From Sphaerodactylus townsendi (Eukaryota): a stretch of DNA of 64,000 nucleotides. Location: assembly GCF_021028975.2 (NCBI RefSeq), contig NC_059439.1, positions 24,056,001 through 24,120,000 on the forward strand, given 5' to 3'. The notes under the pieces were generated by a model, which was not told the DNA's origin, made no database searches, and worked only from the letters and a program-made list of their open reading frames with translations. Below, one piece after another: positions 1-64,000 of the stretch (position 1 is the stretch's first letter; the number at the start of each line of letters is the position of its first letter). The position numbers and the translations under genes are program-made.

Positions 1-544
1 TTTTTCTATCTCCTCAATATCCTTTTTGAGATGTGACAACCAGAACAGAACACAGTACTCCCAAGAGAGTTCTCCATTTTATTTGCCGGCATCGCCGACA
101 AATAAAAAGATAGGTATTCTAGATCTACCAAGTGTGGGGCTATGAACATTTACCTCCATTGGAGCAGGAGCTAGAAGATGATTTTAAAAGAGCTTGAATA
201 AGGTTGGGACCAAGACAGAACCCTGCATGACTCCTCCCCTCTAATGTAGACAGAAGGAAAATGCACTATATGTTGACAGTTGCAGAAAACCCAAATGAAA
301 ATGAACTTTCAAAAAAGTTTGCAGTTTGAGTAACAAAGACCTCTTTTGAAAAATGTTTGACAATATTTCTCACTATTTGCAATCAACTTGGAATCTGGTT
401 CATGTTCATCCAGTATTAGACATCAGTTTTGCAGAGGTGTTCTAGCTAGTTTGATTAATTTATGAACTCTACTGAGTTTAGTTGACAAATAAATGAACAA
501 TATGGACAGTTTGCTAGACCTAAAAGACACTGCCTCTTTTGCAG

Positions 545-1456
545 ACATGCCTGACTGTTCCCAATGCTCCGCTGGTCATTTTCCACACAAGAACCAGAAC
601 TATTGCATTCCCAAGATGATCAGCTTCTTATCTTATGAAGAACCTTTGGGAGCTGGTTTTCTCTGTGTTTCTTTGACTCTGTCTTTCATCACAGTCTTAG
701 TACTTGGAATATTTATAAAGCACCACAGCACCCCCATAGTAAAAGCGAACAACAGTAAGCTGACATACACTCTTCTCAATTCACTTCTTCTATGCTTCCT
801 TTGTGCCTTACTATTCATTGGCAAACCTGGAAAGATAATGTGTCTCCTTCGCCAAACTGCCTTTGGCATCATTTTCTCCATTGCAGTTTCTTCCGTGTTA
901 GCAAAAACAATCACAGTGACTGTGGCTTTCATGGCCACCAAACCTGGAAGCCGGATGAGGAAATGGGTGGGGAAAAGGCTATCTGTTTCCATTGTTCTTT
1001 CCTGCTCTATGATTCAAGTAGGCATCTGTATCATTTGGCTAGTAAAATCCCCCCCATTCCCAGATGTTGACATGCATTCAATGACAGAAGAAGTTGTATT
1101 AGAATGTAACGATGCTTCTCCTACCATGTTTTACTGTGTCTTGGGCTATATGGGCCTCCTGGCTAGTGTGAGCTTCCTGGTGGCTTTCATTGCTAGGAAG
1201 CTACCCGACAGTTTTAATGAAGCCAAGTTCATCACATTCAGCATGCTGATCTTTTGCACCGTTTGGTTATCCTTTGTTCCAGCCTACCTGAGTATCGTCA
1301 AAGGAAATACATTGGTGGCTGTTGAGATCTTCTCTATCTTAGCCTCCAGCGCTGGCTTTCATTGGAGCTTCATCTTTTTCCAAATGCTTCATTATTGTGC
1401 TTAGACCTGAACTGGCAGATCACAGAGAGCAGCTACTAAGGGCGAAAAATCAATGA
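545..1456 (+). pseudogene. V2R gene A, exon 6 (end of cysteine-rich domain plus 7TM); frame disrupted near the 3' end (pseudogene or assembly error)
   Basis: Acceptor ttttgcag|AC at 545. Class C GPCR 7TM motifs [33 protein letters not shown]. Several small indels at ~1295-1450 relative to paralogue B; the homologous stop TGA is at 1454-1456. Confidence 0.8.
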
Positions 1457-1489
1457 ACTTGTTGGATTCAGCTTGAGGTAGTATATCTT

Positions 1490-1957
1490 TGGTCATGCAT
1501 CGCCTCCAGTCGCCTCTATCGCCGGTGAGTTTCAGCCGCGCAGGCCTGCTCGCGACGAAGCGCGGCGAGCAGGCGCAGGGGAAGTCGGTAGAAGGGTATG
1601 CTCAAGATGAGTCGCCAGTTCTCCTCATTGCCGCCGGAATACAGCTCCTCGCCATCGCCCCACCCCTGGAGGTCGGAGGACAGTGTGGGCGGGCTGGCGA
1701 CGCCTACAGACCTAATGCAGAAGGACACGGTAAGTGGAGGGGGAATAGCTGCCCGCGGCGCTGTTCGCATCACGCTGTAGGAAGACGCCTTCAACAACAA
1801 CCCTTTAGCAGTTGTTTAGGGCGTCTGAGGTCAGCCTCTGCGGGAGGTGGAAGCGATACGCTGCTGCTGCAGAAGCGGCGCTTGGCAGCGGGACGCTGCC
1901 TGGGGGCGGCGCTTTAACGCCTCCCCAGGTCAAGCCAGATGGGCCGCAGAAACGGCC
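1490..1957. mobile_element. GC/CpG-rich non-autonomous Harbinger-like element in the gene A 3' UTR
   Basis: Shares the core cccctggaggtcggaggacag and an aacaaccctt hairpin with the 11826 and 39749 elements; absent from the paralogous site 3' of gene B. Confidence 0.7.
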
Positions 1958-2361
1958 GTAGTTTCATAGCAGTGGAATCATTTCATAGAAGTGTAAACAC
2001 TGATACTTCCTACCACCACTATTGTTAAATAACTTTTCCTTCATTTCCTTAAGACTATGCGAACAGTTCGGATTGCACTTATGCTTCTGGTGGCTTAAAT
2101 GCATGGATATGAAAATTCATATACATAGTTCCTTCAATTTTCCTCAAACACCAGAGGGCAGCTAACAGGGAAAGAGCAGTGAAGAAGTTTTACCCTCATG
2201 AGTAACTGAATTTTGTAATATTTTCATGAAAATTGTTCCTCAAGGTTATAAATACAGCCACTTCCATATGGCTTGCATTAACAGTAAAGCTGTTAACACT
2301 TCCAAAACAGGAGTTTTTGCCCTTTCTTGGATGCTTAGTGGATATATTGCAGTATATTACT

Positions 2362-2659
2362 GGAGCAGCAGCATGCAGGAGGTTAAGAGCCTGCATCTAA
2401 TCTGAGGAACTGGTTTGATTCCCAGCCTCTGTCAGCTTCTGAGCTGTGGGAGGCTTATCTGGGAATTCAGATTAGCCTGTGCACCTCCCACACACGCCAG
2501 CTGGGTGACCTTGGCCACAGCTCGAGGCCCTCTCAGCCCCACCTACCTCACAGGGTGTTTGTTGTGAGGGGGGAAGGGCAAGGAGATTGTCAGCCCCTTT
2601 GAGTCTCCTGCAGGAGAGAAAGGGGGGATATAAATCCAAACTCTTCTTCTTCTTCTTCT
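2362..2659 (+). mobile_element. tRNA-derived squamate SINE (Squam3-like)
   Basis: B-box-like ggtttgattcc head, ctgggtgaccttgg core, (CTT)n tail; other copies at 33263 and 41188. Confidence 0.8.
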
Positions 2660-2738
2660 GGTTTAAATGCAGTTATAAGAATCAAAATATGAAGTTCCAT
2701 CACCTCCCCCTGCAAATAAATTGTAAATGTTTACAATT

Positions 2739-2882
2739 GGCCCTCTTCCAAGACATCGCTAAAAATAATGCTGCCAAACCACTTTCACAACTGTTTGCAA
2801 GTGGATTTTGCCATTCCGCACAGCTTCAAAGAGCACTGAAAGCAGTTTGAAAGTGCATTATTCTGCATGTGCGGAATGAGCC
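2739..2882. mobile_element. 141-bp-family MITE (noisy 5' end)
   Basis: Matches the other copies from ~2775 onward. Confidence 0.7.
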
Positions 2883-4589
2883 AAAATGAATTCGAAAAAT
2901 GCTTGTTTAGTGAGTCTGAGGAATACACTTGCTTACCTAATCTCCTTAATGAAATATTGGTGTAAAGTACTTCAGAATAGCATTTTCCCTTGTTTAGAAT
3001 ATTCCCATAATGGGGATAAATAATAATTACAGTCTTCATCTTTTTTTTTTAGTTCACAAGCTGGTTTGCAATTTTTATAAATATATTCATAACCTAAAGA
3101 CATGGTTATACATACTATATTAAATTCCAATTTAATGGTGCATCAATGATAAAGTCTTTGAATTAAATGACTGTTCTGTTTCTTGTTTTATAAGAATGGG
3201 TGTGACTAAAATTAAAACAAAACTCATTTTAAACTGTCTCTGTCATACACACGCACATCCAAGCACACGTGCACAAGCACACAAAAATAAACGAAAGGCA
3301 CGGTTGAAATAAATTCAGGTCTTACATTCGCTGAAATAGCAATGCTGAGGAAATGCTTTCCATTCTCATTCAAAACGATCACGTAATTTTTACTGCTGTT
3401 GGTTTGTATTGCCCAGAAAATAAAGGTTTTTGCCATTAAAATGTTCTAGATTCTAAGTGGATTATGATCAAAGCAGCAGATCACACACACACACACAGTG
3501 CGAGGAAATTAACAGTGTTGAGAGGAAAGGTATGGAATAGATGAAGGGAATTGAGGATTAAGGGTTTAGTCACCTGATCTTGGAGTAGAAAGGTCCATTG
3601 AGCAGAAGAGCTCAGTGACACACATTTACCTCTAGTAGAAGACAGAAAATGCATCATGGGACAATATCAACAGAGAGGTATCCAGAGATATTGAACACTG
3701 GCTATTTGGAGAGTGGGCAAAAAGGGACTCTCAGGGTTATGCAGTGTGGCCCTTAATCTCTCAGGGCAAAGAGATGTCCTGCTTTTCCAGGGTAAGACAA
3801 AAGAAAGTCATCCATCAGAATGGTTTGAGTCATTAATCTTATGGTTGAGGCATTAGCTTGATTCATCAAGCTTGGGAATGCCTGAAGGTGGGAAGAAACT
3901 GATGAAATTGCAGTTTGTATAACAATGACAATGTAAATGAGGTCATCATTGAAGACAGATGAGTCAGATGAAGAGGTTTTGGGGTTAATACCTTACTGGC
4001 AGGAGCACTTGAGGTAAATACATTAACTAGTCCTTTGCGTTCAAGGGGTGGAGATGGGAAATGGCACCTTCCAAGGGACTTGTGTTTTCGTAATTTCCAA
4101 GGGGCTAATGTTTTCTTAACAAGAAATGTGTTTTTCTTAATCTCTTTAGGAAGTGTGTGTGACAGGTATTTTTCATGGGAAATACAGGCGAGGACAATTT
4201 CAGACAAGATTTTACTTTGTCCTTGTGGATACATTAGCCAGTGCAGAGAACGGGCTCCCATTTTGGAAAGGGACTGCTAAGCACCCCAAGGGTTGGTAGG
4301 ATGGGTAGATGGGTCTAAAAAACAGGGTCGCCCTAACCCAACATGACTCAGTCTGGTAACAACTCCTTCTAAAAAAACTTCAAGGATTTCAACAATTTCT
4401 TATGAAACAAATTTCTTAATCTTCAAAAAGCAATACTCTCAATTGATGGTCCCCAACCTTAGAAATACCCAGCTGTGTTTCACCAGGGCTGGAGATGACC
4501 TCTACTTTAACCTGAAATGATTTAATCCTACTTTTTACACATTTCAAAACAACACTTGTTCCTCAAAATTCAACTGACAGTTGAGAAGT

Positions 4590-4973
4590 TGGGTCCCCAG
4601 TAATTACCAAAAGGACTTTAATTAATTCTATTGCTTCCTAAATTCTCTGTGGACAACAAGCAGCCAGGAGCAGAACTACTTAGCACAAAAGTGGCAGGTG
4701 ACAAATGTTCCTGTTTGTTTCTGAACTAGCTAGAGGCAGAGGTCTACTGGGGGGATGGATGCAACTTCATAAATAAACTCCTGACTTCAGTCCTATCAGT
4801 GCTAGGTTGATCCCTTTTCAGGGCAACGGAATCATGGAAACTATTGATTATCTTCTTGTAAAACAGATGGCACAGATTGAACAATAGAAAGTGTAACAGC
4901 ACCACCATACTAGCATTTCTGCTATAAATGCAACCCTGGGAGCCAATTATCAGAAACAAAGTTTGCAACTGGG
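4590..4973 (+). promoter_or_regulatory. Putative V2R proximal promoter of gene B (conserved upstream of C, D, E, F)
   Basis: Block ggtcccc..gtaattac..aaa....taattaattct recurs ~320-390 bp upstream of all five ATGs; TATA-like ctataaat ~50 bp upstream; ccctgggag O/E-like site. Confidence 0.55.
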
Positions 4974-5191
4974 ATGCTGATCTTAGTGATGGTGGCGTTA
5001 CTGGTTTTCAGTCGTGTTGTGGGAAAGGTTCATGTTTCTCAATGCGTTGCTGTGGATAGCTCCCCCATTCTTCGTATGTATCTTCAGCCAGGAGATCTTA
5101 TCATTGGTGCTATTGTATCTCAGACACTTTTTGGCTCAGATCCTAAAGACTTCAAGTGCCAATCACATGGGATGCTATCTGAAGAGTTTGT
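4974..5191 (+). CDS. V2R gene B exon 1 (signal peptide, start of Venus flytrap domain)
   Basis: ATG MLILVMVALLVFS hydrophobic leader, YLQPGDLIIGAI motif, donor GT|gtacgt; 218 bp, phase 2. Confidence 0.9.
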
Positions 5192-5544
5192 GTACGTAAT
5201 TTTTGACTTCCTTTCGTTGTACCATGTGCATACTTTATACTTTCTACCTGAATAATCATATAGGTTACCTTCACATGTTTTCGTTTCCATTCCTAGAGAT
5301 TGGGTCAGACCCAGATCAGCACCACCATTACACGCAGAGACATATCAAAAGAGGAAGGATGTCAGGCAACCACAGGACTTTCTCTAATAGAAGAGGTTTC
5401 TCATGATCATAGGCAACTGAGGAGTTGGTTGTTGTGATAGTTTGGTCCCCAAGTATGTAGTGCTTCGAACAGGAATGCTTAATGCTACATTGAATAAATC
5501 AAAATTATCCATCACAACTTCTGCCCATTGGACTGTCTATTATT

Positions 5545-6660
5545 CATCATTCAATTTATTACATTAATATTAATGCTCTATTAATCAATATGGTTATATT
5601 GACAGAGTTCAAGCTTGATATGTTTGTTTAATCCAGTTTTCATTTGAATATACATAGATCCCTATCGCTATATTTTAAAATATGATCTTTTCTGGAAAAA
5701 GCAGCAAACTGCACAAAAATTGATTTTAAATGTTCCTTGTCCTCCCCTTAACCTTTAGTTAAACCATAAACTAAAGGCATTTGTTTAATGTTACACTAAA
5801 AAAATATACTCATAGCCCTAAAAGATGGAAAATGCAGAGCAGATGTTGTATCAGTTTTATAAATAAAGTGCCCAGCTAGAATTTTCTTGGCACAGGATAG
5901 CACCAGTACTAGTCTTGAATTTAAACAGTTGAATGGTTTGGAACTGTTTGTTCAATAAGAGCGGCTTAAGTTGCAGACATGTAAGGTGAATAATATCTTC
6001 TTAACAGTAGAGAACTGTATTGGAGAATTCTTTGTTCTTTTTTGAGGAATATCCTAGTCCTTTCTTTGATAATTGTGACTTCTGACCATTAGGTTATCTA
6101 TTTTTTGTCTGCTTCATCCAATCTATTACATTAATATTAATGTTCTATTAATCAATATGGTTATAATGAAAGGCTTCACACTGGATATGTTTAACTAATT
6201 CAGTTGTCTGTTGAATATTCATAGATCGCTATCTCTGTATTTTTTAATGTTGTCTTGTCTGGAAAAAGCAGGAAACTACACAAAAACTGATTTTAAATAT
6301 TCCTTGTCCTCCCTTTAACCTTAAGTTAAACCATAAATTATAGGCATTTATTTAATGTTAAACTAAAAAAAATACTCATAGCCCTAAAAGATGGTAAAAT
6401 GCAGAGCAGCTGTTGAATCAGTTTTACCAATAAAGTGCCCACATAGAGTTGCCTCGGCACAGGATAGCACCAATGCCGGTCTTGAATCTAAAACAGTTGA
6501 ACTGTCTGAAACTGTTGAATAACAGTGGCTTAGGTTGCAGAAGTGTATGGTGAATAATATCCTCTTAATATCCGAGAGCTGTATTAGAGAATGCTGCTCT
6601 TGATCATTGTTCTTCTTGAAGAGTATCCTAGTCCTTTCTTTGATGATTGTGAACCAGCCT
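5545..6660 (+). repeat. Diverged ~570-bp tandem duplication in gene B intron 1
   Basis: ~5550-6085 and ~6120-6655 are colinear; gene C intron 1 has a single copy. Confidence 0.85.
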
Positions 6661-7170
6661 GTTTTCTGAATTTGGGGATGTTGGCTTCATAACAGCGGCA
6701 TTTATCCAATTACAGATCTGCGTGTGTGGTGGCCTCCCCTCCTCAGTCTCCTCAGAAAGGGATGGATAGGTGGAGTGGGATATGTGTTATTATCAGTGAT
6801 TTGAGGTTCTGTCAGATGCACCTTCTGTGTATGTGTATGTTCACTGCTACACATAGTCCCCCCCCCACCTCCTAGCCTTCTTGCTGCGTCAGGAATTTGA
6901 TCTGTTTTGGTTATGAATTCTTTTTGTCATTTTCTTGAAGGAAAAATTTATTGAAGGAAAAAAGATGTTTATTTGCTAAGAAAGAGCTGTGCTTTCCAGA
7001 AGCACAGACACATAAATATCAGAAACAAGTTAAAAGAAACAGAACCAAGGGCTAAGGTCTATGAAATACTGGGTTTTCCTTCCTTGGAAAGGAATGGACA
7101 TAATCAAACTAAAGCTTCGCATTTGAGTCTTGTTGAAGCAGCCTTCATGTTTGCTTATTTACTTGCCTTT

Positions 7171-7321
7171 GACCCCTTCCGCACATGCAGAATAATGCAC
7201 TTTCAATCCACTTTCAGAATTGTTCGCAAGTGGATTTTCCTATTCCACACAGTAAAATCCAGGTCCAACATGCATTCAAAGTGGATTGAAAGTGCATTAT
7301 TCTGCATGTGTGGAAGGAGCC
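7171..7321. mobile_element. Related Harbinger-type MITE subfamily
   Basis: Same TIR type, longer internal inverted repeat, ttt/ttt TSD. Confidence 0.7.
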
Positions 7322-7507
7322 TTTGCCTTTCACATCCTTCCAGAGCGGGTTTGAAAACTTTTAATTCTTTCCTTCACAGTGAGTAGGGTTTCTTTTTGCC
7401 TGCCCTGAATTATGCTTGAGTTACACATATGCTGCCCTGTACCTTTATGCATTTGTATCAAGTCAGGTATCAGCCATGTTTATTGCCCCAGTCAAAAACT
7501 AGTCTCT

Positions 7508-7648
7508 GGCTCATTCCGCGCATGCAGAATAATGCACGTTCAAACTGCTTTCAGTGCTCTTTGAAGCTGTGTGGAATAGCAAAATCCACTTGCAAACAGT
7601 TGTGAAAGTGGTTTGAAAATGCATTATTTTGCGTGTGCGGAAGGGGCC
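7508..7648. mobile_element. 141-bp PIF/Harbinger-type MITE
   Basis: TIR GGC(T/C)C(A/C)TTCCGCAC; the family has about 10 copies in this window, most with 3-bp TSDs. Confidence 0.8.
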
Positions 7649-8117
7649 TATGTTTCCGTTACTTGGCAGATGGGAAAACAGTCCACCTTATCCTGCCTTT
7701 TTGTTTCCACAAAGGGGAACCAATTTATCTCATTCAAGGGTTTTATTTGCAGAATTCCAGTGTGAAAGCATATTTAAATCTGATGCTGGGGATGAGAGCC
7801 ATGATATAATTGAAAGAGATGACTCATTTCTCTAATCTGGGGTAATAACAATGTTGTCAGTCAAGCTTACGCCAAATATGAACCATGTTCAGGTATTACA
7901 TACATACTTACTCCAAATATAAACCATATTCAGGTATTACATACAACCATATTCAGGTATTACATACATAGCTAAGGCTTGAATAATAATTGTCACACAA
8001 ATGTTGTCTGGAGATTTCACAGTGCAATATCAATAAAAGCAGTTATATGGCTTAGTGGATTTATTTTTTCAAAGGAAAGAATATCTTTATGGTGCAGCCT
8101 ATAAATATTTATTGCAG

Positions 8118-8409
8118 GTTCATGCCTCAGAACTACCAGCATATCCTCGCCCTAGCATTTGCTGTCAAAGAGATCAATGAAAATCCACACATCTTGCTAA
8201 ATCTCACCCTGGGGTTCCATATCTATGACAGCAATTTGAATCCAAGAGTGACATATCGTGCAGCCCTGCAACATATTTCCCCAAGGAACAGATTTGTCCC
8301 CAACTACAGGTGTCATATCCAGGACAATGTACAAGCAGTTCTTGAGGATATTAATTCACATGATTCAAAACTTGTTCAATATCTTTTTAGCATTTACAAG
8401 ATTCCACAG
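8118..8409 (+). CDS. V2R gene B exon 2
   Basis: ttgcag|G ... CAG|gtagg; 292 bp; NYQHILALAFAVKEINENP, NLTLGFHIYDS, PNYRC, KIPQ. Confidence 0.93.
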
Positions 8410-9417
8410 GTAGGCAATTGGGGTAGGATGCACAATTTAACCAGTTATTTACCTGCACCATTACACCTTTTTTACATTATCATGGTCTGATTGAATCTGT
8501 TTTATTAATAAGAAAATATGGTGTAAGCATTCCTTGAAAGATTGTTTCCTGCCTTCATACTTCGTCATGCTAATATTCCTCTCTGGAGCAGTTCAGAGTG
8601 TATGTTATGAAGAGAACTGTATTTTTTTAAAAAATAAAGCATTCCTTAAATATATTATCAAGATTAATTTAAATACTGTATGTAGTTCATACAACAGTAG
8701 ATACATTTCTAAATTGATCAAAACTCTCTGAATGGTTCACTTTTACACTAGTAGCCTATTCTGTTTTAAATCATGTAACAATGGTAATTAACAGTGCCTC
8801 AGTGCATTAACATCAGCCATTTTCTGGAGATGTGAAAGTAGTTTTTTTGAAAGCAGTGTGTTGTCCTAGCACACTACTAAAGATATTACAGAAGTAGCAT
8901 CACGTCCAACAATGAGCTCCCACTTCAACAGAGTCATGAAGCAGAATTATAATGAGGAATACTTTGCATTCCTCTTGCCTTCCAACCCCCATAAGGGGAA
9001 GTAGGATGTACCCATTGCTTACACTGTGTATGAATACTCATATTCTAGCTTGCTGTGGTTGCTAAAGGAAATAAGAAGCAAGAAACTGCTAATAGTTCTG
9101 GGATGTGGTGTTTTGCCCTTTCTCCCACACTGAGAAAGGCCATCATCTGCTCAATAGTATTGCTACTAGGTTGCGGGGGGGGGATCTCTGTTTCTGCCTA
9201 CTTGGGACATTAAGACATGGGAGCCTTCGTCAAGGGAGTCCACCATTTTGTCAGATTTATAGCATCTCCTTTGAACATTCCCAGACTGGCAATATGGTCC
9301 TGAATTCCATGGTAATGTACAGAAGTAGCTGTGAGTTTAGCCTGGTTTAATTGGTCCTGCAAAAAATTATTGTTCATTTGCTGGCTTAAAGAAAAGCTAC
9401 CTCTACCTTTCATGATA

Positions 9418-9418
<1 letters not shown>

Positions 9419-9457
<39 letters not shown>

Positions 9458-9478
9458 TATATGCCTGCCTGCCTGCCT
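9419..9478. repeat. (TCTG)n / (GCCT)n microsatellite
   Basis: Direct reading. Confidence 0.9.
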
Positions 9479-9586
9479 GTTGCATTAGATTATGTTCTGA
9501 AACATTTCTTATAGTCCAGATAAGAAATAATTAAATATAACACCGCACCAAACAGTACCTGTTTCATTTTTAAAATCTTTCTTTAG

Positions 9587-10435
9587 CTTTTGATTGGTTG
9601 TGCTCCTCTGATGATGGATAACACACAGCTCCCATTCCTGTATAACATGGACCTGAATAAAACCCAGAAGTACCTGGGAATTCTTCAATTGCTTCTGCAT
9701 TTCAACTGGACATGGATTGGATTCTTTACTCTGATTGGTGTGAATTTAGAATGGTTCATGCAGACCATGTTCCCCATCTTTTCCCAGCTTGGCATCTGTT
9801 TTGCCTTCATGTATTCACAGTCCAGTATGGAAGGCAATGATTATAAGAAAGGCTATCTGAAAAGCTTTTCAAAACTGTATGAAAAAATGATGGGGAGCAG
9901 CGCCAATGTAATTATCTTTGACGGACAAGTTCGTGGCTTTATAGTTGCCAGATGTTTGATAGAATTAACACACATTAAATACATGATGCCAAAACCGAAA
10001 GGCAAAGTATGGATTGTAACAGCACACATGGAATTAAAAACATATAACAATATGCTAAGCTTGGATGTTCAAATCTTCCATGGAATGATATCAGTTGCCC
10101 TTCACTCGAATGAACTTCAGGGATTCCAAGACTTTTTTAAGAGCAGAAAGCCATCCAGTGCGGAGGGAGATGCATTTCTCAAGGACTTCTGGTCATACAC
10201 ATTTCATTGTGGATTTCCAAATTTGGTTCTGGGCAATGTGCATCAGGCTAATTGCACAGGAGATGAGACCCTGAAGGACCTTCCTGCATTAGAAATGAGC
10301 ATGACTGGCCACAGCTACAGCATCTACAATGCGATCTATGCAGTCGCTTATGCTTTGCAGGCTATGCATTCTTCAAAAGTTCAAGCAAGGATGCAAGGAG
10401 AGAGAAGGAAGTTGCTAAATCACCAACCCTGGCAG
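9587..10435 (+). CDS. V2R gene B exon 3
   Basis: ctttag|CTT ... CAG|gtagc; 849 bp open; LLLHFNWTWIG, SYSIYNAIYAVAYAL, QPWQ. Confidence 0.93.
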
Positions 10436-11143
10436 GTAGCACATTTCTTTTGTAATCTGGAAAGCAACCTTGTCACAGGCATTTGCAGCATTTCTGTTCT
10501 TTCTCCTACACTTGAAACAATTGTTTTATATGCATAATGGTGGAGATGAGGTTGACATCACAATAGTACTTCATCCCTGTGATATTTGTTTGTTTATTTG
10601 TTTGATTTCTTATGCCACCCACCTCCAGATGGCTCTGGATGGTTTACAATACATAACAGTTCCATAACATAAAAACAATCATATTGGCAGTGATGTACGT
10701 ACTACCTGTGAGAGAGTTAAAACTCTGAGGATACAGCAGCCAAACTACATGTTACCCCAGACCCCATTTATAAATTGCCATAAGGGTTCAATCCTCACAG
10801 CTTTTTTTGCATTTGAAAATGTGACATACCTGATTTGGCCCTCATGCCAACTTTTGAACCTCTAAACTTTTTCTCTAAGATGAAATTGGCAGGTGTTGGT
10901 TGGGCCCATGACTACTATAACATGTGGTAGAGACAACAATTACTTGGTCATCAGTAACATTCTTATATTTAAGTTCATTTCCTAGCTCCTTCATAGTTGC
11001 CCTCCCCAGTCTCAATCTCCTATATACCAAATATAGAACAATTTCAGTTTCTTCATCATGAGTCTTAAGGTTGTGTACAGTGAGTACTTTTCTCTTGACG
11101 TTGAACTGTAATCCTACTTCGTTGCTTTTTGTTTTAACTTTCA

Positions 11144-11515
11144 TTAGTAATCACCTGCAAAGAGGTAAGGGGAAACTATGGCGTAATCTATTACACTGTA
11201 GCCTCTGTTAGACAGATATTCCCCTGAGTATTTGAATTTACAGAGCCCATTTAAGTACATCATGTCACAAAATATCCATGTGTTGGCTAACTCCTTGCCT
11301 GCATAATTAACAAGGGGGCCTTTCGAATGCCTCAGTTGGGAAAAATTCCAAGGTAGATCTTCAGCATCTAAATCCAATCCCTCAATTAATGCCTGACCAT
11401 CTACTCCCACTCTAGCATTAAAATCGCCTACCAAAACAGTGTTATTGGAGGGAGAATTTTGTTTTATTTTTGCTATGTAATCCAGCATTTGCATCCATCT
11501 TGTATCCTTTTCCAC
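11144..11515 (-). mobile_element. LINE APE endonuclease fragment
   Basis: VLVGDFNARVG and SVIDYAIVS motifs. Confidence 0.75.
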
Positions 11516-11825
11516 TCATCAGTAGTGTGTGTGTGGGGGGGGCAGATAGACATTTCAAGTCTTCTATATCTTCCGCCAATAAGGTGATGCCATCTGTATA
11601 TTTCAAATTGTTGTTCATTCCACAAATATTCCCTCCACCATCATCTAAATCTAATCCAGCTTCAATGAGTGGGGCCAGGATTTTTGAACAATATGTGGTT
11701 GCCGCTGTGAGAGCACTGACGGGAGCTGGGCAGCATGTGCAGCTCTGGGTGGCAGTAAAAGAATGAAGGTGGATTGTTTTTTGGGGGGGGTGGAAACAGC
11801 TTCTGTGCCACTTTCTCTTGCTTCA

Positions 11826-12268
11826 GGCCTTTCCTCAAGACGTTTGGCGCTCCACGCCGCCAAGAGGCGCGGGAGGCGCAGGGCGAGTTCGCTCGCGATG
11901 CAAGTACGCTAATGGGAGAAGCGGAGGCCGGCGATGGCAGGCGGCTCAAGATGGAGTCGCTTCGTTCTTCCTTCAGCCGCATGCCACGCTGCCCTCCCAC
12001 CCCTGGAGGTCGGAGGACAGTGTGGGCGGGTTGCGACGCCTCGCAGGCTTAATTTGGTGAGGACACCGTAAGTGGGTGGGAGACAGCGTTCTGGCGGCGC
12101 TGGGTCGACCGCCAAGGAAGACGCCTTCAACAACAACCCTTTAAAGGGTTGTTGTTTAGGGCGGCTTGACGCCGCCCTGGGGGGAGGGAAGAAGCGTCAG
12201 GTCGCCACTGCTGCGTTGCCTTTTTTGGTGCCCCCAGGCCGTCGTAAAACGGCCATGCAGAAGCGGCC
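11826..12268. mobile_element. GC-rich Harbinger-like element
   Basis: GGCC ends, TSD tca/tca, 28-bp perfect palindrome at 12129-12156. Confidence 0.75.
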
Positions 12269-13398
12269 TCAGAGATTCTCTTAAAGGATTTTGGGGTGAG
12301 TGATTGGGGGACATGCCCAGCTCTGGGGTTGTTAGAAGTGCCCTCACCTCGAGTTGCAAAGGGAACCATGAGTGGTTGGTGCCCTGTGGAACCCATTTGC
12401 CATCCCAGGTGACCTCCATCCTGGCTCAGCCAGCTGGCTGATGCAAGGCAGAGGGGGGATACTGACAAGTGGGGTCTCCTGATATTTATCTGCTGACAGG
12501 GAGCTTGCCTGATAACTGGGTCTAAGCCCTTTGCTGTGTTAATGCTCTGAAAGCTGCTGTTGCAATAAAGCTGTGGCTGTTTCTCTCCAACTGAAGTGCT
12601 TCTTTGGTTATTCTGTGTTACTGGGTCACCCACTCCCCATTTTTCCTCTCTCCGTTAATCCCTGGCTCTGCAATCTTGTTAAGATTTTGATGGACTGTCT
12701 ATGTTTCGGAATAGCTCTTCTGGCATTCCATCTGCTCCTTGTGAAATGTTTCTCCCATTTGCTCTCAGTGCACCTTGCCTTGCACTTACAAAAACTGTAG
12801 ATTCTTCTTCAAAAGATTATTTTTGGAACTGGCTATTATAATTATTTGTGCTTCTGAGGTGCTGGAATGCTGCTTTTAGGCTTTTGATTCTGATTCTTTC
12901 ATTTCTTGCTTCTTGTTTGTCTTCGATAATTTTAAAAGCTTTATTAGTCACCTATGAAGGTTTTTCATTTCTCTTGGCTTCGGAAATAATCTTTGCACAT
13001 TCTTTCTTGATAATATCTCTGATCTCAAACCGTATTTCTTCTTGTTCTGGTTCACTTGAACTTAGTAATGCAAGTTCATCTGGAATGTTGCTTAAATTTT
13101 ATTTTGGCCAAATGAATCAATATGAAATATTTATTCTTTTTTTTTTGGTTGGGGAGACACTTGTCCTATAAAATCCAGCTATATGGGAAGAGGCAAATAG
13201 ACAAAGCATTGAAAAGTCACAAAGGTTTTCAGCTTCTTTGGCTTTCAGCTATCTCTCCTGACCATGTCTGTAGCCAAAGCAAGCTTCAATGGCGACAAGG
13301 AAGCCTGAAGGACATTTTACACAAAAGTCCAGCAGAACAGAGTACTGAGTATCACACAACAATGTAACGGAATGTGTAGCAAACAAATACTTCACATG

Positions 13399-13590
13399 TA
13401 TTGTCGAAGGCTTTCACTGCCGGAATATGTTTTGCGTTGTATTGAGCAAGGAAAGTGAATATTTCCTGATGCTGTATAGGCTGGCATCTTCAGAGGATCC
13501 TCTGAAGATGCCAGCCACAGATGCAGGCGAAACGTCAGGAGAGAATGCTGCTAAAATACGGCCATGCAGCCCGGAAACCACACAGCACCC
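13399..13590 (-). mobile_element. Penelope-like element fragment (inverted pLTR plus tail), gene B intron 3
   Basis: 14-bp TSD aaatacttcacatg (13385-13398 / 13591-13604); tail tattgtcgaaggctttcac; fold-back centre cagaggatcctctg. Confidence 0.8.
13498..13540 (+). ncRNA. Minimal type I hammerhead ribozyme motif (PLE-type)
   Basis: UCCU-CUGAAGA-U-GCC(loop)GGC-GAAA-CG-UC|AGGA; stem I UCCU/AGGA; palindromic ACGU replaces helix III; predicted cleavage after C13536. Confidence 0.7.
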
Positions 13591-13641
13591 AAATACTTCA
13601 CATGCTTTTCTATTTGTAGATTCTAAAATCTTAATCATGTT

Positions 13642-13782
13642 GGCCCCTTCCGCACATGCAGAATAATGCATTTTCAAACCACTTTCACAACTGTTTGCAA
13701 GTGAATTTTGCTATTCCGCACAGCTTCAAAGAGCATTGAAAGCAGTTTGAAAGTGCATTATTCTGCATGTGCGGAATGAGCC
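13642..13782. mobile_element. 141-bp Harbinger-type MITE
   Basis: Both TIRs present; TSD not evident. Confidence 0.8.
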
Positions 13783-14186
13783 ACTGATTCTTGAGTCTAA
13801 TCACCTTAGCATATGCTGTGACAAAACATCCAAAACAAGATAGCAGCTACAATAAACAATGTGTCAGTTTTAACTTGTGCAAATGTATAGCCAGTAGAGT
13901 CAGATACAATCTTCAGTCAAAGGCCTGCTGAAAAACAGCAGCCTTATATGTCTTTGGAAGAACTGCCAGCATGTTGTGAAAGGTGGGTCCTGCAACACAG
14001 TAAAGGATGGAACAATTGTCACAAATTTCACAGATCTCCTGAGACCTCATGTTTTCCATCAGAGCTTTGTTTCAATGCTTACACTTCTACCCCTCCTGAA
14101 ATTATACTGACATCTAAATGAAGCATCTAAGTGAAGCACACATTTCTCCTCCTACATACCAATCACTCACTCTCTCTCCACTCCTT

Positions 14187-14327
14187 GGCTCCTTCCGCAC
14201 ATGCAAAATAATGCATTTTCAAACCACTTTCACAACTGTTTGCAAGTGGATTTTGCCATTCCGCACAGCTTCAAAGAGCACTGAAAGCAGTTTGAAAGTG
14301 CATTATTCTGCATGTGGGGAATGAGCC
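14187..14327. mobile_element. 141-bp Harbinger-type MITE
   Basis: TIRs; TSD ctt/ctt. Confidence 0.85.
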
Positions 14328-14624
14328 CTTGTTTTTTTCATTCTCACTTATTTTTGATTGCAAGCTTCTCAGAGTGGGTGCACCATCATTGCAGTCATTA
14401 ACTTCAGTGTAGAACAATAGTGTTAAATATCTTTATTTACTGGACGACATCAATAAATACACTTGCCGTCCAGTTCAAAAGGCAATCACTTGTATTGTGC
14501 TGCTTACGACCATATTGAAATGATATCACTTTCTTAATTTCCTTCCATGCCATCTGACAAAATATTCCCCCTCCATTTAAATACAAGCCTGTTTGCTAAG
14601 TAGATTCAAGCCTGCATACACAGA

Positions 14625-14765
14625 GGCTCATTCCGCACACGCAGAACAATGCACTTTCGAGCTGCTTTCAGTGCTCTTTGAAGCTGTGCAGAATAGCAAA
14701 ATCCACTTGCAAACAGTTGTGAAAGTGGTTTGAAAATGCATTATTTTGCGTGTGTGGAAGGGCCC
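14625..14765. mobile_element. 141-bp Harbinger-type MITE
   Basis: TIRs; TSD aga/aga. Confidence 0.85.
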
Positions 14766-14895
14766 AGAGTGAAAAATAATGATATGCACCATCCTTTAAA
14801 AAGTCATATTCGTTAGTAGATTTAAATATAGGAAATGGTGGCTGTTGCTTTTGTTTTTGTAATAAAGAGGCAGACTTTTTTATTTTTCAATGTAG

Positions 14896-15123
14896 CTCCA
14901 TCACTTTTTGAGAAACATCTCATTTAACAACAGCGCTGGAGATAAGATTGTCTTTGATCACAATGGAGAATTGACAGCAGGACTTGACATTATCAACTGG
15001 GTAACATTTCCAAACCGATCTTTTGTTAGAGTGAAAGTGGGAAAGATCCACGCCCAGGCTCCTTTACAGCAAGCACTTCAGCTAGATGAAGAATCCATGG
15101 TATGGCACCCCCGATTTCACCAG
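14896..15123 (+). CDS. V2R gene B exon 4
   Basis: tgtag|CTC ... CAG|gtagg; 228 bp; LHHFLRNISFNNSAGD, DIINWVTFPN. Confidence 0.93.
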
Positions 15124-15276
15124 GTAGGACTGCAAACCAGCCTCTTTAGGATACAGGCTACTGTGGAATAGCAGGGTGTGTGGGTTCAGGGAGGATCTCT
15201 CATCATTGTTTGGAAACAACCAACAACTTATGGCATGATGTAAGCTCTTATAAGACATAAGAATTTCAAGCCATTG

Positions 15277-15504
15277 TATTGTCGAAGGCTTTCAAGGCCG
15301 GAATCACTGGGGTGCTGTGTGGTTTCCAGGCTGTATGTCCATGTTCTAGCAGCATTCTCTCCTGACGTTTCGCCTGCATCTGTGGCTGGCATCTGTGGCT
15401 GGATGCCAGATCCTCTGAAGATGCTAGCCACAGATGCAGGCGAAACGTCAGGAGAGAATGCTGCTAGAACATGGACATACAGCCCGGAAACCACACAGCA
15501 CCCC
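15277..15504 (-). mobile_element. Penelope-like fold-back element, gene B intron 4
   Basis: 14-bp TSD atttcaagccattg (15263-15276 / 15505-15518); inverted arms of ~85 bp. Confidence 0.85.
15411..15453 (+). ncRNA. Minimal type I hammerhead ribozyme motif
   Basis: tcct CTGAAGA t gct...ggc GAAA cg TC agga; stem II contains one G-U pair. Confidence 0.65.
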
Positions 15505-15551
15505 ATTTCAAGCCATTGTTCCAAGACTAAGGCTTGGTTCTTTTGGTTTAG

Positions 15552-15678
15552 GTACAACCTGTTTCTTTATGCAGTGAGAATTGCAGTCCTGGATATAGAA
15601 TAACAAAGAGGGAAGGGGAGCCCTTCTGCTGTTATAACTGCAGCCAATGTCCAGAAGGGACAATCTCTGATCATCAAG
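15552..15678 (+). CDS. V2R gene B exon 5 (cysteine-rich NCD3G domain)
   Basis: tttag|GTA ... G|gtaag; 127 bp; VQPVSLCSENCSPGY...GEPFCCYNCSQCPEGTISDHQ. Not in the ORF track; translated by hand. Confidence 0.92.
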
Positions 15679-16250
15679 GTAAGAGATGTACACTATAGAT
15701 TCAGATCTGTTGGCAATACACTTAGAGGAATGTGCCTATAACAGAAAGAAAATGTAAAACATAGAAAAGAGGATTAGATGACAAGTTACAACGAAACTGC
15801 GAGCTGGCAGCAAACATTATAGGCACATGGAATACACCACTCAGTTCCATACTGGTTTCTTATTCTAACACTGTATCAAGGAAGAATACACACTCAGCTG
15901 GCAATGCACAGTTGCCCTCTAATGTAGATGGCAGAAAAATGTACTGTATGTTGAGAGATGCAGAAAACCCAAATGAAAATAAGTTTACAAATAAAGTTTG
16001 CAATCCGATGGAGAACTCCTTTGAGTAACAAAACCCTCTTTTAAAAAATGTTTGACGATATTTCTCATTGTTTGCAATCAACTTGCAATCTGGCTGATGT
16101 TCTCCAGTATTAGATATTAGTTATGCAAAACGTATTCCAGCTGGTTTGTTTAATTTATGAACTGAGCTCAATTTCTATTAAGTTTAGTGCACAAATAAAT
16201 GAACAATATGGGCAGTTTGCTACACTTAAAAGACTCTTCTTCTTTTGCAG

Positions 16251-17152
16251 ATATGCCTGACTGTTTCCAATGCTCACTTGGACATTTTCCACACAAGAAC
16301 CAGAGCTATTGCATTCCCAAGATGATCACCTTCTTGTCTTATGAAGAACCTTTGGGAGCTGTTTGTCTTTTTGTTGCTCTGACTCTGTCTTTCACCACAG
16401 TCTTAGTACTTGGAATATTTATAAAGCACCACAGCACACCCATTGTGAAAGCCAACAACAGTAAGCTGACATACACTCTTCTCAGTGCACTTCTGCTCTG
16501 CTTCCTCTGTGCCCTGCTATTCATTCGCAAACCTGGAAAGATAATGTGTCTCCTTCGCCAAACTGCCTTTGGCATCATTTTCTCCATTGCAGTTTCTTCC
16601 GTGTTAGCAAAAACGATCACAGTGATTGTGGCTTTTATGGCCACGAAACCTGGAAGCCAGATGAGGAAATGGGTGGGGAAAAGGCTGTCTGTTTCCATTG
16701 TTCTTTCCTGCTCTTTGATTCAAGTTGGTATTTGTATCATTTGGCTAGTAAATTCTCCTCCTTTCCCAGATGTTGACATGAATTCAATGGCAGAAGAAGT
16801 TGTATTAGAATGTAATGATGCTTCTCCTACTATGTTTTACTGTGTCTTGGGCTATATGGGCCTCCTGGCTAGTGTGAGCTTCCTGGTGGCTTTCATTGCT
16901 AGGAAGCTACCCGACAGTTTCAATGAAGCCAAGTTCATCACTTTCAGCATGCTGATCTTTTGCACCGTTTGGTTATCCTTTGTTCCAGCCTACCTGAGTA
17001 TCAAAGGGAAATACATGGTGGCTGTTGAGATCTTCTCTATCTTAGCCTCCAGTGCTGGCTTACTGGGCTTTATCTTTTCCCCCAAATGCTACATTATTGT
17101 GCTTAGACCTGAACTGAATCACAGAGAGCAGCTAATAAGGAGAAATCAATGA
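16251..17152 (+). CDS. V2R gene B exon 6 (7TM); gene B intact, 871 aa
   Basis: ttttgcag|AT ATG; open to TGA; the six exons sum to 2616 nt. Confidence 0.95.
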
Positions 17153-18808
17153 ACTTGTTGGATTCACCTGAGTTATATTGTAGTTTCATAGCAGTGGAAT
17201 AATTGCTTAGAAGTGTAAACATTGACTCTTCCTACCACCACTATTGTTAAATAACTTTTCAGAGTCCAAAGTTCCCTCATTTCCTGAAGTCTAAATGGAC
17301 AGTTCAGAATATACTTATGCTTTTGGTGGTTTGAATGCATGGATATGAAAATTTATATACACAGTTACTCCACTTTTCCTCAAACAATAGATCACAGATA
17401 AAATGGGAAAAACAGAGGGAAACTAACAGAGAAAAATCAGTGAAGAATTTGTATCATGACTAACTGAAGTGTATAAAGTGTTCATGAAAATTTTTCCTTA
17501 TATGGAAGAGAGGGATTCCCTTGCATTCATTTTAAGAACATAGGAACACAAGTTGCTGATTAAATGGATGTATGAATATTTTATGGTGCAATATCAGTTA
17601 TTCTGTTACCTGAAATGGTGGTAGTCTATCCCTTTTAAGGTGAGTGAATTAGCAAGAGTAAACTCTTTGACTCAGCAAAAGGTCAGGCTAGCTTGAGATC
17701 TTTGTTGCCTATGTGTAACAAGGTAAGCTTTTGCAAGGCAATCTGCAGGAGAGCAAATAAAGTTTAACAAATTTTATTAAGAGATAATTGGGGCCCAAAA
17801 GCATGCAATGATCAAGGCAGCAGATCACACACACACAGTCCAAGGATATTTGCAGTGTTGAGTGGATAGGTATGAAATAAATGAAGGGAATTGGGGAGTA
17901 AGAGTTATTGTCACTTGGATTTTGGAGCGGAATAGTCTAATGAACAGAGCTGAGTGACCCACATTTAGAAGAAAGGACAATGCATAATGGGACAATATCA
18001 ACAGATAGAGAGGTATCCAGAGATATTGAACACTGACTACTGGGAGAGTGGACAAAAAGGGACTCTCAGGGTTATGCAGTGTTGCCCTTAATCTCTCAGG
18101 GCAAGGAGGAGTCCTGCCTTTCTGGGGTAAAAGAAAAGATAGACATCTACCTGAATGGTTTGAGTCATTAATCGTATGGATGAGGCATTAGCTTGATGGA
18201 CCACGCTTGGGAATGCCTGAAGGTGGGAAGGAACTGATGAAATTACAGTTTCTAAAAAAATGACAATGCAAATGAGGTCATTGTTGAAGAGAGATGAAAC
18301 AGAGGATGAAGTTTCTGGGTTAATGCCCCACTGGCAGGAGAACTTGAGGCAAATACATTAACTGTCTTCATGGGTGGATAGTCCACGACTGGAGATGGGA
18401 AGTGAAAGCTTCCAAGGCAGAGGTATATCTAGGGAAATGTAGCCCTTTGCAAAATCTGAGTTTTTCACAGAGGTGAGGGGGTAGTTTGGGAATAAGATAG
18501 GTAACTGTGAAAAGGGTAATATCTGCCTCTCTTGAAGAATAAAGATCCAGAAACAGAGTCCAACGCCTGCATTGCGGCAGCCAAATGGTTATCCTGCGTT
18601 CGAAGTCTCCAAATCTCGGTCTCAAAAGCGCCGAAGTAACACTGAGCAAAACCGGCAGCGTTAACAGCGCTATTCACTGCGTGTTCCAGTTTTCAGCCAT
18701 GACAAAAGAGTTCAATCTTCCATGACAAAGGGAACACTTGTCCTCCAGGAGACAACAATAGGATGGATGTTGAACTTGGCTTAGTGACTCAAAGCTGGGA
18801 AACATTAA

Positions 18809-19310
18809 GGCTGTTTCCGCATGGGCAAAATATGGCGGCCTGGGGACGGCAAAAATGCTGTCCCCAGGCTGCCATTCGCACAGGGGGCGCAGCTGCATCG
18901 CAGCCGCGCCGCCTTCGCAACGCCCACCCGTCCCCACGCCGGCATTTTCCCAAAGCGCTGGGAAGCGCTCTTGTTGGGGAAATGCCGGCTGGAAGCTGCT
19001 GCCGTGTGAACGGCATGCTTCCCGGCGCTTCCCCCCCACCTCCTCGCTTCCCTGCCCAGCTCTCAATATTGTGCTGCGCCTGGGGACACGCCCCTCTGCT
19101 CTGCTTAATCTGGAAGCAGGCGCACAGGGCAGGAAAGGCGTGTTCCCCAGACCTCTCAAAGCATGCCGGAGGGCCGGAGAGCAGGCATGCGACTGTATGC
19201 GACGGGCGCTCGGTTCTAAATCTGGGTCCGTCCGTGCGATCTGTCCCATAACATCGGGTCAGCGTCGAGTACGCTGACCCGGCCTCTTCCGCATTCGTGC
19301 AGAAATGGCC
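18809..19310. mobile_element. GC-rich Harbinger-like element
   Basis: ggctgtttccgca ... tgcagaaatggcc TIRs, flanks taa/tta. Confidence 0.7.
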
Positions 19311-20347
19311 TTAGTGATTGATTAGATTTAGGGTGGAATTGAGGAAACCACAATTCTAGGGATATTCCAATTCAAAGTGAGGTAGTGGTTCCCAAGACTA
19401 AGGCAGAAGGACTGATGGGATTAGAGAAGAAAGAATTTGGTAATTACTGATACAATCAAATCTGACAGTTTTGATTGTATCAGTCTATCTGGCACTTCAC
19501 ATATCTTTTGTGAAGAAGAAAGTAGGTAATCTGAGTACAAGTGCTTTTTTTTAGGGCTTGGCCATTGCTCTCCAGATAGGAAAGATGTAATTGGCTGTTT
19601 TTCATTCCAGTGGGGGACCAAGGAGTTTGTCCATACATACCCTTTTCCTATACACAACACACAGTACAAAGCTGGAGATGGAATCCATTTTAACCTGTAT
19701 TGCCAGAGTACCTTCACGGAGGACTGGGGAAGCACTGCTTTCCTGCCTCACCACTGGTCGGTCTTGTAACAGTATGACCCTATTTGAAAATCATTTTTTT
19801 TTACACATTGAAAAACAAAACATCTTGCTCAAAATTTAACTGAATTTTCCTTTAGACAACTCAATACAGTGCTGGAGATGGCATCCATTTTAAACGGAAA
19901 CGATTTCATCATACATTTTACACATTTAAAAACAACACTTGTTCCTCAAAATTCAACTGACAGTTGAGAATTTGGTCCCCCCTGTAATTACCAAAGGGCT
20001 ATAATTAATTCTCTTGCTTCTTAAATTCTCTGTGGAGAACAAGCAGCCAGGAGCAGAACTGGTTAGGACAACAGTGGCAAGAGATAAATGTTCCTGTTTG
20101 TTTTAGAACTAGCAACAGGCTGAGGTCTACTGAGGAGATTGATTCTACTTTATGATTAAACTCCTGACTTCACTCCTATCAGTGCTAGGCTGATCCCTGG
20201 TCAGTGTAATGGAATCATGGAAACTATTGATTATCTTCTTGTAAAACAGATGGCACAAACTGAACAATAGAAAGTGTTACAGCACCACCATAGTAGCGTT
20301 TCTTCTATAAATTCAACCAGTTATCAGAAACAAAGTTTGCAACTGGG

Positions 20348-20565
20348 ATGCTGATCTTAGTGATGGTGGCGTTACTGGTTTTCAGTCGTGTTGTGGGAAA
20401 GGTTCCTGTTTCTCAATGCGCTGCTGTGGATAGCTCCCCCATTCTTCGTATGTACCTTCAGCCAGGAGATCTTATCATTGGAGCCATTGTATCTCAGACA
20501 CTTATTGCCTCCATTCCGAATGACTTCAAGTGCCAATTACATGGGATGCTATATGAAGAGATTGT
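20348..20565 (+). CDS. V2R gene C exon 1 (orphan; no exons 2-6 before the next gene)
   Basis: 218 bp, 15 nt differences from B exon 1, donor gtatgt; followed by intron 1 homology and then the N gap. Confidence 0.8.
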
Positions 20566-21398
20566 GTATGTTAATTTAAGACTTCTTTTTGTTATACCAT
20601 GTGCACACTTTCTACTTTCTACCTGAATAATCATATAGGTTACCTTCACATGTTTTCGTTTCCATTCCTAGAGATTGGGTCAGACCCAGATCAGCATCAC
20701 CATTACATACGTCATTCAATTTATTACATTAATATTAATCAATATGATTATATTGACAGAGTTCAAGCTAGATAAGTTTGTTTAATCCAGTTTTCATTTG
20801 AATATACATAGATACCTATCTCTATATTTTTAAATATTCTTTTCTCTGGAAAAAGCAGTAAACTGCACAAAAATTGATTTTAAATGTTCCTTGCCCTTCC
20901 CTTAACCATTAGTTAAACCATAAACTAAAGGCATTTGTTTAATGTTACACTAAAAAAATATTCTCATAGCCCTAAAAGATGGTAAAATGCAGAGCAGATA
21001 TTGAATCAGTTTTATAAATAAAGTGCCCAGTTAGAATTTTCTTGGCACCGGATAGCACCAGTGCTGGTCTTGAATTTAAACAGTTGAATAGTCTGGAACT
21101 TTGTTCAATAAGAGTGGCTTAGGTTGCAGACATGTAAGGTGAACAATATCTTCTTAACAGCAGAGAACTGTATTGGAGAATTCTTTGTTCTTTGTTCATC
21201 CTTTCTTTGATAATTGTGACTCAGCCTGTTTCCTGAATTTGGGGATGTTGACTTCATAAAGTGGTATAAATCCATAATACAAAGCCTCCCCTCCTTAGTC
21301 TCATCAGAAAGGGATGGATGGGTGGGATGGGATATGTGTTTGTGTGGTCTGGAATCTCTGAGCCTTCCTCTACCACTTGTTATTGGGCAAGCCATTTC

Positions 21399-21490
21399 NN
21401 NNNNNNNNNNNNNNNNNNNNNNNNNNNNNNNNNNNNNNNNNNNNNNNNNNNNNNNNNNNNNNNNNNNNNNNNNNNNNNNNNNNNNNNNNN
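21399..21490. other. Assembly gap (92 N)
   Basis: Run of n. Confidence 1.
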
Positions 21491-21760
21491 CGAGGGAAGG
21501 GGGAAACAGCGTGTTCCCAGCGGTGCCGTTCGCACTGCGCCGCAGGGAACCCGCTGTTTTCTCAAAAACACCCCTTTAAAGGGGTGTTTTTGAGGATGGC
21601 CTATTGCACGCCCTGAGAAGAGGAAGGGGAACCAGGTGCGGGGATGCTGCTCGCGTTTGGCAGCAGCGCCCGCCTGTCTTGAACGGCAGCCTGGGGGCGA
21701 CATTTTTACCGATCCCAGGCCTGCGTTTTATTGGCTTATCTTGGGAAGCTTGACGCCTTG
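21491..21760. mobile_element. GC-rich Harbinger-like element, interrupted by the gap
   Basis: Reverse-orientation homology to the 34958 element; 34-bp perfect palindrome at 21561-21594. Confidence 0.65.
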
Positions 21761-22668
21761 GCCCCTTTGTAGCAACAAGAGTTACAAAGGATTCGAAACT
21801 GATCATAATATACTCTTCAAGCAACCAATTTCTGGATACTATAGTATAGAGCGGAAGAAAAGAGGTAGATGTAGCATGAGATGTTGCACAAGTGGAACTA
21901 CATGAATTCTGTGTATGTTTCCACTTGCACGTTGCTGGATCCAGTCCATTATGTAGAGTCCAGCAACCAACTGTAACATATAAATAATCTATTATGTCTC
22001 TCTATGAGTATTATAGTAACAATTGAAGCAACTTACAGAACCCCAAATCTGTTTTTAGTTAGACGGTGTCCAGTCAATGAATTTCAGTATCCATAGATAA
22101 GTCTATTAGAATTAAAAATGAAGTTTAGCACTATAAATATAAAGAATTAAGTCAAACTCCAAAAGTTCTGAATTGTATCTATTCATTAAGTAGATGATGG
22201 CTAGCTGTTATAACCAAATCTGTTTAAGTTAGCGGTTTGTATCTTGCCAGATTTTAATGCTCTGATTTCATATTAGCAGTTGTAGCATTAAAAAAAGACT
22301 ATCTGTGTGGGCAGAGTCCATCCTGGACAAATACCAAAATTCCTGCCAGGATGTTGAATTGAATCAGTTCAGCACTCTTCGGCTGTTTCCGCACGGCCAA
22401 ATAACAGCACCCTAGGGACGGCATGGCATTTCTGCTCTCCATATCTGAGGTGTCGGAGCCTGACACCCAGAAGAAGAGTTGATTTTAATACCACACCTTT
22501 CTCTACCAATAGGAGGTTCAAGGGGGCTTACAATCACCTTTTCCCTGTCTATCTGTGTTTCTCAGGACCTGTTAGAGCATAGTCCTTCTGAACTACAAAA
22601 CCAACTCACACAAGCTGAGTAAAAATATTATTGTTATTGTTATTGGGAATGCTACGGGATCACTTTAT

Positions 22669-23121
22669 GGCCCTTTCTGCACAGGCCAATAAACCTGGGT
22701 GAGAGGCAGGTTACATCAATCCGCCCTCGCCCTGGGCTGTTCGCACAAGTGGGGTGCGTGCCTTCGCTAGGCACATGCCTCGCAGCTTTGCAATGAGGTA
22801 GGACCACCTCCAGGGCCATGTTATGGTCCATTCCCCCTGTGTGGCTGCACAGGTGGGAGCCGGGGACTGTGATTCTCTAGTTTGAACACAGCCCCCAAGT
22901 GTGCCTCACAGCCGTGGCGTTTTGCTTGACCACAGCTGTGAGCCATGTTAAATTAAAAGAATTGCTGAAAACACAAATCCCAAAAAAACCACCCTGCAGC
23001 CAATAGTGCAGGTGAGGACGAGTTAGACCTGTGTTGGGGGCAGGAACCATGTGAAGTTCCCACCCAAAATGGGTTTTATCCTGCCCTTCACCCATGTTTA
23101 CTGAACCGTGCGGAAAGGGCC
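22669..23121. mobile_element. Harbinger-like non-autonomous element
   Basis: ggccctttctgcac ... gtgcggaaagggcc TIRs; tat/cat flanks. Confidence 0.7.
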
Positions 23122-24254
23122 CATCTCTAGCTTATCTGCGCTTAGTTGAGTTTTTCTGCCTCCACCACTGCTTCATTTCCTCCTCTCCATCAATGTCTTC
23201 AACAGATGAAATATCTAAAGCACTGGTGAAGGAAAAGTAGAAGAGAAATATAAGGAAAGACATGGGGGGGGGGGTGAGGGATTGCTTCTTTATCTTCTCC
23301 TGGAGAGACTAGAAGACCATCTGTATTCTTTAATATTGTTTCCTTATTCCTTTGTTTTCTTCAGTCATGCACAACTCACTTGGACTGAAACATATTCTTT
23401 CATTCTGTACCTCTTCCCAAATGGTACACAAGGTTCCCCCTCGAGTTCATATGAAATTCTGAATGACCCCACATGGGATGGTGTTACCAAATTTCAGGCA
23501 GATGGGAGAAGACATTTCCATTTTATAGACAAATAAAGGCAAAACCCATTTCTGAGTATATGGCCTTTGCTTTCCTACTATATGGAGGTGAAATTCTGTT
23601 CTATTCCATTGCTTACCATCATGGTTACCCTCTGAAACAAACTTCTGACTCCTGACTTTGAGAATGTCTTGATCCAAGATGTTCAAAGCACCATCAATGG
23701 AACTTCCTAAGGCTCTCTAAGATGTGACTGTGTGCATAACAACTGAGCAAACTTAATACTTCATTTTGAAAACTTCATTGGCATAGGACCATTTGAAAAT
23801 AATACTTTTTAGATATTAAAAGAAAAAAAAACAAAGCATGTTCATGCAGAATCCCACTGACAAATTACAAGTTGGTTCCCCTGTAATTACTAAAAGAACT
23901 GTCATTAATTCTGTTGCTTCCTGAATTCTCTGTAGAAAACAAGCAGATGCCGCAGACAGAACTGATTAGAACAATTGTGGCAGGTGGCGTATTCTGTTTG
24001 TTTCAGAACTGGAGACAGGCAGAAGTCGACTGGGGTGATTTATGCCACTTTACATTTAAATTCATGACTTCAAGACCATCAGTGCTCAGCTGATCTTCAG
24101 TCAGAACAACGTAATCATTGAAATCAATGATTACCTTCTTGTAATACAGGTGGTACACTTTGAGCTCTAGAAAGTGCTTGTTCTACCAAAACCGCTATAC
24201 TGCTATAGAAGCAAACTGGGGAGCCTATTATCAGAGACAAGGTTTACACCTAGC

Positions 24255-24472
24255 ATGCTGATATTAGCGATGGTGGTGTTACTGATTTTCAGCCGTGTTG
24301 TGGGCAAGGCTCATGTTATTCCATCTGCTGCTGTGGATAGCTACCCCATACTTCATAAGTATCTTCAGCCAGGAGACTTCATCCTCAGTGCCCTTGTATC
24401 TCAGACCTCTTTTGTTACAAGTGCCAAAGACTTCAAGTGCCGCCCTCCTGGGATATTATCTGAACAATATGT
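24255..24472 (+). CDS. V2R gene D exon 1
   Basis: ATG MLILAMVVLLIFS; YLQPGD; GT|gtatgt; 218 bp. Confidence 0.9.
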
Positions 24473-25229
24473 GTATGTAATTGAAGACTTCTTTTTCTCT
24501 TAGCATGTGCCCAATTTATATTTTCTACCTGGATAATCATATCGGTGACTTTCACAAGTTGTTGAAGAGGTTGCGCATGACCATAGACAAACTCAGGAGT
24601 TGGTTATTGTGATAGTTTTGGTATGAAAGTATGTGGTGACCACGGTGCTATGACATCAAGTCTCCTAGCATGATGAGATCAATTGAAATGCATAAGTTTA
24701 TTGGCAGACACAGATCACTTTGTGTTGCTTAGAACATGAACATTTAATGTTACACTTAATACATCAAAATCATGCATCCAAAACTTCTGTCCACTAGGTC
24801 ATCTGTTTTTTTTCTTGATACTCACCTTTTCTAAATTAATATTAATGATCTATTTAGCAGCCTGGTTATATGACAGAGTTAAAGCTGATTATGTTCAACG
24901 AAACAATTCTTTTATTTATTTATTTTTTTAAATTATTATATTTTATTGAACTAAAATTGAACTAAAAAAAATTATTAATTGAAATTATTTTATTTCTTAA
25001 TGGGATCTGTTCCTTCAACCAAACTAAACAACAGGATGCAAAATATACTTTCAGACCAGGCAGATCTAATTCCCCCCTTTCGTTTGCATCTTGTATCTTG
25101 AGTTTGACCTGAGGTGCCTCCCCTGCCATATAATGTTTGATATGTCCTTCTGCTTTTGTTTAAACAAAGTATCATGTAACAGTATCAGAACTGCTTAAAA
25201 TAAAAAAAAATAACATTCTTGGTGAAACA

Positions 25230-26066
25230 TTCATTTTAATTTCCAAAATTCTATCCTAGTGTGTCAGTTGCAGTTTATTCCACCTTGAAAGGTCCTTTTT
25301 AACTTCCTTCCATCTTTTGACCTAATTACTTTGAAGTAACTTGCTATTCTGAAAAGACCCCTCCCAGGTATTTCACCTGTTTTTCAACCTTGAGTCCTGT
25401 TTTACTCATCAGTTTTTGTCATCCTTATATTTTTAGTTAAGACCTTTGTTTTCTATTTATTAATTTTCAACCCTGCCTAGGCACCAAACTCTCTCAGTTT
25501 GTTCAGCTGCTATAGCAGGGCTTTCCAATATCACTAGCAGATTGTCAGCAAATGCTCTTAGTTTGTATATCTCCTTTTTTAATTTTAATCCCTTCAATCC
25601 TGTCATCAACTCTTATCTTTTTATTTAATACTTCCAAGACAAGTATAAACAAGGCAGGAGAAAGTGGAAGTCCTTTTGTGGCTTCCCTTTGTATCTCACA
25701 TGGTTTGGTTAAGTCTCCATTAACCATTATTTGTGCAGTTTGTAATGTATATATTGATTTCACCCATTTTACAAAATTCTGATCAAAGCCCATATTATCC
25801 AGTACCTCGAATAAAATGATCAAAGCAGCTCGTTTTTATTATGTTTTTTTATAGTATTCCCTTACATCTAATCTGTTTCTAACATTGTCCTTCAATTGTT
25901 CTTTAGGCAGGAAACCACATTGATCTTGATGAATAATTTCCTGTAGCACTGTTTTCAATCTATCTACTAAAATTGTATTAAAAATCTTATGGTCATTATT
26001 CAATAACAGAATTGGTTTGTAGTTCTCTGCCAAAGAATCATCTTGATTCTCTTCAGGCATTAAAGT
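25230..26066 (-). mobile_element. L1/Tx1-like LINE RT fragment, degenerate
   Basis: YKPILLLNNDHKI, HQDQCGFLP, GLPLSPALFILVLEVL. Confidence 0.8.
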
Positions 26067-26069
26067 TAA

Positions 26070-26325
26070 GAACATAAGAACATAAGAACAAGCCAGCTGG
26101 ATCAGACCAAAGTCCATCTAGTCCAGCTCTCTGCTACTCGCAGTGGCCCACCAGGTGCCTTGGGGAGCTCACATGTAGGATGTGAACGCAATGGCCTTTT
26201 GCGGCTGTTGTTTCCGATCACCTGGTCTGTTGAGGGATTTGCAATCTCAGATCAAGGAGGATCAAGATTGGTAGCCATAAATCGACTTTTCCTACATAAA
26301 TCTGTCCAAGCCCCTTTTAAAGCTA
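26070..26325 (-). mobile_element. CR1 3' UTR fragment nested in an L1-like element
   Basis: (CATAAGAA)n tail; reverse complement of ~40920-41180. Confidence 0.85.
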
Positions 26326-26489
26326 AGCCCCTTTTAAAGCCCCTTTTTAAAGTTATGTGGATAAAGTTTATAGTCTTCTGTAAAAAAAAATCTAAGATTT
26401 AACAATGCAACAGCAGTCTTAGTACTTCTATAGCTTAGTGGCATTAATTTTACCAACAAAAGAATTTTTGTGTGCCATGCAAACTCTAA

Positions 26490-26630
26490 GGCCCCTTCCG
26501 CACACACAAAATAATGCGTTTTCAAACCACTTTCACAACTGTTTGCAAGTGGATTTTGCCATTCCGCACAGCTTCAAAGAGCACTGAAAGCAGTTTGAAA
26601 GTGCATTATTCTGCATGTGCGGAATGAGCC
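26490..26630. mobile_element. 141-bp Harbinger-type MITE, 16 nt upstream of gene D exon 2
   Basis: TSD taa/taa; empty site in paralogues E and F. Confidence 0.88.
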
Positions 26631-26646
26631 TAAATCTTTATTGTAG

Positions 26647-26938
26647 GTTCATACGTCAGAATTACCAGCACATAATGGCTTTGGCATTTGCTGTCAAGGA
26701 GATCAATGAAAATCCACAGATCTTGCAAAATCTCACCCTGGGGTTCCATATCTATGACAGCTACCTGAATCCAAGATTGACGTATCGTGCTGCTCTGCAA
26801 CATATTTCCCCAAGGAAAAGGTTTGTCCCCAACTACAGGTGTGATCTTCAGGACAACGTGCAAGCAGTTCTTGTGGACATTAATTCAGATAATTCACAAA
26901 TTGTCCATAATCTTTTGAGCATCTACAAGATTCCACAG
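26647..26938 (+). CDS. V2R gene D exon 2
   Basis: ttgtag|G ... CAG|gtaag; 292 bp open. Confidence 0.92.
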
Positions 26939-27069
26939 GTAAGCAATTGGTGTGGAATACATAGGTTTGCCAAGTATTTACCTGCAGCACTACAAACCAG
27001 ATTAACAGCCCAAGCTGGATGGGGCTGGCAGCCAGGGACAGCGCTTCTCCTGTGCCACCCTGCCCCTCA

Positions 27070-27418
27070 CATAAGAACATAAGAACAAGCCAGCTGGATT
27101 AGAACAGAGTCCATCTAAGTTCAGCTCTCTGCTATTCACAGTGGCCCACCAGGTGCCTTTGGGAGCTCACAGGCAGGATGTGAAAGCAATGGCCTTAAGA
27201 ACATAAGAACAAGCCAGCTGGATCAGACCAGAGTCCATCTAGTCCAGCACTCTGCTACTCGCAGTGGCCCACCAGGTGCCTTTGGGAGCTCACAGGCAGG
27301 ATGTGAAAGCAATGGCCTTAAGAACATAAGAACAAGCCAGCTGGATCAGACCAGAGTCCATCTAAGTTCAGCTCTCTGCTACTCGCAGTGGCCCACCAGG
27401 TGCCTTTGGGAGCTCACC
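27070..27418 (-). repeat. Tandem triplication of the CR1 3'-terminal ~123 bp
   Basis: Three units, each starting taagaacataagaacaagccagctgga. Confidence 0.9.
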
Positions 27419-29610
27419 CTTTCAAATGGTTTTCCTGCAACACAAGGCCCAAAAGGTTTTTTTACAAAAAACTTACTTGAAATTCCCCCATAGGAGAAAG
27501 TAGAGAAACGCAGCAGAAAACATGATGTACCTCTGGTAAAAGGGGACTGAACGGATGGTGGAAGCCATGTAAGGTTGGCTCCACCAGTGGGAACGCCCTC
27601 ACCACACCTTGCCACACCGGCTTAGCTTCGGGTAGCATGGGAGAACTGATGGAGAATTGGGTGCCATGGCTGGGCATCCCAGGGCCTCAGAGAAGCTGGG
27701 CACCAATGGGTTTGGCTCTCCGGATTGTGCTGCCCATAATGGTCTGATTTAATCTGTTTTGTTTGACAAAAAAAAGATAGTGTAAGCATTTCTTTACATA
27801 TTCTTTGCTGCTTTTATACTTCTCCGTGTTAATATTCATGTCTGAGGAATTCTGGGTGGATGTTCTGAAGAGAATCTTATTTTCTTTTCAAAAAAATGCC
27901 TTAAATTCATGATTAAAATTACTTACAAGCAGTATGCAGTTTATATGACAATATGTACATTTCTGGAGTGAGTAAACAGCTTTCGATGGTTGATTCCTAC
28001 ACTCATAGCCTACTCTGGTTTGAACCATATAACATTGCTGAATAACAGTTCCATTGTGCATCAATGAGGCTAAAGTTGACTTGGTTCCCTTCAGTGGGGG
28101 GCGATTCCAGGCTGTCTGCACAGCAACTGAGTTGGCCCCCTGGAACCAAGCTAAGTGGGCGGGATCATCTTGGTGCCTGTTTCGCTCTTCAATCGTGATT
28201 GGCACTTGTGTTATGGTGGGAAACGGGAGCGTTCTTTTCTTTTTTTACAGCTTTTACAGTTTACAGTTTACAGTTACATGCACTTTCTGCCCGCCACGAC
28301 TCTCCCGTTCTGCGCATGCCACAAAAGCGGCTCGTGATTGGTTGAACAGATGAGGTGTCATTTCAATGCGTCCGCACTTCAAAGCTTCGAAGTGGTATCG
28401 ACCTTGTTCCAGCAGAAAGGGGCAGTTCATAGCTGCGACAGGGATGTCGCAGTTCTGAGGGGGGGGGGGACTGAGACAAAACAACGTTGAGCTCGGTAGC
28501 AGTGGGAATTCACTGAGGCGAACCTAAGTAGAAATCAGTACAACTCTGTCAGTACGGAAAGCCCCAGTGTCAGATATTTTCCATTGATTAGAAAATACAG
28601 TTTGGGGAGAAAATACAGTCTTGTCACATACTCCAGTTATCTCAGAAATAGCATCATGTCCCAGGATAAGCTCCCATATAATTAAACCAAGCCATGAACC
28701 ACAACTTTAATGAGTGGTGGGATTCAAACAGTGGCGTAGCGCCAATGGGGCTGGGCGGGGCACGACGGGGGCGTGGCCGGGCATTATGGGGGTGGGGCAT
28801 TAATAATTTCTCTGTTACTGTAAAACACCTTCACTGAATGGCCAGTTGCACAGACTCTGCAAAAGCACAAAATGGCGGTTGTGAGGATAGGTCTCCTCCC
28901 CTCCCCCTCTTCCGACAGAAAGCAAAAAATGATTTGACCCAATTTTGGCCAAAAAAAAATCGCTAATTTAGTTTTATCTGAAAAAAACTGGGTTGAGCAG
29001 AAATAAAACATCCTGAGGGCATTTTATGGAAACAGTTGTGAAGAGTGTTTCCTTAAAATGCTTCCCCCCCCCCCCGTGGTGGGATTCAAATAATTTAACA
29101 ACTGGTTCCGGTAGTGGGATTCAAATAATTTAACAACTGGTTGCATACAAGCACCATTTTAACAAACGGTTCTGCTGAAGTGGTGTGAACCGGCTGAACC
29201 CCACCACTGTGTCCCCCCCCCCATTCTCAGAACATTTTATTGAAAGGGCCATATAGAAAGAACTGTGAGTTTAGCCTTATTCTGTTAATGTTGAGATAAA
29301 TTATTGTTCATTTATGGCTTGAAGAAAAGCTACCTCCACTTTTGCCACTAATCTCACCAAAACATTTAATTTAAAAAGTAATATATTAAGGTAATATGAA
29401 TTGGTTCTTATAGCTTAATGTATTTTCATTGGATTTTGGGTTTGACAAGGTCAGCCAATGACTAGCTACTCTCAATGTTATTTATTTTTGTATCAGATTA
29501 TGTTCCTATATACTTCTTATGGCCCTCATTCCTATATACTTCTTATGGTCCTCATTAAATATATCATTGCACACCCATGCACCTCTCTCATTTTGAAAAT
29601 GTATCTTTAG

Positions 29611-30459
29611 ATCTTGTATGGTCGTACTCCCATGATGATGGATAACACACTGCTCCCATTCTTGTATAATATGGTCCCAAATGAAACCCAGCAGTACTTG
29701 GGAATTCTCCAATTGCTTCTGCATTTCAACTGGACATGGATTGGATTCTTCACTCTGATTGGTGTGAATTTAGAATGGTTCATGCAGAGGATGTTCCCCA
29801 TCTTTTCCCAGCATGGCATCTGTTTTGCCTTCATGCATTCACAGTCCAGTATTGAAGGCAATGATTACATGGAAGGCTATCTGAAAAGCTTTTCAAAACT
29901 GTATGAAAAAATGATGGGGAGTGACTCCAACATAATTATCTTCAATGGACAATCTCGTAGCTTTATGGTTGCCAGTGGTTTGATAGAATTAACACACACT
30001 AAATATATGGTACCAAAACCAAAAGGTAAAGTCTGGATTGTAACAGCTCACATGGAATTAAAAACCTATGACAACCCTATAGGCTGTGATGTGCAAACAT
30101 TCCACGGCATGATATCAGTTGCAATTCACTCCAGTGAACTTCAGGGATTCCAAGAATTTTTTAAGAGCAGAAAGCCGTCCAGTGCGGAGGGAGATGTGTT
30201 TCTTAAGGACTTCTGGTCATACACATTTCATTGTGCGTTACCAAATTCGGTTCTGGGCAATGTGCATCAGGCTAATTGCACAGGAGATGAGACCCTGAAG
30301 GACCTTCCTGCATTTGAAGTGAGCATGACTGGCCACAGCTACAGCATCTACAATGCGGTCTATGTTGTTGCTTACGCTTTGCAAGCTATGCATTCTTCAA
30401 AAGTTGGAGCAAAGATGCAAGGAGAGAGAAAGAAGCTGCCAAATCAGCAACCTTGGCAG
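29611..30459 (+). CDS. V2R gene D exon 3
   Basis: ctttag|ATC ... CAG|gtaat; 849 bp open. Confidence 0.93.
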
Positions 30460-30988
30460 GTAATCTGGAGTATTTTTAAAACAAGTGATCCATCACTTAC
30501 CTGAAGCAACTTTATTACATGCATAATGTAGGAGATGTACACTTTACAGCAGTGCCATTGGGAGTAACATAGGTGCCTCCAGTGTGAGAGTGGATGTGAC
30601 AGGCAAACTAGATGCTACAGCAGAGAACATTTATAAATGTATAACAAGCTGTAGTTGTGTTAAAGGAACCCATTTTCCCGTTCACATATGTTCCGTGCAG
30701 ACAGTGACTGGAACCTACAGAAACAATCCAGGCAAATAATGCACTTCTTGTCCGGCTGTTCGCTCGGGAATGGCTCCAATCTGTGATTCTTCCAAAGGAT
30801 CATTTGTTTAGCAATTTTCCAAAAAAAAACCAGGTTTGGGGAAATAACATGGGGGAGACTCATTTGGGAGAGGGGACTGTGTGAAGCCCCTCCCCCCAAA
30901 AACCAAGTTCTATATCATCCTACACCTGTGTTTCTTGGCCTGTGCGGAAGGGGTCCAAGATACCTCATCACATATATTGGAGATAGCA

Positions 30989-32199
30989 AGTCAAAAATGT
31001 AAACTACCTGGGCATTCGCTTCCAGTTTAACCTAAAATGGACCGCCCACTATAATCACATCTTATCTACTGCCAACCAGAGCGCTGCAGCAATAAGACAT
31101 TTTTTCTACACCCAAGGCAGCCAATGTGCTCCAGCAGTGGTAAGAGCCTTCCGAGGTAGATTGATGTCTCAGGTGTTATATGGCGCTCCTATCTGGCTAA
31201 ACAGCATGCTAAAGCCTCTCCAAAAAATACAATCAAGCTTTCTACGTAAGCTTCTCAGAATATCTAATAGCGTGTCATACTGTTCTTTGAGTGCGGAAAC
31301 AGGCTCAACTCTACTCGAGACACAAATTGGGCTACATTCATTAAGATATTGGGCACGCTTGCATTTTCGCTCTAAACCGGACAGTTTAACCTAACGTATG
31401 CTCTCTGATCCATTTCTCTCTTCCTGGAGCTCCCAGATCACATCCAAAATAGATTCACTGTGCTTCGTACTGGATTGTTTTTAACAACATGGATGAAAAA
31501 CAAACTGTTAGCCTTTTGTCACAAAGGCTAATTGATATGGAAATACAGATACTATCTCCCCACCATAGGAAAGACATTTTACCTGAGGGGTCCATCAGCA
31601 TTTTTCTTCACCTTATCTGAGACGTATTTTAATGTTAGCTCAACTGAATGTGCTCCCTTCGGCTGTTCTGAGCGGCAGGTATCAAAGGATTCCGTATCAT
31701 AAAAGAACCTGCCCCTGCCCACGGAAAGCCATCGAATCAGTCGATCATGTCCTACTAGACCAGGGGTAGGGAACCTGCAGCTCTCCAGATGTTCAGGAAC
31801 TACAATTCCCATCAGCCCCTACCAGCATGGCCAATTGGCCATGCTGACAGAGGCTGATGGGAATTGTAGTTCCTGAACATCCGGAGAGCCGCAGGTTCCC
31901 TACCCCTGTACTAGACTGTGATATTTATGCCTCTCTCAAAAGTCAGTATATCGATCCCCATATCCAGAACCGTGTCCTACTCGGCCAAGGCAAAGACCTT
32001 CTATTTGCTCTGTGACCAATTCCCCCAGAGATCTTTGGACATAGCAAATGTTTTGGCACAGGCCCAGCAGATTCGATCCACGCTCTCTCCAACTATCCTT
32101 TAATCAACAATCCTGATACAATGGCTGAACATATTTTATTTTTTTCTTATTTTTCTAACTTTTGTATTTATGCCAATAAAAGGTGGTGATGATGATGAT
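30989..32199 (+). mobile_element. Degenerate non-LTR element of the same type
   Basis: YLGI, LYGAPIW remnants; aataaa plus (GAT)n tail; candidate TSD gatagca. Confidence 0.65.
31761..31908. mobile_element. hAT (Charlie-like) palindromic MITE
   Basis: CAGGGGTAGGGAACCTGC TIR, 8-bp TSD tactagac; nested in a LINE. Confidence 0.9.
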
Positions 32200-32671
32200 G
32201 ATAGCAGTTTCTTTATGATTTATTTAAATTTCTAGTCCTGAAGCGGAGTGACATAATTTACTAGGGATATTTTTCCTACTTCCACCTTCGGCTGTAAAGT
32301 GGGGAGGAGGCTATAGGATTCTTTCTTCTTGGAAAGAATCTGTCATCCTTTCATCTCATGCCTAACCATGCTTTAAATTTCCTCTTAATTTCCTGGATCT
32401 TGGGTAACAGGAAATGAGACCTGTAATTAGGATATTAATTTCCTTCAGTGTCATCTGACAAAAATGTTCCAAATCCAATAGAAATACAAGGCTGGTCACC
32501 AAGAAGACGTAAATCTTCATACTCAAATTGAAAAATAATAAAATAGCCCATTAAAAACTCCACTGAACCCATCATTCTCACTGGTGAATGTAGACATAGG
32601 AGGTGGTGGTGTTCATTGTTATTGGGTTGTTTTTTTTTAGCTGCAGACTTCTATTTCATTTTTCAATGTAG

Positions 32672-32899
32672 CTCCATCACTTTCTTCGACGCGTCTCATT
32701 CAACAACAGTGCAGGAGACCGGATTTCCTTTGACCACAATGGAGAACTGATAGCAGATTTGGATATTATCAGCTGGTTAACATTTCCCAACCAGTCTTTT
32801 GTTCGAGTGAAAGTTGGCCGGATTCCTCCCCAGGCACATTCAGCACAAAAACCTTGGATAGACGAAGAATCCATGGTTTGGCCCACCCGATTTAACCAG
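32672..32899 (+). CDS. V2R gene D exon 4
   Basis: tgtag|CTC ... CAG|gtagg; 228 bp open, LHHFLRRVSFNNSAGD. Confidence 0.93.
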
Positions 32900-33147
32900 G
32901 TAGGATGGAGAAACAGCCTTTTTAGCAAATATGGTGCAGTGGAATGAAGGATTGTGTATGTATGTATGTGTGTATGTGTGTGCGCACATTCAGGAAGGTT
33001 CTCTCATCATTCCTTGGAAACTAGCAGTGGCTGGGGGCTCTCTTTATCCTTAGGAATTTCAAGCTAGGGGTGTGGATTCAGTAAAATCAAAAAGGAGGGG
33101 AGAAAAGTTAAAAACCCTCACCTTGTCTGTCTTGGAAGGGAAGGGGG

Positions 33148-33248
33148 CAGTGGTGGGATTCAAATAATTTAACAACTGGTTGTTTACAAGCACCATTTTA
33201 ACAACTGGTTCTGCTGAAGTGGTGCAAACTGGCTGAATCCCACCACTG
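33148..33248. mobile_element. hAT MITE (CAGTGGTGGGATTCA TIR)
   Basis: 8-bp TSD gaaggggg; related composite copy at ~28712-29209. Confidence 0.85.
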
Positions 33249-33262
33249 GAAGGGGGGTTATT

Positions 33263-33556
33263 GAAGAAGAGTTTGGATTTATATCCCCCTTTCTCTCCTG
33301 CAGGAGACTCAAAGGGGCTTACAATCTCCTTGCCCTTCCCCCCTCACAACAAACACCCTGTGAGGTAGGTGGGACTGAGAGCTCCGAGAAGCTGTGACTA
33401 GCCCAAGGTCACCCAGCTGGCGTGTGTGGGAGTGTACAGGCTAATCTGAATTCCCCAGATAAGCCTCCACAGCTCAGGCGGCAGAGCAGGGAATCAAACC
33501 TGGTTCCTCCAGATTAGATACACAAGCTCTTAACCTCCTACACCACTGCTGCTCCC
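33263..33556 (-). mobile_element. tRNA-derived SINE (Squam3-like)
   Basis: Reverse complement of the 2362 element; ~41-bp junction duplication follows it. Confidence 0.85.
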
Positions 33557-34608
33557 TACCTATTTCCCAATTAACCTCCTACGCCACTGCTGCTCCCTAC
33601 CTATTGCCCAATTAAGGCAACAATACAAGGGACTGCATAACAGATCCTGAAAAATGCTGATAGTTTTCAGGGCTCATTTGACCTGCCATCTGAAAAATAA
33701 AATAAAAAAGGAAACCCATTTGTCCACTTCCTCCTTTACCTCCAGCCTGGTCATGTCCAGCACTGAATTGGCATACTACCTCCAAAGTCAGCATGAAGTT
33801 CAGGGGTGGTGCATGCACTTTAACACTGGACTCAGCCTGGCCAGCCCAGTGCTCAACTGTGTGCCACCTACCTTCTAATTGCCTTCATGAGTCTCAGAGA
33901 CAGCAGGTACCCTGTGTCCATCAGCTCTCTGTGGCCTGAGTCCTCCCAGAACAACATCAAGTTTGGAAACAGGCATTTTTTTTAATTTGGGCATAATAAC
34001 CAGGAAAAAAATAAACATCAGTGTGATGGAATAATACTGTAAAACCTAGCAGCATCTAACAGCATCACACCTACATGGTAAAAAGGGTCTTTGATCAAAT
34101 GGTCTTTGATCCACCGAATGGGGAAACCATGGAAATGTACCCAGGACAGGAAGATGCCCAAATAAGGCACTTCAAAGGTTTTGGAAACCTCATGGCAAGG
34201 GGGAAAAGTTTTCTTGGAGAGTAAGGGAACAAAGCCTAGGTGACTCTATCATGGGCTAAGCTAAGAGAAGCACCTCTTGGCTGGAGGTCCCAAGAGATCC
34301 ACAAGAAGCATTCAGCTGGCCAATTTCTCTAAACGCATTTATGTTTTGTTTCTTTGTTTTGAACTTTTACAATAAATCTTTGAGAAATCAGCTGGTTGGA
34401 GTTATTGGAGAAAAGGACCCAGGTCTTTACTGAAATAAGCATTGGCTCTCCCAGGCTTGCTTTCATCATAATCAGCTTTTTTTCAGGTTTTGTCAAAACT
34501 TTCTGGGTCTATTACACCCAAACCTGAAAAATACAGAGAATGGAAAATGTGTACACCCCAATTTCAAGCCACTGCTCCAAGATAAATGCTCTGTTCTCTT
34601 GGTTTTAG

Positions 34609-34735
34609 GTACGACCCCTGTCTTTATGCAGTGAGAATTGCAATCCTGGGTATAGGATGACAAAGCGAGAAGGAGAGCCGTTCTGCTGTTATGATTGCAT
34701 CCAATGTCCGGAAGGGACCATCTCTGTTCATCAAG
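34609..34735 (+). CDS. V2R gene D exon 5
   Basis: tttag|GTA ... G|gtaag; 127 bp; SLCSENCNPGY...EPFCCYDCIQCPEG. Confidence 0.92.
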
Positions 34736-34957
34736 GTAAGAGATTACAGTACAGAGTCATCAGATGTTAGAGAAATGTGCCTGAAAGATAAAGCAAGATG
34801 TAAAAGACAGCAAGGACTCAAGTTTGGGACGACAAGATAAAAAGAAACTGAAAGCTGGCAGCAAACATCGTATGCCCATATCAATGAAAACACACATTCA
34901 CATACCCACTTCATATTCCAACATTGTTTCAAGGTAAAAAACACACACACTCACATT

Positions 34958-35506
34958 GGCCCCTTCCGCACGGGCCATAAACGGCACCATGGGGACGGCA
35001 AAAACGCCGTCCCCAGGGAGCCGTTCACACAGGCAGCGCTGCCAAAATGCAGCAGCGCTGACCTGGCTCACCTCCCCCTCCCCCAGGGCAGCGTCAGGCC
35101 ATCTCCAAAAACCTCCCTCCTGGAGGGAGGTTTTTGGAACAACACCGCATTCCCGGTAGCGCGGTACGAACGGCACCGCCGGGAATGTGCTGTTTTCCCC
35201 GTCCGTCTCCCACACACCTCGTCACCGCCGTCGCCCTGCTGGCCTCCTAGGACCCTCCCTCGCTGCCCTCCGACTTCCAGGGGTTGGAGGACAGCGAGGG
35301 AGGGTCTTAGGAGGCCAGCAGGGCGACGACGGCAACGAGGTGAGTGGGAGATGGACGGGGAAGAGGCGGCTCCATGTGGAGCCCCCTCTCCTGTGCCGGC
35401 CTCTGCGGGGGCCGCTCGCACGCTCTTGTGCGGATGGCCCCCACCCCCTCCACCGGCAGAATTCCTGCCGGTGGGGAAGCGCTTGAAGGCCCGTGCGGAA
35501 AGGGCC
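34958..35506. mobile_element. GC-rich Harbinger-like element in gene D intron 5
   Basis: 19-bp TIR (18/19 match), TSD att/att, two internal inverted repeats. Confidence 0.85.
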
Positions 35507-35860
35507 ATTTACACAGCAATGTACCATAACCCTCTGATATATATGGCAGGAACACGTACAGTGTGCTGATAGTCATGGAAAAGTCAAGTGAAAATATGCA
35601 TTAAAATACCAGTTTGCAATCCTTTTGTAAACACATTGAAGTATCCGAGAGCAATTTTTATAAGTTTGACAATCCTTCTTACTATTTTAAATCAACTGGG
35701 AATCTTACTAGAATCTATTAGATGTTAGTTATGTGAAATGAAGTTCCTTAGCATTTAAAAAAAAAATTCAATTGAGTTACATCTTTTCTAAAGTTAGTTC
35801 ACAAGCGAATGAACCAAAAGGGCAGTTTGTGTGACTTAAAACACCCTCTTCCTTTTGCAG

Positions 35861-36762
35861 ACATGCCAGACTGTTCCAAATGCTCAGTTGGTTATTTTCC
35901 AAACAAGAAGCAGAACTACTGTATTCCCAAGATTGTAAGCTTCTTGACTTATGAAGAACCTTTTGGAGCTGGCTTTCTTCTTGTTGCTCTGACTCTGTCT
36001 TTGATCACATTCTTGGTACTTGGAATATTTATAAAGCACCATAACACCCCCATAGTGAAAGCCAACAACCATAATCTGACGTACACTCTTCTCAACTCGC
36101 TTCTGCTCTGCTTCCTCTGTGCCTTGCTATTCATTGGCAAACCTGGGAAGATAATGTGTCTTCTTCGCCAAACTGCCTTTGGCATCATTTTCTCCATTGC
36201 ACTTTCTTCCGTGTTAGCAAAAACAATCACAGTAATTGTGGCTTTCATGGCCACCAAACCTGGAAGCCGGATGAGGAAATGGGTGGGGAAAAGGCTATCT
36301 GTTTCCATTGTTCTTTCCTGCTGTTGGATTCAAGTAGGTATTTGTATCATTTGGCTACTAAATTTTCCCCCTTTCCCAGATGTTGACATGCATTCAATGA
36401 CAGAAGAAGTTGTATTGGAATGTAATGATGCCTCTCCTACCATGTTTTATTGTGTCTTGGGCTATATGGGCCTCCTGGCTAGCGTGAGCTTCCTAGTGGC
36501 TTTCATTGCAAGGAAGTTACCCAACAGTTTCAATGAAGCCAAGTTCATAACTTTCAGCATGCTGATCTTTTGCACCGTTTGGTTATCCTTTGTTCCAGCC
36601 TACCTGAGTATCAAAGGGAAATTTGTGGTGGCTGTTGAGATCTTCTCTATCTTAGCCTCCAGTGCTGGCTTACTGGGCTGTATCTTTTTTCCCAAATGCT
36701 ACATTATTCTATTTAGATCTGAGTTGAATAACAGAGAACAGCTAAGAAGGAAAAATCAGTGA
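35861..36762 (+). CDS. V2R gene D exon 6 (7TM); gene D intact, 871 aa
   Basis: ttttgcag|AC ATG; 902 bp open to TGA. Confidence 0.95.
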
Positions 36763-37725
36763 AGTAATTGTAACCACTTAAATAAATGTACTACATGATA
36801 CTTTCACAACAATGAAGTGATTTCACGGAAGAGTAAATATTTACCCTTTCTACCAACACTATCTGCCATGAGCCAGCCTTCAGGAGATGAGGAATGAGAC
36901 ACAGAAGAAAGCATGGATCAACAACTGGCTCTTTAAGTAGAAATGGAAGCAAGAGATCCATCCCCGAGTCTGTTCCTACAAGCCCAGGAAGAGTCAGCCA
37001 CAGAGTCTGATGCAATGCAGGTGGTAGAGCCATCAGAAGCTTCAGACAAGCTAATCATTGAGCCAGCTGCACAAAGGAGGCAAAGGACTGCAGTGAAATA
37101 GTAAAAAGAGAAGCACCCAAAATTGTAGCTTGACATGGCAGAAGGTTCTGTGAACTGTAAACACCAGCATAAGAGGAGGACTGAATCTTTCCAGGATTCT
37201 GGCCTTGTTGGCAAGCATGTCTTATATAAGCCTTGTCTATGCTTGGCTCTGTCTAGGTACAATGAGCGTGCTTCACATGGAAGCTCCACGCACCCAGTTC
37301 CTGGAAGAATTGGCAGAGACATTTGTTAGAGCTCCAACTTCTCAGAAATACAACCCCAGAGATGACACTTATCGTCATGAAGGGAGCGTGGTCAGGGATG
37401 CCTTGTCACAATTTCTTTTCAGGTGTAAGCCCAGATAGCAAAAGGGGGGGGGAGGGTTGCAGAAGTTGTTGGTATGAGATAGAACACTTTTGCTGTGTGA
37501 AGGCATGCTGTGGAGTTTTCACTTTGCAATTCTTGTGATTTTTTTTCCCCAAAAGTATTTTGCACTAGGTTGTGGTTGTGAACTTTTTTCTATGAAGATT
37601 ATGAAATAAAGGCATTAGTTTTATAAAAAACCATGTGTTTTATTGTCACACCATTCTTCATGCATGGGTGGGTGGGGGAAAAAGGGTTCTGATCACAGCT
37701 CCTAGTATTAAGCACTTAATGTATT

Positions 37726-37913
37726 TGGGTGCTGTGTGGTTTCCGGGCTGTATGGCCGTGTTCTAGCAGCATTCTCTCCTGACGTTTCGCCTGCATCTGT
37801 GGCTGGCATCTTCAGAGGATCTGAAGATGCCAGCTTCTGTCCACAAGCCTTTACTAAGCAAACCGCCCTGAAGCACAAATATATCGATGCGGTCGTGAAA
37901 GCCTTTGACAATA
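37726..37913 (+). mobile_element. Penelope-like fold-back element
   Basis: 13-bp TSD cacttaatgtatt (37713-37725 / 37914-37926); tail gtgaaagcctttgacaata; one arm garbled. Confidence 0.8.
37777..37819 (-). ncRNA. Minimal type I hammerhead ribozyme motif
   Basis: Reverse complement is identical to the 13498-13540 motif. Confidence 0.65.
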
Positions 37914-38284
37914 CACTTAATGTATTAATTGTTTTTTTTTAAGCAGAGGTGCAGCATGGCCTGTGATTCTTGACTACAGGGTAGGAAACTCATGAGAAGA
38001 AGGTGTAGTTTGGGGACAGTCCAAATGCACAGATCCCACATGGTGTCCAAATGCTAGGATTACCACCACCAGGGTAGGAAAACTCCTGGTGAATTAGGGG
38101 TAAAGCAAGGTGGGTATGGACATTGGCGAGGGAGTAAATGGGAGTGGTGTGCAGAGCATGTTCTTGAAGAAGCCGTGTCCTAAGAGGAAATGATCTCCGT
38201 ACTTCACAATACAGGGGAAATTCCTGGGTAATTTTGGGCTCCACCTGAAGATTGCCAATCTGCTGAGAAAACAGCATTGCTCCC

Positions 38285-38794
38285 CAGAGGCATAGCTACA
38301 AGGGGGGAGCCCTGGGGGGGGTGTCGCACCAGGCTCCTGCCTGGGGGAAAAAAAATTTAAGATTTGTTTTTTTGTATTTTTAGTGCTTTTCAGTTTTTGG
38401 CCTGCAGGGGGCGCAGTTTTAAGGCTAGCAGTACCAAAATTTCAGGGAGTTTTTGGGGGACTCTCCTGATGATGCCACCCATGTTAGGTGAAGTTTGGTT
38501 CAGAGTCCCAAAGTTATGGACTCCCAAAGGGGTTGCCCATCCCACATTGTTTCCAATAGGGAGCTAATAGGAGATGGGGGCTGCGCTTTTGAGAGTCCTT
38601 TCAGACCTGAACAAACACAAACTAAATGCTGGTATCATCAGGATAATCTCAAAAGGCCACCCTGAGAATGTTTATGCTACTGTAGCCCACAAAACTGTGC
38701 CTACCAACTGAAATCTAAAAAACACAAACCAACATGGGAAAGGGCAGCAGAACTGATTTTGCACTGGGCTCCATTTTCTCTAGCTACGCCTCTG
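38285..38794. mobile_element. hAT-like non-autonomous element
   Basis: cagaggcatagcta ... tagctacgcctctg TIR, 8-bp TSD ttgctccc. Confidence 0.85.
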
Positions 38795-39297
38795 TTGCTC
38801 CCCCACATGTCTTTTTTGATGGAAGATGCAGGGGAAATGCCCCCTGTTACTCATCTGAAACTCGCTGTGGGATCAATCTCCTATAAGCACAGTTTTTTTA
38901 AAAATTGGGTTACCCCAAGTCCAGTTTTCAGTAGTGTGAACCCCAACAATTTTGCTGACAACACAATGGGATCTTTCTAGCTTATCTGAGGTTTCAAAGG
39001 AGGTTGCAAAATCAAATCACCACATTTTCCTGCCTCCACCCTTGTTATGCTTTTTCCTCTTGCCACCTCTTCAGTGGAATAAATATCTATGATTCTGAGG
39101 AAGGAATAGTAGTGAAAGAGAAGTAAATGGAAATGACAGGGGGGGCTTTTTTCCATATCTGCCAAAGAGAGCATTGATATGAAGATGCTCAACTTGAATC
39201 TAGGTGATATATTGGTGACCATCATGGCTACCCTAAAAAACAAATTTGTTTCTTTAATGACTGCTGACTTTAATATTACCTTGATTTAAGAAGAAGA

Positions 39298-41183
39298 AGA
39301 CTGGAAGATGGCCAATGTCACACAAATCTTTAAGAAAGACTGGAAGATGGCCAATGTCACACCAATCTTTAAGAAAGGATCTAGGGGGGACCCGGGAAAT
39401 TACAGGCCAGTCAGTTTGACATCTGTTCCTGGCAAATTAGTAGAATCTATCATTAAAGATAAAATTATTAAACATGTAGAAAAGCAAGACCTGCTGAGAA
39501 AGTCAGCATGTAGCTTTTGCAGAGGCAAATCACCAACTTACAAACTTACTAGGAGTTTTTTGAGGATATGTAAACAGGTATGTGGATAAGGAGGGAACCA
39601 GTGGACATTGTCTACTTGGATTTCCAAAAGGCTTTTGACAAAGTTCCTCACCAGAGACTATTGAGAGAAACTCAGCAATCCAAGGAATTAAGAGGGAGGA
39701 GATCACTCCTATGGTTAAAAACTGGTTTGAGAAACGAAGGAAGCAAAAGGCCGTTTATGCCTGACCTCCCGGTCGCCCCGCCCGGCCGAGAGTTTAGCCC
39801 GGCGTGGAAGGCAGGCTCCTACTTCGCCGCGAAGCGTCGCGACGGCAGAAACACCGAGGAAGAGCGGCAGAGGCGAAGCTCCCGCCGCAGGCCGCCTGTT
39901 CCTCTCCCTCCCACTTACCGTGTCCTTCCGTGCGCTTCTGCGAGGCGTCGCAGCCCGCCCACGCTGCCCTCAAACCCCTGGAGAGTCGGGAGGACAGGTG
40001 TGGCCGAATTTCTGACACTGGCTGGCAGAAAGAGCTACCGATAGTGGAAGGAAGAAAGAGGCTGAAATCTTCTTGGCCTTGATTCGCGCAGCGCCGCCAG
40101 AAGAGCGCTCCTCTAATAACAACCCTTTAAGGGTTGTTGTTTGCAGAAACGACCTAGAGGCCGCCCTGCTTGAAGAAGCAGCGGCGCCTGTCTTGACAGC
40201 TGACCTGAGGCGGCGTTTTACCGCCCCAGGCGTCGATATTTGGGCGTGCATAGCTTGACCAAGGGAGTAGATGTAAATGGGGAAATTCTCACAATGGAGA
40301 GATGTAAGGAGTGGTGTCCCCCAAGGATCCGTTTTGGGACCAGTGCTCTTTAACCTATTCATAAATGACCTGGAAGTAGGGGTGGGTAGCGTGGTGGCCA
40401 AGTTTGCAGATGATACCAAATTATGTAGTGTGGTGAGAACCGCAAAGGATTGCGGAGAGCTCCAAGCGGACCTTGATAAATTAGGTGAGTGGGCTAAGAA
40501 ATGGCAAATGCAGTTCAATGTAGCACTTGGAGTACTGTGTTCAGTTCTGGTCGCCATATCTCAAAAAGGATATTGAAGAGATAGAAAAAGTGCAGAGAAG
40601 GGCAACGAGGATGATTGAGGGACTGGAGCACCTTCCTTATGAGGAGAGGCTGCAGAGTTTGGGACTCTTTAGCTTGGAGAGGAGACGTCTGAGGGGAGAT
40701 ATGATTGAAGTCTATAAAATTATGCATGGGGTAGAAAATGTTGACAGAGAGAAATTTTTCTCTCTTTCTCACAATACTAGAACCAGGGGAATACATGGGA
40801 AAATGCTGGGGGAAGAATTAGGACTAATAAAAGGAAACACTTCTTCCACTTAGCGTGTGATTGGACCAATTGTTTGGAATATGCTACCTACAGGAGGTGG
40901 TGATGGCCACTAACCTGGATAGCTTTAAAAGGGGCTTGGACAGATTTATGGAGGAGAAGTTGATTTATGGCTACCAATCTTGATCCTCTTTGATCTGAGA
41001 TTGCAAATGCCTTAACAGTCCAGGTGCTCGGGAGCAACAGCCGCAGAAGGCCATTGCTTTCACATCCTGCATGTGAGCTCCCAAAGGCACCTGGTGGGCC
41101 ACTGCGAGTAGCAGAGAGCTGGACTAGATGGACTCTGGTCTGATCCAGCTGGTTTGTTCTTATGTTCTTATGTTATTATGTTC
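39298..41183 (+). mobile_element. CR1 LINE, 5'-truncated and degenerate RT
   Basis: GNYRPVSLTS, YLDFQKAFDKVPH, GVPQGSVLGP, FADD motifs; (TTCTTATG)n tail; TSD ttaagaagaaga. Confidence 0.92.
39749..40260. mobile_element. GC-rich Harbinger-like element nested in CR1
   Basis: Interrupts the CR1 RT between ...RKQ and VNGKFS; family core and hairpin present. Confidence 0.7.
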
Positions 41184-41187
41184 TTAA

Positions 41188-41510
41188 GAAGAAGAGGAGG
41201 AGGAGGAGGAGGAGGAGAAGGAGTTTGGATTTATATCCCCCCTTTCTCTCCTGTAGGAGACTCAAAGGAGCTTACAATCTCCTTAACCTTCCCCCCTCAC
41301 AACAAACATCCTGTGAGGTGGGTGGGGCTGAGAGAACTCCAAGAAGCTTTGATTAGCCCAAGGTCACCCAGCTGGCGTGTGTGGGAGTGTACAGGTTAAT
41401 CTGAATTCCCCAGATAAGCCTCCACAGCTCAGGCGGCAGAGCGGAGAATCAAACCTTGTTCCTCCAGATTGGATACACGAGCTCTTAATCTCCTATTCCA
41501 CTGCTGCTCC
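41188..41510 (-). mobile_element. tRNA-derived SINE (Squam3-like)
   Basis: Same family; TSD atttaag at 39284-39290 / 41511-41517, separated by a nested CR1. Confidence 0.85.
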
Positions 41511-41631
41511 ATTTAAGTTGTTCAAGGCAGCATCAATGAGACTTCCTATTGCTCTTTGAGTTATGACTGGGTGCATTATGACTGAGTCAACTTAGTGCTT
41601 CATTTTGAAAACTACTGGCTTATGCAACTGT

Positions 41632-41772
41632 GGCCCCTTCCGCACACGCAAAATAATGCATTTTCAAACTACTTTCACAACTGTTTGCAAGTGGATTTTG
41701 GTATTCCACACAGCTTCAAAGAGCACTGACAGCAGTTTGAAAGTGCATTATTCTGCATGTGCGGAATGAGCC
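41632..41772. mobile_element. 141-bp Harbinger-type MITE upstream of gene E
   Basis: TSD tgt/tgt. Confidence 0.85.
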
Positions 41773-42156
41773 TGTATGATATTAAAAAAACAAGCTTGTT
41801 CATCCAGAATGCCACATACAGCTTATAAATCAGGTCCCCTGTAATTACTAAAACAACTGTAATTAATTCTACTGCTTCCTGAATTCCCTGTAGAAAATAA
41901 GCTGAAGCCACAGACAAAACTAATTAAAACAATAGTGGAGGGTGGCATATTCTGGGGTGATTTGTGCCACTTTTAAACTCCTGACTTCAAGCCCATCCAT
42001 GCTCAGCTGACCTCTAGTCAGAACAATGTCATAATTGAAACAGGTGGCACACTTTGAGGACTACAAAGTCCAAGAGCTACAGAACCACTAAAGCTCGGTT
42101 ACTGTTATTGATGCAAACTGGGGAGCCTATTACAAGAGACAGAGTTTGCCCTTAGG

Positions 42157-42374
42157 ATGTTGATGGTAGTGATGGTGGTTTTGCTGGTTTTAAGTCATGG
42201 TGTGGGCAAGGTTTGTGTTCTTCAGTGTTCTGCTGTGGATAGCTACCCCATTCTTCATAAGTATCTTCAGCCAGGAGATCTTATCATTGGTGCCATTGTA
42301 TCTCAGACCTTCTTTATCACCAGTCCAAAAGACTTCAAGTGCCAACCTCCTGGAATACTTTCTGAATACTTTGT
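42157..42374 (+). CDS. V2R gene E exon 1
   Basis: ATG MLMVVMVVLLVLS; YLQPGDLIIG; GT|gtatgt; 218 bp. Confidence 0.9.
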
Positions 42375-44362
42375 GTATGTAATTTAAGACTTCTTTTGGT
42401 GACAGAATGTGCCCAGTTTATGTTTTCCATCTGGATAATCATATAGGTGGCCTCCTGATATTGTGGTTTCCATTCCTAGAAATTGCCTCCCACCTAGGTC
42501 TGCTTCACCATTTCACACAGAGACATTTCAAGGGGGAGGGTGGTCAAAAGCAGCTCCAAGTCTCCTAGCATGAGGAGATCAATTGAAATGCATAACTTTC
42601 TTGGCAGGTATGGATCACTTTTGTTGTTTAGAACATGAAAATGCAATGCTACACTTACTAAATCAAAATCATTTTGTATGAACTTCTGTACACTAGGTCT
42701 TCTGTTCGCATGTTTTGTTTAAAGATCTTCACCTTTGTTAAATTAATATTAATGCTTTATTTAGCAGTATGGTTATATTGGATATAAATAATTCTATTTA
42801 GTTGCCATTTGTATATGCATGCACCACTCCTCCTCTTAACATTGTGCCACACCATAATCATTTTGCCATTCCATTTTGCCATACCATAATCAAGGGACAT
42901 GAAATAAGCTGTACTAAACAAAATAGACTTGTAGCCCCAAAACATGGTGAAATACAGAGCAGGTTTAAACAGTTTCACAAATAAAGTGGCCAGCTAGAAT
43001 CATCTTAAACATAGCCTAGCAGCAATACCAGTCCTGAATCTGAAATAATAGAATGATCTGGAAGGCACTGTTTTTTTAATTATAAGAATGGTTCCAGAAA
43101 GGTAAGATGTGAATAATATCCTCCCAGTAGTAGATAGCTACAATGCACCATGTTGGTTCTTGAACTTTGTTCTTTTTGAGGACTGTTCTGGTCCTTTCTT
43201 TGATCTTTATGAACCACCCTGTTTTCTGAATTCAGGGATGATTGCTTCTCAAGGCCTACAGTTGTTTTGATCCACCATTCTCAGAAGCTAGGAAACTGAC
43301 CACTGCAGGAACTAGAAAAAAAGCCAGTGCCCATACACAGCTGCTATAACATGGCTTCCTGCCTGCAGAGCACTACAATACAATACAATACAATACAATA
43401 GACCTTTATTGGCATAAAATACAAAAGCGTGAGTATAGACCATCACTAAATTTAAAAGAGTTGTACATGGTGTCTATGAGTAGTTTTACATTCTAAAATC
43501 ACACTTCATTTATAAAAATAACGTAGATTAAAAAAATTTGTCCATTCCATTGTACACGGGATTGTGAACAGGTATAGCAAAACTACACTTAAAAGACAGG
43601 ATTAAGATATTCGTTATTCATAGCCTATTTACTAAAAAGGTATAGCCTTCCCCAAGATCTATAAATTGTATATACTAATTAATACTATAAATTACTATAA
43701 TACTATAAATTACTAATACTATCAATTACTAATACCTGCAGAGCACTAGTGATACAGGAGCATAGGAATGCTACAAAAAGCCAATGTGGTATAGTGAGTA
43801 AAAGCAGGTCATCTCTAATGAACAGGTGTTTCCCCCCACTTCTACACCTGAAGTCTGCTGGGTGACCTTGGACTAGTCACACTCTCAGAACTCTCTAAGC
43901 TCCATCTATCCCACAAAGGTGGATTCCACACGGCATACGTGTAGCATGTCACAGTCACGATAAAGGAACCCGTTTTCTTTCTTTCCATTCAAATGTGTGC
44001 CCTTCAGCTGTTCAGGCAGTGATTGGAGCCCATGGAAGCAATCCGGGTTTCTTTCGCATCTTCACCCTGAGACACTTCTCTTCTTTTTTCCCCCCCTGCA
44101 ATTCATGCGTAGCTGTGAAGGGGATAGGAGGCAGGATATAATTGAAAGAGATAAAGGGGTTTTAACAATGTTACTCATTCTTACTTCAAATATGAACCAT
44201 ATTCAAGTATAACATATGCTGACGAGCCTCGAACAATAATGGTTACACAAAAGGTTTCTTGAATTTTCATAATGTAATAGCAATAAAAAAAATATATGCC
44301 TTAGTGATGTACATTTTACCCCCAAAAAATGATGTGATGGAAACTATAAATCTTCACTACAG

Positions 44363-44654
44363 GCCGATTCCTCAGAACTATCAGCACATCCTGGCTTTGG
44401 CATTTGCTGTCAAGGAGATCAACGAAAATCCACAGATCTTGCCAAATCTCACTCTGGGGTTTCACATCTATGACAGCTATCTGAATCCAAGACTGACATA
44501 TCGTGCAGCTCTGCAACATATTTCCCCAAGGGACAGATTTGTCCCCAACTACGCATGTGATCTTCAGGATAATGTGCAAGCAGTTCTTGAAGACATTAAT
44601 TCAGATAATTCACAATTTGTCCACAATCTTTTGAGCATCTACAAGATCCCACAG
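44363..44654 (+). CDS. V2R gene E exon 2
   Basis: tacag|G ... CAG|gtatg; 292 bp open. Confidence 0.92.
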
Positions 44655-44839
44655 GTATGGAGTCAGTGTGGGATACATAGGTTTGCCGATTATTTACCTG
44701 CACTATTGTTAACCAGATGCTGATTTCTTTTTACATGATCATGATCTGATTTAACCTGTTTTGTTTGACAAAAGAAGATGGTAAAACAACCTCTTCACAC
44801 ATTCTTTCCTGCCTTTAGTATCCATTGTTAGTATTCATT

Positions 44840-46830
44840 GCTGAAGTAGTTCTGGGTGTATGTTCTGGATAGAATTCTATTTTTAAAAACATATCTTTAA
44901 TTCATGATCAAAATTACTTTACAGGCAGTATGCAGTTCATTTGACAGTATACACATTTCGGGAGTGAGCAAACTCTCTGGATGGTTCACGCCTACGGTTT
45001 GAATCATGTAACATTGCTGAGCAACCATTCCATGTTCATTAATGTCAGTTTGGGGAGAAAACACAGTCTTGGAACCTTATATCACAGAAAGAGCATCACG
45101 TTCCACGATGCACTTCCATATCATTAAACAAAGCCATCTACCACAACTTTTTGAATGAGGGAATATTTCCTTTGGGCGAACTCTTTGAATGAGGAATAGC
45201 TCTTGAACTCGCCTCCTGCCTGGAGTGGGCTTTATAAGTAAGGCGTTGCTGGCATCGCATGTTATGTATACACACCTCTGTAAAGCCAGCGGCATGCTTT
45301 TCCTAGTCTTTGCTGGCTGGGACACAAAGTGTCTGATAAGATGTCCCTTTTGTTTTCATTTCTCCTCTTCATGAATCACTGGAGGTACCACATTGCCAAA
45401 GTTTTGGCAATGACTTCTGCCCCATCACTTTTTTTGTCTTGTTGTCGGGTTGATGGTCTTAATCAGCGTGCTTCATTAAGGCCCTTTCCGCACACGCAAA
45501 ATAATGCGTTTTCAAATCACTTTCACAACTGTTTGCAAGTGGATTTTGCTATTCCGCACAGCTTCAAAAAGCACTGAAAGCAGTTTGAAAGTGCATTATT
45601 CTGCATGTGCGGAATGAGCCTAAGTGAAGAAACCATGGATACTGGCATGATTCCAGTTCCTCCTTGCCCCTCATGCCCACCTTAATGAAGCAGAGCTGAC
45701 CTACTACAGCTGTGGTTAATCAGGAGAGCTGCATTTCACCTTAGAATTGCATTCTAGATTTTTTTAAAAGCCCAGTAAGCCTTTCCCTCCTCTTGGTAGA
45801 GGTGGTGCCATGATGATGATGATGCAGCCAGATGTGCCCAGATTGCTTTTCCAGAGAAATCCTTTCTAGCATCTAGGGGGATTTTGCAATCTTGTTTTTT
45901 TTTGCAATATTGTTCAGGAGCTAGCCATATTTGAACAAAGGATGGCAACAGATTGGAATCAGAAAGATCCAACCTTCTTAAAAACATGCTGGACACTGCC
46001 CATTCTATGATGCAAGGGCCTGTGGAGCTTATATTGCTTTATGCTGATAGTGCAGCTTTGTTGCCCCCCTCGCAAGTGGATTTAAAATGCTTACTGAATT
46101 GAGTACTGCATGACGAATAGATTGGAAATGTACTATGAGAAATCAAAAGTCCTTATCTTTTCAAAAGCCTGGAAAAAATTGGGGAATAAACCACAATAGA
46201 ATAGAACAGATCCAACCTTTTAAGTAGCTAGACCTAAATTTCCAATATTGCACATCTTGGACCTCTCACAGTAAGTCAGGAATAAATACAGCCAAAACTA
46301 GTGCCTTGGCCATTACATTTGTTACTTCTCTTTAAATACCTGGAAACTACATATCTAGCGCACTGCATTAAAAAGGGTTCTCAGTGCTAAAGATTGCTCA
46401 AGGAAGTAGTTCTGGATGTATGGATAGAGGATTTGGGGTAGAATTCCTATTTTTTAAGCATATCTTGGTAATTCATGATCCAAAATTACTTTTACGGAGC
46501 AGTATATACAGTTCCATTTTGACAGAATACACACACATTTCCTTGGAGTGAGCAAACTCTCTGGATGTGGTTCATTCCTACGGTTTGAATCATGTAACAT
46601 TGCTGAGCAACCATTCCATGTTCATTAATGTCAGTTTGGGGAGAAAGCACAGTCTTGGAACCTTATATCACAGAAAGAGCATCACGTCCCATGATGCACT
46701 TCCATATCATTAAACAAAGCCATCTACCACAACTTTAATGAGCAATATTTCGAATTTTAATGAGGAATAGTTTGAACTCCTCTTGCCTGGAGTGGCTTAT
46801 ATGTTGCTGGCACGATGTATGTATGCACCT
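44840..46830 (+). repeat. ~430-bp direct duplication in gene E intron 2
   Basis: ~44840-45280 vs ~46400-46830, with near-identical cores. Confidence 0.8.
45480..45620. mobile_element. 141-bp Harbinger-type MITE
   Basis: TSD taa/taa. Confidence 0.85.
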
Positions 46831-47920
46831 GAGCCTTTGGGGGAGGGCGGTATATAAATATGATAAATAAATAAATAGATGCCCAATTGCTTTATGGAAT
46901 TCTGCTATGGATTGGTGCTTTCACCCATTCCCTGGAACAAAATCAATCCAAACTCCTGCAGAAAATTTTGCTGGATGCCAAGATGTGTAACATATGCAAC
47001 CCAGTCATAATTAGCTGCGCAGAAAGGGCCTCTGTGGCAATCTAAGGCATGGCTTACAACTTTTAGATGCTGGCTGAGAATACACTATAATTCCAACTTC
47101 CTTAACATCATTTATCAAATGCTGTCAGAATGCAATGTTTCAAATTGGCTTCATGCTACTAAGAAAAAAATAAATAAATCCCTTGGCATATCTAAGGGAT
47201 AAAAGTATATCTCTTGTCATATCCACAGAACAAAAATTATCACTTTTTATTCTCTCAGCATCCGAGGGCATCCAAAAAAATGTAGACTTTTTGAGATCAA
47301 AGCACAACATTTTAATAGTACAGACAATGAGACTGTATAATAGTACAGACCTTTGAGACTGGGGATTCTATTTAATACAGGTCACACCCACCACATATCT
47401 TTACCATCCAAAATCCAAACAAACATAGAGCTTTTTCTTTGGCCAGATTTCTTTTGGCCAGATTTCTTTGGCCAGTGTTATGCCATCTGAAAGTCTCTAT
47501 GGAAGATATTAAAATGTAGCATATTCAGATAGGCATTGCCCTTGTAAGGTGGTCTTTATTTAAACTACCCATCATGCTCTACTTTATTGTCCCTTTTATT
47601 TGGATATCCGAACCAGGTATCAAAGCCCTATTTTAGTAAATAGGACAGAACTTTCTGATTCTTCAATGTTATTCCTTTTCTTGAATAATTCCAAACTTGA
47701 AATGAGCAAGAAAGTAGCAAAGTTTTTGCAAGGTGCTATTAAGCTGCACCAAGATCAGATAAATTGTTTACTTATTCTATCTGTAATTTGTAATTGTGAC
47801 TCACTCTTAACTTTGTTTATCGTTTGATCACGATTGTTTTGTATGTTTTATAAACCAATAACAGTTTTCTGTTGATACCAGAACACATATAAGCACCTCT
47901 TTACAAAAAAAAATCTTTAG

Positions 47921-48769
47921 ATCTTGTATGGCCATGCTCCTGTGATGATGGATTACAGACAGCTCCCATTGTTGTATAATATGGTCCCGAATGAAACCCA
48001 GCAGTTCCTGGGGATTCTTCAATTGCTTCTGCATTTCAACTGGAAGTGGATTGGATTCTTTACTATGATTGGTGTGAATTTAGAGTGGTTTATGCAGAGG
48101 ATGTTTCCAATCTATTCCCAGCATGGCATCTGCTTTGCCTTCATGTATACAAAGCCCAACATAGAAGGCAATGATTATATGAAAGGCTATCTGAAAAGCT
48201 TTTCAAAACTGTATGAAAAAATGATGGGAAGTAGTGCCAACGTAATTATCTTCAAAGGAGAAGATCGCAGTATGATAGTTTTGAGAGGTTTGATAAAATT
48301 AGCACAAACTGAATGCATGATGCCAAAACCAAAAGGTAAAGTCTGGATTGTAACAGCTCACATGGAATTAAAAACCTATGGCACGATAAAGAACTGGGAT
48401 GTGCAAATCTTCCATGGCATGATATCTGTTGCAATTCACTCCAATGAACTTCAGGGATTCCAAGAATTTTTTAAGAGCAGAAAGCCATCCAGCACGGAGG
48501 GAGATGCGTTTCTCAAGGACTTCTGGTCATACACATTTCATTGTGCCTTCCCAAATTCAGTTCTGGGCAATGTGCATCAGGCTAATTGCACAGGAGATGA
48601 GACCCTGAAGGACCTTCCTGCATTTGAAATGAGCATGACTGGTCACAGCTATAGCATCTACAATTCAGTCTATGCTGTTGCTTATGCTTTACATGCTATG
48701 CATTCTTCAAAAATTCAAACAAAGATGCAAGGAGAGAGAGAGAAATTGAAAAACCAGCAACCCTGGCAG
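47921..48769 (+). CDS. V2R gene E exon 3
   Basis: ctttag|ATC ... CAG|gtagc; 849 bp open. Confidence 0.93.
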
Positions 48770-49588
48770 GTAGCTCATCCCTTTTGTAATCTGGAAATCA
48801 ACATTGTCACAGGTTGAGAGTATTTTCAACATAAGTATTACCTCATTCACACCTGAATAAACCTTATGCAGGAGATGTGCAATTCATTCCTATGCCACTG
48901 GCAAGTGACGTAGGTGCCATTTCTGTGATAGTTATAACTCTGTGAATATGACAGACAATCTAGATGTTACAGCAGATACTGTTCACTATAAGGGTCCAAT
49001 ATTTGTGGTTTTTTCTGCATTAGAAAAGATGCAGGAGAAACTATAAGAACCCACCAGACCATGGCCTCACGATCCAGAAAACCTACCACAACCAGTCTCG
49101 CCCCTATCATTTTATTTCATTGTCACCTCTTCTTGATTATAACATTTGTGGGTGCAAAATCATTAAATTCTGGGCAGAATGGTTTTGTTAAGCATTCTTT
49201 AATTTTATTTGTCTTAAATAATAATGGAATATGTAAATATTTTTTATTTTTCTTAAATATTTCTTTCTGTTCTCTTGCCACCATGTGAATGAAGAAATCA
49301 CTTGAAATTCGCTGTTCATGGCCATATTAAAAGGAGATAAGATCTATAATTAACGACTTAATTTTCCTCAATGCTGTCTGACAAAATGTTCCTTCTCTTA
49401 TAAAAAATTCAAGCCTGTTCACTATGAAGGTGTAAATTTGTGTATTCAGATTGAAAAATAATGAAAGGCATAGCCCATTAAAAAGTCCAGTGAACCAATC
49501 AGACTTGTTAGTGAAGTTAGACATAGGAAGTGATGGTAGTCGTTTTTTTTTTTTAAGCGGCAGGCTTCTGTTTCATTTCTCAATGTAG

Positions 49589-49816
49589 CTCCAACACTTT
49601 CTGAGACATGTCTCATTCAACAACAGCGCTGGAGACCAGATTTCCTTTGATCACAATGGAGAATTGATAGCAGGACTTGATATTATCAACTGGGTAACAT
49701 TTCCAAACCAATCTTTTGTTAGAGTAAAAACTGGAAAGATCCCTCCCCAGCCTCTTTCAAAGAAAGGACTTCAGATAGACGACAAATCCGTGGTTTGGCA
49801 AACCCATTTTAACCAG
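49589..49816 (+). CDS. V2R gene E exon 4
   Basis: tgtag|CTC ... CAG|gtagg; 228 bp open (translated by hand: LQHFLRHVSFNNSAGD...FNQ). Confidence 0.92.
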
Positions 49817-50003
49817 GTAGGACTGGAAAGCTGCTTTTTTTAAAGGAAATAGGTAACTGTGGGATGGAGCTGCTTGTGTTCAGGGAGGATCTATCATCAA
49901 TGTTCAGAAACTAGCAACAGCTCATTGTATGCTGTGAGCTCTCTTTATCTGTTTGTGTGTGTGGGTGCTTGGTAAAGCTGAACAGAAGGTGTGTGTGTGT
50001 GGG

Positions 50004-50496
50004 GGGGCTTTCTGCACGGGCCATTTACAGCGCCCTGGGGATGGCAAAAACGCCATCCCCAGGGAGCTGTTCGCACAGGCGGCGCTGCGAAAACGCAGCA
50101 GCGCTGATGTGGCTCCCCTCCCCCTCCCCCAGGGCGGCATCAGGCCGCCTCTCAAAACCTCCCTCCTTGAGGTTTTTGGAAAACAGCGCATTCCCAGCAG
50201 CGCGGTACGAACGGCACCACCGGGAATGCGCTGTTTTCTCTGTCTCTCTCCCACTCACCTCATCGCCTTCGTCGCCCTGCTGGCCTCCTAAGACCCTCCC
50301 TCACTGTCCTCTGACCCCTGGAGGTCGGAGGGCAGCGTGGGTGGGTCTTAGGAGGCCAGCAGGGCGATGAAGGTGACAAGGTGAGTGGGAGAGGGACAGG
50401 GAAGAGGCGGCTCCGTGCGGAGCTGCCTCTCTTGCGCCGGCCTCACCAAATTCCTGCCGGTGCAGGGGCGCCCAAATGGCCCGTGCGGAAAGGGCC
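50004..50496. mobile_element. GC-rich Harbinger-like element in gene E intron 4
   Basis: Close relative of the 34958 element; TSD ggg/ggg. Confidence 0.8.
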
Positions 50497-51224
50497 GGGG
50501 AGAACCTGAAAAACTTTGTTAGTATTTTTTATGTTTTTTTCCACCTGCCAGAAAAAAGCAGCAATAAAAAGCCACTGAAAAGGCAGATTTTGAAAAATTC
50601 TGGTTTCTGTCAGCATTTTTGAGGGCTCATTCGATTGACCATCTTTTTTTAAAGAAAGCAACAACTCTTTCCTCATTTCCTCCCATTCTCCATCCCTAAC
50701 TTAACTGCAGCCTAGTTGAGCCCCACATTGAGTTGCATGTGCTACCTCCAAACTCTATGCAGTGTTTGGAGACAGTATTTGCATCTGAATGTTGGGCTCC
50801 ATTGGGTTGTTTGCAGTGTTGAACTGCATGCTCAGGCTCCCGATCCATATGGATTTCAGACTTAGCCCCCACAGTTGATCACTGCCCTGAGCCTGGATGG
50901 TACAGGGTTCAACTATGTGCCTCTGAATTCTACATGGGTTTTGAAGGCAACAGACAGCCTGAGTTCAGCTATCTGCTGCCTGCCTCCTCCCAGACCCATG
51001 TTAAGATCGGACACAGCCAGATTGTTTAGGTTCAGGTTTAATAACCAGAAAAATTCTGAAGAAACCCCACCCCCCCAAAAAAACCCAATATAGAACATCA
51101 CTTTTATCTGAGGTTTTGAAAATATCCCAGGTCTGTTATACCCAAACTTTAAAAATGTAGAGAACAAAAAATGGAGCACACCCCCATTTTAAGTCAAGAT
51201 AAATACTCTGTTCTTTTGGTTTAG

Positions 51225-51351
51225 GTACAACCTAAGTCCTTATGCAGTGACATTTGTGATCCTGGATATAAGATGACAACAAGGGAAGGGGAGCCATTCT
51301 GCTGTTATGATTGCAGCCCATGTCCAAAAGGAACAATCTCTGTTCATCAAG
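51225..51351 (+). CDS. V2R gene E exon 5
   Basis: tttag|GTA ... G|gtaag; 127 bp; SLCSDICDPGY...EPFCCYDCSPCPKG. Confidence 0.92.
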
Positions 51352-51397
51352 GTAAGAGATGTACAGTACAGAGTTATCAAATGGGTTGACTGTCCCA

Positions 51398-51538
51398 GGC
51401 TGATTCCACATGGGCCAAAAACAGCAGTGAGAAAACGGTGTGAAAACAGTATAAACCCTTTTACACCGTTTTAAACCCTTTTACACCATTTTCACACCAT
51501 TTTCACACTGCTGTTTTTGGCCCATGCGGAATCAGGCC
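51398..51538. mobile_element. Palindromic Harbinger-like MITE
   Basis: ggctgattccacatgggccaaaaacagcagtg ... cactgctgtttttggcccatgcggaatcagg. Confidence 0.7.
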
Positions 51539-51580
51539 TACAGGAACGTTCCTGTAAGACAAAGCAATTTGTAAAACAGA

Positions 51581-51708
51581 GGCCCCTTCCGCACACACAA
51601 AATAATTCGTTTTCAAATTACTTTCACAATTGTTTGCAAGTGGATTTTGCTTCAAAGAGCACTGAAAGCAGTTTGAAAATGCATTATTCTGCATGTGCGG
51701 AATGAGCC
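51581..51708. mobile_element. Harbinger-type MITE (internal deletion)
   Basis: TSD aga/aga. Confidence 0.85.
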
Positions 51709-52724
51709 AGAAAGTACTTTGATAGTTACAGTACTTACTGAGCTAGAAACATTTCTCCCCTGGACAAAACAAACGGATGGAAGCCTTTCTTTTGCCCACC
51801 CCAGCTCTGGTTTGGGAGTTCCATCAACTGTACCTGGATAAGTTTGGACCTGGATATGGGGGTGATACTTCTTAGGGGGGGATGTGAAGACCCTGTTAAG
51901 AGCTATTAGCATTTCAGCTCTTCCCCCTGTTCTTACCATGAGACTCTGGAGTGGGCCAGGAGTAGGTGCCAACATGAGACCCCTTGGGTTGTTTTCTTTG
52001 GCTTTAAACACAAAGTAACTTTCTCATCCTTTGCGCTGATCAGCATGTGGCCTTATCTTTGGCTTGGCCTTGGAGGTTCTGAACTCCTTGGAAACACTTT
52101 CTGAAATTTCATCCTGCTAGGATCCCAAGGTTGGGGATCAGAGGGATGTTTCTGCAAAAGATATTAACTACAAAATGCTGTAGTGGAACTCAGTTGCAGC
52201 TTGCCTGGATCCTGTTTATAATATCCTGTCAATAAACTGATTTCTAAACTCAAGAGTCTGGTTATTGAAGGGGCTGACAGATCCTGACAGTAGCCAGGAT
52301 TAGATGGAAGGTTAGAAAGAAATTCCCATACTCGCTTCATACTTTAACATCATTTGAAGGGTTGAAGGTAGAATATTGACACACCCATGAGGCATCACTA
52401 CCTTCTGGTGTAAATGGCAGGAATATGTCATGTGTGCTGACAGTCACAGAAAACTGAAATGAAAATATACATACAAAAAGTGTTTGTAGTCCATTTTAGA
52501 ACCCATTTGACAAAGTGCATTTTTTAAATTCTTAACAATATGTCTTAGCATTTGAAATCGACCTGGAGTCTGCTTGATGTTCATCCAACCATTCAACATC
52601 AGTAATGCAAGAGGAAGTATTTTAGCCTGTTTGTATAATACATGAAGGGAGTTATGAAAGTTAGGTCAGAAGCAAATGAACAGTACAGACATTTTGCTTG
52701 ACTTAAAACACCTTTTTCTTTCAG

Positions 52725-53647
52725 ATATGGTTGATTGTTCCGAATGCTCAGCTGACCATTTTCCAAGCAAGAACCAGAATTATTGCATTCCCAAGAGAGT
52801 GAGCTTCTTGTCTTATCAAGAATCCCTGGGAGCTGGTTTTCTTTTTGTTGCTCTGATCCTTTCTTTCATTACAGTCCTGGTAGTTGGAATATTTATTAAG
52901 CACCACCACACCCCAATAGTGAAAGCCAACAACCGCAACCTGACATACGCTCTTCTGAGCTCACTTCTACTCTGCTTCCTCTGTGCCCTGCTATTCATTG
53001 GCAAACCTGAGAAGGTGGCATGTCTCCTCCGCCAAACAGCATTTGGCATCATTTTCTCCATTGCAGTTTCTTCTGTATTAGCAAAAACAATCACAGTGGT
53101 TGCCGCTTTCATGGCCACCGATCCTAGAAGCCGGATGAGGAAATGGGTGGGGAAAAGACTGTCCCTTTCTATTGTTCTTTCTTGCTCTTTGATTCAAGTA
53201 GGCATTTGTATCATTTGGCTAGTAATTTCTCCCCCTTTCCCAGATGTTGACATGCATTCAATGACAGAAGAAGTTGTATTAGAATGTAATGATGCCTCTC
53301 CTACTATGTTTTATTGTGTCTTGGGCTATATGGGCCTCCTGGCTAGCGTGAGCTTCCTGGTGGCTTTCTTTGCTCGGAAACTACCTGACAGTTTCAATGA
53401 AGCCAAGTTCATCACATTCAGCATGCTGATCTTTTGCACCGTTTGGTTGTCCTTTGTTCCAGCCTACCTGAGTATCAAAGGGAAATACGTGGTGGCTGTT
53501 GAGATCTTCTCTATCTTAGCCTCCAGTGCTGGCTTACTGGGTTGTATTTTTTTCCCCAAATGCTACATTATTGTAGTTAGGTCTAAGCTGAATAGCAGAG
53601 TACAGCTTAGAAGGAAAAAAATCAGTGAAGTAGTTGTAGTCACCTAA
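52725..53647 (+). CDS. V2R gene E exon 6 (7TM); 878 aa with an extended C-terminal tail
   Basis: tttcag|AT ATG; open; an A7 run (A5 in gene D) shifts the frame past the usual TGA. Confidence 0.92.
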
Positions 53648-53845
53648 ATGGATGATCTAAATTGTCATTTCATAATAATGAAATCATTTCACAGAAGTGT
53701 AAAATTGACAACTGTTACTGGCACAATTAAATAACTTTTCAAATCTTTTATTTTAATGAGACCAAGCAGAGAGGTCAGAATGTGTTTCTGCTACCGGTGG
53801 TTTAAAGGCATGGACAGGATAATTTATACACATAGTTCCTTCAGT

Positions 53846-54066
53846 ATATTGTCGAAGGCTTTCACAGCCGGAATCACTTGGGTGCTGTGTGGTTTCCGGG
53901 CTGTATGGCCGTGTTCTAGCAGCATTCTCTCCTGATGTTTCGCCTGCATCTGTGGCTGGAATCTTCAGAGGATCCTCTGAAGATGCCAGCCACAGATGCA
54001 GGCGGAACGTCAGGAGAGAATGCTGCTAGAACACGGCCATACAGCCCGGAAACCACACAGCACCCA
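53846..54066 (-). mobile_element. Penelope-like fold-back element 3' of gene E
   Basis: 12-bp TSD agttccttcagt; near-perfect ~95-bp arms centred on GGATCC (53970-53975); empty site visible 3' of gene A (~2125); both hammerhead cores carry point changes. Confidence 0.85.
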
Positions 54067-55526
54067 AGTTCCTTCAGTGTTCCTCAAACAACAGAAAGAT
54101 AACATGGAAAAATGAGTGGAAAGGATATACCCCTACCAGAAACTGAAGTGTTAATCAAAAATATAAATTTTGTTGGTTTCAAATTGCTTTCACTAAAGTA
54201 AGGCACTTAAATCTTTCTTTCAAAAAAAGATGATTTCCATTTCTTTAATACTCAGTAGAAAAACTGCAACACATTTCTGCTTTTAACGGTTTAACTGTAC
54301 AATCCAGAGATTTCTCTCTGGATACAGCACTGTTTTCTGCCAGTGGATTTACCCTTCTTGGGGCACTTAGCCCAGCAGAAGGGCAAATCTGCTGGCATCC
54401 AGCCATTGTGGAATATTAGGACACACGGCAGTGGCACCCAGCTCTATGCTGGTGCTTTTCTGCCACCCCGACCTTTATCAGCAGGGTGGAGACAGGGTGA
54501 GGGTGCTCCAGTGGAGGAGGGATCAGATATGCACCATAATTTTCGCAGCATATATCCGCTTTCCATTATGAGGAATTCTAAGGCTTCCCGGGCTTGAGGA
54601 AAGCCCTTTGGAAAGGGAAGGTTTGTGCTGGAGTGGTGCCATCCCCAGCTGCCAAGCTATCCTGGATTTGGGTGAAATGCACCGTTGTGGAAATCTTTAG
54701 ACACATTTCCTTCACCTCCACCCCCCATGATTTTTGAGTTTATTCAAAATGAATTTCAAAAATGCTTGATCAGTGAGTTTAACAGAATAGGTTACTTTTC
54801 TGCATAGTCTCGTTGGTGAAATATTGTTGTAAGGGATCATGAATAATATTCTCTCTGAGCTGGGATTATTTCTATAAAGTGGATGAAAAAACATCATGAT
54901 AGTCATTTTTTTTAAAAAAAATGTTCAAGTGGGGCTATACAATTCTTATGATTCCATTCATAACCTGCGGTCATTGTTATGCATTCTTTATGAAAATAAA
55001 ATGTAATGGATCATTAATTATGAGGACTTTGAATGAAATGGCTGGTCTGTTCTTTGTATTGTAGGAATGACTGGCACTAAAAGATTAAAAGAAAATATTT
55101 TTTCCTGTCTCTTTTTCTCTGTCACATACACACACAAACACACGTGCAAACACTGGTCAAAAAAATAGGAAAGGAACAGTTCACAGTTCACTGGAACAGC
55201 AATGGTGAAAATATGTCTAACGTCCTCTTTCAAATAAATAAGATAATTTTTCCTGGTGCTAGTTTAGATTTGCTGGGTTTTCCAAGAAAAATAACCATCC
55301 TGAAGACCTGTTCTCTAGGGATGTGCAGCCAGAAATGTACTAATCCAGATTTGATCCTAAGATACCTATTCATAAAGCTACACATTTTGCAACAGTAAAC
55401 ATACTTTTAGTCTGGTGGTTGTACTTTCACCTTACTTGATTGCATCCACCAGAATATTTCTTCAAATGGAAATATTTCTATTGGCAGACCATGTTTACTC
55501 CCCTTTTCTAGAAGCACTTGGGGAAC

Positions 55527-56478
55527 ATTGCCTTGTCAATGGAGAGCCAGGTGGCCCAGGTGGCCCATGTTACCCAGGTTGCGTTCTTTCATCTTTGCCA
55601 GGCACGGCGGTTGGCTCCCTATCTCTCCCAGACCGACCTGGCCACTGTGATCCATGCGACAGTCACCTCGCGGTTAGATTACTGTAACTCGCTTTACGCG
55701 GGCCTTCCCTTGCGATTGATCCAGAAGTTGTAGCTGGTCCAGAATGCAGCGGCACGGCTTTTGACAGGTGGTGATTACTCAGACCATATCACCCCTGTGG
55801 TACGCCGTCTGCACTGGCTCCCAGTGGAGTTCCGGATCGTCTTCAAGGTGCTGGTAATAACCTTTAAGGCCTTACGTGGCATGGGGCCCTCATATCTACG
55901 GGACCGCATCACCCCTTATGTCCCACATAGGCCACTGCGCTCGGCAGTGGCAGAATTGCTGGTGACCCCTAGCCCCGCGACGATGCGGCTGGCCTCGACC
56001 CCAGGCCAGGGCCTTTACGGCTCTGGCCCCAGCCTGGTGGAATACCTTACCTCCATCAGTCCGGGCCCTGCGGGATCTTGGCGAGTTCCGCAGGGCCTGT
56101 AAGACAGTATTATTCCACCGGGCCTTTGGAGAGGCTGGCCGCTGCTCCCATTGCCCCCCCACTGAAACTCTGCCGAATTTCCATCTTTGTCATCTTGGTT
56201 GGGCCTGCTGTGACTCCATCTGGGCCCACCTGTTCCCTCCCTTTCTTCTTTCATCTTTTCCTTGCTTTTAGCCTTAGGAACGGGCACCTGTTTGAACTGT
56301 TTTATACTGTTTGAATGGCTTGGATTATTTAAATTATATGTAACTGCTGCCGGAGTTTTAATGTTTAAGTTATGTTGTTGAGTTGCTGTTAATAACAGCC
56401 ATGTTGTTGAGCCGCCTCGAGCCCTCCGGGGAAGAGGTGGCCTATAAATCTAAAATATAAATAAAATAAATAAATAAA
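55527..56478 (+). mobile_element. L2-clade LINE 3' fragment
   Basis: SRLDYCNSLYAGLP, HITPV..LHWLPV motifs; (TAAA)n tail. Confidence 0.85.
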
Positions 56479-56583
56479 ACATTTTGGGTTACAGCAGAAG
56501 GAGGGGGGCAAGAAGGATGAATTCTGCAGACCCATAGTCCTTCCATCTTGTGAACAATTTTACTGTATATATTTGTTTTCAGC

Positions 56584-57369
56584 CCATTCTGTTCCCTATG
56601 CGGCCCTGTGCTTAGAAACAGGCCAGCATCGGCTGGAAACTCTGGCCTGGTGCCGTACATTCAAGTTTTGGGCCAGGATTTGTTTTAATCGAGATGAACT
56701 GGACTATACATCCCAGGGACGCTCCATCCTCCACACAACCCAGTGGTGGGTTAAAATCGAAGCCAAACTTAATTAGTTGGGCATTTCCTTGGAGGGCGTG
56801 CTAATGCTAACAGAGCAGGAGGTCTATGGAGCTATCAAGAAGAGACTTTTTGACAGAGAGTTTCAACAGATGCTAGAGGAAGCTAATAAAACCTGTTCCC
56901 TGATCTCTCTGGGAATACCTATGGATAGACTAATTGCAGCCCAGTACCTTTATCTCCTGGTTGAGGCCCGGTGGCATAGAGCAATCACCTTAGCTAGGTG
57001 TAATGCCCTGCCTTCTTCCTTTAGCCTTGGACGCCACCTTGGAATCCCACATAAAGAAAGGAAATGCCCGTGTGGCATGGGTTCTGTGGAAACAGTATCT
57101 CATATGCTGTTGGATTGTCCTTTTTATGAGATAGGTAGGAAGAAGCACATAATCCCCTTCCTGCATGGAAGTGAAGGCATTACAGATAAACAGAAGGTTA
57201 TATATCTTTTAAACAGCCACAACTACGAGCTGTTGGAAGCGGTGGCTAAATTTTTAAATGGTGTTATTTTAACTCGTCAGAAATTGTAAAGTTGTAAAGG
57301 CTGTTATTATCTTGCTAAGCTAATCTTAAACAATTTATATGCCATTAAAGGTATTCCAAATCGAATCGA
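56584..57369 (+). mobile_element. Non-LTR retrotransposon 3' fragment with a C-terminal Cys/His knuckle (RTEX-like; clade uncertain)
   Basis: CPC..ETVSHMLLDC motif in the 170-aa ORF; 15-bp TSD atatttgttttcagc. Confidence 0.75.
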
Positions 57370-57607
57370 ATATTTGTTTTCAGCAAAAGAGAAGAAGAGA
57401 GTGAATGAGCAGATATGTTCCTAATTTGGATGTTGATTAACAAGCACAGTTAGACCATCTTCCCCCAAAACATGATTGGCCCAAATCGGGAGGATTTTTT
57501 TTTAAAGTGTACAGTGCTCCTTTGTATGCAAATCATTGTATTGTATCATTTACTTGGGATGCCATTTTCATTCTGAATGCACATGGTTCTTTGTTGAAAT
57601 TCTCTCA

Positions 57608-57737
57608 GGCTCATTCCGCACACACAGAATAATGCACTTTCAAGCTGCTTTCAGGGCTCTTTGAAGCTGTGCGGAATGGCAAAAACAGTTGTGAAAGCAG
57701 CTTGAAAGTGCATTATTTTGCGTGTGCGGAATGAGCC
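57608..57737. mobile_element. Harbinger-type MITE
   Basis: TSD tca/tca; both ends read ggctcattccgcac. Confidence 0.85.
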
Positions 57738-58579
57738 TCAGACTCTATGGCTTGTTAGGCACTTTGGAGCCACAAGGAACCCAATTGCACCAGTAAATTG
57801 CTCCTCCACTACTGTGCTTACCCCTTGCATTGATGGAATGAGCACTCATGCTGGAACAGGGGGGTGCAAGCTATCTCCAAAGGGAATACTTCCCCCCCCT
57901 TAGATTGGGCTGTAAGTTTTCTATTTTTTACTATCATTGTTACCATCTGAAACAAACTTGTTTCTTCATTGAATCCTGGATTTTATTTCTTTTTTCTCAA
58001 AATTGTTCAGAGTAGCATATGTGGTCTTTCCTGATAGTGGTTGTGTGAATTTTGACTTGGTGAAGTTAGTATTTCATTGTGAAAAGTTCATTGGCATACA
58101 GATCTCTATGACTATCTTTGAAAATAATAGTGTTTGGACATTAAAAAATCACTTGTCCATTAGGAATTCCACTGACAGATAAGAAGTTGGGCTCCCTGTA
58201 ATTACCAAAAGGACTGTAATTAACTCTATGACTTCCTGAATTTTCCTGCAGATAACAAGCAGCAGCCAGGAACAGAAGTGGTTAGAACTACACTGGCAGG
58301 AGGCATATCCTCCTGTTTGTTACAGAACTGGAGACAGCAAGTAGTCTGCTGGGGTGATTTATGCCACATTATATTGAAACTCTTGACTTCAGGTGAATTG
58401 GTGTTCACCTGTTCCCTATTCATGACAATGTAATCATAGGAAGTTATCCTCTTCTTGTAATCAAAGGTGGCACACATTGAACAATAGAAAGTGCTAGCAC
58501 TACAGCACCATTATATGCGTGTTACTGCTATAGATGCAAACTGGGGAGCTGATTATCAGAGATAAAGTTTGAACTTAAG

Positions 58580-58797
58580 ATGCTGATATTAGTAATGGTG
58601 GTGTTACTGATCTTTGGTCGTGTTGTGGGCAAGGGTCGTGTTATTCCGTGTGCTGCTGTGGATAGCTTACCCATTCTTCATAAGTATCTTCAGCCAGGAG
58701 ACCTCAACATTGGTGCCCTTGTATCTCAGACAAGTTTTGCCACCAGTCCAAAAGACTTCAAGTGCCAACCTGCTGGGATACTATCTGAAGACTTTGT
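58580..58797 (+). CDS. V2R gene F exon 1
   Basis: ATG MLILVMVVLLIFG; YLQPGD; GT|gtacgt; 218 bp. Confidence 0.9.
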
Positions 58798-59398
58798 GTA
58801 CGTAATTAACGATTTATTTTTTTTAAAAAAAGAATATGACAAGTTTATATTTTCTGACTGAATAATCAAACATGTTCCCCCCAAATTTTGCTGTTTCCAT
58901 TTCCAGAGATTGTATCAGACCAAGATCTTAATCACTATGACATATAGAGACATCTCAAGGTGGGAGGGATGTCAAAGTCAACCCCAGGATTTTCTCTAAT
59001 GGAAGAGGTTGCTCGGGATTGTAGGAAAACTGAGGATTTGGTCAATGTGATAGTGTGGTATCCAAGCATGTGGTGATCATGGTGCTATTTCATCAAGACA
59101 CCTAACATGATGGAATCAATTAAAATACATACCTTCCTTGGCATGTACAGGTAACCCTATGCTGCTAAGAACATAAACATTTAACACTGCACTTAATAAG
59201 TCAAAATCATCAGTCACAAAGCTTGGTCCATCTATTAATGCTCCATTTCTTAATATTGTTATGTTGAAAGAGGTCAAGCTGGATATATATTTACTAAATA
59301 ATTCTGTTTAGTCATCATTTGTGTATGCCATCAGCATCAACCTTGATTAGGTATATACAAAAACTCTAGTGGTTTATAAAAGATTTATCATTTACATA

Positions 59399-59630
59399 CC
59401 CTGTTTCCCTGAATATAAGACATCCCCAGAAAATAAGACGTAGTAGAGGTTTTGCTGAAGTGCGAAATATAAGGCATCCCCCGAAAGTAAGACGTAGCAA
59501 AGTTTTTGTTTGGAAGCATGCCTGAAGAACAGAATACAGAAATATAAGACATCCCCTGAAAATAAGACATAGCACATCTTTGGGAGCAAAAATTAATATA
59601 AGACACTGTCTTATATTCGGGGAAACACAG
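59399..59630. mobile_element. Tc1/mariner (pogo/Tigger-like) MITE
   Basis: TA TSD; ~23-bp TIR tgtttccc.gaatataagaca; internal aaataagac repeats. Confidence 0.8.
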
Positions 59631-59686
59631 TAGCAATGTTGTAGTCAAGAAAAAAACACAAAGAGAATAGTACCAAATATAGTGCA

Positions 59687-60225
59687 TTAGGAATAAACTT
59701 CAATCACTTGCCAGAAAAGTTTAGCTACTTTTTCCAGCACCACAACATCTGAATTATTTAACAGGAGCCCCACAGTACAGCTGTCAGGGTCTCTTGCAGT
59801 TTTGCCTAAAACCAGGCAATGATGAGAATTTCTAATATTCACATATCTTGGACAGTCAAGTATAATATGCGTAAGAGTCTCCATTTGATTCTTGAAGTGT
59901 GGACTGTTGAACCTGTTCTTGGAAAGGGATACATAAATACCCTTAGTCACCACCGATGGTAAAGTGATGCATCTAGCCCTTGTAGTAATCCATCTTTGTT
60001 GGGGTTCAGTCAATAGCCCAAGATATTTACTTCTTCACCCATGTTCAGGTATTATTCCAAAAGGAAGGAGTGAGCAGATTCATTAGCTTGCCCCAATAAG
60101 AGATGGTATTCTTGATCTAAGAGTCTGCTTTTTAAGGTTTGAGATATCTCACTAAGTGACAACATACGTAGATCTTCAAGTGATAAACCCATAGTGTTTT
60201 TAGATTCTATCTGGAGGGCATTTGT
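59687..60225 (-). mobile_element. Degenerate non-LTR 3' fragment (same type)
   Basis: ETLTHIILDCPRY motif. Confidence 0.6.
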
Positions 60226-60240
60226 ATTTACATACATCAC

Positions 60241-60277
60241 AACCAGTTGAATCCAGCCGTGAAAGCCTTCGACAATA
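60241..60277 (+). mobile_element. Penelope-like tail-only micro-insertion
   Basis: ccgtgaaagccttcgacaata flanked by TSD catacatcac. Confidence 0.7.
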
Positions 60278-60937
60278 CATACATCACTATCTTTGTATTT
60301 TTTAATCTAACGTGGAATATATGGGTGCAGTGAGAAGGAGCACACTGGTATGGAGTGGCATCTTTCAAACCTTGTAGATGGTTTCTGGTACCTCAGGGCA
60401 GAGAGATGAAGCTTGGCACCTCTTTGCACTTAGTGATTGTTGCAGGCTGTGAGAAAGAAGGCTAAAAGAGGCACAAGCAAACTTGGGAGCCAGAGGGGAA
60501 CTTCCCCCTTCTCCCAAATCTCCAATCCATAGCAGAGGCCATTCTCAAAAGTATAAGGTCTTTTGAATAAGTAGTGATATAGACCAATGACTTAATGATC
60601 TGAACTAGTAAACAAACCAAGGTGAACCCTTACATGCTTATCTTGTGTGAAAGGATATTTAAATCTGATACTGGAGATGGGAGGCACAATATAATTGAAG
60701 GAGATTATACATTTCTGAATCCTGGGGCAATAACAATGTTGTCAGTCATGGTTACTAGAAATATGAACCATCATTCAGGTATTACATGCACAGCTAAGCC
60801 TTGAATAATAATTGCCACACAAATGTCGGCTGGAGGTTTCACAATACAATAGTAATCAAAAAGTTTTATGGCTTAGTGATGTTAATTTTGCAAACAAAGA
60901 ATATGTGCATGATGAAAACTTTAAATCTTTGTTGTAG

Positions 60938-61229
60938 GTTGATTCCTCAGAACTACCAGCATATTCTGGCTTTGGCATTTGCTGTCAAGGAGATCAACGA
61001 AAATCCACAGATCTTGCCAAATCTCACCCTGGGGTTTCACATTTATGACAGCTACCTGAATCCAAGATTGACACACCGTGCTGCTCTACAACATATTTCC
61101 CCAAGGAACAGATTTATCCCCAACTATAGGTGTGATATCCAGGACAATGTAGAAGCAATCCTTGAGGACATTAATACAGAAAATTCAGAACTTGTCCATG
61201 ATCTTTTGAGGATGTACAGGATCCCACAG
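60938..61229 (+). CDS. V2R gene F exon 2
   Basis: ttgtag|G ... CAG|gtaga; 292 bp open. Confidence 0.92.
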
Positions 61230-61751
61230 GTAGACAAATGGTCTGGGATAAATAATTTTGCCAGTTATTTACCTGCACCATTACAGATCAGATGCTGATT
61301 TATTGCTACATTATCATGGTCTGATTTAATCTGTTTTGTTTGACAACAGAATGTGGTATAAGCATTCCTTTACAGATTCTTCTCTTCCTTTCTACCCCTT
61401 CATGTTAGTATTCATCTCTGAAGTAGTTCTAGATGAATGTTCTGAAAAAAATTCTATTTTTTTAAAGTATCCCTTAAATTCATTATCAAAATTACTTTAC
61501 ATACTGTATGCAGTTCATACGACATTTCTGGAGTGGGTAAACATTTCTGGAGTGGGATGGATTATTTCTACTCTCATAGCATATCATGATTTGAATCATG
61601 TAACATTGCTGAATAACAGTTCAATTGTGCATTAATGTCAGCCTTTTTCTAATGATTAGAAAGTACATTTTGGGAACAAAACACAGTCCTTTATTGGCAC
61701 ATTACTACAGATATCTCTGAAATAGCATAACATCCAAGGATGAATTTTCCA

Positions 61752-62352
61752 TATACCTTCGTGATCGTCTCACCCCATATGTCCCGGGTAGGCCTCTGCG
61801 GTCAGCAGAGGCAAATTTACTGGTGGCCCCTGGCCCCTCCATGATGCGGCTGGCCTCTACTCGGGCCAGGGCTTTTACGGCCCTGGCCCCTGCCTGGTGG
61901 AACACCCTTCCATCAGAGGTGCGGGCCCTGTGGGATCTTGGTGAATTCCGCAGGGCCTGTAAAACAGTTCTGTTCCACCGGGCTTTTGGTGAGGCCAGCC
62001 ACCGATTCCCCCTCTAGGATGCCCTTGTGTTGCGTGCCATGATTGGTACGCCTGATACCATCTAATCAGTACTGTCCCCTCTTGGCCTTGGGATCGGGCG
62101 CCACATATATTATTGCTGCTGCTGTGTTTTATGGTTTTAGATTTGTAAATTGTTTTAAATTACCTAAGTTTTATGTGCAAAATGTCGTTTTTAGCCTGCT
62201 GTGTTTAATGTTATTATGTATTGTCGTTGCAGGCCTCCTGTACACCGCCCAGAGCCCTTCGGGGATGGGCGGTTTAAAATCCAATGAATGAATGAATGAA
62301 TGAATGAATGAATGAATGAATGAATGAATGAATGAATGAATGAATGAATGAA
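61752..62352 (+). mobile_element. L2-clade LINE 3' fragment with (GAAT)n tail
   Basis: Homologous to ~55895-56140; empty site in gene E intron 2 (cacttccata|tcattaaa). Confidence 0.85.
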
Positions 62353-62988
62353 TATCATTAAATCAAGCCAGAATCGCAATGAGGAATAGTTTGAGTTCCT
62401 CTTGCCTTCAAACCCTGGAGGACAGGAAGTTGGAGCTATACATATTTTGGTGCTGTCTGTGTATGCATTCACATGCAGTATTTGCATGTTTTGTCTATAT
62501 TCCTCTGGTTGATAGAGCAAGTAGGCAGCAAGAAGCTGTTAATGGACCTAGGCGCTGGAGGTGCTACTTTGCTTTCTCCCTGAAAAAGCCATTTGCTTCT
62601 CAATAGTATTGCTACAGGGTGGGGACATTTTTACTGACTTGTACATTCAGGTATGCTTTGCACAAAGGATCCCACCAGGTGGTCAGATTTATAGCATCAA
62701 CTTTGACCTTCTACAAATGTGGCAAAGTTATCCTAAGTTTAATGGTTACATGGAAATAGATGTGAGTTTAGCTGGTTAGTTTGATGTTGAGAGAAATAGT
62801 TTTTCATTAACCTGCTTCAACAAAACCATCTCTATTTTTGCCAGTAATTTCACAAATAAGTTTATTTTACAAAGTAATATATTAAAGTAATATGAACTGG
62901 TTCTTAAATTGCTGTATATTAACACTGGTTTTGGCAAGCTCAGCCAATGACTAGATACACATCTTAATTTTTTAAATATCATATATCA

Positions 62989-63612
62989 TCCAGTTCTGGT
63001 CGCCGCATCTCAAAAAGGATATTGAGGAGATAGAAAAAGTGCAGAGAAGGGCAACAAGGATGATTGAGGGACTGAAGCACCTTCCCTATGAGGAGAGGCT
63101 GCAGCGTTTGGGACTCTTTAGTTTGGAGAGGAGGCGGCTGAGGGGGGATATGATTGAAGTCTACAAAATTATGCATGGGGTAGAAAAATGCCACAGAGAG
63201 AAATGTTTCTCTCTTTCTCACAATACTAGAACCAGGGGGCATTCATTGAAAATGCTGGGGGGAAGAATTAGGACTAATAAAAGGAAACACTTCTTCACGC
63301 AACGTGTGATTGGTGTTTGGAATATGCTGCCACAGGAGGTGGTGATGGCCACTAACCTGGATAGCTTTAAAAGGGGCTTGGACAGATTTGTGGAGGAGAA
63401 GTTAATTTATGGCTACCAATCTTGATCCTCTTTGATCTGAGATTGCAAATGCCTTAACAGACCAGGTGATCGGGAGCAACAACCACAGAAGGCCATTGCG
63501 TTCACATCCTACATGTGAGCTCCCAAAGGCACCTGGTGGGCCACTGCGAGTAGCAGAGAGCTGGACTAGATGGACTTTGGTCTGATCCAGCTGGCTTGTT
63601 CTTATGTTCTTA
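62989..63612 (+). mobile_element. CR1 LINE 3' fragment
   Basis: QRRATRMI...YEERLQRLGLFSLERRRLRGD; same 3' UTR and tail as the 39298 copy. Confidence 0.9.
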
Positions 63613-63710
63613 GGTTCTCTTTAATTATGTTTTTATGGTCCTTATAAGAAACCATAAAATAAACCGCTGCATGAAAATACACCTCTTTCATTTTTAAAAT
63701 CTATCTTTAG

Positions 63711-64000
63711 ATCTTATATGGTCCTGCTCCAGTGATGATGGATAAAAACCAACTCCCATCCTTCTATACGATGGTCCCTAGTAAAATACAGCAGTTCCTG
63801 GGGATTCTCCAATTACTTCTCCATTTCAACTGGACATGGATTGGGTTTTTTACTTTGATTGGTGAGAATTTAGAATGGTTCGTACAGAGGATGTTTCCAG
63901 TCTTTTCCCAATATGGCATTTGTTTTGCCTTCATGTATTCACCACCCAACGTGAAAGGCAACAATTATATGACAAAATCTATTAAAGACTTTCTAGAAGT
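63711..64000 (+). CDS. V2R gene F exon 3 (5' part; runs off the window)
   Basis: ctttag|ATC; open to the window end, ILYGPAPVMMD...LLLHFNWTWIG. Confidence 0.9.
   Translation, partial: MLYGPAPVMMDKNQLPSFYTMVPSKIQQFLGILQLLLHFNWTWIGFFTLIGENLEWFVQRMFPVFSQYGICFAFMYSPPNVKGNNYMTKSIKDFLE

What the first reader, a model, noticed from the sequence alone, without database searches (positions are those of the whole stretch)
13399..15504. Two sense-oriented minimal hammerhead ribozyme motifs inside introns of an intact V2R gene
Seen: 13498-13540 and 15411-15453 read UCCU-CUGAAGA-U-GC(C/U)..GGC-GAAA-CG-UC-AGGA on the same strand as the gene B pre-mRNA and flank exon 4. Established: Penelope-like elements carry minimal type I hammerheads whose helix III is reduced to a palindromic tetranucleotide (here ACGU), and these cleave best as dimers. 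Inference: the two copies, 1.9 kb apart in one transcript, could pair through ACGU and cut either side of exon 4, dampening expression or releasing an exon-4-containing RNA. Against this, the antisense arm of each element could sequester the motif, although that arm is damaged in both copies.
Basis: partly seen in the sequence, partly recalled or inferred. Interest (0 to 1): 0.72.

Follow-up and report, generated by a model that had tools for sequence, protein, structure and literature searches.

The report
Jumping-gene leftovers carrying silenced hammerhead ribozymes
The two self-cutting RNA motifs in this lizard smell-receptor gene are real, but they are two of over eleven thousand copies left by a known jumping gene, are predicted to be folded shut by their own mirror-image arms, and are likely inert passengers rather than a control switch.

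Summary
Observation confirmed; interpretation not supported. Both motifs (13498-13540, 15411-15453) are complete minimal type I hammerheads, sense to an intact 871-codon V2R gene and flanking exon 4. They are the ribozyme of a Poseidon-type Penelope-like retrotransposon. The core occurs 11,336 times in this genome (control 0). Start codon, cut site, arm ends and tail match the Anolis Poseidon element, and one copy sits behind a broken RT/GIY-YIG frame. The two copies are separate recent insertions, each with its own 15-bp target duplication. The closest paralogues are empty at both sites. About 70 same-strand pairs within 2 kb are expected by chance. The antisense arms are not disabled: a 17-bp stem covers copy 1's CUGAAGA core, and an 87-bp hairpin covers most of copy 2. 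The predicted penalties are 38 and 62 kcal/mol, and 125 for the dimer across exon 4. The Anolis ribozyme cuts only with the element's protein. Core positions decay neutrally across copies. Expression and cleavage in vivo were not tested. The scan's notes held no earlier record of this element.

The parts
4974..17152 (+). V2R gene B, six exons, intact 871-codon frame
13384..13398 (.). Copy 1 left target-site duplication (15 bp)
   Evidence: empty site in 2 of 2 paralogues with both flanks alignable
13399..13426 (-). Copy 1 tail end of the antisense arm (ends near +117 of the element's reading frame)
13427..13478 (.). 52-nt filler of unknown origin replacing the middle of copy 1's antisense arm
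   Evidence: only match in the genome search is itself
13479..13495 (-). Copy 1 inner antisense arm; pairs with 13500-13516 over the catalytic core, GATC at the fold-back centre
13496..13590 (+). Copy 1 sense arm (-11 to about +84 of the element's reading frame), 3 of 95 letters off the family majority
13498..13540 (+). Minimal hammerhead 1, predicted cut after 13536
13590..13604 (.). Copy 1 right target-site duplication
14896..15123 (+). V2R gene B exon 4 (228 nt)
15263..15277 (.). Copy 2 left target-site duplication (15 bp)
   Evidence: empty site in 4 of 4 aligned close paralogues
15277..15394 (-). Copy 2 antisense arm with tail (to +117); 15308-15394 pairs with 15419-15505
15409..15504 (+). 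Copy 2 sense arm (-11 to about +84), 3 of 95 letters off the family majority
15411..15453 (+). Minimal hammerhead 2, predicted cut after 15449
15505..15519 (.). Copy 2 right target-site duplication; the last 47 nt of intron 4 with the polypyrimidine tract lie outside the element

Best explanation
The two motifs are the hammerhead of a high-copy Poseidon-type Penelope-like retrotransposon, carried into introns 3 and 4 of one V2R gene by two separate insertions, and they are predicted to be folded shut in the pre-mRNA and likely have no effect on the gene. Shown here: copy number, own target duplications, empty paralogue sites, arm ends, the link to an RT-bearing frame, neutral decay across copies. 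Inferred from the Anolis element (PMC11167929): the element's protein nicks AT-rich DNA on both strands and starts reverse transcription inside its own RNA at about +117 or about +84. Short, 5'-truncated cDNAs therefore always hold the hammerhead, which overlaps the start codon. Two such cDNAs joined head to head give the palindromic mini-insertion with one arm on each strand. Predicted: when gene B is transcribed, each antisense arm is made before its sense arm and pairs with it, so no hammerhead forms, and both introns are spliced out normally.
For: Copy number: 11,336 intact-core copies, one per 160 kb. Anatomy: ATG at the start of stem II, cut 26 nt after the start codon, arm ends at about +84 and +117, as described for PAc. 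The PAc RNA printed in that paper's Fig. S1 matches the family arm at 74 of 89 letters without gaps (compared by eye). [quoted passage not shown] Independent origin: separate 15-bp duplications, different private variants, empty paralogue sites. Folding: penalties of 38 and 62 kcal/mol; 46 of 80 and 62 of 80 other copies have lower penalties; the double hammerhead across exon 4 costs 125 kcal/mol. Decay: core non-CpG changes 9 of 595 against 145 of 5510 elsewhere (Fisher p 0.13), and core G12 is lost in 9 of 59 arms. Literature: the PAc ribozyme does not cleave without protein, and no RNA-seq reads end at its cut site; single minimal hammerheads showed no cleavage and dimers only low cleavage (PMC4209133).
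Against: Both copies do keep all 12 core letters (but so do 30 of 47 arms not chosen for the motif, these two included). Core non-CpG positions change slightly less than the rest, not significantly. Gene B is the only one of 25 exon-4 hits in 464 kb with arms on both sides of exon 4. The region has 6 intact motifs against about 3 expected (P 0.07, counted with a looser pattern). Nearest-neighbour energies ignore tertiary contacts, proteins and helicases. Pfam GIY-YIG did not score on the L154 pieces. Expression, splicing and cleavage of gene B were not measured.
Confidence: 0.9

Rival explanations
1. One reading: the two hammerheads pair through ACGU across exon 4 and cut the pre-mRNA, dampening gene B or releasing an exon-4 RNA.
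For: Both cores are intact, sense and flank one exon. Metazoan minimal hammerheads are built to work as dimers. A split hammerhead acts in mammalian Clec2 genes (review passage).
Against: The double-hammerhead fold is 125 kcal/mol above the best fold of 13350-15560. Even the isolated pair scored -9.9 against -27.5 kcal/mol for the two monomers' best folds. Dimer rates are described as very low, and PAc needs protein. About 70 such pairs are expected by chance, and paralogues lack the insertions.
Confidence: 0.02
2. The insertions matter as double-stranded RNA, not as ribozymes. Copy 2's 87-bp hairpin, or pairing of copy 1's sense arm with copy 2's antisense arm across exon 4, slightly shifts splicing (skipping or circularising the 228-nt in-frame exon 4) or attracts A-to-I editing.
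For: Inverted pair 13506-13599 / 15301-15394, 94 nt, 89% complementary, brackets exon 4. Copy 2's hairpin ends 47 nt before the exon 5 acceptor.
Against: In the 2.2-kb fold, copy 2's antisense arm pairs wholly with its own sense arm, not with copy 1. Splice signals are intact. Stronger inverted repeats of another element lie wholly inside intron 3.
Confidence: 0.05
3. Protein-assisted cleavage in trans: where the autonomous element is expressed, its protein refolds intronic copies and triggers their ribozyme, nicking host pre-mRNAs as a side effect.
For: The PAc hammerhead is a protein-assisted ribozyme. 29 of 80 sampled copies have a folding penalty under 10 kcal/mol.
Against: PAc activity on its RNA needed the first 172 nt of the frame (measured for insertion, not for ribozyme cleavage). 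The sense arms here stop at about +84, and these two copies are among the sequestered ones. No intact source element was found (one broken copy seen; not searched exhaustively).
Confidence: 0.03

Closest known systems
Poseidon Penelope-like element of Anolis carolinensis (PAc; PMC11167929, main text parts 1-2, passages, supplements 1-3 read; the sequence file could not be read)
   Same: Start codon at the start of stem II, cut 26 nt after the start codon, insertion ends at the two internal reverse-transcription starts with a 30-40-nt tail; 74 of 89 letters alike by eye with the RNA in Fig. S1; RT frame with a C-terminal endonuclease-like motif upstream of the arm in L154.
   Different: A different lizard genome and subfamily. 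The copies here are 190-230-bp two-armed remnants without promoter or coding region, sitting in host introns.
Minimal hammerheads of metazoan Penelope-like elements (PMC4209133, parts 1-2 of 4 and supplement passages read)
   Same: Type I, no helix III beyond a palindromic core, extra letter between positions 9 and 10.1, G10.1-C11.1 pair, 4-bp helix I. The paper already reports thousands per genome, mostly as single truncated copies and as opposite-strand pairs 100-700 bp apart.
   Different: The helix II stem has only 3 contiguous pairs, shorter than the 7-8 given for Schistosoma; copies here are young and uniform.
Inverted pLTR insertions with a one-sided tail (PMC8557442 and PMC3846280, passages read)
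   Same: Head-to-head inverted 5'-truncated copy, tail often at one end only, target duplication.
   Different: None of kind; here the one-sided rule is nearly strict (43 of 45).
Intronic hammerheads of amniote genes and the split Clec2 hammerhead (review PMC6765202, passages; ultraconservation recalled)
   Same: A hammerhead inside a host transcript.
   Different: Those are single-locus and conserved. These are recent, gene-specific copies of a repeat and absent from close paralogues.

Membership tests
Minimal hammerhead of metazoan Penelope-like elements | Core CUGANGA, GAAA, UH in type I order | tested here: met
Minimal hammerhead of metazoan Penelope-like elements | Extra letter between 9 and 10.1, G10.1-C11.1 pair, palindromic 15.2-16.2 | tested here: met
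   U, G-C and C-G in both copies; features
Minimal hammerhead of metazoan Penelope-like elements | Lies in the pLTR of an element with RT and endonuclease | tested here: met
   same arm directly after the broken frame in L154
Minimal hammerhead of metazoan Penelope-like elements | Self-cleavage as a dimer or with protein | not testable with these tools
   needs an assay; folding predicts sequestration in context
Penelope/Poseidon clade | Start codon at stem II, cut 26 nt after it | tested here: met
   cut after +29 counted from the A of ATG
Penelope/Poseidon clade | Ends at two reverse-transcription starts 30-40 nt apart; inverted copy; target duplication | tested here: met
   ends at about +84 and +117; 53 of 80 two-armed; 30 of 53 with an exact duplication of 9 bp or more; 15 bp for both gene B copies
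Penelope/Poseidon clade | RT domain | tested here: met
   RVT_1 34.7 bits over cut-off 29.6 in L154
Penelope/Poseidon clade | C-terminal GIY-YIG endonuclease | tested here: inconclusive
   motif seen by eye, split by a stop; no Pfam hit at E 0.01
Penelope/Poseidon clade | Placement in an RT tree | not tested
   no reference proteins at hand; assignment rests on arm similarity and anatomy
Conserved regulatory intronic hammerheads | Single locus, conserved in paralogues or orthologues | tested here: not met
   11,336 copies; empty sites in close paralogues; orthologues not resolved
Conserved regulatory intronic hammerheads | Active fold accessible in the host transcript | tested here: not met
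   helix I and II pair probabilities 0.0 in context; prediction only

The most novel reading that the evidence does not exclude
Two independent transposon insertions have by chance built a working double hammerhead around exon 4 of one V2R gene, and it cuts the pre-mRNA once helicases or the element's protein open the antisense hairpins: the first host gene tuned by a pair of Penelope ribozymes.
Probability: 0.02. Interest if true: 0.7.

Novelty: new member of a known kind. Interest (0 to 1): 0.1.

Why it matters
As it stands it is ordinary: two of more than eleven thousand hammerhead-bearing remnants. The practical lesson is that hammerhead motifs in lizard introns are the background, so orientation and closeness are no evidence of function. 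If the pair did cut, it would show that Penelope ribozymes can be co-opted to tune a host chemoreceptor gene. A side result could be tested with the existing in vitro system: 43 of 45 two-armed insertions use opposite reverse-transcription starts at their two ends.

Tried and rejected
Rfam scan of the window: 0 hits at gathering score; uninformative, since these motifs lack helix III. Genome search with Pfam GIY-YIG: 3 matches, none with this arm beside it; one looked like another Penelope-type frame and one like a host nuclease gene (by eye). Sequencing runs: no RNA holder listed, which is no evidence either way. No RNA reads were laid, so expression, splicing and cut ends stay open. DNA contigs of 4 runs laid on 13150-16450 were swamped by repeat copies and did not settle presence or absence in relatives. 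The primary paper on dimer cleavage of these ribozymes (Lunse et al.) is not held; I rely on the review's passages. One supplement of PMC4209133 and the sequence file of PMC11167929 could not be read; they may bear on how well this exact family is already described. A search for hammerhead + intron + Penelope + lizard returned only PMC11167929. Look-ups in the scan's notes by sequence and by words found nothing; by place, two unrelated elements. Rejected: one duplication making both copies (different target duplications and variants); selection on the core (p 0.13); enrichment of sense motifs in the V2R cluster (3 plus, 3 minus in 464 kb). The idea that copy 1's filler was copied from elsewhere in the genome found no source.

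Full report
Observation. Each has a 4-bp helix I, the CUGAAGA core, an extra U, a 3-bp helix II stem closing G10.1-C11.1, GAAA, palindromic ACGU and a predicted cut after C13536 or C15449. Gene B is on the same strand. It assembles from six exons with GT-AG at 5 of 5 introns into one frame of 871 codons, and its exons hit ANF_receptor and 7tm_3. Copy 1 lies in intron 3 and copy 2 in intron 4. Rfam has no hit in the window.

What the motifs are part of. Each motif is in the right arm of a short two-armed insertion. Copy 1 spans 13399-13590 and copy 2 about 15277-15504. Each is flanked by its own exact 15-bp duplication (13384/13590; 15263/15505). Three more pieces of the same repeat lie in the window (37727-37915, 53847-54071, about 60240-60280). 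In the whole 1.81-Gb genome, a 41-nt exact pattern occurs 9,340 times and a 35-nt intact-core pattern 11,336 times (5,612 forward, 5,724 reverse). The reversed-pattern controls give 0. That is one intact core per 160 kb.

Family. In locus L154 the same arm follows a broken frame whose pieces give an RVT_1 hit above cut-off and, by eye, a C-terminal GIY-YIG-like motif that Pfam did not score. The anatomy matches the Poseidon element of Anolis carolinensis (PMC11167929). In that element the reading frame starts at stem II and the cut lies 26 nt after the start codon. Reverse transcription starts at +111-118 and at a second site, with a 30-40-nt tail between the two starts. Here the ATG lies in the motif, the cut falls after +29, and arms end at about +84 or +117. 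The RNA printed in that paper's Fig. S1 agrees with the family arm at 74 of 89 letters without gaps (by eye). Inverted copies with a one-sided tail are a described signature of these elements. The label 'lizard' rests on this likeness and on two unrelated notes of the scan. I built no RT tree.

History in gene B. The two copies carry different private variants and different target duplications, each 3 of 95 letters off the family majority. Copy 2's site is empty in 4 of 4 aligned close paralogues. For copy 1, 2 of 6 paralogous introns keep both flanks alignable, and both are empty. Among 25 exon-4 hits in 464 kb of the V2R cluster, only gene B has arms on both sides of exon 4. Six motifs in the region are intact, 3 on each strand, against about 3 expected (P 0.07, looser pattern). 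So both copies arrived separately and recently, after gene B split from its neighbours.

Is the arrangement more than chance? With 11,336 cores spread evenly, about 71 have a same-strand neighbour within 2 kb. The first 100 listed hits already include a same-strand pair 1.2 kb apart (not fetched) and one 63 nt apart. Sense orientation costs nothing: 53 of 80 sampled insertions are two-armed, with one arm on each strand. The sample was the first 80 places listed on contig 1, of which two are a segmental duplicate. Intactness is common too. Of 47 arms not chosen for the motif (gene B's two included), 30 keep all 12 core letters. Core non-CpG positions changed in 9 of 595 cells against 145 of 5510 elsewhere (p 0.13), and the essential G12, in a CpG, in 9 of 59. 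This is neutral decay of a young family.

Could they fold? Copy 2's is 87 nt and 98% complementary and covers helix II, GAAA, the cut site and helix I's 3' strand. Copy 1's is mostly replaced by a 52-nt filler, but the remaining perfect 17-bp stem covers CUGAAGA. Both antisense arms are transcribed first. Predicted helix I and II pair probabilities in context are 0.0. The penalty for the hammerhead fold is 38 kcal/mol for copy 1 and 62 for copy 2; 46 of 80 and 62 of 80 sampled copies have lower penalties, 29 of them under 10 (some of those have a broken helix I). Forcing the double hammerhead across exon 4 costs 125 kcal/mol in a fold of 13350-15560. These are nearest-neighbour predictions and ignore proteins.

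Could they cut if folded? A single minimal hammerhead showed no cleavage, and dimers only low cleavage (PMC4209133; review). The Anolis ribozyme cleaves only with the element's protein, and no RNA-seq reads began or ended at its cut site. Activity of that protein on its RNA needed the first 172 nt of the frame (measured for insertion), whereas the sense arms here stop at about +84.

Mechanism. Most likely (0.9) the element's protein nicked AT-rich intron DNA and primed short cDNAs inside its own RNA. Two such cDNAs were joined head to head, twice, in gene B (inferred from PAc). The hammerhead came along because it overlaps the start codon, just upstream of the priming sites (shown by anatomy). 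In the pre-mRNA each arm pairs with its mirror arm (predicted), and the introns are removed normally (inferred: splice signals are intact and the last 47 nt of intron 4 lie outside the element). Rivals: the dimer cut around exon 4 (0.02), an effect of the double-stranded RNA on splicing or editing (0.05), and protein-triggered cleavage in trans (0.03).

Limits. No RNA holder was listed and no RNA reads were laid, so expression, splicing and cut ends are untested. DNA contigs did not resolve relatives.

Verdict. A real but ordinary feature: new copies of a known kind, interest 0.1. A side result is that of 45 two-armed insertions with both ends classifiable, 43 have one long and one short end, 2 have two long ends and none has two short ends (8 more had truncated ends). 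The literature says only that the tail is often one-sided, and in vitro no strand difference in start site was seen. The near-strict rule suggests coordinated priming of the two strands.

Noticed in passing
L074-L153 (80 insertions on contig 1): Of 45 two-armed insertions with both ends classifiable, 43 end at about +117 on one side and about +84 on the other; 2 are long/long and 0 short/short. This suggests the two DNA strands are primed from the two different start sites in a coordinated way, perhaps by a protein dimer. One-sided tails are known qualitatively.
   Followed up: partly
window 13427-13478 and about 37837-37890: Two insertions have about 50 nt of unrelated filler between the tail and the inner arm. 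Copy 1's filler matches only itself in the genome search, and neither filler recurs in the 464-kb region. Possibly non-templated synthesis or a template jump.
   Followed up: partly
window 53847-54071: A complete two-armed copy about 230 bp after gene E's stop codon, possibly in its 3' UTR; the motif is mutated in both arms.
   Followed up: partly
L154:497-2703 (- strand): A 2.2-kb 5'-truncated, broken Poseidon-type copy with RT and endonuclease pieces ahead of the arm; no intact source element was seen.
   Followed up: partly
L118 (G000:C1:6511758 and 6511821): Two same-strand cores 63 nt apart within one insertion, a far better dimer geometry than gene B's pair; helix I of the anchored copy is broken.
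   Followed up: no
G000:C15 about 24024200-24024500 (31.8 kb upstream of the window): Another V2R gene has an intron 3 insertion with intact motifs on both strands.
   Followed up: no
window 13641-13786, 14186-14332, 14620-14766: Three copies of a 146-bp palindromic element in intron 3 of gene B, absent from the paralogue alignments and very high-copy in DNA runs.
   Followed up: no
L033: A different Penelope-type frame (315 aa open, cysteine-rich linker before GIY-YIG; Neptune-like, label recalled) without this arm nearby.
   Followed up: no
window 20348-20566: An orphan V2R exon 1 with no following exons before the next gene.
   Followed up: no
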